A stretch of DNA of 64,000 nucleotides, taken from contig OY776215.1 in assembly GCA_963675495.1 (NCBI GenBank), positions 1,728,001 through 1,792,000 on the forward strand. The letters run 5' to 3'. A program made the position numbers and the translations under genes. Positions 1 through 64,000 of the stretch are shown here, in pieces. The stretch comes from an uncultured Methanolobus sp. (GTDB taxonomy: Archaea; Halobacteriota; Methanosarcinia; Methanosarcinales; Methanosarcinaceae). Position 1 is the first letter of the stretch, and each line of letters opens with the position of its first letter. Under the pieces are notes generated by a model. It searched no databases, had not been told where the DNA came from, and saw only the letters and a list, made by a program, of their open reading frames with translations.

Positions 1-530
1 AATTCCATGAGTGCAAGACCAAATTCCTCCTTTGTCATAATAGCCATGAACCACTCGTCACCATTGATGTGCTGAGCGAGGGAGAAAGGACCGATCATGC
101 TGCCCATAATAGGAAGTTCGCCTCCATACTTGTCTGCAAGGATCTTGATAGCATCACATACGACGTTGATCCTGCCGTTGTCAAGGGTGTAGCCTTTGAG
201 CTTCTCGATGTCTTCCATGCTACTTACAACGTGACCAATCACGGATGGCTGCTGTTCCTGTGTACCATCTTTGATCTCACAGCCAAAGAACTCAGCTTCT
301 GCGGTGATATCGAAAGGTACGCGTACAGCTTCAAATCCGACTACAGTGTGACCTGCTTCGGCAAGTGTTGCCATCTTTTGCGCATCATAGTTTGCTTCAG
401 GCCAGAAAGCGCCACAAGCTTCCATCTGATCTACTGTTCCGGTCTGAGTTACGGATACTGCAGGCATCCTGTCAACCGGCTGACCGATTAATGCACGTGC
501 TAATCTTTCTTTTGGGGTATATTCTGTCAT
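1..530 (-). CDS. mtbA: Methylcobamide:CoM methyltransferase MtbA (5' part; runs off the window edge)
   Basis: Not in the ORF track. Manual translation from ATG at 530 gives [46 protein letters not shown]...[16 protein letters not shown], closely resembling Methanosarcina MtbA; methylamine gene context. Confidence 0.9.
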
Positions 531-564
531 AAATTAAAACTCCTGAAAAAATAGAAACCCAGAA

Positions 565-1047
565 TTATAATTCTGAACCCCACCCACATTTTTTTCCAGG
601 TTTTGAAGTCGCAGAAGTTATTTCAATTCCCGTTGAACCTTCCCATAGACCATGTACATTACAACCTTCGATCGCCCTTAGGATTACAATTGCTGATCGT
701 ACACCACAGGTACCACATACACCAAATCCATGAATTCTGCAGTTCATTATCTCACGTGCAGAGATCATCTCCTCAGTTCCAACCACCGTAAAAATTGCCT
801 CAGCTTTTCCGTCTGTTGCTTTTAATTCCTTTTTCTCGACAAAATCACCATTTATATGTAATTCTATCCATTGGATGTAGTGGTCTTCTTCCATAACATG
901 AGGAAGACTACCGACCATGACTTTTACCTCAAATGGCTCACCTGTTATTACCTCTGCAGGAGCTTCAATGACTGGAATATGCTTTTTTTCCATGTCAGTA
1001 AGATTTTCATTATCTTTTGCTCGTTGAACATTGATATCCGATTTCAT
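565..1047 (-). CDS. Superoxide reductase/neelaredoxin-like (class II SORL) protein with a Cys-rich insertion
   Basis: EKKHIP, PHVMEEDHYIQW and CNVHGLW iron-ligand motifs; RBS AGGTGA precedes ATG at 1047. Confidence 0.8.
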   Translation of the reverse strand: MKSDINVQRAKDNENLTDMEKKHIPVIEAPAEVITGEPFEVKVMVGSLPHVMEEDHYIQWIELHINGDFVEKKELKATDGKAEAIFTVVGTEEMISAREIMNCRIHGFGVCGTCGVRSAIVILRAIEGCNVHGLWEGSTGIEITSATSKPGKKCGWGSEL

Positions 1048-1094
1048 AAATTTCACCTGATACTAATCTGTTTTACAAATAGGCTTCTCCGTTT

Positions 1095-1128
1095 AAAAAA
1101 AAGTAAATGCCAGTGCTCCCACTGACAT
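1095..1128 (-). terminator. Hairpin plus T-tract after the mtmP cluster
   Basis: atgccagtg/cactgacat inverted repeat (1107-1128) followed by a T run on the minus strand. Confidence 0.5.
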
Positions 1129-1134
1129 ATCCCT

Positions 1135-1380
1135 CTAAAACTTATAGTGGCTTACCGAGTGATACAGCATAACTGCGAAGAATAAAATTATCCCTCCCAG
1201 CAAGCTGAAATATCCTATCGGATCCCATAGGAATTGGATGGCACCTGTCTCAGTCCATCCAACAAGCACTGAACCCTGTATTTGTGTTGGTACCACAAGA
1301 CAGACGAAGGCAAGTATGAATATAAATACAATATCAAATGCCTCCCTTATCGCGCTTTGTTTCTGTGTGTTTTCATCCAT
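1135..1380 (-). CDS. Small 2-TM membrane protein (81 aa) in the mtmP cluster
   Basis: MDENTQKQSAIREAFDIVFIFILAFVCLVVP...; GAGGTG RBS before ATG 1380; two hydrophobic segments. Confidence 0.75.
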   Translation of the reverse strand: MDENTQKQSAIREAFDIVFIFILAFVCLVVPTQIQGSVLVGWTETGAIQFLWDPIGYFSLLGGIILFFAVMLYHSVSHYKF

Positions 1381-1390
1381 ATTGCCCACC

Positions 1391-1654
1391 TCAGTCGTAG
1401 TATTTGAAATCGAACATGTGTTGCTTAATTGAATGACGTACTTGCCAGTAACCCATTGTTTCAATTCCCACTACCAGTACAAAGAACACAATGTAAATTC
1501 CTCTGATTGCAGGAGAGACCGCTGAACCTGCTGCAGATAGTATAGTAAAGACTACATAACCCTGCACAGCTATCAACAGTGCTATTGCACCTACTATCAA
1601 ATATGTGTCCTTTGCGAATGCTGCATTATATTTTGTTTCGCTAACTCCATCCAT
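1391..1654 (-). CDS. Small 2-TM membrane protein (87 aa) in the mtmP cluster
   Basis: Two hydrophobic helices; starts 5 nt after the mtmP stop with a GGAGTG RBS. Confidence 0.75.
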   Translation of the reverse strand: MDGVSETKYNAAFAKDTYLIVGAIALLIAVQGYVVFTILSAAGSAVSPAIRGIYIVFFVLVVGIETMGYWQVRHSIKQHMFDFKYYD

Positions 1655-1659
1655 TCATA

Positions 1660-3051
1660 TCACTCCTTTTCAGCATGATGACTTGGGTTTGGCCAACCCA
1701 TTTCCTCGCCCCAATCCAAGGTTTTCTCGAACTTCTTGTGCCTGTTGTGGAAGTAGAAGTATGCTATCAGATAGAAAGCCAGAGCAAAGATAAGGTTGTA
1801 TCTGTATCCCCAGAATAGTGTGGACATGATAACGATAGCTATTGCCATTGCAAAATAAGATATCCATGGTTGTAGAGGACTCACGAAAGGACGTACCTTG
1901 TTAATATGTGTCGGGAACATCTTTCTGAAACGCAGCAGAGAAAATGGTATCAATACATAGCAAAGCAATCCGGATACAATGGAGAAGGTAATGACCTGGT
2001 CCAGATAACCACTGAATGCAAAGGCTATTGCGATAGGCATTGTGAAAATTACTGCTTTGTAAGGTGTCTGGTATTTTGGATGTACGGAAGAGAACCAATT
2101 TGACACAAAGTGATCCCTTGAAAGAGCAAACCATGATCTAGAGGAATCACAAACACATCCGTTCGCACTGGAAACACAGGTAAGCAAAGTTCCAAGCGCC
2201 AACAGAGCTATCAGTGCATAAACACCAGTTGACTGTGCAGCCTCAAACAGTGGATAAACCGAAACTCCAAGACCTTCTGCAGGTATGCCGGAAGGAAGCA
2301 GACTTGCACATATGAAGAGCGTCATCGCAGCTCCGACAAGTAGTGTGATCATTCCTGCCTGTTGTCCAAGAGGTACTGCTCTTGAAGGATGTTTACATTC
2401 TTCTGCACACATTGCTGCTCCTTCTATACCCAGGAAGAACCATGGACCGAACTGCAAAGCTGCAAACAGACCTATAAGGCCATTTGGCATAGCTCCCTGG
2501 AAAAGATATTCCGGATGAAGCTCAAATACACCGAATGTTCCTGAGAAGAAGAATACTATGATAGCAAAGAAAGCTATAGCTGTCATGAAGAAGTTAAGAG
2601 TTAGTGCAGCTACCACACCTCTGTAATTGATGAACGTAAGTGTCGCTATTACCAATAATGTCACAGGGAATACCTGCAATTCTGGGAATACCTCCTGCGC
2701 TATAAATGCAACGACAATAGCATCCGCGGCTTCCAGTGCTATATATTCCATGTATACAGCAAGGCCTACACTCGCTGCTGCACCGGGTCCGATGAACAAT
2801 CGTGCCCAATCATAGGGACCTCCTGCCAATTTCGTAGCGGATCCCAGTTCACTTGCACACAAAGCGATTATCACGTACATTGTTCCTGCAACAAGCATTG
2901 CAAGCAATGAACCCAGGATACCTCCCTTCGCCACAGTGAAATTCCACCCCATAAATTCACCTACAAGAACTATCCCCACTCCCAAAGCCCATACGTGATA
3001 AGGTTTTAGAGTCTTGACAAGTCCAGGTGATTCTGTTACTTCGTCGGTCAA
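1660..3051 (-). CDS. mtmP: APC-family permease, monomethylamine permease
   Basis: Polytopic APC-type protein (GIVLVGEFMGWN, FLGIEG) downstream of mtmCB, as in Methanosarcina mtmCBP. Confidence 0.8.
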   Translation of the reverse strand: MTDEVTESPGLVKTLKPYHVWALGVGIVLVGEFMGWNFTVAKGGILGSLLAMLVAGTMYVIIALCASELGSATKLAGGPYDWARLFIGPGAAASVGLAVYMEYIALEAADAIVVAFIAQEVFPELQVFPVTLLVIATLTFINYRGVVAALTLNFFMTAIAFFAIIVFFFSGTFGVFELHPEYLFQGAMPNGLIGLFAALQFGPWFFLGIEGAAMCAEECKHPSRAVPLGQQAGMITLLVGAAMTLFICASLLPSGIPAEGLGVSVYPLFEAAQSTGVYALIALLALGTLLTCVSSANGCVCDSSRSWFALSRDHFVSNWFSSVHPKYQTPYKAVIFTMPIAIAFAFSGYLDQVITFSIVSGLLCYVLIPFSLLRFRKMFPTHINKVRPFVSPLQPWISYFAMAIAIVIMSTLFWGYRYNLIFALAFYLIAYFYFHNRHKKFEKTLDWGEEMGWPNPSHHAEKE

Positions 3052-3055
3052 ATCA

Positions 3056-3166
3056 TCACCTCTTTAATTTTTTGGATGTTTTGCTCGCATCAAGCAATAC
3101 CCATGCAATCAATGCGAAGGCTAGTAAGTATATTACTCCGTTAATGATCGTCCAATAAGTGTCCAT
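3056..3166 (-). CDS. Unannotated 36-aa single-TM protein upstream of mtmP
   Basis: MDTYWTIINGVIYLLAFALIAWVLLDASKTSKKLKR; AAGGAGG RBS; its stop overlaps the GAGGTGA RBS of mtmP. Confidence 0.75.
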   Translation of the reverse strand: MDTYWTIINGVIYLLAFALIAWVLLDASKTSKKLKR

Positions 3167-3219
3167 TGGAAAACCTCCTTTTTAGTGTATTCTACATGAT
3201 TATTCATTAATTACTTAGA

Positions 3220-3252
3220 TAAAAAAAATGCCAGCGATAACCTTCGCTGGCA
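3220..3252 (-). terminator. Hairpin plus T8 after mtmB
   Basis: tgccagcga/tcgctggca perfect 9-bp stem followed by T8 on the minus strand. Confidence 0.65.
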
Positions 3253-3268
3253 AAATATTACAGATAGC

Positions 3269-4645
3269 TTAGAATACAAGTCCAAGCTCTTCGAGCTTTT
3301 TACGTGCGCCATCGTAGACCTTCACATACTCATCGGTTGGTGTTACGGTAGCAACATCGTAACATTCCTGGAATGTCTTACCAGCTGGTGCATTTGCATA
3401 ATCGTTCTCGTAGAGCTTCACAAGGTTGTCAAGTATCTTGTTGACCTCTCCAATGTCCATACCGGCAGTTGCCCTTGCAGCTTCTCCCATCATCCTTGCT
3501 TCCATACCTGTGGTCTTGTCCTGGACAACACCCTTTGCAGATGCAACACCGGAGAGGATCTCACGGCCGGATGCTGTGTCAGTTATGGACTGTGCGGATG
3601 CTTCAAGCAGGCACATCTCGGTACATGGACCTGCACATGGATAGTACTGGTTACCTGAGAGCATGTCAGTGAATTCTGAGATTGTTGCACATGCCCATCC
3701 AGCGATCTGAAGGGTTTCACGGGTGTTTGTGGATCCCCAGCGGATGTGGACCGGACCATCAAGATGCCAGCTTGCATTGCTCATTACAAATGCATTGATG
3801 TGGGTTGCGACATCAACAATTGTGGTTTCTTCTATGCCACCGGCATATCCACCAAAGATAGGCATCTGTTCGTCCATGATGATGTCACTGTTAGCATTGT
3901 AGTGTGCAATAACACTGATAGCATCAAGGTCGATCTTAAGCTCATTGAGCTGTGATACTTCGTGACTGTCGCTGCAGGCCTGGCCACCGGCACAGTCTGA
4001 AGCGATATTTCCCTGAGCGGACAGGGAAGTCTCTGGTCCCTATATGCCCATGCCTGGCCTTCCGGCCATTGCACATGCTTGTTTGATCAGCCTTGTCTCG
4101 GTCTTGGCAGCCAGAATCTCATAAGGGCTCTTTGGAATTGTTGGCTTTCCACGAACAGACATAATGACACCGTCAACAATAGTGTCGACTTCTTTCTCAA
4201 GAGCGTAACTCATGTGGACAGGCATGAATACGTTTTCAGAAATTGGGGAACCTGTTGGACCACCCTGTATTATTGGTTTTCTTTTGTCACCAACACTTCT
4301 CTTCTGAACCCTTACAGCATCTCTGCCGGTTCCGAGTGTGAACTCTTTCTGGACATTGTTGATAGCGTCCCATATCTCGTCTTCAGTATATTTTACTACA
4401 CGGCTTGTATCGGTACAGAATATACCACAGTCAAGAAGCATTTCAAAACCTGCTTTGAACAGGTTTTCCATCATGTCCTTGTCGGTTGGAACGAATTCGT
4501 TCTTGAAATCAAGTTTATATTTTTGCTTGAGCTCCATTGCCTTCATAGGAATGGTCATAAGGTCCCAGTCGTCCTGGGTCATCTTTGTACCTTTCTTTGC
4601 ACGCTCGTAGAATTCATAACAATCTAATGATCTTGAAAATGTCAT
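3269..4645 (-). CDS. mtmB: Monomethylamine:corrinoid methyltransferase MtmB (458 aa, pyrrolysine at codon 202)
   Basis: The ORF-track pieces 4040..4645 and 3269..3877 are in one frame, joined through TAG at 4040-4042 (AGRPGMGI-O-GPETSLS); pyl genes are present in the window. Confidence 0.97.
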
Positions 4646-4658
4646 AATATATACCTCC

Positions 4659-5309
4659 TTATCCCATAAGTTCTAATGCTACACGAGCTGCATCTGCTGC
4701 ATTCTCTGCTGTTGCATCTGCGCCGATCTCTGCGATCCAGCCATCTGATACTGGTGCACCACCGAACATTATCTTTACAGAATCCCTGAGGTTTTCTTCT
4801 ACAAGAGCTTCAACGGTGTCTTTCTGACCCAGCATAGATGTGGTCATGAGCGCAGAACCTACAAGGAGTACTTTACTACCAGCAAGCTTTTTGATCTCAT
4901 CCATAATGTCATCATTTGGTACGTCCACACCAAGATCAACTATCTTGAAGCCATTTGCACCAAGCATTGTTGTTACAAGACGGTGACCAATATCATGAAT
5001 ATCGCCTTCCTGTACAAAAGTGATGGCTGTTCCTACACCTTCTCCAGACTTTGCATCTGCGAGTAAAGGAGTAAGGATTTCCATTGCAGCGTTCATTGCC
5101 TTTGCAGACATCATGATCTGCGGAAGATAGATCTCGGCTGCTTCAAATTTGTCCCCTATGATCTTCATGCCTACTGAAAGGCCGCCTTCTATTGCTTCAA
5201 CAGGACCGATACCTGCATCCAGAGCTTCCTGTGTAATTGCTGCACAACCATTTATATCCTGATTCACAATTGCATCTCTAAGTTTGTCTAACATTTCCTG
5301 ATTTCCCAT
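4659..5309 (-). CDS. mtmC: Monomethylamine corrinoid protein MtmC
   Basis: B12-binding GDIHDIGH motif; directly upstream of mtmB; AGGTGG RBS before ATG 5309. Confidence 0.95.
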   Translation of the reverse strand: MGNQEMLDKLRDAIVNQDINGCAAITQEALDAGIGPVEAIEGGLSVGMKIIGDKFEAAEIYLPQIMMSAKAMNAAMEILTPLLADAKSGEGVGTAITFVQEGDIHDIGHRLVTTMLGANGFKIVDLGVDVPNDDIMDEIKKLAGSKVLLVGSALMTTSMLGQKDTVEALVEENLRDSVKIMFGGAPVSDGWIAEIGADATAENAADAARVALELMG

Positions 5310-5580
5310 TAAATCCACCTTTTGTATTTTTCATATTTTTTTGAAGTTGTTCTTACAGAATTGCATCTACCAGTACAACTATTCTTGGAAACAACTTCCT
5401 TAAGAGAAGTTATCCAATTGATAACGACTGCACGTAAGAGAATTAACTGACAGAATATAGCATAATTCATCCCGATTTTTCAACATTTACAGTACATAGC
5501 TCATCAATTATTACTTTAAAAAAGGTATGAAGATTTCAGTTTCTGACTGGCTATTAAAGGGGAATCATAATTATCATAGT

Positions 5581-5630
5581 CCTTGTGAATTGGCACATGT
5601 CTTGTGAATTATAAGTATCCATGTGACTTT
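5581..5630. promoter_or_regulatory. Three TGTGA-core direct repeats with 19-bp period between mtmC and the divergent regulators
   Basis: TGTGA at 5584, 5603 and 5622 (cttgtgaatt twice, atgtgacttt once). Confidence 0.55.
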
Positions 5631-5788
5631 ACCTATAAATTAAATTAATATAAGGTTAGATTAAAACGTCATTCGGGGAAGGTAAAAAGGTATTTGTGCT
5701 ACTTAACAAGGATTTTGACCAATGGATTTAAGGAAACTCACAATCAAAAGTCCCTGAAAATAGGACTATTGCAGCAGAAACGGGGAAG

Positions 5789-6595
5789 ATGATGGGTATG
5801 AAAACGTCACTAATAAATACTGTTTGGTTTTCTGAAAAAAGAAAGAATGTATTGTTACTATTATATGAAGGGGAAAGGGACATCGAACAAATAAAAAAAT
5901 CACTTAATGTAACAACCAGATCCATAATGCCCCAGATAAAAACACTAAAGAATAACGACCTTATAAAGCAGGAACAAGACCAATTCGGTTTGACCACTAT
6001 AGGAAAAACAATTGTGAAGAGTATGCTACCATTTCTCTGTACATCAAGAATTATTGAAGAGAACAAAGATTTCTGGGCCAGCAGGAACTTTGATGCGATA
6101 CCTCCTCATCTTTTCAGTAGAATAAAGGACCTTGGGCATTATTTCCTCATAGAACCTGATATCAACCACATGTTTGAGCTTCCCAGGGAATTTGTTGATA
6201 ACATTCCTAAATCAAAATCTATTGTGACTTTTGTTTCATATCTTCATCCAACATTCCTCTCTCTTTATTTGAAAGCAGCCCGATCAGGAGCGAATATATC
6301 ACTTTTTGTTTCAGAGAAAGCTTTGGAAAAAATGAAAAAAGAATACTTTGAACAATTCAATGAATTGATGAAAATAACAAACACAAATGTTTTCCTTTGC
6401 AAAGAGAACCCGAAAATACCAATGGTGACAGTGACTGATTGGTTTTGTTATATTTGCCTTTTCAATGAAGAGGGGAGATATGACCACAGGGATATAATCA
6501 GTTTTGACGAGAGTTCCTTAAAGTGGTGTAATAAATTATTTGACTATTACAAGACAAATTCACAAAAGCTCTGTCAAATAACAGAGGTTGAATAA
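5789..6595 (+). CDS. Winged-HTH (ArsR-like)/DUF1724 transcriptional regulator, Msr-like
   Basis: N-terminal FSEKRKNVLLLL wHTH signature and C-terminal YDHRDII..LKWC..LFDYY; divergent from mtmCB. Confidence 0.85.
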   Translation: MMGMKTSLINTVWFSEKRKNVLLLLYEGERDIEQIKKSLNVTTRSIMPQIKTLKNNDLIKQEQDQFGLTTIGKTIVKSMLPFLCTSRIIEENKDFWASRNFDAIPPHLFSRIKDLGHYFLIEPDINHMFELPREFVDNIPKSKSIVTFVSYLHPTFLSLYLKAARSGANISLFVSEKALEKMKKEYFEQFNELMKITNTNVFLCKENPKIPMVTVTDWFCYICLFNEEGRYDHRDIISFDESSLKWCNKLFDYYKTNSQKLCQITEVE

Positions 6596-6626
6596 GAGAC
6601 ATGTTATTTGGGGAGGGGGTCAGATA

Positions 6627-7418
6627 ATGGATTCATCACTAAATGAAATCGTTTGGTTTTCTGAAAAAAGAAGAAAAGTATTGTTACTATTACTAAGCGG
6701 ACCAAAGAGTCCCGAGGAAATGAAGAAGGAGTTTGGCGTTGATTGGCGTGCTTTAATACTTCCACTAAAGGAGTTAAAAGAAGAAGGACTGGTCCGTAAC
6801 CCTGAAGGATCTTATGAACTATCAAACATTGGGAAACTTATCGTAGAAAACGTAAAACCAATAGAAGGTATTTTGAATCTCTTTGGGAAAGATACAGATT
6901 ACTGGGTTAAAAGAGACTTGGATGCCATCCCGGAATATCTGCTGCAAAGGATCGGAGAAATAGAGGATTCCATAATTGCCGAGCCAGAATTGAATGATAT
7001 GTTCGAACCACCCAGGGAATTTACTGAACATCTTATGAGTTCAAAATATGTACATTCTGTTTTTTCGATATATCATCCACTGTATCCGTCACTTTACAGT
7101 AAACTTGCAGAAAAGGGAACTGAACTATCAATTATTCTAACTGAGGCTGTACTTGAAAGAATGCAGGAAGATAGACAAAAAGAACTGAAAAAAATACAAC
7201 ATTTCGAAAATATAAACCTGTTCTTATACAAAAAAGAAGTGTGTCCTCCACCAATTGTAGTTACGGATAATTTATTCTCTGCCAGTTTTTTCAATGATCA
7301 AGGAATGTATGATCATCGAGATATAGTGAGTTTTTCCCAAAGTTCACTAAAATGGGGAGAAGAACTGTTCAAATATTACCAAGAAATGGCAAATTCGATG
7401 GCAAAATCTGAAGACTGA
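6627..7418 (+). CDS. Winged-HTH/DUF1724 transcriptional regulator (tandem paralog)
   Basis: Same motifs as the upstream gene; GGGAGGGG RBS before ATG 6627. Confidence 0.85.
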   Translation: MDSSLNEIVWFSEKRRKVLLLLLSGPKSPEEMKKEFGVDWRALILPLKELKEEGLVRNPEGSYELSNIGKLIVENVKPIEGILNLFGKDTDYWVKRDLDAIPEYLLQRIGEIEDSIIAEPELNDMFEPPREFTEHLMSSKYVHSVFSIYHPLYPSLYSKLAEKGTELSIILTEAVLERMQEDRQKELKKIQHFENINLFLYKKEVCPPPIVVTDNLFSASFFNDQGMYDHRDIVSFSQSSLKWGEELFKYYQEMANSMAKSED

Positions 7419-7469
7419 GATAATTTTGCAACAATGTGAAATGGATACTGATGAGAAGGAAGTGTATGA

Positions 7470-10328
7470 ATGAAGCAGAATGACATGTCAATAAAAGCCA
7501 AATTAATCATGTATATCGTAGTTGGCGTTTTTTTGGTGCTTGTCGTTTCAACTGCTGTAAGTATCTCAACTGTGACTATACAACAAAGAGAACTTGCATA
7601 TCTTCAATCTGTAGAAATGGCGAGGGATTACGCGAACCAGTTCGATGGAGATATGAAGGCGAATATGGCTATTGCAGAAACTATTGCCAGAACAATGGAA
7701 ATGTACACAACTGCAGATAGGCAAGAAGTAAACAAAATTCTCGAAAATGTCCTTGAAGCATACCCCTCTCTTACAGGAGTTTATGTGGGATACGAACCTA
7801 ATGCATTTGATGGAAAAGATAATGAATATATCAATGCACATGCACACGATTCTACTGGAAGGTTCATACCTTACTGGAACACTATTCGTGGATTCATCGA
7901 TGTCGAACCCCTGGTAAATTATGATAAACAGGATTACTATCAACTTCCAAAAGCAACACATGAAAATATTGTTACTGAACCTTATTTTTATCAAGGTATC
8001 TTCATGGTCAGCTTTGATTCACCTATCTTTAAAGATGAAAAATTCATAGGTGTTGGTGGTGTTGATGTATCTCTTGGTTACATCGATGATGTGGTAAGTG
8101 ACATAAAAGCTTTTGACACCGGATATGCATTTGTGACAGGAAATACCGGTATTCTTGTGTCACATCCTGAATACAAAGAAAGAATGGGAACACACACTCT
8201 TTATGATTTTGGTATACCTGAAATATCAGCAGCTGCAGATGACATCAAAATGGGAAAGGGCGGAAGTGTTGAAACCATCGATCCCGCCACAGGCAAAGAA
8301 GTCATAATGTTCTACGAGCCTGTAAAAACAGGTAATTATTCTTTTGTGCTTGTAGTCCCAAAAGAAGAAATGTTTGCCGGAGTCACTGAACTCAGGAATA
8401 AACTGATTATCATATCCATGATCTCAATCTGTTTTATGGGCTTTGTCTCTTATCTGATAGCAACATCAATAACTTCTCCTATAGATGAAATTGTAAATAA
8501 CTTCAGAAATATCGCTCAGGATGCCGTTGATGGAAAACTGGATACAAGGGCACAAACCGATGTAGAGATAGACTTCAAGGAAATTCCAATCGGACTTAAT
8601 ATGATATTGGATGCTGTGATAGCACCTATCCGGGAATCGATAAGAGTTACAAATGCCCTTGCAAAAGGGGAGTTGGGAACACGTACCGAGCTGGAACTTA
8701 AAGGGGAATTTAAGCATCTTGGAGATACATTGGATAATTTTGCAGGTTCCTTGAACAATATTATTAAAGATTCCAGTAATGTGCTTACTGCTATACAGAA
8801 CAATGATTTCTCCCGTAGTGTCCAGGTCCATGGTGAAAGTGATTTCAAGGTTCTAACGGACGGAATAGAAAAGACAAGAAACTCGTTAGATCTGGCTATT
8901 CACGAGCAAAGAAGAGCAGAAAAAGCTCTCAGTGATTCTGAAAGGAAGTTCAGGACTTTGTTTGAAAGTCCAAATGATGCAATATATCTTACTGATATGC
9001 AAGGAAATATCCTGGAAGTAAATGAGATCGCATGTTCAAGAATGGGATACAACCGCAATGAACTTCTTTCCCTGAGGTACATGGATATTGACGCTTCCAA
9101 CCGTGGACAGGATTTTCTTAGACTTCTCAAAGAGCTATGTAAAATCAAAACCAACCTATTAGAAACAATTCACATGAGAAAAGATGGTACTGTTTTTCCA
9201 GTAGAATTAAGCAGCCGAATGATCATGTTTGATGGATATACAGCAATCATTACCATTGCAAGAGATGTCAGCAAAAGAAAAGAAACCGAAAAAGAACTTA
9301 AAAACTACGCTAAAGAGCTTAAACATTCCAATGAGCTTAAAGAAGAAATGGAGCACATAATCAATAACAGTCCTGTTATAGTCTTCAAATGGAAAACAGA
9401 AACTGATTGGCCAGTAGAATTCGTTTCCGAAAACATCGCAAAACTTGGTTATACTGTAGAGGATTTTACATCAAACCGTATCAAATATGCCGATATAATA
9501 CACCCGGAAGACAGTGAAAGAACACATTTACATATTTCCAATTATTATATGAAAAAAGATGCTGAACTGAACTATGAGTATAGAATAATCACAAAATCAG
9601 GCGACATAAGATGGGTAGATGAAAGGACTTTCTCAAGACGTGATCATTCCGGCAGAATCACACTACAAGGTATCATTCTTGATATAACTGAACGGAAAAA
9701 GGTGGAAGAGGCACTTTTGCAGGGAGAGAAAATACGTAAGAAAGAAATACATCATCGTGTTAAGAATAATTTGCAGGTAATCTCAAGTCTTCTTTATCTT
9801 GCATCTGACAATTTTGAAGATCCGAATGTAATAGAAGCATTCATGGACAGTCGTAACCGTGTTCGTTCAATGGCTCTGATACACGAAGAGCTATACCAAT
9901 CCGGGGATATGACAAGCATTGACTTTTCTGATTACACGGAGAAATTGATGGATTATTTATCCAAATCTTACGGAACTGGAAACGAGAGCATTGAACTGAG
10001 TTCGAATATTGAAAATGTTTATTTGAATGTTGATACTGCTGTTCCACTAGGTATGATAATCAACGAACTTGTTTCAAACTCACTAAAACACGCTTTCCCT
10101 GAAATGAAAGAAGGGAAGATAAGTGTAGAACTTAGAGTACTGAAAGGGAATATCCTGTTGAGAATAAAAGACAATGGAATAGGACTTTCTTCTAAGATCG
10201 ATTACAGAAATACTGAATCTCTGGGTTTGCAACTTGTGGTCACACTAGTTGACCAGATTGATGGTACTATTGAACTAAATGCAATTGATGGAACTGAATT
10301 TTCCATAAATTTTAAAGAAAGAAAATAG
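7470..10328 (+). CDS. Membrane sensor histidine kinase (dCache-HAMP-PAS-PAS-HisKA_2-HATPase)
   Basis: Two TM helices flank a Cache domain (GRFIPYW...EPYF); PAS/PAC motifs; EIHHRVKNNLQ H-box; DNGIG and SLGLQLV ATP-lid motifs. Confidence 0.92.
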   Translation: MKQNDMSIKAKLIMYIVVGVFLVLVVSTAVSISTVTIQQRELAYLQSVEMARDYANQFDGDMKANMAIAETIARTMEMYTTADRQEVNKILENVLEAYPSLTGVYVGYEPNAFDGKDNEYINAHAHDSTGRFIPYWNTIRGFIDVEPLVNYDKQDYYQLPKATHENIVTEPYFYQGIFMVSFDSPIFKDEKFIGVGGVDVSLGYIDDVVSDIKAFDTGYAFVTGNTGILVSHPEYKERMGTHTLYDFGIPEISAAADDIKMGKGGSVETIDPATGKEVIMFYEPVKTGNYSFVLVVPKEEMFAGVTELRNKLIIISMISICFMGFVSYLIATSITSPIDEIVNNFRNIAQDAVDGKLDTRAQTDVEIDFKEIPIGLNMILDAVIAPIRESIRVTNALAKGELGTRTELELKGEFKHLGDTLDNFAGSLNNIIKDSSNVLTAIQNNDFSRSVQVHGESDFKVLTDGIEKTRNSLDLAIHEQRRAEKALSDSERKFRTLFESPNDAIYLTDMQGNILEVNEIACSRMGYNRNELLSLRYMDIDASNRGQDFLRLLKELCKIKTNLLETIHMRKDGTVFPVELSSRMIMFDGYTAIITIARDVSKRKETEKELKNYAKELKHSNELKEEMEHIINNSPVIVFKWKTETDWPVEFVSENIAKLGYTVEDFTSNRIKYADIIHPEDSERTHLHISNYYMKKDAELNYEYRIITKSGDIRWVDERTFSRRDHSGRITLQGIILDITERKKVEEALLQGEKIRKKEIHHRVKNNLQVISSLLYLASDNFEDPNVIEAFMDSRNRVRSMALIHEELYQSGDMTSIDFSDYTEKLMDYLSKSYGTGNESIELSSNIENVYLNVDTAVPLGMIINELVSNSLKHAFPEMKEGKISVELRVLKGNILLRIKDNGIGLSSKIDYRNTESLGLQLVVTLVDQIDGTIELNAIDGTEFSINFKERK

Positions 10329-10339
10329 AAGGTGTAAAG

Positions 10340-10735
10340 ATGGATAATCCAAAGATACTGGTCGTTGAAGATGAAAATGTCGTTGCTTTGGAGCTAAAGA
10401 AAAGACTCAAAAAACTTGGTTATCAGGTATCTAGCGTTGCATCATCCGGAAAAGAAGCCATTAATAAAGCTGAAGGTTTTCTTCCAAATCTTGTGATAAT
10501 GGATATCAGGCTAAAAGGAGATATGGATGGAATCCAGGCGGCACAAATAATCAGGGAGAAGTTTAATATACCAGTGATATATCTCACGGCCCACTCAGAT
10601 GATGAGACACTTAAAAGAGCTAAACAAACAGAACCTTATGGATACATACTAAAACCTTTTGAAGAAGACGACCTGCGAACCACAATCGAAATAGCACTTT
10701 ATAAGCATCAAGTAGAAAATTCTCCTACAAAATAA
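10340..10735 (+). CDS. Single-domain response regulator (REC)
   Basis: ILVVEDE, MDIRL, LTAHSD and YILKPF receiver motifs. Confidence 0.93.
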   Translation: MDNPKILVVEDENVVALELKKRLKKLGYQVSSVASSGKEAINKAEGFLPNLVIMDIRLKGDMDGIQAAQIIREKFNIPVIYLTAHSDDETLKRAKQTEPYGYILKPFEEDDLRTTIEIALYKHQVENSPTK

Positions 10736-10862
10736 GCATTATTTGAATTCATCAGGGACATCTGGAAGCTTTTATTTGAAGAGAGGCTTAAAGTTTTCAA
10801 AGAGAATATAGTCTTTTGATTTAAAATTGAACTTTGTTGAGGATTCATTTGGATATCACAAA

Positions 10863-11255
10863 TTACCATACCTTATGACAATTCACATTCCATACAAACA
10901 ATAACACCAAATTATGCTATATATTATTCTATTCTACTGGAAAGTATCCCTTTAATAAAAGGGTCCATATCCATAGGCAGGAATACGGGTCGGTATTCCT
11001 GCACTTCCCCAAAAATTAGCAGGTTTGCCGGAATGTATATTTTGTCGTTTAACTAAAATCAATAATCCTTATCAGTGTGTTTGATGTTACGATTATCATA
11101 CCCCATGACAATTCACATGTCATGCAAATAATAACACCAAATTATACTATATAATATTCTGTTTTAAGGTAAAAAGCCCCTTAACAAAAGGACCCAGATC
11201 TATTGGTAAGAATGCGGATTACTATCCCTGTAACTCCAAAAATCAATTGCTTTAT
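10863..11255 (+). repeat. Two diverged tandem non-coding repeats (about 160 bp, 230-bp period) upstream of pylS
   Basis: atgacaattcaca...ataacaccaaattat.ctatata.tattct at 10875 and 11105, with continued similarity through ...ccaaaaat. Confidence 0.8.
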
Positions 11256-11385
11256 CGTAAGCTTTATATAATAAATCTGGCCGTCCACATACACAAACTA
11301 TAAGTACTATGAATTATGGACAATATATATATATGCCGATGATTAACATTAACATGTTTCTTTAGTCGATACAAACACGACATAA

Positions 11386-12852
<1,467 letters not shown>

Positions 12853-12861
12853 GGTGGTATC

Positions 12862-13953
12862 ATGATAAAAAATATTGATTACCATGGCCTTGACATATTC
12901 GCACAGGATATTATAAGTGGCCTTCAGCTCACAGATGCTAACCTAAGAGAACTGCTCTCCCTTACAGAAAAACAAGATCTCCAAAAGCTGCACTACGTTG
13001 CAAGAAAAGTGAGAGATCATTTCTTTGGGAACAAAGTTTTCCTCTACAGTTTCGTTTACTTCTCAACCCACTGCAAAAATAACTGCACTTTCTGTTACTA
13101 CAACAGGTGCAACGATATACAGCGATACCGCCTTGGTATGGATGAGATACGCAATATTTGCAGGGCAGTGAAAAACGAAAGCATACATATGGTTGACCTG
13201 ACAATGGGAGAGGACCCATATTTTCACAATAATCCTGAAAGATTCGTTGATATTGTCAAAGCAGTCAAAGAAGAAACCGGTCTTCCAGTTATGATCTCAC
13301 CAGGAGTCATGAATGATGAAACACTAAGCAGACTTCATGAGATGGGAGCTGATTTTCTTGCCCTGTATCAGGAAACACATGATGTTGATCTCTTCCATAA
13401 ACTGAGAGTAGGCCAATCATTTGAAGAAAGAATGCATTCAAGGCAATTTGCCAAAAATATCGGCTACTGCGTGGAAGATGGTATACTCACAGGCGTTGGG
13501 AATGATATAGATTCAACCATAAAATCCCTGCGCGGAATGCAGAAGAGCAGACCTGACATGGTACGTGTCATGACCTTTGTTCCACAGGAAGGAACTCCTC
13601 TTGAGGAAATAGATCAGCAGTCCAGTCTCTCTGAACTTAAGATAATATCAATACTAAGGCTGATGTTCCCTGACAGGCTTATACCCGCATCCCTTGACCT
13701 TGAGGGAATAGATGGCATGGTACATCGCCTTAATGCAGGTGCCAATGTGGTCACATCGATAATACCATCCGATTCTCCACTTGAAGGCGTTGTCAATTAT
13801 GACAGAGAACTTGAAGAAAGGGACAGGGATCCAAAAAGTGTTGTCAAACGCCTCAAGTCTATGGGTATGGAACCTGCAAGCCAGGATGAGTTCAACAGAA
13901 TAATAGGAAAATCAATACCAAAGACAGTCGAAGTGCCGGTTGTGGCAGTATGA
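12862..13953 (+). CDS. pylB: 3-methylornithine synthase (radical SAM)
   Basis: CxxxCxxC motif (CKNNCTFC), MVDLTMGEDP; operon position after pylS. Confidence 0.97.
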   Translation: MIKNIDYHGLDIFAQDIISGLQLTDANLRELLSLTEKQDLQKLHYVARKVRDHFFGNKVFLYSFVYFSTHCKNNCTFCYYNRCNDIQRYRLGMDEIRNICRAVKNESIHMVDLTMGEDPYFHNNPERFVDIVKAVKEETGLPVMISPGVMNDETLSRLHEMGADFLALYQETHDVDLFHKLRVGQSFEERMHSRQFAKNIGYCVEDGILTGVGNDIDSTIKSLRGMQKSRPDMVRVMTFVPQEGTPLEEIDQQSSLSELKIISILRLMFPDRLIPASLDLEGIDGMVHRLNAGANVVTSIIPSDSPLEGVVNYDRELEERDRDPKSVVKRLKSMGMEPASQDEFNRIIGKSIPKTVEVPVVAV

Positions 13954-15047
13954 AAAACATATGCATTATCGGAGGCAAACTACAAGGTTTTGAGGTCTCT
14001 TATCTTGCCCATAAGGCAGGCATTAATGTTGTGCTTGTGGACCGCAAGGCAAAACCCCTTATATGCAATGTTGTTGACAGTTTCCAATGCTTTGACATAA
14101 CCGAGGAACCCGAAAAACTGAGAGAAATCTCAGAAAATGTAGATGCCATCATTCCGGTAAATGAGAACCTGATAACCATAGAATTTTTAAGAAGTATAGA
14201 GAATGAACTTGCATGCCCTATACTCTTCGATTTTGATGCCTACTACGTAAGCATGGATAAGAAGCGTTCAAAGGATTATTTCAAGTCAATTGATATACCC
14301 ACACCTGAAGATAAGCCCTCCAAGCCACCATATTTTGTGAAACCACCTTGTGAGAGCAGCAGCATTGGAACCTCCATAATATATGATGACATAGGTCTCG
14401 AAGGCCTTGACCCTTCGATGCTTATCGAGGAATATGTTGAGGGTGATGTTGTTTCCCTTGAAGTCGTAGGGGATGGCAGAAACTACGCAGTTCTAAAGGA
14501 AACGAAGATACATATCGATGATACGTACGACTGCCATATGGTGACTCCCATCGATAACTATCCTGAGTTCAGAAAAATAAGTTATGAACTGGCAAAGAAC
14601 CTCAACCTTCGGGGAATAATGGATGTTGAGGCAATAGATAGTCCTCAGGGACTGAAAGTACTTGAGATAGATGCGAGATTCCCGAGCCAGACACCTACTG
14701 CTGTCTACCATTCTACAGGAATAAATCTGGTAGAAATTCTCATGCAAGCGTTTTCAGAAGGAGTTCAAGAGTTGGAAATAGCTCCTGAAAAGAATTACTG
14801 CATCTATGAGCACCTGCTCCTTGATGGTGGAAACCTGAAACCTGTTGGGGAGCATGTCCTCTCACAGGGCTACGAATACGTACAGTTCCATGCTTCTGAG
14901 GGGCTTGAAATATTCGAGTCAAAGGGAAAGAACAGTGTTTTCACTCTTATAAGCTGGGGAACTGACAGGAAAGAAACTGAAAAAATGAGACAAAGCGGAA
15001 TGGAAATGATAATTGAACATTTCCAGACAAATCCACAGGAGGTATAA
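13950..15047 (+). CDS. pylC: 3-methylornithine--L-lysine ligase (ATP-grasp)
   Basis: GGKLQGFE and LEIDARFPSQTP motifs; operon position. Confidence 0.96.
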   Translation: MKNICIIGGKLQGFEVSYLAHKAGINVVLVDRKAKPLICNVVDSFQCFDITEEPEKLREISENVDAIIPVNENLITIEFLRSIENELACPILFDFDAYYVSMDKKRSKDYFKSIDIPTPEDKPSKPPYFVKPPCESSSIGTSIIYDDIGLEGLDPSMLIEEYVEGDVVSLEVVGDGRNYAVLKETKIHIDDTYDCHMVTPIDNYPEFRKISYELAKNLNLRGIMDVEAIDSPQGLKVLEIDARFPSQTPTAVYHSTGINLVEILMQAFSEGVQELEIAPEKNYCIYEHLLLDGGNLKPVGEHVLSQGYEYVQFHASEGLEIFESKGKNSVFTLISWGTDRKETEKMRQSGMEMIIEHFQTNPQEV

Positions 15048-15048
15048 A

Positions 15049-15834
15049 ATGGCACTTTTGACACCAGAAGACCTGGAAAACCTTTCAATGCAGCTTGAAG
15101 AAAATGATGAGATCGCAAGAAGGGTCACGGGTCTTGATATAAGGGGAATATGCGAATCACTTTACGGAACAAAACCAGGTTCTGAAAAAGTAGGTATCAT
15201 ACCCATCACCGCGGGAAACGGTGTTATCGGTAATTTCACGTCTTCTCTTCTCTATATAGTCGAATACTTCGGCTTTGAAGGATTCATATCAGAGCATCCG
15301 GATGTTACAGGTTACTATGAAGCCGTGTCCCAGGGAGCTGACATAATAATGATGGCAGATGATCATATTTTCACTGCTCACAACCTGAGGAACGAGAAGA
15401 TCGTCGGCAATCATGTGGCTACAGGTGTTATTTATGCGGACATTGCTTCAAGGTTCCAGGAAGCCAGTTCAAAGGATATACTAGTAATTGGACTTGGAAG
15501 AGTTGGTTATGCAGGAGCATGTCATCTTGTAGACAAGGGTTTCAATGTCTATGCCTGCGATCCTAACAAGAAATTCCTTCAAAAAGCTGTTGATGAACTT
15601 GGCATAAAACCTTACTGCAGTGATGACAGGAAGAAATTTTCCATGGTTTTTGAAGCCACACCCAATGCAGACACAATATCAGAAGGCATGATCGAAGAAA
15701 GATGCCTTGTCTCAACCCCTGGGATACCGTGTGGACTTCCGCCTGAAGTCGGAAAGAAATATCGTGTTGACCTTGTGATGGAGCCTCTTGTGATAGGGGT
15801 TGCTTCAATGTTGTATTCTGTAATTCAAAACTAA
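15049..15834 (+). CDS. pylD: Pyrrolysine synthase (dehydrogenase)
   Basis: MALLTPEDL start; MADD; GLGRVG Rossmann motif; PGIP. Confidence 0.96.
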   Translation: MALLTPEDLENLSMQLEENDEIARRVTGLDIRGICESLYGTKPGSEKVGIIPITAGNGVIGNFTSSLLYIVEYFGFEGFISEHPDVTGYYEAVSQGADIIMMADDHIFTAHNLRNEKIVGNHVATGVIYADIASRFQEASSKDILVIGLGRVGYAGACHLVDKGFNVYACDPNKKFLQKAVDELGIKPYCSDDRKKFSMVFEATPNADTISEGMIEERCLVSTPGIPCGLPPEVGKKYRVDLVMEPLVIGVASMLYSVIQN

Positions 15835-15848
15835 AGGAGTAACAAGAA

Positions 15849-17483
15849 ATGTATGTGATTTCACTGGACCTTGGAACTAGCGGTTTCAGGGCACAACTTA
15901 TAGACCTTGAAAAGAAAGAAACTTTAAAGACTGTGATTACAATGGGCCACCCGCTTCCCGGTGGAAATGTCATGGACCACCTTGATTTTGCCATGGCTAC
16001 CGGAGAAGATGTAGCTCACAGGCTGATCATTGAAACTGTAAAGGAGATTCTGGAAAAGTTCGATGTGGAACCTGAAAAGATAGAGCGTATAGCAGTCTGT
16101 GGAAATCCCATACAACTCTCGCTTTTCCAGAATATGGAGATAAGGGACCTTGCATACGCAGGTGAGAACAAACAGAAATCCCTTGGAGTGGAAGATGTCA
16201 AAAGAGATGCCAGGATATTCCCTGCAAATGAGATATTCAAAGGTATCTTTGAAATGGATAACTGTGAGGTAATCGTTCCTCCAGCCATCAAACACGAGAT
16301 CGGTGCCGATGCTCTTGCCATGATGCTGGAAACCGATTTCATCAACCAGACAGAACCGTGTCTTGTTACTGATTACGGCACCAATGCCGAGATGGCACTG
16401 AAGATAGGCGACAGAATAATAACTGCAAGTGCAGCTGCAGGACCTGCTATTGAAGGACAGGGTATAGCATGTGGAATGCTGGCTGGTCCAGGCGCAATAA
16501 GTGATATAACTATTGAGAACGGTCTCTGGAGACTTACTGTTCTTGACAGGACAATGAGCCCCGGTGAAGGACCTCTTGTTGATCCTGTTACAGGGGAGAT
16601 CGCTGAGGAGGGTGGATTGATCCCAAAGGGTATCACTGGAACCGGTGTTATCTCTACAATCGCACTAGCCATCAGGGAAGGACTCATGACGAAGATACCC
16701 GAACTGCCCAATGGAAAACTGATACTCAGTGAAAATATAATGATTAACAACAAGGATGTGGAGGAAGTAGGCAAGGCTATAGGCGCTATACGTGCAGCTC
16801 ATCTAACACTCATGGTTGAATCTGGCGTGAAATACGAGGATCTCACCTACTCATATATGTCAGGGGCAACCGGGACATATGTGAATGCTGAAAAAGCAAG
16901 ATACATAGGATCGGTACCTGGATTTTCCAAAAATATCATTCAGTTTGGGAACACATCCCTGGGGCTTGCAAGGAAGATCGCTATTGACAGGTCAAAACTT
17001 GATGAGGTCATAGAGATCGCAAAGAAGATACAGGCCGACCACCTGATGATGGCCACCAGCGAGACCTTCAAAGACATATATATGTGCGAGCTATCGAAAT
17101 GGCAACAGGGAATGCCTGAAGATGTGTATAAACAGATGCTTGAGATGTACAACATCCCTGTGTTCCCTGAGAACATTAAAGAAGTTGAAATAGAAAAAAG
17201 GGTTGTCAGGGACATTGATGACGTGGGGAAACTTGGCCTTGATATCGTAAAGGACATAGGGATCATTCTTGAAGCACCGGTGGTTGATTGCATACTCTGT
17301 CATAAATGTGAGCAGGAATGCCCTGAAGATGCGATTATAATAATTCAGAAGGATGGAGAAAAAGAAAGATATGCCGATATCGACAGTCAGCACTGTCTTG
17401 GTACAAGCTGCAGGCGTTGTGTTGCCATATGTCCTGTGCAGACCATAGACCACAAGATACTGAAAATAAAGGAAAAGAACTAA
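15849..17483 (+). CDS. ramA: Methylamine methyltransferase corrinoid protein reductive activase
   Basis: ASKHA-type DLGTSGFRAQ and DYGTNAEMAL motifs; C-terminal 2x[4Fe-4S] ferredoxin domain; follows pylD. Confidence 0.92.
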   Translation: MYVISLDLGTSGFRAQLIDLEKKETLKTVITMGHPLPGGNVMDHLDFAMATGEDVAHRLIIETVKEILEKFDVEPEKIERIAVCGNPIQLSLFQNMEIRDLAYAGENKQKSLGVEDVKRDARIFPANEIFKGIFEMDNCEVIVPPAIKHEIGADALAMMLETDFINQTEPCLVTDYGTNAEMALKIGDRIITASAAAGPAIEGQGIACGMLAGPGAISDITIENGLWRLTVLDRTMSPGEGPLVDPVTGEIAEEGGLIPKGITGTGVISTIALAIREGLMTKIPELPNGKLILSENIMINNKDVEEVGKAIGAIRAAHLTLMVESGVKYEDLTYSYMSGATGTYVNAEKARYIGSVPGFSKNIIQFGNTSLGLARKIAIDRSKLDEVIEIAKKIQADHLMMATSETFKDIYMCELSKWQQGMPEDVYKQMLEMYNIPVFPENIKEVEIEKRVVRDIDDVGKLGLDIVKDIGIILEAPVVDCILCHKCEQECPEDAIIIIQKDGEKERYADIDSQHCLGTSCRRCVAICPVQTIDHKILKIKEKN

Positions 17484-17555
17484 AAAATGAGAGATCACTC
17501 ATTTATTTTTAAAATTTGTTCTTGAGTGATTCTTATTTTTTATTTCTTTTTTATT

Positions 17556-18239
17556 TCAGGTTAAGAATTCTTCTAATGATGCCCAATAAACTTCATGTCC
17601 TTTTACTGATTTCCACAAAGATTTAGAGCCATGAAAACCTTCTTCTTCAGGTTTAAATTGAGTTATGTACTTTTTATTTACGAACCTGAATAATTCGTCC
17701 GTATTTTTTATCTCTTTTTTTGCAGATGCAACAAAGGTTGGTTTGTTTAGAGACCGAATTTCTGCTGCCAGATCTATCTTTTTCAAATGTTCGATCGGGC
17801 TAAATGCTATCACTGATCTTATCATTTCATTATCAGATGGAATTAATAAGGCTAAAGAAGCGGAGTAAGAACTTCCAAAAATAATAATTGGATCGTTGTT
17901 GTTTAATTTATATGAATATTCTACAGCAGCTTCGATATCCTTTCTTGCATCCAAATATCCTGTAGCTAAACCTTTTTGTTTAGCTAATGTAGATGTTTCA
18001 TTTGTTACCCCCAGTACATTCATCCCGGAACGCTGGTTTATTGCCAAAAAGGAAAAACCTAGATCATTCAATTTCAAAGCTGTCTCGCGATATTCTCCTC
18101 TGTTAAAATAAGAACGATGGCACAGGACAATAAATCCTTTAGCTTTTTTTAAAAGGTACAGATCAGCTGTTATTACCAGACCGTCTTTTGATTCAAACTC
18201 AATTGTTTTGTATTTTGTATTTTAATTATCTTTATTCAT
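17556..18239 (-). pseudogene. Alpha/beta hydrolase, possibly inactivated by an ochre codon at codon 6
   Basis: GSSYSAS nucleophile elbow. The frame extends upstream of 18077 (FESKDGLVITADLY...LCHRS) to ATG 18239, but an in-frame TAA lies at 18222-18224. Confidence 0.6.
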
Positions 18240-18343
18240 CTTTACACAACTTAATATAAACTTGTAGACAATAAACAGCATCAAAATTTAACAATGTTTT
18301 GAGAAAGAGTTCGAAAATATGTTAATAGACCAAAAATAAGAGC

Positions 18344-19912
18344 TTACTCATCAAATTTCAAAATTGTTGTTTTGAGGGTTGCCAGATCCACTACTGGAAC
18401 CTGCGCAGGAGTGGGGACTACATTTACCCTTTTCTGAAACTCAGTCTGGTCCTGCCAGGTTCCGGAATTTATCAGCAGGACATTCTTGTACCATTCAACA
18501 CCCACTGTATGTACGTGGCCACAATGAAGGATATCCGGTACATTTCCAATAACAAAATGATCTTTCTTCTCAGGTGCAATGGAAACACGGCTACCATATA
18601 TAGGGGAAAGATGCCTAAATTTCATCATTTCAACCATTGCCTTGGTAGGATCACCATATGATACACCAGGAACAGCTGCAACCAGATCATCGATCGAACG
18701 GCCATGATATAACATTACCTTTACACCATCCAGATCCACAATTGAAGGGTTTCCTACAAATGTCACGTTTTCAGGGAAATCCGCTCTTATTATCTCAGGT
18801 AATTTTGGCTGGGGTTCAGCCTGGCGGACAGCATCATGGTTTCCAGGAGAAATAATAATATGGATATGACTGGGTACCCTGTGGAAATATTCGGCTGCTT
18901 TTTTGTACTGATCATACACATCCAGAATTGAAAGTTCGTTTTCCTGTCCCGGGTATATGCCAACTCCGTCAACAAGATCACCTGCTACAAGGAGATAACG
19001 AACTTCCTTTGCAATGGCAGCCAATGCTTCATTGTCAGTATCACCATTCAAAAAATCAAGGAATCGCTCCCAGGGCTCTTCAAGAAAAGTTGAGCTCCCA
19101 ATGTGTACATCAGATGTAAGAATTGCCTTTCCAATAGTACCACTCCTCTTAATACTCGTATTCGGAAGATCCGGGAGAATTATCTTTTGTACTATCATTA
19201 GCTTGCCATCGTTTGTGAGTTTTCCTGTAAAACCGACAACCTCATCCAGCACCAGATGGCTGGCCTGTTCATAGAGATCTTTGTCTGCCATGCGTATAAG
19301 AACTGAGAATGAACCGGTCGGATCTTCGACTTCAAGTATCTTGTGACCATTGCTTGTGCTCTTTATATCAGATATCATGCCAATTACAGATATCTCTCCA
19401 GCTTCCTTATTTCCCCTGAAATTGCTTCTTTTACCCGTTTTCAGGCTCTCTATGGGACGGGCATTTACTCTACCTCGAATTATATCACTAATTCTGCTGT
19501 AACGGTTTCTGAAAAACTGGACAAATTCCATGTATTCACCGACACAAGTTGAATTATCTGTGATATCTGAAATCACGGAAACAGGACTATCAGAGTAGCA
19601 AAAATTACTTGAAGAGTCTCTAGAGCTGCTTAATGTCTGGTAGGAAGAATCGTAATCATTTTTGGATACCTCATTCTGTGGACTCAGTTTAGAAGATGAT
19701 GTGAAACTTTCTTTTTCCACAGGAGTTACGTCACTAAATCCTTCAAGGTCGATATGGTCAACATCAATTACAAGCACAGAAAGATCGATATTCTCAAGTA
19801 TGTATGCAACAAGTTCCTTAGGGGAACAATGAGAGCATATTAGGTCCACTGCTTCAGGACTTATCTGGTAGCCTTCTTCAATAAAGACAGTCAAAACATC
19901 AATTTCATTCAT
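18344..19912 (-). CDS. polB: DNA polymerase II (PolD) small subunit DP1
   Basis: OB fold plus calcineurin-like phosphoesterase motifs SDVHIGS, AGDLVDG, PGNHD, YHGRS, HCGHVH. Confidence 0.95.
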   Translation of the reverse strand: MNEIDVLTVFIEEGYQISPEAVDLICSHCSPKELVAYILENIDLSVLVIDVDHIDLEGFSDVTPVEKESFTSSSKLSPQNEVSKNDYDSSYQTLSSSRDSSSNFCYSDSPVSVISDITDNSTCVGEYMEFVQFFRNRYSRISDIIRGRVNARPIESLKTGKRSNFRGNKEAGEISVIGMISDIKSTSNGHKILEVEDPTGSFSVLIRMADKDLYEQASHLVLDEVVGFTGKLTNDGKLMIVQKIILPDLPNTSIKRSGTIGKAILTSDVHIGSSTFLEEPWERFLDFLNGDTDNEALAAIAKEVRYLLVAGDLVDGVGIYPGQENELSILDVYDQYKKAAEYFHRVPSHIHIIISPGNHDAVRQAEPQPKLPEIIRADFPENVTFVGNPSIVDLDGVKVMLYHGRSIDDLVAAVPGVSYGDPTKAMVEMMKFRHLSPIYGSRVSIAPEKKDHFVIGNVPDILHCGHVHTVGVEWYKNVLLINSGTWQDQTEFQKRVNVVPTPAQVPVVDLATLKTTILKFDE

Positions 19913-20056
19913 AATAATAGCAGGTTAAAATGTAGATCATATTACAATAACATAACTTACAAAATGATTTTAAACCATAAACATTTTATTTTTTGCAAAT
20001 ATACTCCTTAACTCATAAATACATTCTTTTATTTGACCAGAACATAGGTAAGAATA

Positions 20057-20617
20057 ATGAACTTAAAAGACACTTTTCATAATTTCAAAGAAAGTGATAA
20101 CTTCTTTGTTTCACTTGCTAGGGACATTCTAACTGTCCTGTTAGCCGTATTGATATTTGCATCTTTCTCTCAAGTGGTCTTTGGGATGTGGACTCCTATG
20201 GTCGCTGTAGAATCAGGAAGCATGGAACCACACATGAATATCGGGGATATAATTTTTATCCAGAATATTGATCGAACACAAGTTATAACATATGAAGATG
20301 GCATGGATAACTACACATCCTTTGCCTATCCAGGAGATGTAATATTATACAAGCCCTATGGACAGGAAGGTGTCACACCTATTATTCACAGAGCAATGTA
20401 TTATGTCGAAGAGGGTGACACTATGTGGGAAGGAGGACCTGCTGCACCTCATGCCGGTTATATCACAAAAGGTGACAATAAAATAACGAATAAGTACTAT
20501 GATCAACAAGGACAGGTAAGTTACCAGATGCCTGTCAAAGAAGAATGGGTTATAGGCATCGCACGTTATAAGATTCCGTATATAGGATATCTCCGTTTGA
20601 TGATTCCAAGCTTCTAA
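20057..20617 (+). CDS. Signal peptidase I (S26/Sec11-type)
   Basis: VESGSMEP, PIIHRA and TKGDN motifs. Confidence 0.92.
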   Translation: MNLKDTFHNFKESDNFFVSLARDILTVLLAVLIFASFSQVVFGMWTPMVAVESGSMEPHMNIGDIIFIQNIDRTQVITYEDGMDNYTSFAYPGDVILYKPYGQEGVTPIIHRAMYYVEEGDTMWEGGPAAPHAGYITKGDNKITNKYYDQQGQVSYQMPVKEEWVIGIARYKIPYIGYLRLMIPSF

Positions 20618-20626
20618 ATTTTTTTA

Positions 20627-21862
20627 TCATAGATGTAGTTGAGTTGTGAGGACAGGTTTGAAGGATTCTAGTGGTTTGAGCCTGTAGTCCTCGAACAATA
20701 CTTTTTTTGTGCTGTTTATAGGAACGCTCAACACTATTTCTTTTGTTCTTCCATACCTGCCTTTACTTACGACAACAGCATTTACTATCCCAAGCATATC
20801 AAGTTCTGACATTAGATCCGTCACCCTGCGTTGTGTAAGGATGTCCATATCGACCTGCAAACATAACTGACGATATACGTTGTACACTTCACCTGTTGTT
20901 ACATTCTTATAACCATTATTTCTCAGTACCATTACACTGTAAAGCGCAAGTTTTGACTGAGTTGGAAGAGTCCGTACGACTTCAACTACACGATCGACCT
21001 CAATTTTTTCCTGGGCACCTTTTACATGTTGCTCTTCAACACGAGATTTACTCTCTCTTTCTGCAATTTCACCGGAAACTCTTAACAGATCAAGAGCACG
21101 CCTTGCATCACCATGCTCCTGAGCCGCAAAAGCAGCACATAAAGGAATGACCATATCATCAAGTGCATCAGGTTTGTAAGCAATCTTAGCTCTTTCATGA
21201 AGAATATCACTTATCTGATCAGCATCATAAGGTGGGAAAATAATTTCTTCTTCACCAAGCGAACTCTTGACCCTGGGATCAAGGAATTCAGTAAATTTAA
21301 GATCATTTGAAACTCCGATCATACTGACCTTTGAATTTTTAAGATCAGTATTGATTCTTGAAAGATTATATAGAACATCATCACCTTTCTTAATCAATTT
21401 ATCAATTTCGTCTAAAATTATAATGACAACTTGTTTTTCAGTATCAATTGTTTCTTTGAACTTGAAAAAGACCTGATCTGTTGGCCAACCAGTCATTGGA
21501 ACATCTTCTCCAAACTGACGTGTGAGATTTGCAAGAAGTCGATATTGAGTATCAATAACTTCACAATTAAGGTAAACGACTTTACAGGAGAGACCAAGTG
21601 TTTCTCCTTTTCTTTCCAGTTCGATCCCAACATTTCTGGTAACCGCAGTTTTACCTGTACCAGTCTTTCCATAAATAAGAATATTAGAAGGTGTATCTCC
21701 TCTGAGTGCTGAAACAAGAATTGACGCAAGACTATTGATCTGATCATCACGATGAACAAGTGAATCAGGAGTGTATGAATGCCTTAAAACCTCTTTATTT
21801 TTGAAAATAGGTTCATTTTCCAGAAGTTCCTGAAAAAGACCGTCTAATGATTTACTTTCCAT
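20627..21862 (-). CDS. cdc6: Orc1/Cdc6 replication initiator
   Basis: Walker A GKTGTGKT, Walker B ILDEID, GDARRALDLLR, C-terminal WH domain with SKGRYGRT. Confidence 0.97.
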   Translation of the reverse strand: MESKSLDGLFQELLENEPIFKNKEVLRHSYTPDSLVHRDDQINSLASILVSALRGDTPSNILIYGKTGTGKTAVTRNVGIELERKGETLGLSCKVVYLNCEVIDTQYRLLANLTRQFGEDVPMTGWPTDQVFFKFKETIDTEKQVVIIILDEIDKLIKKGDDVLYNLSRINTDLKNSKVSMIGVSNDLKFTEFLDPRVKSSLGEEEIIFPPYDADQISDILHERAKIAYKPDALDDMVIPLCAAFAAQEHGDARRALDLLRVSGEIAERESKSRVEEQHVKGAQEKIEVDRVVEVVRTLPTQSKLALYSVMVLRNNGYKNVTTGEVYNVYRQLCLQVDMDILTQRRVTDLMSELDMLGIVNAVVVSKGRYGRTKEIVLSVPINSTKKVLFEDYRLKPLESFKPVLTTQLHL

Positions 21863-22007
21863 TTACTTATTCCACCCTATCCTAAAAATTTAAAGATGTT
21901 ATAATGCGATTAATTTAGAAGGACACAATCAATAATGTGATTGGTTTTTATCTCTTTATTCCAAACGCTACATTGGAAGGAGAGGTTATTAATGTTTATG
22001 GTTTAGA

Positions 22008-22436
22008 CCCCTTGGTTTCAACTGGAATCCAATATAAAAATGATACAATGTAATATAATCAATATGCGCAAAAACATCTAAAAAAATATAATTAGTTCTG
22101 TATATAAGCAAGTATGTTTCTCATGGAACTTAACCCCTTGATTTCAACTGGAGAGTTTATAAAGAACTGTGACCCTATGATTTCAACTGGAGTAGAAAAA
22201 AAAGATATGGACTATCTTTTTAAAAAATAGAAAAAAAAGATTTCAGTGTAAGTATCTGAATAATTGTATATAAAGCTTTCTCTCAGAATAATGAGTTTTT
22301 GGAACAAAATAGATTTGAGTTATTTTTTTAATGTATTTCCAGTTGAAACAATGGGGTAGCACATATGACTAAACTTTTTTAGAAATGTATGCCAAATTAA
22401 TTTTTTCATTTCAAGGTTCCAGTTGAAATGATGGGG
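22008..22436. other. Replication origin oriC with five ORB elements flanking an AT-rich DUE
   Basis: TCCAGTTGAAA-N4/5-GGG(G) on the minus strand at about 22008-22026, 22134-22152 and 22173-22191, and on the plus strand at about 22337-22356 and 22417-22436; directly upstream of cdc6. Confidence 0.93.
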
Positions 22437-22730
22437 TTACAGTACCAAATCTAGAACAAAATTTTAGTGCTTCTTCAGGCTTAAACTCATCCTAAAACAA
22501 AATATATATTTCATCATATTAAATAATCCAATGTTTGTACTACAACACATTTTATTTATCTTAACATAATCCTATTCCAAAATAAAAATTAAATAATACA
22601 AAAAAGAATTTGATAAGATACCATTAGCAAAGGAATCTAAAATAAAAAAAATTCAACATTTTTTTAAAACACTTTTCTGACAAATTTCTAACACAATTCT
22701 TTTAAATATCTTCTATTATTCATATAGCAA

Positions 22731-23876
22731 ATGAAAGAAACTGGCCTATCTGAAGAGGAAATAAGAAGTATCCTGAACGATTCAAAAAGGCAAGACCTAA
22801 AATATGAACGGGTACTAAGTTCTATGTGCACTTATCCTCACAAAATAGCTGTTGAAGCTCATACCCAGTTCATAGAATCGAACATGGGTGATTTTGGTCT
22901 TTTTCAAGGTACTTATAATTTGGAAAAAGAAGTACTTACTATGTTAAGTCATCTTTTGCACCACCCTGATGCATCAGGTTACACTACTACAGGTGGAACT
23001 GAATCGAATATCCAGGCCATACGTTCCATGCGGAACCTTTTCCTTCAGAGATCAAACTGCAATAAACCTAATCTTATTGTCCCGGATTCAGCTCATTTTT
23101 CTTTCGATAAAGTATCCGATATTCTTGATGTAGAATTGAGAAAAGCCAGGCTTGATGCTGATCTTAGAGTATCTGTTGATTCGGTTAAATCTCTTATAGA
23201 TGAAAATACAATAGGTCTTGTTGCTATAGCAGGCTCAACGGAATTTGGTCAGGTCGATCCTATTGGTAAACTATCTGAAATTGCGCTACAAAACAATATT
23301 TTTTTACATGTTGATGCTGCATTTGGTGGATTTGTCCTTCCATTTCTTGAGGAAAAGCATGAATTTGATTTCATGTTACCAGGTGTAACATCGATTGCGA
23401 TCGATCCACATAAAATGGGCCTGAGTACGATACCATCCGGTGTTCTTCTATTCAGGAATTTTGATTTTCTTCAAAGTCTCAAAGCAGATACTCCTTATCT
23501 GACAGTTTCCACCCAATATACTCTTACAGGAACCAGAAGTGGAGCTTCTGTTGCAGCAACATATGCAGTTATGAATTTTTTGGGAAAAGAGGGTTACAGA
23601 AAAATGGTTTCGCAATGTATGGACTTAACCCATTATCTTCTGAAAAGTCTTGCAGATATCGATATCTATCCACTAATTGAACCTGTAATGAATGTAGTTG
23701 CACTGGAAGTTCCAAAATCGGATATTGTCAGAAGCAGGCTTGCAAAAGAATTCAACTGGCAGGTTTCGATAACCCAGAATCCTCATGGTTTACGTCTTGT
23801 CATAATGCCCCATGTGACTTTTGAAATGATAGATTCTTTTGTGCAAGATCTGAAACAGGTTCTTCAGACAATCTAA
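22731..23876 (+). CDS. mfnA: L-tyrosine/L-aspartate decarboxylase (PLP-dependent)
   Basis: [21 protein letters not shown] and IDPHKMG motifs. Confidence 0.93.
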
Positions 23877-24125
23877 TTTGGTTGAAATTCAAAATAAAAA
23901 ATGGATATTTGAAAAATAAAAATTTGAGGGGATGAGGCTAGATGGCACCTGGCCTTGAAACGTGTAAGGCGTGTGTTCATCTTGCCCGTCTTATTCTAAA
24001 ATAGATCATTTTTACATATACCCTTAAGCCAAGCAGGGTGAAAGTATTCTATAATACTATTTTATGGGTCTAACTTCACATAAAAATTAGATAAAAATAA
24101 ATATGAACCCATCTAACATGTTGTC

Positions 24126-25217
24126 ATGAATACTTCATTGAAGATTGGAAGCATTATGGGAATACCTATTAAGCTTCATATTACTTTTTTATTGATTCTT
24201 CCAGTTTTTGCTCTTGTTTTTGCCACAAATCCGCAACCCTATGGTTTTGCAGATGTAGGTTCAAGTACTGAGGTTTATGCTCTGTCCCTTTTAACAACAA
24301 TATTGTTATTTGGCTGTATTCTGCTCCATGAGCTAGGTCATTCTTACATAGCTAAAAGTTATGGTGTTGAGATCAAGGATATAACCTTGTTGTTATTTGG
24401 TGGCGTTTCTTCCATGGAAGAGATTCCCAGGAATCCTTCCCAGGAATTTAAGATGGCATTTGCAGGACCATTTGTAAGCCTGGTCATAGGTTTTGGTCTT
24501 CTCGCATTACACATAATGGCTATTTCATTCATACCATCGTACAGTGGTACTTCCATTTATCTAATGGTGGGAATCCTGGCTTCTATCAATATAGTCCTGG
24601 CGATTTTTAATTTGCTTCCGGCTTTTCCCATGGATGGGGGAAGGCTTCTTCGTGCCTGGTATGCAAAAAGAATGAGCTATGTAAAAGCAACTCATTATGC
24701 TGCTTACATTGGTAAGATGTTCGCTTTTCTTATGGGTGTCATTGGTTTGTTCTCAAATCCATGGCTCATTTTGATAGCCTTTTTTGTTTACATTGGTGCC
24801 TCCGAAGAGGACAAACAAACAACTGTGTCAGTAAGTCTTGAAAAGCACAAGGTTGAAAATGTAATGTCAAAGGAAGTAGTTTCGGTTCTCCCTGAAATGA
24901 CAGTAGAGGATCTCTCACATTTTATGTTTGAGAAAAAACATTTGGGATATCCTGTAATTAAAGGCAATTCTTTAAAAGGGATTGTGACCTTTACAGACAT
25001 ACGTAATGTTCTTCCGCATGAGCGCTATGCAACCCTTGTGTCCGATGTCATGACAAAGGATGTGATCTCATTACCTTCAGGTGCCAATGCGGCAGAAGCT
25101 TTCAAAACAATGACTGTCAACAATATAGGTCGTGTTCTGATAGTAGACGATGATACTGTAAAAGGTATCCTTTCCAGAACAGATCTTATGCGATTATTAA
25201 TGTTAGAGAGTGAATAA
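24126..25217 (+). CDS. Site-2 (M50) zinc metalloprotease with CBS pair
   Basis: HELGH and NLLPAFPMDGGR motifs; two CBS domains. Confidence 0.93.
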   Translation: MNTSLKIGSIMGIPIKLHITFLLILPVFALVFATNPQPYGFADVGSSTEVYALSLLTTILLFGCILLHELGHSYIAKSYGVEIKDITLLLFGGVSSMEEIPRNPSQEFKMAFAGPFVSLVIGFGLLALHIMAISFIPSYSGTSIYLMVGILASINIVLAIFNLLPAFPMDGGRLLRAWYAKRMSYVKATHYAAYIGKMFAFLMGVIGLFSNPWLILIAFFVYIGASEEDKQTTVSVSLEKHKVENVMSKEVVSVLPEMTVEDLSHFMFEKKHLGYPVIKGNSLKGIVTFTDIRNVLPHERYATLVSDVMTKDVISLPSGANAAEAFKTMTVNNIGRVLIVDDDTVKGILSRTDLMRLLMLESE

Positions 25218-26655
25218 TTTTAGTAGTCTTAAAAGAGGATCTACATTGAAAAATGATAATTTGAGTGATTCACAGGAAAATGTTTCCGCTTACAATTACA
25301 ATAGCAGTGGCGGTAATTTGTACACGGAAGAGGATTCTGGAGAATCATCATTTTCAAGCTCAGGCCCAACTGAGATCGAAGTGATAAAAGAATTCATAGA
25401 GCCTGAAGAAGCAATTTCAGGTTCAGATTCTGAAAATATTAAAAAACCCACTGAGATTATACTTGTGGGAACAGCCCATGTGTCTGAAAAGAGTGTCAGG
25501 GAAGTAAATACGGCTATTGAAAGGGAAAAACCGGATATTGTTGCTGTAGAACTTTGCAGACCTAGATTTGAGGCAATCAAGGGCAATGTTCAAAATAGTG
25601 ACATACCTGTAAAAGAACTTCTCAAAGAAGGAAAGGTCTATTTCTATCTTGTACACATGCTGCTGGCTCATATCCAGAAGAAATTCGCTGATGACATGGG
25701 TGTGCAACCTGGTGCTGAAATGATAAGCGCTATTGAGGCCGCAGAAGCAAGTGGTGCACAGATCCTTCTTATTGATCGGGATATCCAGATAACTTTGCAG
25801 CGTTTCTGGGGCAAGATGGGTTTCATTGAGAAGCTGAAGATGCTTGCAGGTCTGATAGCTGCGGTTCTTGGCATTGGTGGCACCAAGGATATCGATATGG
25901 ATACGATCACAAATCAGGACATGGTTTCCATGCTTGTGGAAGAGTTCAGGGAAACATCACCAAATGCTGTCAAGGTCCTTATCGATGAAAGGGATGCATA
26001 CATGGCCAATAATCTTGTGCGGGCTGCTATTGGTGGCAATAAAAAGATCGTTGCTGTTGTAGGTGCAGGCCACAGGGCAGGTATCCAGCGTTATCTTGAG
26101 AATCCCAAGACCATCCCCACAGCTAATTATGCAGTAGAAGCCCCAAAAAAGCGATTTAGCATAATGAAATTGTTCGGAGTTTTGGTCGTTGCAATTGCCC
26201 TTGGAACCTTTGCATTGCTTATTCTGTCGGGAGTTCCGCTTGGAACCCTTGCTATTGCGTTTGGCTGGTGGTTCATCATAAACGGAGTGCTCAGCGCTGC
26301 CGGAGCAATCATTGCAAGAGGTCATCCGTATTCTGTGCTCACTGCTTTTTCGGTCGCATGGCTCACATCCCTGAACCCGATGATGGCAGCCGGATGGTTC
26401 GCAGGTCTGACAGAAGCTAAATACCGAAGTCCTACCACTGATGACTTCAAAGAGCTGGTTGAGATCGAGACAACCGATGACATGATGAAGAACAATCTCT
26501 TCCGTGTGGTAATGGTTGCAGCTCTGGCAAACCTTGGAAGTATGATAGGTACTTTCCTTGGTGTCTATGTAATGCTTGAGGTCACGGGAATTAATCCTAA
26601 GGAAATTATCCAGAACGGTATTAGTGCAGGACTTATGGCTATTGGAATGGGATAA
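25210..26655 (+). CDS. TraB/PrgY family protein
   Basis: VGTAHVS, VAVELC, ERDAYMA and VVGAGH motifs; C-terminal TM helices; start uncertain. Confidence 0.88.
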   Translation: MNNFSSLKRGSTLKNDNLSDSQENVSAYNYNSSGGNLYTEEDSGESSFSSSGPTEIEVIKEFIEPEEAISGSDSENIKKPTEIILVGTAHVSEKSVREVNTAIEREKPDIVAVELCRPRFEAIKGNVQNSDIPVKELLKEGKVYFYLVHMLLAHIQKKFADDMGVQPGAEMISAIEAAEASGAQILLIDRDIQITLQRFWGKMGFIEKLKMLAGLIAAVLGIGGTKDIDMDTITNQDMVSMLVEEFRETSPNAVKVLIDERDAYMANNLVRAAIGGNKKIVAVVGAGHRAGIQRYLENPKTIPTANYAVEAPKKRFSIMKLFGVLVVAIALGTFALLILSGVPLGTLAIAFGWWFIINGVLSAAGAIIARGHPYSVLTAFSVAWLTSLNPMMAAGWFAGLTEAKYRSPTTDDFKELVEIETTDDMMKNNLFRVVMVAALANLGSMIGTFLGVYVMLEVTGINPKEIIQNGISAGLMAIGMG

Positions 26656-26702
26656 TATTAATTCTTAGATCCCAATCCATTTTCTTTTTTGGATACATAC
26701 AC

Positions 26703-28007
26703 TCAATTATTTTTTTTAATACCAATTTCCTCAAATTTATCTGCAAGCCGATAGGATATGTCAGAAAGATAAGCTGTTCCCCACGTAGCTGCAAGGATAG
26801 CACCCAACATATCGAACACAAGGTCAATCATCGTATCGTGGATTCCATGCTGGGCCAGTATGGCCTCGTAACCAAGTCTTGACGTTAGCTCATCACTCGT
26901 GAATTCTAATATTTCCCACAAAACTCCAGTCGCAAGTATGAACAATAGAATAAAAAGGAACAATACTTTCGGTGGTATATAGATCTCATCGACATAGATA
27001 TCGATAGCTCTTATAAGCGTATATCCGGCAGCTGCCACAACGCATGCTGAAAGCGCATGGGTTATATTATCCCATCTCAGGATATTATCATAAAATGCAA
27101 AGGTCCCAATTAAATGAAGGAAAACAGCAAATGTGATCCATAAAGTAAGTCCGGTATCATGGGGAATATCATACTTGCGTGTGATAAAATACGGTACAAA
27201 AGTGAGGGTCAGACCTGCAGTTGCATTTATGGTTGTAGACAGGTCTTTTAAAATAATCCCTGCTATCAACAGCATGAAAAGAATTACCTGCATTATTCTT
27301 GTTGCAAGCTTCTGTTTTTCGTCAGAGATACCAAGTAATCTGCGAATAGGTGCAGGTGGTCTGGATGTAATATAATCAGTTGCCTCTTCGGACATTTGGA
27401 TAGGAACTTTGACATTGCCTGATTCTCTGGCTGATCTGAAGTACCAGCCAAAAAATGCTCCAGCTACAACACCGGTTATCGTGGCGTAGATGAATTCATA
27501 CATCACAGCGTCATTTATAGCGTCAGGTGTGCGTCCATCAAGGAGATAGCCAGTTCCAAAATTCATATCCAAAAGCCATTGCACCAGATGCCAGAGACCT
27601 GATATTGCAAGTGTTGCAGTAATGACAAGGAGTGTGGCGAATTTGGTATTCATCTTAACAGAAGTGAACCAACTTATTTCAGCTGCTACCAGCAGTGCGA
27701 TGGTAGCTACTGAAAGATAAAATGGTATGCTGGTGGAAAAGAAATAGTAAGCTGTCGAACTTCCGACAATGGGTATGATCGCTAATACAATGAAATACCA
27801 TGAAGGCATAACCGAGAGCTTGCGCATTATAATTGCGGGTGCTATTATTATGCATATCACAAAAGCAATAAGTATCGTCCACATGAACCTGCCGTAGATA
27901 AAATTCCCGATACACAGCAATGAAAGCATCAACACCATTGACCATCCGGCAAATGCATTGAGGGTTGTGTTCTTCAGAAGTTTGCTGAGTTTGTCTATTG
28001 GTTCCAT
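26703..28007 (-). CDS. Polytopic membrane protein with two related halves (DUF2238-like)
   Basis: Many TM segments; WDNITH, GVLWEILEF and DTMIDL in the second half, with degenerate GLWHLVQW and DAVMYEF in the first. Confidence 0.6.
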   Translation of the reverse strand: MEPIDKLSKLLKNTTLNAFAGWSMVLMLSLLCIGNFIYGRFMWTILIAFVICIIIAPAIIMRKLSVMPSWYFIVLAIIPIVGSSTAYYFFSTSIPFYLSVATIALLVAAEISWFTSVKMNTKFATLLVITATLAISGLWHLVQWLLDMNFGTGYLLDGRTPDAINDAVMYEFIYATITGVVAGAFFGWYFRSARESGNVKVPIQMSEEATDYITSRPPAPIRRLLGISDEKQKLATRIMQVILFMLLIAGIILKDLSTTINATAGLTLTFVPYFITRKYDIPHDTGLTLWITFAVFLHLIGTFAFYDNILRWDNITHALSACVVAAAGYTLIRAIDIYVDEIYIPPKVLFLFILLFILATGVLWEILEFTSDELTSRLGYEAILAQHGIHDTMIDLVFDMLGAILAATWGTAYLSDISYRLADKFEEIGIKKNN

Positions 28008-28135
28008 GATGATTCAGTCTATTATGGATGTTGCTCTCAGATAATCCTGCATTCCTGTCATATCTATTGAGTTTATTCAAATCATTTCAGAAAAAGAATG
28101 TGGGTCAAAAAAGAAAAGAAAAATGGAAAGAACCT

Positions 28136-29029
28136 TTAACAAAGGTCTTTCAAATGGAACTGGTACTTACCAAGCTTTCCGCCGTAGTTTCCTGCGGTGA
28201 TCTTTGAAACACCTGGAACTGCAACAGCTGCTTCGACACCAGCCTTCATTGCCTTCTGGATAGCATCCTCGTCAAGACCATTGATGACAAGCTCGTAAAC
28301 TGCCTTTACACCTTCTGGGATCTCAGTGCCTTCTACCTTGTCCCTGATGGATGGGCAGAACTTCTCGTTTGCAGTTGCCTTCATGAACTTGTAGTTGTTA
28401 AAACCTGCCTTGGAACCACTTGCAACAATTCCGCCTGGGAATGGGGTGATTGTACCGTCAAGGTCCTTGATAGCTTCTACTGCAACTTCTGCTGCTGTTA
28501 GTGCTGTCATCTGGCTGTCACCGAAGATAAAGAAGTTACCGCCTGCGATACCTGCAACAGCGCCGATGTTCTCTTCTACAAGGAAGTCACCCTCCATGAT
28601 CGGGACACTGTGCATCTTGCGGCCATCGATCTGCGTTTCGGATTCCATTCCGTCACCGAAGAACTTGAGTTTGAAGCCTACGTTGAACTGCTTCTCAGCA
28701 TCTGGAAGCCCATTGAAAACAGCTGTTGTTGGAGCTGTAAGTATGCACTGTCCGATGCGCTCAAGTAACTGGTGTTCAAGTGCTTCGTATCCGAAGGTGC
28801 AGATCTGGATGTAAACACCAGGTCTTCCGTCAGGTGTCTCGTCAGGACCAACGAACTTTTCGATTCCTGCTTCTGCAGGGCACATAATAACAGATGTTCC
28901 AAATCCGGTTGCTTCAAGTGCAGCTACTTCAGCCCAGTGTTTTGTTGCTGCGGTGATAAGTATTCTTGAAATTTTGATTGGAAACGCTTCTGCAAAAGTA
29001 TCTTCGATTTCTACTCCATTGATATCCAT
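28136..29029 (-). CDS. ftr: Formylmethanofuran:H4MPT formyltransferase
   Basis: [30 protein letters not shown] and AGNYGGKLG motifs. Confidence 0.97.
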
Positions 29030-29138
29030 AATAATCCCTTGGTTTAAATTAAAATTATAGTTGTGAATATATTACATGTCAACCCAACTATAGCATAATA
29101 CAACACAATTACAATACATATACTCTTCGAAAAGGAAC

Positions 29139-30815
29139 TTATCTTCCACCTGACTTGCGATATGTTTTATCAAAAAGTGCAAACATTTCCCTGTCAATTT
29201 CCCTGTATTTACCGATCTCAAAGACCGCTTCATTAACAAAAATGGAAATAGAATCAATATTTGAAAGTTTTGCAAAGCTTTTTGAAGAACTTGCAGTGGA
29301 TTCAACCATCTGTTCCTTGATGGATATCTCACAAACTGCGAGTATTGAATTAACAGCATTTGATGCCTGCTCATCAAGATTATTTTCTGCCGCAACTGTG
29401 CAGAAATGCTCCATGACCGGAATTATCCTTGAAACATTATCATCAGAATGTTTTCTTGCGGCAACAACTCCGATATCCTTCAAGGCCGCTGTCACATCGA
29501 CTACAGAGCCTTTTCCAAATATTTCTCCAATTTCTTTCAGTGTCTCTATCACTTTATCGAGACAATCGTGCTTTTTCAGATCGGGATATTCGTGAATGGT
29601 TTTTATTCCAATGTCCCTTAATGTATAGATTATCAGTTTTTTCAGATGGTCCTGATCTTTATTGTCGACAGTTCTTGCAAAATCAATAAGGACTTTCCTG
29701 ATATTCTCAAGAGTAGCAGAATCCCTGTTTACCGCAGCATCGAGAGCTATCTTCTTCAAGAGGACTACTGAATTCTCGGTGGGCTCCAACATCTCTTTTT
29801 TCGCAGCTGCGATTCCAATGCCACCTGTTGAGATTGAAAGTTCATGCATTGGAGTGGATACTACCTTGTTGGTAACAATGTCAACAATGTCTTTTGGGTT
29901 TTTTGAACGTTTTATCAATTCCAGTTTACCCAGTTTTGCGAAATGTTCTCTATCCCTGTACATTTCAAAAAAACTGGTCATACTGTTTATGGTATGCAAC
30001 GTGAAACTCTCCATATCTGCCTTTGAACACTGTTTTCCAATAGAACCAAAAGCATCGATAATTTCTATCAGTGCAAATCTATCTTTTTCATCTCCTGCAA
30101 GGATAGCAAGTTGGTACAGGTGCGCATTCAAGTGTTTTATGATGAGAGCTTTGTTCCCGCTTGATGCCAAAACTTTTGTACATATTTCAGGTATCTCCCT
30201 GATACCTACAGTTGAAACAAAGTTGTCCTTGTTCCTGGTGGCTCCACGTATAAGATCGATAACAGGTTGTAGAGGGTCGATATTTTCTGTACCCTTTTCC
30301 AGTTTTCTGTAGCTTTCATTCATATCATATATCTGCAGGTCTCTGGTAAACTTCTCAAAATCAATTTTGACAGTTTCTGTCCTGAGGTAGTCGGCTAAAA
30401 GGAAAGCTAGTACTGACAGGATAAAACAATATGTAAGGAGAATCGCCATACCTGTTGGCCTGAACGTTCCCAGAAAATGCATAATTGATGCAGCCAGGGC
30501 AAATGTTCCGATGGTGTAGGAAAACATGTCAGTTAAAGCGTCTTTCTTTCCCGCCAGCCAGAGGGATGCGATCCAGAAAAGTGCAAAACAGGTTGCAAGA
30601 ACGATATTGTTCCAGAAAAAGTCCATTTGCTGATCCTTAAGTAAATTTGCAATAAATCCAAGCTGAATTACCAAAGCTCCAATAGCAAGATCAGCACCTA
30701 CATCCCTAATATTTATCTTAAGATAGTTCTTCACTAGAATATCTGCAAAAAGGAAGAAGGATATTACACCACTTATAAGTGCCGTGTCAACAATATCTGG
30801 TATCAGGATCTGCAT
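29139..30815 (-). CDS. Hypothetical membrane protein with a C-terminal alpha-helical repeat region
   Basis: About five N-terminal TM helices; recurring L.EIG/L.DIG motifs; likely start at MQILIPD. Confidence 0.65.
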   Translation of the reverse strand: MQILIPDIVDTALISGVISFFLFADILVKNYLKINIRDVGADLAIGALVIQLGFIANLLKDQQMDFFWNNIVLATCFALFWIASLWLAGKKDALTDMFSYTIGTFALAASIMHFLGTFRPTGMAILLTYCFILSVLAFLLADYLRTETVKIDFEKFTRDLQIYDMNESYRKLEKGTENIDPLQPVIDLIRGATRNKDNFVSTVGIREIPEICTKVLASSGNKALIIKHLNAHLYQLAILAGDEKDRFALIEIIDAFGSIGKQCSKADMESFTLHTINSMTSFFEMYRDREHFAKLGKLELIKRSKNPKDIVDIVTNKVVSTPMHELSISTGGIGIAAAKKEMLEPTENSVVLLKKIALDAAVNRDSATLENIRKVLIDFARTVDNKDQDHLKKLIIYTLRDIGIKTIHEYPDLKKHDCLDKVIETLKEIGEIFGKGSVVDVTAALKDIGVVAARKHSDDNVSRIIPVMEHFCTVAAENNLDEQASNAVNSILAVCEISIKEQMVESTASSSKSFAKLSNIDSISIFVNEAVFEIGKYREIDREMFALFDKTYRKSGGR

Positions 30816-30855
30816 GAGAATATATTGTACATGTTTATTTATATATATATTGAAA

Positions 30856-32976
30856 TTATACGGCACTTCTGTCCATGTCAATGGTCAACAATCTGGCATT
30901 TATAGCGACTATGATAGTGCTCAATGACATGAGTACTGCTCCGGCAGCAGGTGATAACAATATTCCCTGTTGGTAAAGAACCCCTGCTGCAAGTGGAATT
31001 GCAAGGGCATTGTAGCCTGTAGCCCAGAAAAGGTTCTGTATCATTTTACCGTACGTTGCGCGGGAAAGATCGATGATTGTCATAACATCAAGAGGATTGC
31101 TTTTCACAAGTACGATGTCCGCGGTTTCCACTGCAACATCAGTCCCCGCTCCAATGGCTATTCCGATGTCTGCCTGTGCCAGTGCAGGTGCGTCATTGAT
31201 ACCATCCCCGACCATTGCCACATTAAATCCTCTCCCCTGAACTTCCTTAATTATGGAAGCTTTTTCTCCTGGAAGAACTCCTGCAAAGTATTCATCAAGC
31301 CCTATCTGTCCTGCCACACGTTCAGCCACTTGTTTCTGGTCGCCGGTAAGCATGATACACTTAATTCCCATTTCCTTCAGTCTGCCGATGACTTCCTTAG
31401 ATTCAGGTCTGACCACATCTTCCAGTGCAATGGCCCCAACGGCATTCTCTTCGATCAGGACAAAAACCATGGTTTTTCCCTGACTGGCTATATCCCTCAT
31501 TTTCTCATCAGGATAATTGATACTTTCATCTTTTAGATATCCGGGACTTACAACCTTTATATCCTTACCGTTAACAGTCCCATGTGCTCCTTTTCCGGCA
31601 ATGGCACTGAAGTTTTCAACCGGGTAGGTAGATTCTGAGGAGTCCATAATTCCCCTGGCTATCGGATGCTCAGAGTTGGATTCAATTGAAGCTGCATATT
31701 TCAGCATTTCCTTCTCTTCAATATTCTCGTCGAAGGTGATCACATCACTGACACCGAACTCTCCTTTTGTGAGTGTTCCAGTTTTATCAAAAATGATCGC
31801 ATCGATATTCCTTGCTCTTTCAAATGCTGTTCTGTTCCTGATCAACAAGCCATTTCTTGCACCGATTGCTGTGGAAACTGAAACAACAAGAGGGATTGCA
31901 AGTCCCAGTGCATGAGGACATGTGATAACCATAACGGTAACTGCTCTTTCCAGCGAAAAAGCAAGGTCGGTGTTTACAAATCGAAGCCATGCAAAAAAAG
32001 TGAGAGTTCCGGCGGTCAGGGCTATTATTGTGAGCCAGAGAGCTGCCCTATCTGCAAGGTTCTGTGTTTTAGACTTGCTTTGTTGGGCCTGTGTTACAAG
32101 ATCAAGCATCTGAGAGAGGAATGAATCTTTTCCTGTCTTCCGGACTTCAACAGTAAGGGAACCTTCTCCATTTATGGCTCCAGCTATGACATCACCCCCC
32201 GTTTCCTTTGGAACAGGATTTGATTCACCTGTGAGCATTGCCTCATTTACAGAGCTTTGTCCTTTTACAACCACACCATCAACAGGGATCTTCTCTCCGG
32301 GTTTGACAAGTACTATGTCTTCTTTTTTGAGATTATCCACGGGAACATCATCAACATTTCCATCAGATTTTATCAGATGTGCACCAGATGGCATGAGTTT
32401 TACAAGTTCCTCCAGAGCCATTGATGCTCCCATAACAGATTTCATCTCCATCCAGTGCCCAAATAGCATGATGTCTATCAAGGTTGCCAGTTCCCAGAAA
32501 AAGAGTTTACCCTCAAGCCCGAACACCACAAGACTGCTGTAGCTGTATGCAACGGTGATGGCAACTGCGATAAGTGTCATCATACCAGGGCTTCTCGCTG
32601 AGAGTTCGTCCTTTATTCCTTTAAGGAAAGGCCATCCTCCGTAGAAGAAAACCAAAGTGGAAAAAACAAAGAGAAGATATGTCTGTCCTGCAAAAGAGGG
32701 GATAATGATACCAAAGCTTGAATCAAGGAATTGACGGATTATAGGAGACAGGAGAAGAATCGGTATGGTCAATACAAGCGATATCCAGAACCTCTTCCTG
32801 AAATCCTGAACCATCATAGCATGGTGATTGGAATGCCCTTGATGGTTCTTGTGTCCTTCATGCTCTCCCTCATTTCCATACATTCCATGCTCATCGCTAT
32901 GCTGGCCGGTATTTTCATTGTCCATTTTGTTCCCATCCCCACTTTCAGGTTCAGATACCTGCATCAGTTTCCGCAT
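30856..32976 (-). CDS. copB: Copper-translocating P1B-type ATPase (CopB type)
   Basis: His-rich N-terminus; TGES, CPHALGL, DKTGT, GDGINDAP, YN and MSLS motifs. Confidence 0.92.
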   Translation of the reverse strand: MRKLMQVSEPESGDGNKMDNENTGQHSDEHGMYGNEGEHEGHKNHQGHSNHHAMMVQDFRKRFWISLVLTIPILLLSPIIRQFLDSSFGIIIPSFAGQTYLLFVFSTLVFFYGGWPFLKGIKDELSARSPGMMTLIAVAITVAYSYSSLVVFGLEGKLFFWELATLIDIMLFGHWMEMKSVMGASMALEELVKLMPSGAHLIKSDGNVDDVPVDNLKKEDIVLVKPGEKIPVDGVVVKGQSSVNEAMLTGESNPVPKETGGDVIAGAINGEGSLTVEVRKTGKDSFLSQMLDLVTQAQQSKSKTQNLADRAALWLTIIALTAGTLTFFAWLRFVNTDLAFSLERAVTVMVITCPHALGLAIPLVVSVSTAIGARNGLLIRNRTAFERARNIDAIIFDKTGTLTKGEFGVSDVITFDENIEEKEMLKYAASIESNSEHPIARGIMDSSESTYPVENFSAIAGKGAHGTVNGKDIKVVSPGYLKDESINYPDEKMRDIASQGKTMVFVLIEENAVGAIALEDVVRPESKEVIGRLKEMGIKCIMLTGDQKQVAERVAGQIGLDEYFAGVLPGEKASIIKEVQGRGFNVAMVGDGINDAPALAQADIGIAIGAGTDVAVETADIVLVKSNPLDVMTIIDLSRATYGKMIQNLFWATGYNALAIPLAAGVLYQQGILLSPAAGAVLMSLSTIIVAINARLLTIDMDRSAV

Positions 32977-33126
32977 TAACTCCCCAATACTTTGGCTTGT
33001 GGTTTTAAACCCATTGTATATGTGGGATAGTGGAAGATAAAAACTCTTTGGAAGGTGGTACAAAATAAAAAACACCAACATGCATTAGTAAAAACAAGAT
33101 TATAAAAATATCAAGAAGATGAAATT

Positions 33127-33756
33127 ATGTTAAAGATAACACCATATATGGGACCGCTTGTCATAATCGTTTCAATTGCAGGATTATGGTTCCCGATACT
33201 TGGTTATTTCATGTTGCTGGTGTTTGCCGCTATTTTTCTGATAGCACCATTCAGAGGGCGCTGGTTCTGCGGGAATCTATGTCCAAGAGGAAGTTTCATG
33301 GACTTCTGGGTCGGTCGGGTATCTGAGAAGAAAAAGATACCAAAGGTACTCAAAAGTTATTGGATAAGATTTCCTCTTTTTATGCTGATGATGGTATTCA
33401 TGGGTTACAGGCTGATGAATACTCAGGGGCTTGTGAACCAGATAGGTATGGTTCTTGTTGTTATGTGCCTGACAACATCGTCCATTGCAATTATACTGGG
33501 GGTAACGATTGCTCCGAGAACCTGGTGTACTTTTTGTCCAATGGGAACCCTGCAGAGCATTGTTGGAGTGAACAAATACCCACTACAGGTTGATATCGAT
33601 AAATGTATAAAATGCTACAAATGCGAAAAAGTGTGCCCTATGCATCTGAATATAGTAGAGATAACCAACAATCCGGATTGCATCAAATGCGGGAGATGCA
33701 TCGATATATGCCCGAAGGATGCACTGAGCTTTAAAAGATCGAGTAGAAGATCATAA
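33127..33756 (+). CDS. Membrane 4Fe-4S binding protein (NapH/NosR-like)
   Basis: CGNLCP and CTFCPMG motifs plus two CxxCxxCxxxCP ferredoxin motifs. Confidence 0.85.
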   Translation: MLKITPYMGPLVIIVSIAGLWFPILGYFMLLVFAAIFLIAPFRGRWFCGNLCPRGSFMDFWVGRVSEKKKIPKVLKSYWIRFPLFMLMMVFMGYRLMNTQGLVNQIGMVLVVMCLTTSSIAIILGVTIAPRTWCTFCPMGTLQSIVGVNKYPLQVDIDKCIKCYKCEKVCPMHLNIVEITNNPDCIKCGRCIDICPKDALSFKRSSRRS

Positions 33757-33814
33757 GTTCTTTTTTATTATTGACCTAAAAATACAAAAACAATGACCTA
33801 CTTTCAAATGTAAT

Positions 33815-34600
33815 ATGGACACAATGAACTTTGATGGCTCCTGCGATCCAAATCCGGGAGGAATAATGGGATTTGGATGGGTAATCAACTGGAGCAGTGG
33901 GAAAGTTCCAACTGAAGGAAGCAAGGAAAAAAAGCCCACTCCCTCCAATACCAACAATGTTGCTGAATATACCGCGCTGAAAGAAGGAATACTTAATTAT
34001 CTGAAGCTTGGAGGGAAAGGTCCCCTCCAGGTTTATGGTGATAGTAAGCTTGTGATAAGCCAGATGTCAGGTAAATGGAAGGTTAAGAACCAGAACCTTG
34101 CAGCGATAAAAGAGGAGACAGCATCTATAATCAAAAAGCATGACCTGAAGGTTAAGTTCGATTGGGTTCCAAGGGAACAGAATAGCACCGCTGACAGGCT
34201 GGCAATGCCAAAATCCTCATCAAAGAATACATCCAAGAACTCTTCGAAGACTTCTTCTGTTAAACCGTCAGACAGGAAGTTCATTGCAAATGTTAATTCA
34301 ATGTCTGTTTCTCCTCAGTTAAAACTGGGAATAAATGAATTGAATACCAGTCCCTCTCCTTCCTTTAAATCCTTCGCCCAACTGAAAACAGGTGGGATGG
34401 ATGCTTTTTCCAGAAAAAGACTTGGTGAATTGCAGAAAGAAGCCGGGGAAAAAGTATCATCGATCGTCCAGAAAGAGTTTCCAAAAAACCCCACATATCA
34501 GGCTTCTGCATTGAGATGGATGCTGCGGGGACTGGCAACAGATTTTGCTGTCAGAAAGGTTCAGGTCGATGTTGAGATCAGCAAAAAGAAAAAAAGATAG
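33815..34600 (+). CDS. Ribonuclease HI family protein with an extra C-terminal domain
   Basis: FDGSCDPNPG, TNNVAEY, GDSKLV and WVPREQN..AD motifs; Ser/Lys linker; further domain of about 100 aa. Confidence 0.85.
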   Translation: MDTMNFDGSCDPNPGGIMGFGWVINWSSGKVPTEGSKEKKPTPSNTNNVAEYTALKEGILNYLKLGGKGPLQVYGDSKLVISQMSGKWKVKNQNLAAIKEETASIIKKHDLKVKFDWVPREQNSTADRLAMPKSSSKNTSKNSSKTSSVKPSDRKFIANVNSMSVSPQLKLGINELNTSPSPSFKSFAQLKTGGMDAFSRKRLGELQKEAGEKVSSIVQKEFPKNPTYQASALRWMLRGLATDFAVRKVQVDVEISKKKKR

Positions 34601-34625
34601 CTGTATAGTTTTTATTTAATTCGGT

Positions 34626-36134
34626 TCACAGTGCTTTTTTAACTGTGAACCAGAAAACGCTTCCCCTTCCAAGTGGGTTGTTATCCACACCGATTTCTCC
34701 ATTGTGGAGTTCGACAATTCTTTTGGCAATGGCTAGCCCAAGACCGCTTCCTTTTACGCTTCCTTTGTCTGCCTGCTTGAAACGCTCAAATATCATGGCC
34801 TTGTCCTCATTGCTGATACCCGGACCAACATCATTGACCTTGATTTTCCATTTATCTCCTATATCTGAGATATCAATTGTTATTTTCCCTTTTGGAGGGC
34901 TGAATTTAATGGCATTGGAAATCAGATTCAGGAATACCTCTTCTATCAGAGGATTTATAAGTGAAGGGCATTCTTTTGCAGATTTAAAATCAAGTTCAAT
35001 GTCCATTTTATTCATTTCAGGGCCAAAGTTCCTGATAACTTTCTCCAGAATGGGTACAAAGTCCTGCTCTTCAAATCTGATATCATCGATAGATTCAAGT
35101 TTAATGAACTTTGAAGCCGATTCTATCATATAGATCAACTTTTCGTTGTTCTTGTGTATTCTGTCAAGCAGTTTTTTCTTGTTATCTTCATCTTCAACTA
35201 TAATGAGTTCCTCAGTGAAACCCCTGATAATATTTGCAGGGTTGAGAAGATCATGGGTGAGTATGTCAGTGAACAATACTTTGAGATAATTTGCATCTTC
35301 AAGCTCTTTTGCATACTTTTTGAGGTTCTCTTCAGTTTCCTTTCTGCTCAGAGACTCAGCAAGTACATTGGTCACAGACTGTACAAAGTGCATATCATCG
35401 TTTGTGAACACCCTTTTTTGAGTGGTGTGTACGTTCATAGTTCCGAAAGGTTTCTCCTTGCTTCCGATAACTGAGTCCATTCCACTTAAAATTCCTTGGT
35501 CTTTTAACAAGGATAAACCACTGAATTTTTTCTGCGTCCTATTCTCATGAACTATGGCTCTTTCACCTGAATAAAGAGTGTAGCAAATAATTTCATTTTT
35601 ATTCCTGTCCTTGTTTTCAGACTTAACGTTGTATTCTTTTTCCCATCCTACACCTGCAACCATAATGGAATTCTCATCCTCGTGTTTCATTATTCGGCAA
35701 TATTCAACATCAAGTGTGCTGGCTACAAGTTTGACAGATTCCATCATCAGAGTATCAAGATCCGCCCCGGCAAGTCCTTCCTGTCCAAGTTTAGCAACAG
35801 CAGCCTGCTGTTTTTCCCTCATCTGTAGGACTTTTTCTACGGATTTACGCTCACTGATGTCCTTTGTATGTCGCACGACCATTGTGACATTTTCATTGTC
35901 ATCAAAAACAGGGGATAACTCAACAAGTTTCGTTTTATTATCCAGAGGGTCTTCAATTTCAAATTTCTTGCATACACCGCTTGCAAAAACCTCAATCAAG
36001 TGGCATGGTTCACAGGGTTTGCTTTGCTTCATCAGGCAGCTATAACAAAAAGGATGTCCCTGTTTTTCATTTGCAGGTATTGACTCACAATTCTTCCAGT
36101 TGCTTACTACGATTTTCAGATCACGGTCTATCAC
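34626..36134 (-). CDS. Cytoplasmic PAS/GAF sensor histidine kinase
   Basis: ILTHDLLNP H-box, NLISNAIKF, DVGPGI and GSGLGL motifs; start uncertain. Confidence 0.88.
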   Translation of the reverse strand: MIDRDLKIVVSNWKNCESIPANEKQGHPFCYSCLMKQSKPCEPCHLIEVFASGVCKKFEIEDPLDNKTKLVELSPVFDDNENVTMVVRHTKDISERKSVEKVLQMREKQQAAVAKLGQEGLAGADLDTLMMESVKLVASTLDVEYCRIMKHEDENSIMVAGVGWEKEYNVKSENKDRNKNEIICYTLYSGERAIVHENRTQKKFSGLSLLKDQGILSGMDSVIGSKEKPFGTMNVHTTQKRVFTNDDMHFVQSVTNVLAESLSRKETEENLKKYAKELEDANYLKVLFTDILTHDLLNPANIIRGFTEELIIVEDEDNKKKLLDRIHKNNEKLIYMIESASKFIKLESIDDIRFEEQDFVPILEKVIRNFGPEMNKMDIELDFKSAKECPSLINPLIEEVFLNLISNAIKFSPPKGKITIDISDIGDKWKIKVNDVGPGISNEDKAMIFERFKQADKGSVKGSGLGLAIAKRIVELHNGEIGVDNNPLGRGSVFWFTVKKAL

Positions 36135-36518
36135 GACTATGAGGTCTTGAACTGATGTAAAGGCCTTTTTCAGGAGGTTGAGCTGTTGATTCTTTAGCTC
36201 ATCGTTTTTTGGTTCACAGATTGAAATATGGATTCCCCGTTTATTGAAGGTAGCAAGATTATTCTGTAAATTGGTTATGCCAATAGTATAATTTTATAGC
36301 ATTCATTTACAAGTGAAAGGTGTCTTGGATTCTCATATTTATATGTATCCGGCATGACTGGATATCATAATGAGAATGATGTTGATATGTAGAAATTTGT
36401 TTTTAGCCGCTTTAATGAAACGAGTCGAAAATCTATATGAAGGGACTTTAAAAAATTATAAAAAAGTTTGAATATCCAATCTCAGATATTCGATGCAAAG
36501 CAATATTTGATATAAAAA

Positions 36519-37373
36519 TTACAATTTTATTCCGCAATGTTTGCAGAATCGGGCATCTATATCATTATTCTGATTGCCGCAATTATTGCAGATGATTTTA
36601 GGTCTTGCCCTATCCCTTGCATCAATAGATGCCAGGCTCATCTCAGCTGTTACAATACCTGTAGGGACAGCAATAATACTGTAACCCATTATCATAACAA
36701 CAGAAGCCAGAGTTCTTCCAAGTGATGTCTGTGGCACAAGGTCACCAAAGCCTACAGTTGTCAGGGTTACAATAGCCCAGTATATGCTCATTGGTATACT
36801 TGAAAATCCGTTCTGCTCTCCTTCTATCAGGTACATGAGTGATCCAAGGATAACGACAAGTGTTAGTACCGCAAAAAGAAAAACAGTAATCTTCCGGCTG
36901 CTGGCCTTCAAGGCATCGATCAGTAATTCAGCTTCATTAAGGTACTTGACCAGTTTGAGAATACGAAATATTCTCAGGACCCTGAGTATCCTTATAACCA
37001 GCAAAAACTGGCTTCCTGGCAGGAACAGGCTCAGATAGGTCGGGACTATTGCCAGCAGATCAACTATTCCAAAAAGACTTGTTGAGTATTGGATCTTGCT
37101 TTTAACGGATATAAGTCGAAGAATGTATTCAATCGTAAAAAGTATCGTGAAAAACCATTCTATATTGTAGAGGAATTCTTCGTTTCCAATCCTAAATGAT
37201 TTGACGCTGTCCAGCATAACTACAAGGACACTCAACAGGATGCTTATTATAAGCAAGAGATCGAAATATCTTCCTATAGGTTTCTCTGCCTCAAATATAA
37301 CATCATATAGGCGGCTTCTCCAGTTATTACCATCGGGTCTGTTGCTAGAATATACATCCTCATATGGAGCCAT
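36519..37373 (-). CDS. Voltage-gated potassium channel-like ion transporter with a C-terminal zinc ribbon
   Basis: S4 segment RILRVLRIFRILK; TTVGFGD selectivity filter; CxxC...CxxC tail. Confidence 0.9.
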   Translation of the reverse strand: MAPYEDVYSSNRPDGNNWRSRLYDVIFEAEKPIGRYFDLLLIISILLSVLVVMLDSVKSFRIGNEEFLYNIEWFFTILFTIEYILRLISVKSKIQYSTSLFGIVDLLAIVPTYLSLFLPGSQFLLVIRILRVLRIFRILKLVKYLNEAELLIDALKASSRKITVFLFAVLTLVVILGSLMYLIEGEQNGFSSIPMSIYWAIVTLTTVGFGDLVPQTSLGRTLASVVMIMGYSIIAVPTGIVTAEMSLASIDARDRARPKIICNNCGNQNNDIDARFCKHCGIKL

Positions 37374-37383
37374 TATTTTTTCC

Positions 37384-38472
37384 TCAAAAATCAAACAGGC
37401 TTTTTTGTCCGGTGTTTCCCTGCAGGTTATCTACCCTGACACCTATACGTCTGAAGTTCATTTCACTTTCCTCAAGGAACTGGCTCATCAGTTCTTTTGC
37501 ATTCTCACTGAGAATATCCCTGTCACTTACAACATGATTTAGCGTTTTACTTTTTGTTGAAGTTTTGAAGTTTGAGAATATAACTGTTACTGTTAAGGAA
37601 CGAAAAGACACCTTCCTTGCTTTTACTTTGCCTATGACATCGTCCATGAGTTCATCCAGCAATGAAAATATCATATTCTCATTTCTGCTGTCATGTTTAA
37701 GGGATGCCATTCTACCTATCTGGTCAGTTGCTGTCCTTTCTTTTACAGGAGTTTCATCAACACCTGATGCAGCCTGCTTGAGCCATGTACCTTTGTTCTT
37801 CCCAAAAACAGATATCAGTTCCATGGAATCATAAATTGCAAGGTCCTCAATGTTCATGATGCCCATTTCAGATAATTTATCTTCAGTGACCTTTCCGATT
37901 CCCCATAATTTCTTCACAGGCATGGGTTTAAGGAACCCATGTACCTCTTCTGGTTTGATAACGGTGATTCCATCAGGTTTTTGGAACGAGGATGCCATCT
38001 TAGCGATGAGTTTGTTTGGACCTATGCCCACAGAACATGTTATTCTTTCCTGAGATTTCACTTCCTCTTTAATTCTCAGGCTAATTTCCTTTGCAAGTTC
38101 GTAGTCACCTTTACATGATTCAGTAATATCAAGGAAAGCCTCATCAATGCTGATCTTTTCGAAGGCCTCGTAGCTGTCGGAATTTTTTTTCAATATCTCC
38201 ATCACGTTTGCAGAGACTTCCTCGTAGAAAGGCTTGCGCACCGGCAGAAAAATTGCATCCGGTTTTTTCGATTTTGCCAGTTTGCAGGGCATAGCCGAGC
38301 GTATACCTGCTTTCCTGGCAACATAGTTAGATGTGCTTACAGCTCCACCCGATTCTCCCCTGTTCGAATACATACAGACAACAACGGCTTTACCTTTAAG
38401 AGAAGGGTCCTCCCTTTCTTCTATGGCTGCATAAAAGTAGTCCATGTCCACATGGATTATCACGCGTTCCAT
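37384..38472 (-). CDS. dinB: DNA polymerase IV (Y-family)
   Basis: HVDMDYFYAA, SIDEAFLD, KPDG and LWGIG motifs. Confidence 0.95.
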   Translation of the reverse strand: MERVIIHVDMDYFYAAIEEREDPSLKGKAVVVCMYSNRGESGGAVSTSNYVARKAGIRSAMPCKLAKSKKPDAIFLPVRKPFYEEVSANVMEILKKNSDSYEAFEKISIDEAFLDITESCKGDYELAKEISLRIKEEVKSQERITCSVGIGPNKLIAKMASSFQKPDGITVIKPEEVHGFLKPMPVKKLWGIGKVTEDKLSEMGIMNIEDLAIYDSMELISVFGKNKGTWLKQAASGVDETPVKERTATDQIGRMASLKHDSRNENMIFSLLDELMDDVIGKVKARKVSFRSLTVTVIFSNFKTSTKSKTLNHVVSDRDILSENAKELMSQFLEESEMNFRRIGVRVDNLQGNTGQKSLFDF

Positions 38473-38526
38473 TAGTAAGTAAGAAGGTCCGGGTGCTTTT
38501 TATTGTTAACTGATGCTTTTGTTTTC

Positions 38527-39585
38527 TTAGAGTATTGGGTCCCTGCAATCCACATAGATACTGCTGAAATCAGGTAGTTTTCCTGAAATTGGTTTTGCGT
38601 AGAGGTACATTTTATCATACAGTGGCTTGAATTTTTTCACAACTTCAAATATCGGATCTTCGGGGTCTGTGTAAATTCCGAAGAACTCACATTTTGTATC
38701 GAACATGAGATTATTGCAGTAGTTCATGATCTCTTCCATTGCAAGAGCATGTTCGGGTTCAAATGCGTGGTCCACTATGGAATGGAATTTGAAGAATTTC
38801 CCTTCAGGTGGTATTCTTGGCATACTGATAAAATGCCTGAGTATTCCGTAGGCATTTGACATGAGCTTCCACATCATTGGTTCTTTTGTGTATGTCATTT
38901 CCATGAGAATCGAAGAATCCCAGAAGCCAGCACAAGCCACTATTTTACCTTTCCACTTTGCCACAATGAAATTTTCAAGTCCATACCCCAATATTCTGTT
39001 TGTACGTTCCTTAAAGATTTCAGTTGTAAATGGTGAAAAGTGAGCTCTTCCATCGTAATAACTATTAATGAGTCTAACAGCTTCAGGAAGGTCTTTTGCT
39101 TCGACTCTCTCAAGATCATAATCTCTTTCAGTATGCTCTCTTTTATATGCAGACATCCCAATCGTCTGTATATCCTTTTCCTTAATGTAACCCAGTTTTT
39201 CGAAAAGCTTTATTGAAGGTACATTTGGTCCGTACACATAAGAGTATATATGTGAAGCTTTTGTTTCCTGTGCGACTTTCTCAGCTTCTCTTACGAGTTT
39301 GACTGCTATTCCCTTTTTTTGGTAGTCAGGATGCACCATAACTTCGGCTATGTAGGCATAATTCTGCTTAGGGGTTTGTTTTATGGTCCAGCCAACCCAA
39401 CCCACAGTTGTACTGTCTTCTTCAGCAACACGAATTTCCCAGTTATCGTAAAGTTCATACCTTGCAGTTATGTCTGGTTCCTTATCAACAACCATTGCAC
39501 ATTCTTCATTTCCCTGAGGACACAGTCTTTCAATATTTAGCAAGGTCTCGTTGTCTTCTTCTTTAAAAGGCCTGATATTTAACAT
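38527..39585 (-). CDS. GNAT family acetyltransferase (two-domain)
   Basis: VHPDYQKKGIA and N.PSIKLFEKLGY motifs. Confidence 0.85.
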   Translation of the reverse strand: MLNIRPFKEEDNETLLNIERLCPQGNEECAMVVDKEPDITARYELYDNWEIRVAEEDSTTVGWVGWTIKQTPKQNYAYIAEVMVHPDYQKKGIAVKLVREAEKVAQETKASHIYSYVYGPNVPSIKLFEKLGYIKEKDIQTIGMSAYKREHTERDYDLERVEAKDLPEAVRLINSYYDGRAHFSPFTTEIFKERTNRILGYGLENFIVAKWKGKIVACAGFWDSSILMEMTYTKEPMMWKLMSNAYGILRHFISMPRIPPEGKFFKFHSIVDHAFEPEHALAMEEIMNYCNNLMFDTKCEFFGIYTDPEDPIFEVVKKFKPLYDKMYLYAKPISGKLPDFSSIYVDCRDPIL

Positions 39586-39829
39586 TTGATCATCCCAAAC
39601 AATCTTGTTTATGTGTTGACTTTCCGATACAAAAATACCTTAAAAGCAAAGCTGTAACTCAATGCCACAAGTTCTCTGTGCTTAAATACTCCCAAATAAA
39701 TCTTGAAGTTGATTGGATATATACGTTTTGGATATAAATGAATCAACAATAATAAAAAAAGCAAAAGGCAGCTGATTAATTATCTACAACAGTGTCTGCC
39801 TTCCTGAGCATTTCAATTCTTAGTAGCGT

Positions 39830-40759
39830 TTAATCTTCAAACTCAGCGAGCGCTGTACTGAGGTATCTCTCACCTGTGTCCGGTAATATCACAACTATGA
39901 GTTTTCCGGCATTTTCTTCTCTTCCTGCCACTTGCAAAGCTGCATGAAGAGCTGCACCGCATGAGATTCCTGCAAGTATTCCTTCCTTTTTTGCAAGTTC
40001 TCTTGCAGTTTCAAAAGCATCGTCATTACTAACTCTCACAACCTCATCGATGATATCCATATTTAGTACATCAGGGATAAAACCGGCACCAATTCCCTGT
40101 ATCTTGTGGGGTCCGGGTTTCCCGCCGGAAAGAACAGGTGAATCATCAGGTTCAACTGCTATTGCTTTAAAACCAGGCTTTCGGGATCTTATTACTTCTG
40201 AGATTCCGGTAATTGTTCCTCCTGTACCGACACCTGCCACGAGATAATCTATTTTCCCATCTGTGTCATTCCATATTTCCTCAGCCGTGGTACGGCGGTG
40301 GATATCAGGATTTGCAGGGTTCATGAATTGGTGAGGAACAAAAGAGTTTGCAGTTTTCTTTGCCAGATCACTGGCTTCGTCTATGGCACCTTTCATGCCT
40401 TTGCTACCAGGGGTGAGTACTATCTCAGCACCTAACAATCTCAGTATTTTCCTTCTTTCCATACTCATTGTATCAGGCATGGTCAAAATGAGACGGTATC
40501 CTTTTGCTGCACAGACAAATGCAAGACCAATACCTGTATTTCCCGAAGTTGGTTCAATAATGACCGTATCTTTATTGAGACAATCATCTTTTTCAGCAGT
40601 CTCTATCATGTTCAGGGCAATACGGTCCTTAACAGAACTTAGAGGGTTGAAAGATTCTACTTTTGCAATCACGGTTGCATAACATCCCTCATTTATTCTG
40701 TTCAAGCGTACAAGTGGTGTATTACCAACGGTTTTAGTGATGTCTTGGTAGATTCGCAT
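39830..40759 (-). CDS. cysK: Cysteine synthase A (O-acetylserine sulfhydrylase)
   Basis: [22 protein letters not shown] and HKIQGIG motifs. Confidence 0.96.
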
Positions 40760-40831
40760 TTTCTCAACTCCCTATATTAGTCAGCTCTTGATATTCCAAA
40801 ATAATATGAAAATACTTTCAAATTTATGTCC

Positions 40832-41797
40832 TCACTTTTTTTCCTTAAAAATGAGCCTTGGTTCCTCAATGACAACCTTCGTATCCGGTGGAACGGATCT
40901 AGTTAACCACACGCTACCACCAATAACCGAACGTGCTCCGATTACAGTTTCTCCGCCAAGTATGGTTGCGTTTGAATAGATTATAACGTTATCTTCTATG
41001 GTAGGGTGTCTCTTTTCTCCACGAATGAGCTTGCCGGTGTCATCTTTTGGGAAACTCAGGGAACCAAGGGTAACACCCTGATAGATACGGACGTTGTTTC
41101 CAATTTCACATGTCTCACCAATGACGACACCTGTTCCATGGTCGATGAAGAATCCATTTCCTATCCTGGCTCCAGGGTGAATATCAATTCCAACGATACT
41201 GTGAGCATATTCTGTCATTATTCGTGGAACTATGGAAATTCCCTGTTTGTGCAGTTCATGGGCTGATCTGTAGACCGTCATGGCAAGTAGGCCAGGGTAA
41301 CTGAAAATGATCTCATCATAATTTTTAGCTGCAGGGTCTCCCTCGTATATGGCAATAATATCCGATGCCAGCATGGACCGTATTTCGGGAATCTTTTTCA
41401 GGAACTTCAATGTTTCCTCATGTCCGCGGTCAATACATTCGGTGCATTCTTCTTCAAAGCGATTGCATTCATGTATGATGCTGTTGGTTATTTGTTTTGA
41501 GAGTTTGCTAAAGAGTTCGGTAATCTCGTTTCCGATGTGATATGAAAGTGTGTTCCTGTCAACAGTCTGATCCCCAAAGTAACCGGGAAAAAGAATGTCC
41601 TTTATCAGATCAATTATTTCTATAAGCGATTCTTTTGATGGTATTACTGCAGCATCAAGATGGTCAAAGCACCCCTTTTCAGAGCAACTGTTTATGACCA
41701 TGTCCACAATTTCAGGGATTTCTGACCGGTATTCGTTATCGATCATAGAATCCAGTATCACGCATCTTTGCTTTTGCGCTGGTGATTTTTTATCCAT
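40832..41797 (-). CDS. cysE: Serine O-acetyltransferase
   Basis: GDPAA, GIDIHPGA, FIDHGTGVVIGET and KRHPT hexapeptide-repeat motifs; upstream of cysK. Confidence 0.93.
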   Translation of the reverse strand: MDKKSPAQKQRCVILDSMIDNEYRSEIPEIVDMVINSCSEKGCFDHLDAAVIPSKESLIEIIDLIKDILFPGYFGDQTVDRNTLSYHIGNEITELFSKLSKQITNSIIHECNRFEEECTECIDRGHEETLKFLKKIPEIRSMLASDIIAIYEGDPAAKNYDEIIFSYPGLLAMTVYRSAHELHKQGISIVPRIMTEYAHSIVGIDIHPGARIGNGFFIDHGTGVVIGETCEIGNNVRIYQGVTLGSLSFPKDDTGKLIRGEKRHPTIEDNVIIYSNATILGGETVIGARSVIGGSVWLTRSVPPDTKVVIEEPRLIFKEKK

Positions 41798-42098
41798 AGT
41801 TTACCACTACCTGTTTTTGACTAGTTGAATTGTTAACGGTGTGAACGCGTGTTATGCTTTAAAGAATCGGTGAATTATGTAGTACTAATTTTTCCGGCAA
41901 AGTATCTGTCGAAAATCAATTAATGGTCTACTTTCAGCACTCCCATATGATGGTTGAAAGCAATGAGATTTAAAAGCTTTGAAGTTACATAAATACCAGT
42001 CTAAAAATGAGAGTTTAGGATCCAGGAAGGGAACATTTTTCATCTGCTTCTCCGTGAATTTAAACAACTCTTAAATACCAGACAATAATAGACCTTTT

Positions 42099-43256
42099 AT
42101 GAAACTTTCCGGGAGCCTATTGAAGATCATAAGTGAAGACCTGATGCCTGTAACTGAAATTGATATAAGGGCTCTGGCGGAAATCTATGCTGAAAAGGAT
42201 ATTTACCTTTCAGTCTATCTTCCGGTGTCCGGAAGGGAAAACGAACATTTGAATCGCATATTTGTGGATTCAAGAGTGAAGTCGATCAAAAAAGCTTTGT
42301 CTTCTAAGCTCAGGTCTGAATTTGAAAAGACCTTTGATATGGCTGAAAAATCAATATTTGAACCTCCAATTTCCGGTGAGAAAGGCAGGGTTATCTTTGC
42401 CAGTTCATCAGAATCTTTCCTGCACGTTTACAAACTGGCTGTGGAGCCGGAGCAGTCACTGGTTCTTGATACATCACCTTTTTTGCTGCCACTGGCAAAA
42501 CTGAGGGCAGACTATGATGACTATGGCGTACTGCTTGTTGATTCCCAGGAGGCTAAGTTCACATGTGTACGCTCGGATCTCACAGAGGAAAAAAAACACC
42601 TATCTATAGACCTGATGAACAAGCACAAAAAAGGAGGATGGAGTCAGATGCGCTTCAACCACCTGAGAAAAGGGGCGATAAAATCCTTTTTGTCTGAAGT
42701 TGCTGATAACATCAAAGGCACATGTGACCAGCTACAGACAAGAGGTCTGGTAATTGCCGGACCCGGAGAGGCAAAACAACAACTAATGGACTTGCTACCA
42801 CAGGATGTCCGGCAGAGTGTACTGGGTGTTATTGACGTAGCAATGGATATTTCCCTTGATGAACTGGTAGAGGAAAGCTATTCTGTCCTGCACGAAAATG
42901 AACTTTCCATATCAAAGAAAAAAGCGAATGAGTTAAAAAACGCAATCTTAAAGGGTGGACTGGCTGTCCATGGTGTGGAAGATGTCAGAGATGCTCTGGA
43001 GCAGGGAAGAGTAAATGTCCTGCTGATCCTGAAGGGTTCATCAGTTTCCGGGTGGATATGTGAGAGATGCCAGAATCTCCAGGCAAATGTTCAGCCTCCG
43101 AAGGAATGTGACAGGTGCGGGGGTCCAACATCAGTTATTGATGTGGTGGAAGAACTCTATGAACTTGCCCAGCGCACAGGTTCAGAGGTCGAATTCGTGG
43201 AAAAAGAGGATTTTCTGGACTCTGATGATGTGGTGGGTGCGTTACTTAGATACTGA
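42099..43256 (+). CDS. aRF1/Vms1-like release-factor paralog (baeRF family)
   Basis: LSVYLP, KHKKGGWSQMRF, LVIAGPGEAK, Zn-ribbon insertion and VGALLRY end; no GGQ or NIKS. Confidence 0.8.
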   Translation: MKLSGSLLKIISEDLMPVTEIDIRALAEIYAEKDIYLSVYLPVSGRENEHLNRIFVDSRVKSIKKALSSKLRSEFEKTFDMAEKSIFEPPISGEKGRVIFASSSESFLHVYKLAVEPEQSLVLDTSPFLLPLAKLRADYDDYGVLLVDSQEAKFTCVRSDLTEEKKHLSIDLMNKHKKGGWSQMRFNHLRKGAIKSFLSEVADNIKGTCDQLQTRGLVIAGPGEAKQQLMDLLPQDVRQSVLGVIDVAMDISLDELVEESYSVLHENELSISKKKANELKNAILKGGLAVHGVEDVRDALEQGRVNVLLILKGSSVSGWICERCQNLQANVQPPKECDRCGGPTSVIDVVEELYELAQRTGSEVEFVEKEDFLDSDDVVGALLRY

Positions 43257-43295
43257 GAGATAATTATCTCTCTGTTTTTCAATGATCCTTGCTGA

Positions 43296-43970
43296 TCATT
43301 TGATGCAGTAAAAACCAGCCTGCATGTAAGAATACCAGAACAATTCTACGGTCCTGAATCCTGTTTTTCTTAGTAGTTCCAGATGTTCTTCAATTGTTAT
43401 GGGAAAATATTCAGTATCAAAACGCTTAAGGTGAGTTTCTATTTCTTCCATGCTTCTTCCATGGGTGGACTGGAACTCTCCCCAGTAACTTTTTCCAACA
43501 TCAACGCCTTTTTCTGTAAGCGGCCTGATGTTTTCAAAAGTGATGAAAATAGCATCTTGTTTTAGTAGTTCATGACATACTTTTACGGCTTTGGTTCTTT
43601 TTTCAGGGCTAAGATAATGATGGCATTGGATGGCAGTAATAACATCCGGCCTTTCATTAAGTTCCTGTGAGAATTCCTGTGTTGATGAAGTTCTCAGAAA
43701 TTCAAGCCTTCTGGGAGTATATGATGAAAGTTTTTCCCTTGCATGTTGCAGCATTCCCTCAGATGGGTCAAGCATAAGAAATTTTGTATCAGGGAACTGT
43801 TCAATTGCTTTTGTAACCAGTGAACCGGTACCACATCCGGTATCCATCCAGACATTCGGGCTATTAGGTAGTGACCTGACAAGGTTGATGGTTTCCTGAT
43901 GGAAAATTGAGTAATAAGGAAGAACTGCAGATATTTTTGTATCGTAATCCTCGGGAGGATGAGGTGTCAT
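43296..43970 (-). CDS. Class I SAM-dependent methyltransferase
   Basis: MDTGCGTG and LDPSEGML motifs; start uncertain. Confidence 0.85.
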   Translation of the reverse strand: MTPHPPEDYDTKISAVLPYYSIFHQETINLVRSLPNSPNVWMDTGCGTGSLVTKAIEQFPDTKFLMLDPSEGMLQHAREKLSSYTPRRLEFLRTSSTQEFSQELNERPDVITAIQCHHYLSPEKRTKAVKVCHELLKQDAIFITFENIRPLTEKGVDVGKSYWGEFQSTHGRSMEEIETHLKRFDTEYFPITIEEHLELLRKTGFRTVELFWYSYMQAGFYCIK

Positions 43971-44144
43971 ATTTTCAGAGGGCTCTGTAGAGGACATGTA
44001 CAAAGTTGGACTATTTTTTACTTTATATCTCCTTTGGAAGAACACTTATATAATGTAACAATTAAATGACTGATTAGTCAATTTTAGATATGGACTATAG
44101 AAAAACAAATACTGAAAGAGTGCAATTATAATTACAATTCGTTA

Positions 44145-45374
44145 TTGAATAAGAGGATGAATTCAATGTTATACAGAAAAATGCCAAATAACGGCGATGA
44201 GCTTTCAATACTTGGTTTTGGAGCCATGCGCCTGCCGGTCACAGAAGATGGGAGCATTGATGAGGAAAAAGCTATGCAAATGGTTCGCCACTCAATAGAT
44301 AATGGAGTGAATTATGTGGATACAGCATGGCCTTATCATATGGGTGCAAGTGAGCCTTTCCTTGCACGTGCACTTGCAGATGGATATAGGGAAAAAGTGA
44401 AACTTGCTACTAAACAACCACAATGGATGGTCAAAAAACCAGAGGATATGGACAGGTTCCTCAATGCCCAGCTTGAGAAGCTGAATACGGATCACATTGA
44501 TTACTATCTCATTCACAGCCTTGTGGGCAGTAGCTGGGAGAATATCCGGGATCTTGGTGTGGCTGAATTCCTTGACAGAGCCAAAGCTGACGGACGTATC
44601 ATCAATGCAGGTTTCTCATACCATGGCGATCCTGAGGATTTCGTACCAATTGTGGACGGCTATGACTGGGATTTCTGTCAGATCCAGTATAATTTCCTGG
44701 ATGAGAACGTTCAGGCAGGGACAGAAGGACTTGAGTATGCCGCCTCCAAAGGTCTTGGTGTTGTGGTAATGGAACCTCTGCGTGGTGGAAACCTTGCGAA
44801 TCCTATTCCTGCTGAAGCAATGGATATTTGGAACGAGGCGGGTACCAGTCGCAGTCCTGTAGAGTGGGCATTGCGCTGGGTCTGGAACCATCCAGAAGTC
44901 ACTGTTGTGCTTTCCGGTATGACCGAGCCATCTCATGTAGAAGAGAACCTGAAGATTGCAAAGGAAGGTCTTGCCAATTCACTGACCGAAAAAGAGCTGA
45001 AACTTGTTAGCAGGGTTGCGGAGAAATACGCTGAACTCATGAAGATCAACTGCACTGGTTGCAGATACTGTATGCCATGTCCTGAGGGCGTAGATATCCC
45101 TGCATGTTTTGAGATGTACAATAACCTGTACATGTTTGGTGATAAGAACGGAATGCTGAAAATGATGTATGCTGCGAAGCTTGGCGACGTACTCAGAGGA
45201 GCCGAGACGAATTTCGCTTCACAATGTGTACAATGCGGTCAGTGTCTGGATGCATGTCCTCAACATATACCGATACCTGACATGCTGGAAAAGGTTGCAG
45301 AGGAATTCGAAGGTCCTGGTATGGAAGAGCGAAGGGTTTTTGTCAAGCAGCTGTTTGCTAACGATAGCTGTTAG
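44145..45374 (+). CDS. Aldo/keto reductase with a C-terminal 4Fe-4S dicluster
   Basis: LGFGAMRLP, DTAWPYH, MEPLRGG, CTGCRYCMPCP and CVQCGQCLDACP motifs. Confidence 0.92.
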   Translation: MNKRMNSMLYRKMPNNGDELSILGFGAMRLPVTEDGSIDEEKAMQMVRHSIDNGVNYVDTAWPYHMGASEPFLARALADGYREKVKLATKQPQWMVKKPEDMDRFLNAQLEKLNTDHIDYYLIHSLVGSSWENIRDLGVAEFLDRAKADGRIINAGFSYHGDPEDFVPIVDGYDWDFCQIQYNFLDENVQAGTEGLEYAASKGLGVVVMEPLRGGNLANPIPAEAMDIWNEAGTSRSPVEWALRWVWNHPEVTVVLSGMTEPSHVEENLKIAKEGLANSLTEKELKLVSRVAEKYAELMKINCTGCRYCMPCPEGVDIPACFEMYNNLYMFGDKNGMLKMMYAAKLGDVLRGAETNFASQCVQCGQCLDACPQHIPIPDMLEKVAEEFEGPGMEERRVFVKQLFANDSC

Positions 45375-45475
45375 ATCCTTAGAATAATACAATGATTGCA
45401 GATAGGGACATCAGATAACCGTAGAGAACCTTAAAGGATTAGCTGGATTTCAGTTGTAGCGAGGAGGTGCTGAAC

Positions 45476-45592
45476 ATGCTTTTCCTTGCACAACCGAACT
45501 CTTGCCTTGTGCTTGCATCTGTGTTGTTGACACTGGCATCTGCTCTTATACTGAAAAGGAGTTTTGTCAAATGGGGCAAGTACTGTGTATGA
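45476..45592 (+). CDS. Putative 38-aa single-TM small protein
   Basis: MLFLAQPNSCLVLASVLLTLASALILKRSFVKWGKYCV with a GAGGAGGTG RBS 6 nt upstream. Confidence 0.5.
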   Translation: MLFLAQPNSCLVLASVLLTLASALILKRSFVKWGKYCV

Positions 45593-45728
45593 TATTTATT
45601 TCAATTGAAATTTTATAAAATACAAATAACAAATTAATTAAATAGTATCATTGAGTTTGTTTATGGTGTAGCTATTCTACATTGTTTTGTAGAGTGTTTT
45701 CTTCTATCAATAAAAAGAGCTGAATTTT

Positions 45729-46514
45729 ATGGGAAAGGCATTACTTGATGTTCTGTTTGCTTCTGAAAAAAGAAAGAATGTGATTCTATTACTGAAAGAT
45801 GGCTCTAAGGAAATGAGTTTTCTACTTGATAGTATCAATACTTCAAGACAGGCATTACTTCCGCAGATGAAGATCTTGAAAGAGCACAATCTCATTTATC
45901 AATCGGATGATAGTTACGGGTTGACAAGTATTGGAAATTTATTAGTTAATGAAATGAAACCCTTTCTGGATACTATTGAAACACTGGATGAAAGTAGTCG
46001 CTATTTCACGCAACACAAACTAGATGCTATTCCAAAACATCTCCTGAAAAGGATAAATGATATTAGGGGTTTAACTCTTGTAGAACCCGGATATGTTAAT
46101 TCAATTGAACTCAATGCAGATTATCTTACAGATTGTCTTGACTCCAAAGCTGTTTACTTTGTTTATACTTTTATGCATCCAGGAGCCCTGCCTGTTTTAG
46201 ACCAGTTGACTGATAAAGGCATAGAGGTTTTTATTATCTTTTCTAAAGAACTTATCTCTAAATTGATCGATGAAATGTATGCTGAATGTAAATCTGCTTT
46301 TGGACTTGAAAATGTTAAGATATATGTGTACGAAAGAGATGTAGAAATTTCATCGCTCACGGTTTCTGACACTGGTTTTCTTTTAAGGCTACTTTCCAAA
46401 GATAATGAATTTAGCAATAAACAGGTTATATGCTCCAGTCCAGAAGGGCGCAAATGGGGTAAGGACCTTTATGATTATTACCTTAAAGATGCAGAGCTGA
46501 TAAGTGAAATATAA
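45729..46514 (+). CDS. Winged-HTH/DUF1724 transcriptional regulator (third paralog)
   Basis: LFASEKRKNVILLL and KWGKDLYDYY motifs. Confidence 0.85.
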   Translation: MGKALLDVLFASEKRKNVILLLKDGSKEMSFLLDSINTSRQALLPQMKILKEHNLIYQSDDSYGLTSIGNLLVNEMKPFLDTIETLDESSRYFTQHKLDAIPKHLLKRINDIRGLTLVEPGYVNSIELNADYLTDCLDSKAVYFVYTFMHPGALPVLDQLTDKGIEVFIIFSKELISKLIDEMYAECKSAFGLENVKIYVYERDVEISSLTVSDTGFLLRLLSKDNEFSNKQVICSSPEGRKWGKDLYDYYLKDAELISEI

Positions 46515-46627
46515 TTGTTTATGTTTCTTTTTTCTGACAAAAAGAGTAATTTAAACTGTTGTAATAAATTCGATACAATGAAATTAAGATCATATTTATT
46601 GTTTTTATTGCCAAAGTTAGGTTAAAT

Positions 46628-46711
46628 ATGAGCAATTACACAATCGAAGAAAAAATCCTTTTAGTGGAAGAGTACATCCACCTTAGAAAATCTATGTGTT
46701 GTGAGAGATAG
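46628..46711 (+). pseudogene. Truncated 5' duplicate of the downstream GNAT gene
   Basis: MSNYTIEEKILLVEEYIHLRKS matches MIDYTIEEKLPSVEEYIQLRKS (47381), then similarity stops. Confidence 0.7.
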
Positions 46712-46821
46712 CTAGTTATATTCAGGATATATAGAGCATTAATCTGCTACCTCTGCAATTACGACTTCAAAGTTCTTGCAGGGTATGGAAAATATATCAT
46801 TGGATTCTGTGGAGAAGTATA

Positions 46822-47268
46822 ATGATAACACATGAACAAATATTCAGGAAGGTAATCCATTTAGTGACGCTTGTCGTCCTATACGTCCTCTTGCTGGGAA
46901 TAATCATAGGATTGTTTAATATTTTCCAGAATATAGGATACGTCTGGCTGACAAAGGGTGGCTTTGGCCAGGTAGTGTACAGTGTTCTGACAATTTTTGT
47001 CCTTATTGATCTCTTCAAGGCATTTTCAGATTACCACGTTCACGAAAGGATCAGGCTTACGTATGTAAGTGATGCCACGATCATGATAGTTTTGCGTGAG
47101 GTCACTGTATTGATATACAGTCATGAATTTGAAACAGAGCTTTTATTGTCATTCTCGGCATTGCTTCTGGTATTGGGCATTATAAGGGCTATAGCTGTCA
47201 GGTTTCCACCAAGTGAAAATTCAGACCCCATTTCACCTATCAAAGAAAAGAATATTGAAGAAGAATAA
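46822..47268 (+). CDS. PsiE-like membrane protein
   Basis: Four TM helices; LIDLFK and DATIMIVLREV motifs. Confidence 0.8.
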   Translation: MITHEQIFRKVIHLVTLVVLYVLLLGIIIGLFNIFQNIGYVWLTKGGFGQVVYSVLTIFVLIDLFKAFSDYHVHERIRLTYVSDATIMIVLREVTVLIYSHEFETELLLSFSALLLVLGIIRAIAVRFPPSENSDPISPIKEKNIEEE

Positions 47269-47380
47269 GATATAAATCCCTGTTCTGCAGAAGAAATTTG
47301 TAACTAAATTTGAATAATCTGGCATGGAAATGAGAATTGAGTTTGTGAAGCTTTTGTTCGTGGATGTGTGAAGCAATAGT

Positions 47381-47794
47381 ATGATAGATTACACCATAGA
47401 AGAAAAGCTCCCTTCAGTGGAGGAATATATCCAGCTACGAAAATCAGTTGGTTGGCCCTATCCCAACAAAAAATCAATAGAGAAGAGCCTGAACAATTCC
47501 AACTATTGCGTTTGTGCTGTTGAAAAAGGCAGGGTCATAGGCATGTCCCGTGTGGTAGGAGATGACAGTTTCATCTTTTTCATTGCGGATGTCATCGTTC
47601 TGCCGAAATACCAGAACCAAGGTATTGGTACTGCACTCATGGAAAAGATAATGTCATATCTGAAGGAGAATGTGCAGGAATATTCTTATATTACCCTGAT
47701 GTCAGCAAAAGGAAGAGAGGCCTTTTACGAAAAGTTTGGTTTTTTCAAGAGGCCTGTGGGTGAGTATGGGTGTGGGATGATGGTTGAACTTTAA
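47381..47794 (+). CDS. GNAT family acetyltransferase
   Basis: VLPKYQNQGIG and FYEKFGF motifs. Confidence 0.9.
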   Translation: MIDYTIEEKLPSVEEYIQLRKSVGWPYPNKKSIEKSLNNSNYCVCAVEKGRVIGMSRVVGDDSFIFFIADVIVLPKYQNQGIGTALMEKIMSYLKENVQEYSYITLMSAKGREAFYEKFGFFKRPVGEYGCGMMVEL

Positions 47795-48267
47795 AATGAG
47801 ATTTTTAAGAGATCTTGTAGTGTAAGATCTATCGGGCAAGTATGCTATCTTCTTGCAAACCATTTTTATTCCATTCAATTTAATATAATTCTTTATGGTT
47901 TCTCCTGATCCTATAATTTGAAAAATCACCCGAAAAATATAAATGCTATTTATGAATTCATGATTTTGAACCATGCTCCATTCAAAGCAGTAATAGACCA
48001 AAATCCAAGATTATATGCGTTTTATTAAATACAAAAATAATCAAATGCGTTTTAATTATTTATAAATTCAGCATCATACGGCTTGTTGTGTTTATGCAAA
48101 TACCTTCTGACATAAATTCTTCAACAATATTTAAATATGATAATTCGGAATGTGTTTTACAAAAAATATAAATATGGTTAGTTTGTTTTACCCTCGTGCT
48201 GTACTCCTTAAAAACAGTAATAAAATCAAAATTATCTCGAACTCTCATAAATTAATGAGGTGTAAAA

Positions 48268-48432
48268 ATGGAAATCGAAGATCTTGTTCTATCTACTCTT
48301 GCTATTGGTATTCTGGTAAGTTTTTTCATCTACGCTATGACGAACTCTCTTCACTCTAGTCTACCATTGGTTGAAACTCTGGCAATTGGTGGTCTTTGGG
48401 CCTATCTTTTCAATAATCCGAATATTTTATAG
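48268..48432 (+). CDS. Unannotated 54-aa hydrophobic protein, copy 1
   Basis: MEIEDLVLSTLAIGILVSFFIYAMTNSLHSSLPLVETLAIGGLWAYLFNNPNIL; GAGGTG RBS; paralog at 50673. Confidence 0.8.
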   Translation: MEIEDLVLSTLAIGILVSFFIYAMTNSLHSSLPLVETLAIGGLWAYLFNNPNIL

Positions 48433-48847
48433 AATCTCATATCTTGCTTCAATGTACCTGATGTGAGTATGTGTTATGGAATGCTGGTTGGGATTTGAGA
48501 TAAGTCAGCAAATCTTATTTTTGGATTCATAAAGACAAAGACAATCTTTTTTTTATATAGTTAGTGAGTTTAAATTGGGCATTAGATTTTGATTTGATTA
48601 AATGACTTGTAGCATAGTTTTACGGGAATTTTAAATAATGTAGTTTAAAGTTCAGTGCCATACATTTTATATATTTATTGAATTGCCTTTTTATTTCATG
48701 TTCATTCAAAACATAAAAAAAATCAAATTCAAGGACATATGCCGTTTTGTTACTCCAGGTACGTTCAAATGTCCGTTTAAGATTTCTAAATAAAAATCAA
48801 TAGCAATGAATTTTTTCTGATTGTTTTCTAACAAAAGTTAAACAATC

Positions 48848-48878
48848 TTTATATATAGGAATAAGGAATCTGTTTTCC
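48848..48878 (+). promoter_or_regulatory. TATA box followed by an NrpR-type operator GGAA-N6-TTCC
   Basis: TTTATATA at about 48848; GGAA TCTGTT TTCC at 48865-48878, upstream of the APC permease. Confidence 0.55.
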
Positions 48879-48986
48879 GAAAAATATAAGTAGTATGTAT
48901 TACTTTTTGATTTTACATCATAATTTCTTCAAAACAGAATATGGTTAAAATTGTATGCAACTATCAAAAATATATGGGATGTACGA

Positions 48987-50528
48987 ATGAACGATAAAAC
49001 AGATGGTACACAGGCCGGTATAGACTGGGAGCATGGTGCCCAGTGTAGTAAAGTGATATGTGATCCACAGGAACTTGAAAGGACAATCGACTGGAAACAG
49101 GGACTTGCAATAGCATTGGGTGTTCCTTTATTGATCCTGCCTTCAATAGGATATCTGACGAGTTATGTCTGGTCTTTTGCAATAGTTATTTGGGGAGCTA
49201 CGGTTCTCCTCGGGTTCCTGCAAAACCTGGCATTCGGGGAACTTGCAACAGTATTTCCAAAAGCTTCCGGTTTGCCAGGATATACACAGACCGTATTTGG
49301 GTCGAATAAAGATAAGAACAACAAAGGCAAGTTCAAACTAGGAAAATTCATTGGTGGTTTCAGTGCCTGGAGTTACTGGTTCGGATGGAGTCCTGTCCTT
49401 GCTATCTATGCTATTTTAATATCAAGTTACCTTCAGGGTATGGTTCCGGCACTTGGCGGAATTAATTCAACTCTCCTTGCATTGATAGTTGGAGGAGTGA
49501 TCTTTGGTTCTCTTTCTATAATTAATTCAAAAGGACTTAAGAACGGAGCTGCAGCCGGATTTATCCTGGCTCTTATATCACTGGTTCCTCTTCTGGTCAT
49601 CACTATTGCACCATTCTTTACAGGGGACTTCCATATGACTAACATAACAAGCTCATGGTTCCCTACGGACTGGAGCTGGGATGTGAAGCACATATTGATA
49701 CTTCTTGGTCTCTTAGCAATGGCTGAATGGAGTGCTGCTGCCTGGGAAACTGCTGCTATCTATGGTCCTGAGTACAAGAAGCCAAGTAGCGATGTTCCAA
49801 AAGCCCTACTGGTCTGTGGAGCTATCTGTCTTGTCCTCTATGTATTGGTACAGACATCTGTGATCGGTGCTCTTGGCGTTGATGGAGTTCTGGCAGAACC
49901 TATTTCCCCAATGCTTCCACTTGCCAATATGTCCCTTGGTCCTATCGGTGCTTCAATTTCAATAGTAATGTTGATAGGAGCAATGCTTCTTATCATCCAG
50001 ACTGCTTTCCTCTCATCTGCACGTTCTATATACTCAATGTCAGTTGAAGGCAACCTCCCTTCAGTTTTCAGCAAGTTGAACTCACATGGTCATCCTTCAA
50101 ATGCAATGATAGCCGATGCTCTTTTCAACATGGTCCTAATTCTCCTTGGAACACCCACAGCAATTATTGCTGCCTCTGCAATCGGGTACATATGTGCTAA
50201 TGGTATCAGTCTGTACACTTATGTCAAGGTCAGGAACGATCCTGAGATGTCAAAACTGGAAAGGCCTTTCAAAGCTCCAAAAGGATGGAAGCATGTGGCA
50301 CTGGCAACTACTTTCCTGAACACTCCACTATTTCTGATAGGCATAATCTACCTTAATAGCCTTGAACTTGGCTGGGCTGCAACAGGAGTTGGTTTTGCAA
50401 TGCTCTGTCTCTTCATTCCTCTCTGGATGTATTCCCAGCGGGAGTCCAGGAGCAAGATGCCTGCAGCTCATGTAACACATAAAGAACGTGACCTTTTACA
50501 TGAAACGGAACCTGTGCCTCTGGAATAA
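48987..50528 (+). CDS. APC-family amine/amino-acid permease (dimethylamine permease MtbP-like)
   Basis: Polytopic APC-type protein (ERTIDWKQGLAIALGVP, WETAAIYGPEY, LERPFKAP); substrate not established. Confidence 0.8.
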   Translation: MNDKTDGTQAGIDWEHGAQCSKVICDPQELERTIDWKQGLAIALGVPLLILPSIGYLTSYVWSFAIVIWGATVLLGFLQNLAFGELATVFPKASGLPGYTQTVFGSNKDKNNKGKFKLGKFIGGFSAWSYWFGWSPVLAIYAILISSYLQGMVPALGGINSTLLALIVGGVIFGSLSIINSKGLKNGAAAGFILALISLVPLLVITIAPFFTGDFHMTNITSSWFPTDWSWDVKHILILLGLLAMAEWSAAAWETAAIYGPEYKKPSSDVPKALLVCGAICLVLYVLVQTSVIGALGVDGVLAEPISPMLPLANMSLGPIGASISIVMLIGAMLLIIQTAFLSSARSIYSMSVEGNLPSVFSKLNSHGHPSNAMIADALFNMVLILLGTPTAIIAASAIGYICANGISLYTYVKVRNDPEMSKLERPFKAPKGWKHVALATTFLNTPLFLIGIIYLNSLELGWAATGVGFAMLCLFIPLWMYSQRESRSKMPAAHVTHKERDLLHETEPVPLE

Positions 50529-50672
50529 TAGAATAAGAATACGAGTGCTACACCTGGGTCCTGATCTATGAAAATATCAGGATCCATTTTTAGATTCGGG
50601 TGTATCACTCAAGAACTGAAAAAATAGAAAATTAAAAAACTGGCTTTATTACCTATTTTCACTGGTGTAAAA

Positions 50673-50837
50673 ATGGAAATTGAAAATCTCATTATTGCTA
50701 ATTTTGCTATTGCTATTCTGGCAAGTTTTTTCATCTACTCAGCGACTAATCCTCTCCCGTCAGGAATCACGGTGCTTGAAACTCTGGCAATTGGTGGTTT
50801 ATGGGCCTACCTTTTCAATAATCCAAATATTTTATAG
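50673..50837 (+). CDS. Unannotated 54-aa hydrophobic protein, copy 2
   Basis: MEIENLIIANFAIAILASFFIYSATNPLPSGITVLETLAIGGLWAYLFNNPNIL; same GGTGTAAAAATG start context as copy 1. Confidence 0.8.
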   Translation: MEIENLIIANFAIAILASFFIYSATNPLPSGITVLETLAIGGLWAYLFNNPNIL

Positions 50838-50886
50838 AAAATCAGATTCCAAGACCAAAAATCTCTTTTCTGATTTTCTAATTTTT

Positions 50887-52533
50887 TCAGTTCTCCTTCT
50901 TCAAGTAAGCCAGAGCTTCCTGCGTGCTATCACAGATATGCACATGCTGCTTTTCCATTAGTTCAGTGAGTTCCCTGTCGCTTTTCATCCTTCTCATGAC
51001 TTCGGGCTGTATTGAGGTTAGGTAGACTTTCTGGTGGAGTTTTTTACTTGACTTGATGAAACTCTTAAGTCGCTCGATTCCTGTTGTATCTATGAAGGGA
51101 ACATAACGCATACGCAAGATAATATGCGGTTTGCTGATGGCTATGTGTTCGTTTATTTTGCCCTCGAAAACGTTCATGGCTCCAAAGAAGAAGGGGCCGT
51201 TGATGGTGTAGACCGAGACGTTCTTTTCAAGGTAGGGGTCGGCAAAGATGGTTGCGTTGATGCCTTTTGTCTTGTCGTAGTTTTCCATTGTCTGAACGTC
51301 TATTACATTTGTCAGCCTGATGAAGAGCAGGATAATTGAAAGGAACATACCCATCTGTACGGCGAACACGAGGTCAGTGAGCACTGTGAGCAGGAAAGTG
51401 GCAAGCAGGACAGCAGTGTCCATCTTGCTGATATGCAGTGTGGTTTTGAGTTCTGTTAGATTGATCATCCTCACAGAAACGAGAATGAGCACACCTGCGA
51501 GGTAAGCTTTGGGGATGAAAGCAGCGATCGGACCCAGGAAGAGCAGTATGATGAGCAGTATCAAGGCGTGGAATATACCTGACATCTGTGTCTTTGCACC
51601 TTCCCTGATGTTTACAGCACTTCTTGCAATAGCTGCTGTGCAGGGAATTCCTGAGAAGAATGGTAGAACCATGTTTGCAATTCCATGACCAATAAGCTCC
51701 TTGTTGCTGTTGTGTTTTGTGTTGGTCATACCATCACAGACCACGGCACAGAGTAGTGATTCAATGGTTCCCAGCAGTGCGATTGTAAGGGCGGCTGGCA
51801 AGATTGCCATGAGTAGTCCAAGGTTGAAGTTCAACATCTGTATCTGTGGAAGTCCGGCAGGGATGCTGCCAACGATAGGGATGTTGATATTGTAGTAAAA
51901 GACAAGTATGACCGATAGTATCAGTGCGATAATGGAAGCCGGAAGGCTGTTGATATATTTGATTTTTGCCAGTATTCCCGGCAGATATAACAGAAGCATA
52001 ATGGTGGCAATACATATCGTTATAGCAGTTGTGTCAAGGAGGTTCATATTGGAGACGATGGCATACAGCGTTTCCCATACGTGTTCCTTTGCAGGAATTG
52101 TAATTCCAAGAGCATTTGGTATCTGGCCGATAAGAATGATGGCACCGATACCACTCGTGAATCCTGATATGACGGGTAGGGGGATGTATTTAACGACCTT
52201 ACCAAGTTTCAGGATCCCGAATAGTATCTGAAATGCACCGGCAAGGAAGCCCGCAAGGAATAGTCCTTCAAGCCCGAAGCCGTGCAGTGTTGAAAGAATG
52301 ATGACTGTCATTGCTCCGGTGGGTCCGGAAATAGAGTATTTTGATCCACCGGTTGCTGAGACCAGCATACCTGCAATTATAGCCGTGTACAACCCCATCT
52401 GAGGCTCCACACCAGAAGCGATAGCAAAAGCAATAGCAAGCGGCAATGCCACAATGGCTGTGATGAATCCAGCCTTTAGGTCGCTCGCTAACGATTCTTT
52501 GAAATATTGTGAAACTTTATTTTGTTTTTCCAT
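50887..52533 (-). CDS. SulP/SLC26 anion permease with STAS domain
   Basis: DLKAG...ALPLAIAFAIASG, ISGPTGA and GPFFFG...PFIDTTG motifs. Confidence 0.93.
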   Translation of the reverse strand: MEKQNKVSQYFKESLASDLKAGFITAIVALPLAIAFAIASGVEPQMGLYTAIIAGMLVSATGGSKYSISGPTGAMTVIILSTLHGFGLEGLFLAGFLAGAFQILFGILKLGKVVKYIPLPVISGFTSGIGAIILIGQIPNALGITIPAKEHVWETLYAIVSNMNLLDTTAITICIATIMLLLYLPGILAKIKYINSLPASIIALILSVILVFYYNINIPIVGSIPAGLPQIQMLNFNLGLLMAILPAALTIALLGTIESLLCAVVCDGMTNTKHNSNKELIGHGIANMVLPFFSGIPCTAAIARSAVNIREGAKTQMSGIFHALILLIILLFLGPIAAFIPKAYLAGVLILVSVRMINLTELKTTLHISKMDTAVLLATFLLTVLTDLVFAVQMGMFLSIILLFIRLTNVIDVQTMENYDKTKGINATIFADPYLEKNVSVYTINGPFFFGAMNVFEGKINEHIAISKPHIILRMRYVPFIDTTGIERLKSFIKSSKKLHQKVYLTSIQPEVMRRMKSDRELTELMEKQHVHICDSTQEALAYLKKEN

Positions 52534-52716
52534 GTTACAAGCCAGCTGACCCGCGTCGAAAATTGTTCTAATAGGGGGTAGAACAGTGGTTAAATATATA
52601 AAATAAATTGATAATGAAAAAAAGTTACAAATGTTATGAGAGTTTATGAGAATAAATATTGGAATTAAGTGTTTTTTGGATTAATTTTATCTCTTAATTC
52701 CTCCAATAAAATCTTA

Positions 52717-53424
52717 ATGACTGTTATTATCTCTCAAATTAGAAGAGACCTGGAACAAAATGCTGATGAAAAAACCAAGATAAGTTCAAATCGTTTCTTC
52801 AAAGAAGAGATCAAGTCCCACGGTCTGAAATCCGCCGCCGTCAGAAAAATAGCAAAGGACTATTTCAAGACTATATCCAACAAAAGCAAGCCGGAGATAT
52901 TCTCACTTTGCGAGGAACTCCTGAGTTCTGATTACATGGAAGAAGCAGTTATTGCATTCGAATGGTCATACTATCTGAAAAAACAGTACGAACCTGAGGA
53001 TTTTGTTATTTTTGAGAAATGGGTCGGGGATTATGTCAACAACTGGGCAAAATGTGATACTCTCTGCAATCATACAATAGGGACGTTTATCGAAATGTAT
53101 CCTCAATACATTGAATCATTGAAGACATGGACAACTTCGGACAATCGGTGGTACAGGCGTGCTGCTGCTGTTGCGCTTATTTTGCCTGCTCGTAGAGGTG
53201 AGTTTCTGGATGATATTTTTGAGATCGCTGATATGCTGCTAATGGATGAGGATGATTTAGTGCAGAAAGGGTACGGGTGGATGCTCAAGGAAGCCAGTAA
53301 GCAGCATCAGCAGGAGATATTCGATTACGTCATGCGGAATAAGGAAGTTATGCCTAGAACTGCGTTGAGGTATGCTATTGAGAAATTCCCCGAGGAGTTG
53401 AGGAAGAAGGCTATGGAAAAATGA
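52717..53424 (+). CDS. DNA alkylation repair protein (AlkD-like)
   Basis: NWAKCD, W.RRAA, VQKGYGWMLKE and PRTALRYAIEK motifs. Confidence 0.88.
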   Translation: MTVIISQIRRDLEQNADEKTKISSNRFFKEEIKSHGLKSAAVRKIAKDYFKTISNKSKPEIFSLCEELLSSDYMEEAVIAFEWSYYLKKQYEPEDFVIFEKWVGDYVNNWAKCDTLCNHTIGTFIEMYPQYIESLKTWTTSDNRWYRRAAAVALILPARRGEFLDDIFEIADMLLMDEDDLVQKGYGWMLKEASKQHQQEIFDYVMRNKEVMPRTALRYAIEKFPEELRKKAMEK

Positions 53425-53491
53425 AAAATAGGATGAAAAAATAAAGTTTCTGACGTATTGGTCAGAAAATCCAATCCAATTTTAATTTAGT

Positions 53492-53776
53492 TCAAGCCTT
53501 TGCCATTTCTGCTTCCATCTTTTCACCGATCTCAATTGCTTTTTTGATATCCATTACAGGAATGGTCTCAAGCTTTGAGATATCTTTCCATGGGAAAGTA
53601 GCTCTGGCATATGCTTCTTCATTGTCAAGGTCGTAAATGATGAAGATCCTGCATGAGGATACATCAATCCACTCTGATATTACGTTGTAGCCTTCCGGGT
53701 ATTCCCATGACATATATCGCTCATTTATCTCCACGTTGTCTTTTGGTTCCCACGTCATTATATCCATGAACCGCAT
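53492..53776 (-). CDS. DUF3303 family protein
   Basis: MRFMDIMTWEP...EW.D...IPVMD pattern; GGAGGGTG RBS. Confidence 0.75.
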   Translation of the reverse strand: MRFMDIMTWEPKDNVEINERYMSWEYPEGYNVISEWIDVSSCRIFIIYDLDNEEAYARATFPWKDISKLETIPVMDIKKAIEIGEKMEAEMAKA

Positions 53777-54114
53777 TTTCCACCCTCCATTAACTTTTAA
53801 TTTGTTTTTCTTAATAATATATTATGTTAAATAGCTGTATTTATTTATTACTCAAAAAAACTTTTTTAATATAATGATTTTTAGCAAATATTACCGAATA
53901 GCAGCAAAAAATAGAGTTTTAAGTTTTGTTTGATTTCAATGAAAAATATTAAATCGGTATAGGTAATTTTTATTAATGGGGTATATTTCATTGGTGTGCA
54001 GTTCATCTGGATAGACCAGTTGAGTTGATTGTATTTTTTGAGGTAATAACGCTTTTTCCATTATTTGCCATATTTCCCAACAAAGGACAATCGAAGTTCA
54101 GAGGAGGAAAAGAA

Positions 54115-54837
54115 ATGAAAGTTTTAGCAATAAATTCAAGTCCCAGAATGGAAAAGGGCAATACCGCTATGATATTGAACCCGTTTCTTGATGGCATGAG
54201 GGAATCAGGAGCAGAAGTAGACCTCTTCTATACGGCGAAACTTAATATCAATCCCTGCACAGGAGAGTTCAATTGCTGGTTTAAAACACCGGGAGAGTGT
54301 TATCAGGATGATGATATGCAACTGCTCTACCCGAAAATAAACGAAGCTGATGTGTTTGTATTTGCCTCCCCTCTTTATGTAGATGGGGTAAACGGTCCCA
54401 TGAAGAATCTGATTGACAGGATGCTTCCAAGAATTGAGCCTTTTGTAGAGCTGCGTGATGACCGCTGTCGTCATCCTATATGTGGGGAAGCTAAAGACCG
54501 CAAGATGGTATTGGTTTCTAACTGTGGTTTCTGGGAGATGGAGAACTTCGATCCCCTTATAGCTCATATGCAGGCATTTTGTAACAATGCATCATTCGAG
54601 TTTGCAGGAACACTGCTGCGTTCGCACGGTATGGCAATGCCGGATATGATCAAGATGGGTGCACCGATAGGTGATATATTCGAAGCTGCAAAAGATGCAG
54701 GCCGCCAGCTAGTAAATGATGGGAGTATGTCACAGGAAACTCTTGACAAGGTCGGTCGCGAACTTCTGCCACGGGACATGTATCTGCAGGCAGCGAATGA
54801 GAGCACTCAACAAGTTCTGGATGCGCTGAGAAAATAG
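54115..54837 (+). CDS. Iron-sulfur flavoprotein/NADPH-dependent FMN reductase family protein
   Basis: INSSPR..GNT, PCTGEFNCW..PGEC..DDM and ASPLY motifs; GAGGAGG RBS. Confidence 0.88.
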   Translation: MKVLAINSSPRMEKGNTAMILNPFLDGMRESGAEVDLFYTAKLNINPCTGEFNCWFKTPGECYQDDDMQLLYPKINEADVFVFASPLYVDGVNGPMKNLIDRMLPRIEPFVELRDDRCRHPICGEAKDRKMVLVSNCGFWEMENFDPLIAHMQAFCNNASFEFAGTLLRSHGMAMPDMIKMGAPIGDIFEAAKDAGRQLVNDGSMSQETLDKVGRELLPRDMYLQAANESTQQVLDALRK

Positions 54838-54910
54838 CTGTATTGTAGACCTCTTTAAAATCGAGTTTCTTTACTTCATGTAAAGAGGCTCTTCTTTTTC
54901 TCATTGTATT

Positions 54911-55564
54911 TCAAACTTCACTCGAAGGACACAACTCGTTCACAACACATTCCCCGCATTTCGGTCTCCTTGCAATACACACGTTGCGACCATGCAGTAT
55001 CAGTGTCATGGACAGGTTTTCAAGGTCCTTTTTCTCTGCAAGTGCCATTAGGTCTATCTCTATCTTTTTGGGGTCACTGTTCTGAGTGAAGCCAAGTTTT
55101 TGTGACAGCCGGGTTACATGCGTGTCTACTGCAATGCCCTCAAGAATACCAAAACCTCTTGCCAGAACGATGTTGGCTGTTTTTCTTCCCACGCCTGGCA
55201 GTTTCAGCAGGTCTTCCATGGTGTCAGGGACTTTGCCATCAAATTCAGTGAGGATGAGCTGTGCACTTCCGATGATGTGTTTTGCTTTCTGGTGATAGAA
55301 ACCTGTTGTGTAAATGTCCTTTCCTAGTTCGGCCAGACTTGCGTTGGCAAAATCTTCTACATTGAGATATTTTTTGAACAAAACCTGTGTGACCTTGTTG
55401 ACCTGTTTATCTGTACACTGGGCGGAAAGAATTGTTGCAACCATCAGTTCCAGTGGATTCTTGAAATGAAGCATAGGCTCAGCGTTAGGATACTCATTCT
55501 GAAGTAGTTTGAAGATTTGGTTAAAAGTTTTACTATTATCAGGTACTTTAGATTGCGTTGTCAT
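54911..55564 (-). CDS. nth: Endonuclease III
   Basis: LSAQCTD, HhH LPGVGRKTA, VDTHV and the C-x6-C-x2-C-x5-C cluster. Confidence 0.95.
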   Translation of the reverse strand: MTTQSKVPDNSKTFNQIFKLLQNEYPNAEPMLHFKNPLELMVATILSAQCTDKQVNKVTQVLFKKYLNVEDFANASLAELGKDIYTTGFYHQKAKHIIGSAQLILTEFDGKVPDTMEDLLKLPGVGRKTANIVLARGFGILEGIAVDTHVTRLSQKLGFTQNSDPKKIEIDLMALAEKKDLENLSMTLILHGRNVCIARRPKCGECVVNELCPSSEV

Positions 55565-55813
55565 GAGGATAAATAGGCACCTGATACTTCTTATGTTTAT
55601 TCAGTACCCCATGGTTTCGACTAGAACTAAAAATAATATAATAAACAATATTTTTTTAACAATAATTAGTTCATAATATTGTGTTATAAATACAATTTAA
55701 TAATTATAATGCTTGAAGCAAGTATAGTGGAGACTCAGGAAAGTGAGTATTGGAATATAAGAGTAACGAATGAAAAAAGTCCTGAAAAGAATAAAAGAGT
55801 AAAGTATACGGGT

Positions 55814-56689
55814 TTAGAGCCCGTAAACTTCAATGTTCTTGTCAGCTAGTGCCTGTATCTTTGCGATCTCTTCATCTCCACCTTCCATCTTGAAAAGGTG
55901 GCTGAAACGACGCTGCATTTTGAGGTAATCTTCAACAGGCTTAACGTTCTTTCCGATCTTCCTTACCTTGGTGACTTCGCCGTCTTCAACTTCGTACAGT
56001 GGCCAGAGACCTGTCTGTACAGCCATCTTTGCTACCTCTACGGTCTTGGAAGTATCGAATCCCCATCCTGTGGTACATGGAGCATGTGCGTGAATGTAGG
56101 TTGGACCTTCGACGTCTACAGCCTTCTTCACCTTATTGATCATGTCCTTTGGATATCCGATGGATGTGGTTGCCACATATGGTGCACCGTGTGCAACCAT
56201 AATAGCAGGCATGTTCTTTTTTGGTCTGTCGTTTCCGAAGGATACCTTTCCTGCAGGGCTTGTGGTGGTTGATGCATTGAATGGTGTTGCACCACTTCTC
56301 TGCACACCGGTATTCATGTAAGCCTCATTGTCAATACAGACATATGTGAGGTCATGTCCTCTCTCAAATGCTCCGGAAATGGAACGCATACCTATGTCAA
56401 GTGTTGCACCGTCTCCACCCATAACAACGACCTTGGTATTACCTTTCTTTCCAAGTGCCTTAAGGGCGGCTTCGATACCAGATCCTACAGCGGCTGCATT
56501 CTCAAAAAGTGAGTGTACCCATGGTACGTCCCATGCAGTCTCAGGGTAAGGTGTGGTCATAACTTCAAGACAACCGGTTGGATTGATAACTATACAGTCC
56601 TCGCCGGCGCCCATAAGTGTGAACTTTGCAGCCATTGCGTCACAGCAACCTGCACATCCTCTGTGTCCCGGGGCTAACAATGATTTCAT
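55814..56689 (-). CDS. porB: Pyruvate:ferredoxin oxidoreductase beta subunit
   Basis: GHRGCAGC and the GGDG...[12 protein letters not shown] motif. Confidence 0.95.
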
Positions 56690-57900
56690 AGTAGTTCCTC
56701 CTTCACGTCGGTAAACTGGCTTTCTATCTTGATACCAGTCTTCATGATCTCCTTTGCATCATCGACTATTTTCTCGATCAGGTCTACCTTGATGTCACGT
56801 CCACCGTGGCCTACCATGTAGCCGACAATAGGTACGTCGATCTTGGTATTATAAAGTGAGGACTTTGTTTCGGTGAAAAGTGCACCTTCATTCAGTCCAA
56901 GTGAGATGTTCTTGTCAAGTACAACAACAACTTTTGAATCCTTCAGAACGTTTTTGATAGCTTCTACAGGGAATGGCCTGAATGACCTGACCTTCAGAAG
57001 ACCAACTTTCACATTCCTGTCTCTGAGCTTATCAATGACGTCCTTAATGGTTCCGATAATGGATCCCATTGCCATGATGATGATGTCTGCGTCATCTGTT
57101 CGATACTCGTCAATAAGTCCTCCGTAGTATCTTCCGTATACGTCGTAGAATTCATTTGCTACATCCTCTATTTTCTTAAGAGATCTCTGCATTGCCTGTT
57201 CCTGTAGATATCTGAATTCGGTGTAGTAGTTAGGGTCTGCAAATGCTCCGAAACTCAGTGGGTTCTTCGGATCAAGAACATGTTCTGGTTCAAATGCAGG
57301 CAAGAATTCATCTGTTAAGTCCTGTTCAAGAAGCACAATAGGTTCGTAAACGTGTGACAGGATAAAACCGTCCATACAGACCATTGATGGCATGAGGATA
57401 TCCTTGTCCTCTGATATCTTGAAAGCCTGAGCGGTCATATCAGAGATTTCCTGTGTGTTCTCAGCGTAGAGCTGTAACCATCCGGTATCTCTTTGGGAGA
57501 TAGCATCCTGGTGGTCGTTCCATATACTGATAGGGGCACTGACAGCCCTGTTTGCAATGGTCATCACGACAGGCAGCCTCATACCTGAGATATTGAACAG
57601 TACCTCATGCATGAGTTCAAGACCCTGTGATGTTGTAGCTGAGTAACACCTTGCACCTGCAGCGGATGCGCCGACCAGTGCCGAGAGTGCTGAGAACTCT
57701 GATTCTACATTGATGTATTCGCAGTTTGGTATTTCACCATCTGCCATAAATTGTGAAAGATCTTCAACTATATGGGTCTGTGGTGTGATAGGATATGCTG
57801 AAATTACGTTTGGTCTGCAGACCTTAGTAGCATGTGCAACAGCATATGATCCTTCAACAACGACCATTTTACTCTTGTCAATTTTGTTTTCAGGTGCCAT
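56686..57900 (-). CDS. porA: Pyruvate:ferredoxin oxidoreductase alpha subunit
   Basis: YPITPQT, ESEFSA and ATTSQGL motifs. Confidence 0.95.
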
Positions 57901-58161
57901 TTATTTCTCCTCCAGAACCATGTCTATTGCGTCCTTTGGACATTCGTTTGCACAGATTCCGCAACCTTTGCAGAAATCATAATCAAACTCGAAGAATCCG
58001 TCATCTCTTGGGTTTATCGAACTGTCAGGGCACAGAAGTTCACACAACTTGCATTTAATGCATTTATCGTAGTTGTAAACTGGCTTGAAAGTTCTCCATC
58101 CCCCAGTCTTGTTGATTCTTGTGGTACCTGCTTCGCAGATCCCTCCTGGAAGAATTTTCAT
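57901..58161 (-). CDS. porD: Pyruvate:ferredoxin oxidoreductase delta subunit
   Basis: KTGGWR; two 4Fe-4S motifs including [12 protein letters not shown]. Confidence 0.95.
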
Positions 58162-58706
58162 TTCTTAGCCTCCGTCATCATATTGTATGCTTCCTGGATA
58201 GCTTCAGCGTTCCTGTCTCCTACCTTACCAGGGAACCTTTCCTTGACAGCCTCTTTGATGGACTCAGGTTCTATCTCGCCTGTTGCACCTGCAAAGGCAC
58301 CCAAAAGTACAGTGTTAACAATAGGTCTGCCGATAATATCCAGTGCGATCTTTGTTGCATTCACTGTCATTATCTTTGCCTTTGTGTCGATATTGAACGT
58401 GTCAGCATCGAAGTCACTGTTGATAATAAGTATTCCATCTTCTTTGAGACCACTTGCAACATCTACAACCTCAAGAAGTGTAGGATCCTGTACAATAACA
58501 TAGTCAGGTTCGTAGATCTGGCTTCTGAGCCTTATGGTCTCATTATTGATCCTGGTGAACGCCTGGACCGGTGCACCCCTTCTTTCCACTCCGAATGCAG
58601 GGAAGGCCTGGCTGAATTTCCCGTCTGCAAAAGCAGCAACAGCCAACAGTTCAGCGGCTGTGACAGAGCCCTGCCCACCCCGGCCGTGTATTCGTATTTC
58701 TTTCAT
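58158..58706 (-). CDS. porG: Pyruvate:ferredoxin oxidoreductase gamma subunit
   Basis: [11 protein letters not shown] and FGVERRGAP motifs. Confidence 0.95.
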
Positions 58707-58980
58707 CTAGAATTCTCCATAAACCATGTGTAATAATAGATATAACAACTTATTTCGGTATTCGATCAAACGTTTTTAGTCGGGTAACATTGCGTATGCC
58801 ATGTGTCGAACTTGATGCCGAAAAAGCATCATATATTTCGTCAACTGACGTTAAATGCAATGGTTAATTGTGTAGAATCTATTAATTACTATTTAGTCTT
58901 TTGGTAATTTACACCGTTAATTCACTGGATTTTTATACTATTATATAAAATTAAAAAAGAAAACAATAAGAAAAACAGCA

Positions 58981-59937
58981 TCAATTGGCATTCTTACACA
59001 TTTCATCCAAACTTTGAAGTATCTCATCAATGTTCTTTGCAACATCAATACTCTTTCTTACATGCCTGCCATTCTTCATCCCGCGGGTGAACCACTGTGC
59101 TTGCGCCTTTATGTGAACCGTATGCATCAGTTCATATTCCTCAAGAAGAGTAAAATACTCCCGAATATCTTCAACTCTCTGGGTACAATGCTTGTACTCA
59201 AGCAGTTCTCCTGTTTCAAGATAGTGCGATATCCGTTTGAAAAGGAAAGGATTACCCATTGCAGCTCTTCCTATCATTATCCCATCACATTTGGTATAGT
59301 CCAGAGTGCTCTGCGCGGATATCTCATCAACTATATCACCATTAGCAATAACCGGAATACTCAATTCCTGCTTTATTTTCCGTACATAGTCATGATTAGC
59401 TTTTCCCGAATACTGTTGTTGCCTTGTCCTGCCATGCACCGTTATCGCAGATGCCCCGGCACTTTCTATCAGGTGTGCTATCTCAAGGGTGTTTTCCATA
59501 TCCTGTAAAATGCGTATTTTGGCAGTAACAGGGGTGGAGAGATTATCTGAGAGTTCTTTCATTATCTCATGAATAAGCTCAGGTGAGCTGAGAAGGGCGG
59601 ATCCGCAACCATCCTTTGTCAGGGTTTTTGCAGGGCAGCCAAAATTAATGTCAATGATCTCAGGTTTGTATATTTCTTCGATTCTAAGAGCTGCTTTTGT
59701 CATTGTTTCAGGCGAGTTCCCGAATATCTGTATGCCAAGAGGTCTCTCATCTTCACAACTTATCCCACGGTTAATGGTCTTCTTGTTTTCGTATATGACA
59801 GCGTCTGCACTTATCATTTCAGAGTAAGTAAGAGAAGCTCCGTACTTCCTGCACATAAGGCGAAAAGGCAGGTTCGTCACATTGGACATGGGGGCAAGCA
59901 GGATATTACCGGGAATTTTCAGATCTGCAATCTTCAT
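58981..59937 (-). CDS. dusB: tRNA-dihydrouridine synthase
   Basis: LAPM, DINFGCP, VHGRT, ANGDI and MIGR motifs. Confidence 0.92.
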   Translation of the reverse strand: MKIADLKIPGNILLAPMSNVTNLPFRLMCRKYGASLTYSEMISADAVIYENKKTINRGISCEDERPLGIQIFGNSPETMTKAALRIEEIYKPEIIDINFGCPAKTLTKDGCGSALLSSPELIHEIMKELSDNLSTPVTAKIRILQDMENTLEIAHLIESAGASAITVHGRTRQQQYSGKANHDYVRKIKQELSIPVIANGDIVDEISAQSTLDYTKCDGIMIGRAAMGNPFLFKRISHYLETGELLEYKHCTQRVEDIREYFTLLEEYELMHTVHIKAQAQWFTRGMKNGRHVRKSIDVAKNIDEILQSLDEMCKNAN

Positions 59938-60129
59938 GTTGATCGTTTTGTTGGTGGTAGTGGAAGTTTAATACCGCCTGATTTGTGTCATCTTGTGAAT
60001 ATAAACTTATGAAAGTGTGATTTGAAGTATTCTATCGAAGGGTATGCTAATATATAAGTAGGATGTATGGAAAAATCTATTGAAATAATTCTTATTTACT
60101 AAATTTTACAAAATATAACAGGTTCATCT

Positions 60130-60666
60130 ATGACAAAGATCTTAGCTTTTGTTGGAATGCCGGCTTCTGGTAAATCAGAAGCAGCATCAGTCCTGCGCCA
60201 AAAAGGTGTCACGGTTATCAATATGGGAGATGTCATCAGGGAAGAGGTCGTCCGCAGAGGACTGGAACCTACTGATGCTAACACAGGTGGTGTAGGCACC
60301 GACCTGCGTGAGAAGGAAGGAAGAAATGCCGTTGCAAAGCGATGTATTCCTAAGATCAGGGATGCAAATGAAGACTTCATCGGTATCGATGGCGTGCGTA
60401 GTGTTCCTGAGGTCGAGCTCTTTAAAGAGGCATTCGGAAACGACTTTACCCTGGTGTCTGTTGATTCCCCACTTGAACTGAGATTTTCACGTGTCCTGGC
60501 ACGTAAAAGAAGTGATGATATGCAGGATATCAGTGCTTTGAAGGCCAGGGATGAGCGTGAACTCGGATGGGGTATGGGGGAGGCAATGGAAGTTGCCGAT
60601 CTGGTTATCGATAATAATGGCACCCTTGAAGAGTTCAATGATAAGATAACAGCACTTATGGAATAG
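60130..60666 (+). CDS. UPF0200 P-loop nucleotide kinase-like protein
   Basis: GMPASGKS, IDGVRS and RDERELGWG motifs. Confidence 0.8.
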   Translation: MTKILAFVGMPASGKSEAASVLRQKGVTVINMGDVIREEVVRRGLEPTDANTGGVGTDLREKEGRNAVAKRCIPKIRDANEDFIGIDGVRSVPEVELFKEAFGNDFTLVSVDSPLELRFSRVLARKRSDDMQDISALKARDERELGWGMGEAMEVADLVIDNNGTLEEFNDKITALME

Positions 60667-60671
60667 TTATC

Positions 60672-61115
60672 ATGATAAAAGTCGAAGTTTCAGCGATTGT
60701 GAATCCAACAGAGAGTAAGGATAAAGTACACTCTGCACTGGTACAGATTTTCCCTGACAATGATTTTGAATATGAGGAGCTGTCGGAGCACAGTGGTAGA
60801 TTCTCAGCTGAAGGTGACGTCTATACTCTCGAACATCTCCACTACTTAATCAGGGATGAGCAGATCATAGACACCTCACGCACAAGGTTGAATGTGGGAT
60901 TGACAGAGGATGAGATGTCTACTTCTTTTATCATAAGCAAACAGGTCGCCACAGTTGGGCGTCTGAACTATCCTGCACAGGCAGAACCTCTCGGTTCGAT
61001 CAACATTAATGTCAGTGCGGATTCCGTAGAAGAATTTGAAAGATTTTATGACTGGCTGACCCCACCTACCGAGGACGGAGTCCCTGATTTTGAAATGGAT
61101 ATAAAGGATGTTTAA
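60672..61115 (+). CDS. UPF0201 RNA-binding domain protein
   Basis: VNPTES, I.DT.R and KQVA motifs; usual partner of UPF0200. Confidence 0.75.
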   Translation: MIKVEVSAIVNPTESKDKVHSALVQIFPDNDFEYEELSEHSGRFSAEGDVYTLEHLHYLIRDEQIIDTSRTRLNVGLTEDEMSTSFIISKQVATVGRLNYPAQAEPLGSININVSADSVEEFERFYDWLTPPTEDGVPDFEMDIKDV

Positions 61116-61890
61116 AATGAATATCAAGAACCTTAGTTTCTCATCACGTGCTGTTATCGACGATCCCTTTGAGTGGGCTTACGGTATTGAAGATATCGGA
61201 TACACCGGTTGGGAGATAGTTCAGGAAGGTTCACAGTGCCTGACAGAAGAAAATCTGTCCAAATTTACTGAGGTCAGGGAAACCACGGACCTCAAGTTAA
61301 GTATGCATCTTCCTTTTTCCGATATGAATCTTGCAGGCCTGAACCCAGGTATACACGGTGAGGTTATGCGACAGATGAAGTATTATCTCGATATGGCATC
61401 TGAGCTTGTTGAAGTAGCTGTGCTGCATCCTGGTTACCTATCTCCATACGGTTCCAAGTTACCTGAGAAGTCATGGGATACATGTATAGAGTCCATTCAG
61501 ATACTGTGTGACCACTCAGCTGATATGGGTATTACAATAGCTGTTGAGAACATGCCAAATTTCCACAAGATATTTGGCCGGTATCCGAGTGAGATGCTGG
61601 ATATACTAAAACAGGTGGGCAGGGATAACGTGGGTATGACCCTTGATGTGGGACACGCCAACACAATGGGGCTTCTGGATGAGTTCGTAGTAAAGTGCAA
61701 AAACAAACTCTCACACATGCATATCCATGACAACAACGGGGCACGTGACGAGCACCTTCCTCTCGGACAGGGCAATATCGACTGGAAAAAACTCATGGGA
61801 AGCCTGTCTGGCTACAAAGGCAGAATGGTCACTGAAATGGGCAGCCTTGATGAAGGCAGGCATTGTGTTGAGTTCCTGAAGAACCTTTAG
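61108..61890 (+). CDS. Sugar phosphate isomerase/epimerase-like TIM barrel (AP endonuclease 2 family)
   Basis: HLPF, VLHPG, VENMP, LDVGHA and HIHDN.G..DEHL motifs. Confidence 0.85.
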   Translation: MFKMNIKNLSFSSRAVIDDPFEWAYGIEDIGYTGWEIVQEGSQCLTEENLSKFTEVRETTDLKLSMHLPFSDMNLAGLNPGIHGEVMRQMKYYLDMASELVEVAVLHPGYLSPYGSKLPEKSWDTCIESIQILCDHSADMGITIAVENMPNFHKIFGRYPSEMLDILKQVGRDNVGMTLDVGHANTMGLLDEFVVKCKNKLSHMHIHDNNGARDEHLPLGQGNIDWKKLMGSLSGYKGRMVTEMGSLDEGRHCVEFLKNL

Positions 61891-61949
61891 TTCATCAGAA
61901 AACCAGAAAGTCTGAACTAATCACAAAACAAAAACAAGTTTTTCTCTTT

Positions 61950-62120
61950 CTATTCTTCAAGCCTGCCGTGTCTGCGGTCTATATCATCCATCTGGTCCAG
62001 TAGTTTGCGGATGGCTGCCCTTATGGCATCAGCCTGTGTAATGAACTTCTTGTTGTCTCCAACATGGCTGTTAAGGTCATTTAGGAGTTCCTGGGGAATG
62101 TCAACACTCACTTTTGGCAT
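61950..62120 (-). CDS. CopG/ribbon-helix-helix protein (56 aa)
   Basis: Manual translation MPKVSVDIPQELLNDLNSHVGDNKKFITQADAIRAAIRKLLDQMDDIDRRHGRLEE; AGGTGA RBS. Confidence 0.85.
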   Translation of the reverse strand: MPKVSVDIPQELLNDLNSHVGDNKKFITQADAIRAAIRKLLDQMDDIDRRHGRLEE

Positions 62121-62236
62121 GTTTTCACCTTTTTTAAGAGCATAAAGGGCGAAGATAGATAAGGCTAATGGAATATCGGTTTCAGTTCAAAAAAGGAAAT
62201 GGGAATGTTTTTCTGAAAAATAAGGGTTTGGATTTA

Positions 62237-63064
62237 TTACCGAGGTCTGAAGATCAACATTAGTGAGATAATCATCAGAAGGGTCAGGGCTGAGAAGCCA
62301 GGGGTGGTGTTAGATGACTGGCTCTCAGTGTCATCCACCGCTAAACCTTCTTTTATAAATGCAACGGGCACTTCTTTGCCTGATATTTTCATTGAATTTT
62401 TGTTGATTAGTTCATAGATTTCGTCTATTTGGGAATTTGTGATTTCCACATCCTGACGCAGCATTACACTGTAACATCCTTCAATATTCCAGCCGTTGCC
62501 AATTACCGGTCCATTAGGATACCTGTAGGTTTTAATGTCTTCACGGGTAGCCTTGTGTATGGCATCGAGATTGGAATAACATTCCTGTTTCTGTTCTTCA
62601 GAGGTAAATACTGGCAAATCCCCTCTTATTTCTATCAGATGAGGATCTTTTTCGATGCTGTATGTATTAGCAGGACTCGTGGCTTCCATCTCTGGTATCC
62701 ATTCATCTCCCTGTCCTTTTGCAGCTTTTTCCTTTTCGGCAACAGCTACTGAAATATCAAGTGCTTTTTTTGCCGCATTAAGGTCATCTTCATTATTATC
62801 GGGATATCTTTCCCAGGCATCTATCAGGCCTTGTTTCAGTTCGGTCTTTTCATTCTCTGACAGATCAGACTCCTCGACCCACACCAGCATAAGCTCTTTA
62901 TCATTTTCTTCGAGATTCAACATCATACCTGCCATTACATAGTAGCCTTTTTCCTGATCAGGTCCGTTCTCAGTGGCTGTACCGCCTACTATACATGCAG
63001 CTATAGTAGCAATAAGCAGAATTGATACAATGATCGTGTTTATGGTTCCCCTGTGATCTTTCAT
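62237..63064 (-). CDS. Secreted surface protein with PGF-CTERM sorting signal
   Basis: N-terminal signal peptide; C-terminal TPGF plus TM helix plus RPR (archaeosortase target). Confidence 0.8.
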   Translation of the reverse strand: MKDHRGTINTIIVSILLIATIAACIVGGTATENGPDQEKGYYVMAGMMLNLEENDKELMLVWVEESDLSENEKTELKQGLIDAWERYPDNNEDDLNAAKKALDISVAVAEKEKAAKGQGDEWIPEMEATSPANTYSIEKDPHLIEIRGDLPVFTSEEQKQECYSNLDAIHKATREDIKTYRYPNGPVIGNGWNIEGCYSVMLRQDVEITNSQIDEIYELINKNSMKISGKEVPVAFIKEGLAVDDTESQSSNTTPGFSALTLLMIISLMLIFRPR

Positions 63065-63292
63065 TCTCCCACCTTTTAAAGGGTCATAGGGTATGTATAG
63101 TTTCAGGTTTGGAAGCTTAGCTACCCCGTCCCAGCATGTTGAATTATACTTAGAATACAAGAACTGATGTATAGCAAGTTATAATGTTAAGAAACATTGT
63201 TCTGAACCTATGATCTGGGACTTTTTGGTAGGATATGAATACAGCAAATGCTAGTAAACAATGATATTCTCAAAAAAAGTGATTATAAGATG

Positions 63293-63366
63293 CGAGCCGG
63301 AAGGGAGTTGAACCCCTGGCCTACGGATTAAGAGTCCGTCGCTCTGCCTGGCTAAGCTACCGGCCC
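63293..63366 (-). tRNA. tRNA-Lys(CTT)
   Basis: GGGCCGG/CCGGCTC acceptor stem, ACGGA-CT CTT AA-TCCGT anticodon arm and GGTTCAACTCC T arm; CCA not encoded. Confidence 0.95.
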
Positions 63367-63439
63367 GCGCTGATTGAGCGAGATGTCCATACGTATTAGC
63401 CTGATATATACGTTTCGGTTAAAGGTGTTTGAGGGGAAC

Positions 63440-64000
63440 TCAAACATGCTTCACAACACATCTTGAAAGTCCCATGATCTCAACCATATCACTGTTATCA
63501 GGACTCTGAACTATCATCTGGCCTTTTTTCAGGTATGGGATACGTTTCTCGAATTCTTTTTTGACCTTCATTGTATTGATGGCCGCATCATTGCTCAGGT
63601 TAAGGATGATGCGTGTGTTTATCTGCTTGAATATTGTCTCATCGATGTCCTGAGGGTCCTGTGTTATCAAAAAGAGTCCGAGTCCTTCCTTTCTTCCCTG
63701 ACGTGCAGCATCTGCGAACTTGGAGATGAGCCGCCTTGAATGCTCTCCACCTGCCTTTGCAAGATAGCGGTGTGCCTCATCAAGTCCTAGGATGATGGGT
63801 GTTTCCTTCACCGCAGTCTCGCCGGAAGTGTTCAGTTTGTTATCCACTATCAGGCTCATCAAAGTGAGGGTTATGATGTCACGTATACGTGAATTTGTTA
63901 TATACTCTGTAGGGAAAACACTGACCTGTCCTGGTTTGAATATCTGTCCAAGTACCTCGCTTATGGGTCTTGCCGGCTGGTCGAACACTTTTGCAAGGGC
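63440..64000 (-). CDS. HerA/FtsK-like ATPase (C-terminal part)
   Basis: LDEAHRY Walker B, ARQGRKEG and ITQDP motifs; runs off the window edge. Confidence 0.85.
   Translation of the reverse strand, partial: ALAKVFDQPARPISEVLGQIFKPGQVSVFPTEYITNSRIRDIITLTLMSLIVDNKLNTSGETAVKETPIILGLDEAHRYLAKAGGEHSRRLISKFADAARQGRKEGLGLFLITQDPQDIDETIFKQINTRIILNLSNDAAINTMKVKKEFEKRIPYLKKGQMIVQSPDNSDMVEIMGLSRCVVKHV

Follow-up and report, generated by a model that had tools for sequence, protein, structure and literature searches.

Twin genes for a predicted two-helix membrane microprotein flank a dimethylamine permease-type gene in Methanolobus

Why is a putative amine permease gene of a methanogenic archaeon bracketed by two short open reading frames (ORFs) of the same length and similar sequence? 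In marine and saline sediments, methylotrophic methanogenesis begins with the uptake of methylamines, and to our knowledge nothing was known until recently about how methylamine transporters gain specificity. The locus lies in a 64,000-nucleotide stretch (the window) of contig OY776215.1 from an uncultured Methanolobus sp., whose genome is called G000 here. A first-pass annotation of these letters had proposed that the two ORFs, which we term microA and microB, encode an undescribed family of accessory or regulatory subunits of a methylamine or amino-acid permease (permA), possibly with one copy in the permease transcript and one expressed separately.

The positions and lengths of the twin ORFs, each specifying 54 amino acids, were confirmed (Table 1). 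By BLASTP the products are identical at 37/54 and similar at 45/54 positions without gaps (E 2e-26), as had been counted by hand, and the common start context is likewise present, with the repeat of both copies beginning at GGTGTAAAAATG. The last 19 residues are the same in both proteins, and each of the 4 nucleotide differences in that region is synonymous. At the DNA level, the likeness of the twins amounts to a 184-nt direct repeat that is 80% identical, with its copies 2405 nt apart; it is limited to the ORF region and ceases 2 bases past the stop codon. These are the only two copies of the family in this genome.

Table 1. Features of the microA-permA-microB locus (window coordinates).
Feature	Position	Strand	Description
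55-nt element, first copy	48120..48174	+	TATA-like AAAAATATAAATA; 148 nt before microA ATG
Direct repeat, left copy	48259..48442	+	ribosome-binding-like GGTG, ORF and 2 bases beyond
microA	48268..48432	+	gene for 54-aa predicted two-helix membrane protein, A-type
Segment absent from collinear G003 locus	48436..50890	+	leader, permA, microB
55-nt element, second copy	48838..48892	+	149 nt before permA ATG; 78% identical to 48120-48174
permA	48987..50528	+	APC-superfamily permease, MtbP (dimethylamine permease) type by similarity; 513 aa from ATG 48987
Terminator-like hairpin after permA	50555..50592	+	11-bp stem, -16.2 kcal/mol, then T5 run; 27 nt past permA stop
Promoter-like motif	50634..50672	+	conserved 5' of B-type copies at different loci and in different genomes
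Direct repeat, right copy	50664-50847		80% identical to left copy
microB	50673..50837	+	gene for 54-aa paralogue, B-type; 3' third closest to A-type copies
Terminator-like hairpin after microB	50835..50889	+	12-bp stem, -13.7 kcal/mol, plus T-run

The two ORFs are almost certainly genuine genes and members of a new family of small proteins. Each of the 27 copies found in Methanolobus is exactly 54 aa long and has the same start context, and reading frame and 54-codon length persist even at about 40% identity. A codon model fitted to these 27 copies with IQ-TREE gave an omega of 0.185, with omega=1 rejected (LRT 2dlnL 277), and the pairwise dN/dS medians in three subgroups were 0.25, 0.13, and 0.16. 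The dN/dS ratio is therefore not near 1, and the protein-level selection that had been read from the shared C terminus is borne out for the family, although the C-terminal identity itself may be due in part to exchange between microA and microB.

Members of the family are 54 to 61 aa long and acidic, and they lack lysine and arginine. AlphaFold2 places helices at residues 3-25 and 31-49 (mean pLDDT 77.8), and the protein is predicted to form a two-helix hairpin in the membrane. Database searches recovered no Pfam family at E<=0.01, no NCBIfam match at E<=1e-15, and no Foldseek match in the PDB at E<=10, while the best feature score in the ESM Atlas was 0.84, below the lead level of 0.9. The proteins are labeled only "hypothetical" or "uncharacterized membrane protein," and a description of the family was not found in the literature on Methanolobus small proteins, dimethylamine permeases, or mtbP/mtmP/mttP, so the family does appear to be undescribed, as the first-pass annotation held. 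The available portion of a Ribo-seq paper on M. mazei mentions a single small ORF, that of the trimethylamine (TMA) operon.

The family is also narrowly distributed. Nine clusters were matched in 5.8 billion proteins, and a profile search returned eight matching clusters at E<=1e-3 among 1.84 billion representatives. Among 151 genomes of Methanosarcinaceae, it is confined to methylotrophic members, namely Methanolobus, a Methanococcoides-type genus (g10), and two further genera (22/34, 13/13, 1/1, and 5/11 genomes by genus), and is found in none of the other 12 genera, including the largest sister genus, Methanosarcina (0/34).

The flanked permease is of the methylamine type, as proposed. It matches PF13520 (AA_permease_2) at 2e-43 and shares 60-65% identity with proteins that carry the name "Dimethylamine permease" or "dimethylamine:proton symporter" (MtbP type), with 63% identity both to the M. 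mazei "Dimethylamine permease" cluster and to the M. thermophila "dimethylamine:proton symporter." It is 62% identical to a paralogue (permB) that ends the mtbCB operon of the same genome. permA thus resembles the MtbP-type permeases in its APC fold and close sequence identity, and its orthologues lie in or beside mtbC-mtbB clusters in four genomes (G115, G046, G077, and G084). It differs in being a second paralogue about 50 kb from mtbC-mtbB-permB, with no mtb cluster adjoining it in the window, and its transport of dimethylamine is putative.

Synteny of the micro genes with mtbC-mtbB-permease clusters had been suggested as a check, and the order is indeed kept in four genera. The most widely kept position of the family is just downstream of the mtbC, mtbB, and MtbP-type APC permease genes. 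The order mtbC-mtbB-permease-PAS-response regulator-micro, with two regulator genes between permease and micro, occurs in 13/13 genomes of g10 and in the single genome of genus g9 (1/1), and mtbC-mtbB-permease-micro, without the PAS and response regulator (RR) genes, in 4/4 examined genomes of genus g8. The genera that keep this position do so at protein identities as low as 24-35%. In Methanolobus, micro adjoins permA in 7 genomes; the order is micro-permA-micro-mtbC-mtbB-permB in G115, G046, and G077 and permA-micro in G091, G111, G151, and G000. In other Methanolobus genomes it is the B-type copy that accompanies the permease, and this copy has moved jointly with permA to two different chromosomal sites.

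The link nevertheless does not appear to be obligate. The first-pass annotation had named homologues independent of permeases as an observation that would refute its proposal, and such homologues occur in many Methanolobus genomes: in 15 or 16 of them micro lies elsewhere than beside permA, in 5 it sits at a locus of GNAT, SulP, and DNA-alkylation genes from which permA is absent, and in the 10 examined for this it lies within a RimK-like/TPR block. No Methanolobus genome combines the RimK-block type with the A/B types. Conversely, an orthologue of permA (>=88% identical) is found in 12 genomes, 5 of which have no micro at the locus or genome-wide; micro was found within 1.5 kb of none of 18 permB-only loci; and micro is missing from all 34 Methanosarcina genomes, yet that genus has proteins named dimethylamine permeases. 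In two genomes with micro (G131 and G109), an MtbP-type permease was not found with one permease query at E<=1e-10, and G131 yielded mtmB only, with mtbB and mttB not found; the micro copies of both genomes are under strong selection. These copies without a permease, together with permA genes without micro, speak against an obligate micro-permease link.

The transcription signals also speak against part of the original proposal. It is unlikely that microB is transcribed together with permA, since a terminator-like hairpin with a T-run separates the two genes and microB has its own conserved promoter-like motif. That hairpin is kept in 11/11 intact permA orthologues, although its flanking pairs differ. 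The motif, for which we infer a promoter role, has a TATA-like TTTATTA centered about 25 nt before the microB ATG, followed by GGTGTAAAA. The hairpin after microB lies between this gene and the convergent SulP gene, and 0/200 shuffles fold equally well. By these sequence signs, the two micro copies are genes of the expressed type, each a unit of its own. Upstream, about 170 nt 5' of the permA ATG align in register with the region 5' of microA, and co-regulation of microA and permA through this homologous region is possible. A scan for bacterial-type promoters gave 10 promoter-like hits against 10.4 expected, which is chance level. The corresponding terminator scan gave 0 because its G+C rule passes over the A+T-rich hairpins present here, which were since folded directly.

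How the twins came to flank the permease can be approached by comparison with G003, a Methanolobus genome that has a single copy at the GNAT/SulP locus. microA is the orthologue of that copy (94% amino acid identity), and similarity to G003 is lost precisely at the stop codon of microA and returns in the 3' end of the SulP gene. The segment missing from G003 is bounded on either side by the 3' end of a repeat. In the tree, A-type and B-type copies stand apart (B clade support 97/99), and microB looks mosaic, its 3' third being nearest to A-type copies. The comparison shows that the layout is not a fresh tandem duplication; the twins are old paralogues. To an old A-type copy resident at the GNAT/SulP locus was joined, precisely at its 3' terminus, a 2.4-kb segment carrying the leader, permA, and a B-type copy. 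The joining was probably achieved by recombination via the micro sequences themselves, in which case the locus would show that small genes can act as recombination handles that move a transporter gene. A single-crossover (Campbell-type) insertion was set aside because it would give microA a B-like 3' end, and the last third of microA instead matches G003 (52/54).

Two alternatives would do away with the 54-residue products altogether. The repeats might be non-coding recombination or regulatory DNA or RNA around a mobile permease cassette, with the ORFs incidental, which would suit the coincidence of the repeat 3' ends with the boundaries of the missing segment, the different loci occupied by the cassette in different genomes, and the mosaic look of microB. 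Codon-level selection comes close to refuting this reading, and it is further opposed by the retention of frame and length in all 27 copies, the lack of any Rfam match at E<=1 across 47500-51500, and the survival of single copies far from any permease; we regard it as very improbable. It is scarcely credible that TAG is read as pyrrolysine and the true products are longer. Both copies do end in TAG, as the first-pass annotation pointed out, the window holds pylSBCD, and mtbB/mttB of this genome carry in-frame TAG. However, the shared TAG is without meaning, given that homologues use TAG, TAA, or TGA, with TAA or TGA as frequent as TAG. Read-through is further disfavored by the unrelated post-stop sequences of microA and microB (with no conservation of the bases 3' of the stop across homologues) and by the terminator-like hairpin that begins at the microB stop.

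Other readings accept the protein and dispute its partner. Rather than a transporter subunit, it could be a partner of the PAS protein and the receiver-domain response regulator, anchoring them in the membrane or giving them sensor input in the control of the mtb genes. The one-strand permease-PAS-RR-micro order throughout g10 and g9 fits this, as does G091, where permA-micro-permB adjoins two regulator genes, one for a response regulator and one of FilR1-like type. We consider it improbable, as g8 keeps permease and micro without PAS or RR genes between them and such genes are absent from most of the Methanolobus contexts. A role unrelated to amine transport, for example in membrane or envelope homeostasis of marine and halophilic methylotrophs, with the mtb adjacency as inherited gene order, is a serious contender, if one to which we would give clearly less than an even chance. 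It accommodates the strong purifying selection on micro at three unrelated Methanolobus loci, the two genomes without a detected MtbP-type permease, the five permA-bearing genomes that lack micro, the promoter-like motif and terminator-like hairpins on both sides of the gene, and the mutual exclusion of the RimK-block and A/B types, which looks like one moved gene. Against it stand the position behind the dimethylamine (DMA) cluster, retained (13/13, 1/1, and 4/4) despite such low protein identity, the joint relocation of the B-type copy and permA, and the small subunits of a methylamine transporter shown in the same organism family, according to the available text of a preprint (bioRxiv 10.64898/2025.12.02.691841).

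We tentatively favor a functional link between the family and amine uptake, at a likelihood approaching but not reaching even. The micro protein would be a small partner in the membrane, acting in trans in dimethylamine-type methylamine uptake or its control, dispensable and not strictly bound to one permease, a role suggested by analogy with MttS/MttQ-MttP, where homology is absent. The first-pass interpretation thus survives in its selected genes, methylamine-type permease, and synteny, and not in the absence of permease-independent homologues, the shared transcript, or the TAG stops. A more specific version is doubtful: that in marine or halophilic methylotrophs acidic two-helix hairpins of 54 to 61 aa form a second small transporter-subunit class, independent of MttS, that docks on APC (MtbP-like) permeases and tunes their affinity or selectivity for cationic methylamines, with the two diverged copies, one sharing a promoter with the permease and one independent, providing alternative or mixed assemblies. 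A predicted complex of permA and micro scored 0.28 against a mark of 0.32 with two alignments, which weighs neither for nor against binding. If the link is real, four genera would have a second, unrelated small-protein family tied by gene order to DMA-type APC permeases, and these archaea may then commonly tune amine uptake through small accessory proteins. Should it prove purely historical, what is left is a new small membrane protein of archaea with good support.

Some bacterial transporters have small accessory proteins in the membrane, such as KdpF, AcrZ, MgtS, and CydX. These resemble micro in being shorter than 60 aa, hydrophobic, and encoded beside transporter genes, whereas they are single-helix proteins of unrelated sequence. 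[quoted passage not shown] As described there, MttS and MttQ share with micro their small size, their restriction to methylotrophic methanogens, and their place beside a methylamine transporter in methyltransferase clusters, and MttS is membrane-embedded, as micro is predicted to be, and embodies the idea of a small protein tuning amine uptake. By sequence comparison, however, micro and MttS are not related: searched with the micro profile and all filters off, the MttS homologue of G000 (49 aa) reaches 1.0 bit, and the best BLASTP E value is 0.4. MttS has one membrane helix and a short outer helix according to the same text, as opposed to the predicted hairpin of micro, and MttP is a DME-family transporter, as opposed to the APC permease flanked by micro. 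Binding and a phenotype are reported for MttS, whereas the partnership of micro is putative. Finally, mttS directly follows mttP-mttQ in an operon, both in the preprint and in G000, whereas micro often lies apart from a permease and is preceded by a promoter-like motif of its own; the mttP-mttQ-mttS set of G000 lies elsewhere, at C1:1701120-1702624, and the micro copies flank the APC permease instead.

Two ORFs, microA and microB, bracket an MtbP-type APC permease gene (permA) in the window, and the placement, shared strand, and 37/54 identical residues reported in the first-pass annotation were confirmed (BLASTP: 45/54 similar, gaps 0, E 2e-26). Their C-terminal 19 residues were indeed found to be identical, with four nucleotide differences there, all synonymous. 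At the DNA level, the likeness spans 184 nt as a direct repeat (80% identical, copies 2405 nt apart) that begins with GGTGTAAAAATG, common to both copies, and ends 2 bases past the stop, and no alignment was found between the flanks on the microA and microB sides. By direct reading, both proteins are free of Lys and Arg, with acidic residues at positions 2, 4, (5), and 36. No other copies are present in this genome (G000; single contig, 2.87 Mb). The proposed amine-type character of the permease was upheld by its PF13520 match and by ∼63% identity of its product to clusters whose sources name them 'Dimethylamine permease' (M. mazei) and 'dimethylamine:proton symporter' (M. thermophila).

Locations of features in the window, and of related loci where a genome or contig is named
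Feature	Location	Strand	Details
microA	48268-48432	+	54 aa
permA	48987-50528	+	PF13520 match, 2e-43
Hairpin after permA	50555-50586	+	11 bp, -16.2 kcal/mol, z -2.15, then T5
microB	50673-50837	+	54 aa
Hairpin after microB	50835-50880	+	12 bp, -13.7 kcal/mol, then T-run
Imperfect inverted repeat	50612-50639 / 50867-50894		28 nt, 79% complementary, either side of microB
Upstream element, third copy	47930-47990		72%, between GNAT and microA
pylS-pylB-pylC-pylD, then corrinoid reductive activase RamA	11452-17480		complete cluster
Methyltransferase-cognate corrinoid protein gene	4662-5318	-	
aRF1-like gene	42099-43253		385 aa
Dimethylamine (DMA) cluster	G000:C1:1723273-1728530	-	MT2-mtbC-mtbB-permB, just left of window
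Same, extended	G000:C1:1723273-1729047	-	desulfoferrodoxin-like, MT2, mtbC, mtbB(TAG), permB; end overlaps window 1-1056
mttP, mttQ, mttS homologs	G000:C1:1701120-1702624	-	348, ∼100, 49 aa
G091 locus (L071)	G091:C16:653-5179		19-codon mtbC-start remnant at 3763-3819
G151 locus (L075)	C2:196770-201038		permA with in-frame TGA

Judged by selection on their coding sequence, microA and microB are real genes. Six-frame profile searches of 151 same-family genomes recovered copies in 22/34 other genomes of Methanolobus, and the 27 intact Methanolobus copies taken from 22 genomes for selection analysis all have exactly 54 codons and an ATG start, ending in TAG, TAA, or TGA. Beyond these, one further intact copy (G151) and one degenerate fragment with an in-frame TAA (G137, L026/L062, C29, at the SulP/DNA-alkylation locus) were found. 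A Goldman-Yang codon model gave an omega of 0.185 for the 27 copies, with a cost of 2dlnL = 277 when omega was held to 1 on that tree, bearing out the protein-level selection proposed earlier. The recommended dN/dS check (Nei-Gojobori) gave 0.37 for the twins (dN 0.183, dS 0.494) and medians of 0.25 (120 pairs), 0.13 (14 pairs), and 0.16 (9 pairs) for three subgroups. Rfam has no match across 47500-51500.

The micro proteins form a family of small predicted membrane proteins that is unnamed and narrow in distribution, as the earlier suggestion of an undescribed family implied. They have no Pfam, NCBIfam, or PDB fold match and no ESM Atlas lead scoring 0.9 or more, and our literature searches returned no description. 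AlphaFold2 models a two-helix hairpin (helices 3-25 and 31-49, mean pLDDT 77.8, 34-row alignment). A profile of 31 sequences matched only eight proteins at E<=1e-3 among 1.84 billion cluster representatives, and a word-indexed search matched nine clusters among 5.8 billion proteins, all ∼54 aa and assigned to Methanolobus, whose only names are 'hypothetical protein' and 'uncharacterized membrane protein'. With an improved profile, the 151 genomes yielded matches in Methanolobus (22/34), the Methanococcoides-type genus (13/13; e.g., Mbur_2295, 'hypothetical protein', from a source-named Methanococcoides), and two further genera, g9 (1/1) and g8 (5/11), and none in the remaining 12 genera, including the largest sister genus (0/34), where zero means not found among the genomes searched.

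The suggested synteny check placed micro downstream of mtbC, mtbB, and a permease in all three other genera. In 13/13 Methanococcoides-type genomes and the g9 genome, a single strand carries mtbC, mtbB with an in-frame break, an APC permease of ∼500 aa, a PAS protein, a receiver-only response regulator, and micro (58-61 aa). In 4/4 examined g8 genomes, a count that leaves out a fifth matching genome (G099, 53% completeness), the order is mtbC, mtbB, permease, micro (59 aa, ∼0.25 kb past the permease), and U32 peptidase. The place just downstream of the DMA cluster and permease has thus been kept among copies that share only 24-35% protein identity with those of the window.

Within Methanolobus, the neighborhoods vary. 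G115, G046, and G077 have the twin layout inside the DMA cluster (MT2-type methyltransferase, micro, permA, micro, mtbC, mtbB, and permB, the permA paralog), whereas the window reads GNAT, microA, permA, microB, convergent SulP, and DNA-alkylation repair gene. G111 carries SulP, permA, micro, and the DNA-alkylation repair gene; G151 retains intact micro downstream of its decayed permA. Five genomes (G003, G127, G054, G139, and G135) have a lone micro among the same GNAT/SulP/DNA-alkylation/aldo-keto-reductase genes with no permease nearby. A more distant subgroup (40-50% identical) occupies a separate block: in seven genomes it is divergently oriented to a RimK-like ATP-grasp gene, and 9/10 genomes examined by Pfam encode a TPR protein of ∼880 aa no more than a few kb away; no genome was found with both this type and the A/B types.

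Orthologs of permA (>=88% identity) occur in 12/36 genomes of the genus, and micro lies within 1.5 kb in seven; in the other five (G070, G033, G019, G084, and G062), a convergent FilR1-like regulator follows permA and micro was found neither at the locus nor elsewhere in the genome. None of 18 permB-only loci (permB 61-66% identical) has micro within 1.5 kb. The first-pass annotation had held that homologs independent of permeases would refute a permease partnership, and Methanolobus does contain them: besides the unlinked copies, G131 and G109 (each 99% complete) carry micro but yielded no MtbP-type permease with this query (E<=1e-10), and G131 yielded neither mtbB nor mttB, though mtmB is present. 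Nonetheless, the wider synteny supports a link between micro and the permease.

A precedent is the MttPQS complex of M. mazei, in which the transporter MttP has the small subunits MttQ and MttS; the complex enables trimethylamine (TMA) uptake by E. coli, and deletion of mttS impairs growth on TMA (bioRxiv 10.64898/2025.12.02.691841). That preprint makes no mention of MtbP, MtmP, or APC permeases. G000 has its own mttP-mttQ-mttS set, flanked by mttC on one side and mtbC/mtbB on the other, and its gene order matches that described in M. mazei. Membership of micro in the MttS family was ruled out, as the 49-aa G000 MttS scores 1.0 bit on the micro profile with filters off, but micro may act in an MttS-like way on a transporter of another superfamily. 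Because of the cross-genus synteny and this precedent, our best single reading, held tentatively, is that micro is functionally tied to methylamine (dimethylamine-type) uptake. A membrane role unrelated to amine uptake is nearly as likely: the many Methanolobus cases in which micro is unlinked or missing speak for it, whereas the synteny and MttS precedent favor the uptake tie. Given those cases, a tie to uptake would be neither obligate nor exclusive.

The annotation had also raised the possibility of one copy in the permease transcript; judged by sequence features, this appears not to hold for microB. A hairpin followed by T5 begins 27 nt past the permA stop and recurs at this place in 11/11 intact permA orthologs, micro following or not; its core is common to them, and the flanking pairs differ. 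About 40 nt farther lies a motif common to B-type copies of different loci and genomes that includes a TATA-like TTTATTA centered ∼25 nt ahead of the ATG, and none of 200 shuffles folded as well as the microB 3′ hairpin. Because hairpins lie on both sides and it has its own TATA-like motif, microB looks like a separate unit outside the permease transcript. The right arm of the inverted repeat around microB overlaps the terminator-like hairpin between microB and SulP; the repeat may reflect chance in A+T-rich DNA.

The microA gene lies 554 nt upstream of permA. Unexpectedly, ∼170 nt preceding the microA ATG align in register with ∼170 nt preceding the permA ATG. A 55-nt element (78% identical) with a TATA-like box forms the core and lies 148 and 149 nt before the respective start codons. 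This similarity was confined to A-type copies (G000 and G003) and permA of G000 and G111 (4 significant pairs of 10 x 10 compared). Should the shared regions turn out to be promoters and leaders, microA and permA would come under common control in G000. The third, weaker copy of the CCGAAAAATATAA-type element has no obvious ORF behind it.

In a nucleotide tree, B-type copies (microB, the flanking copies of G115/G046/G077, and copies of G091, G111_C7, and G054) form a clade (support 97/99), and microA groups with the lone G003 copy (94% protein identity, dS 0.28) and other A-type copies. G115 and G046 have downstream copies that pair with each other, so the twin layout is older than the split of these genomes; the two G077 copies pair with each other, which points to conversion or recent copying. 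Collinearity with G003 runs to 48435, just past the microA stop, and picks up again at 50891, within the SulP 3′ end; thus, the extra 2.4 kb comprises leader, permA, and microB, with the 3′ end of each micro gene marking a boundary. By successive thirds, microB is B-like in the first two, matching, for instance, G077_dn (52/54 and 45/54) better than microA (43/54 and 35/54), but its last third is nearest to A-type copies (G003, 51/54; microA, 50/54) and scores only 43-48/54 with B-type copies found at mtb or permA loci; these small numbers only suggest exchange between micro copies.

The micro-permA-micro cassette sits exactly at the MT2-mtbC junction in G046, G077, and G115, and the corresponding 589-nt spacer in G000 holds no micro, permA, or remnant of either, indicating that the permA-micro unit moved between sites. 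Recombination through micro sequences probably drove the relocation, although a simple single crossover does not account for every detail. In G091 (permA, micro, 19-aa mtbC remnant, permB), the remnant shows deletion of mtbC-mtbB from a G115-like arrangement.

Elsewhere in the window, the 385-aa protein has two matches below cut-off, one to release factor aRF1 (1.8e-39; 135.7 bits, where 234.7 would be required) and one to a ribosome hibernation factor of the Rv2629 type, and by similarity is a divergent aRF1-like paralog in a Pyl-decoding archaeon. The pyl cluster lies 31 kb left of the micro-permA locus.
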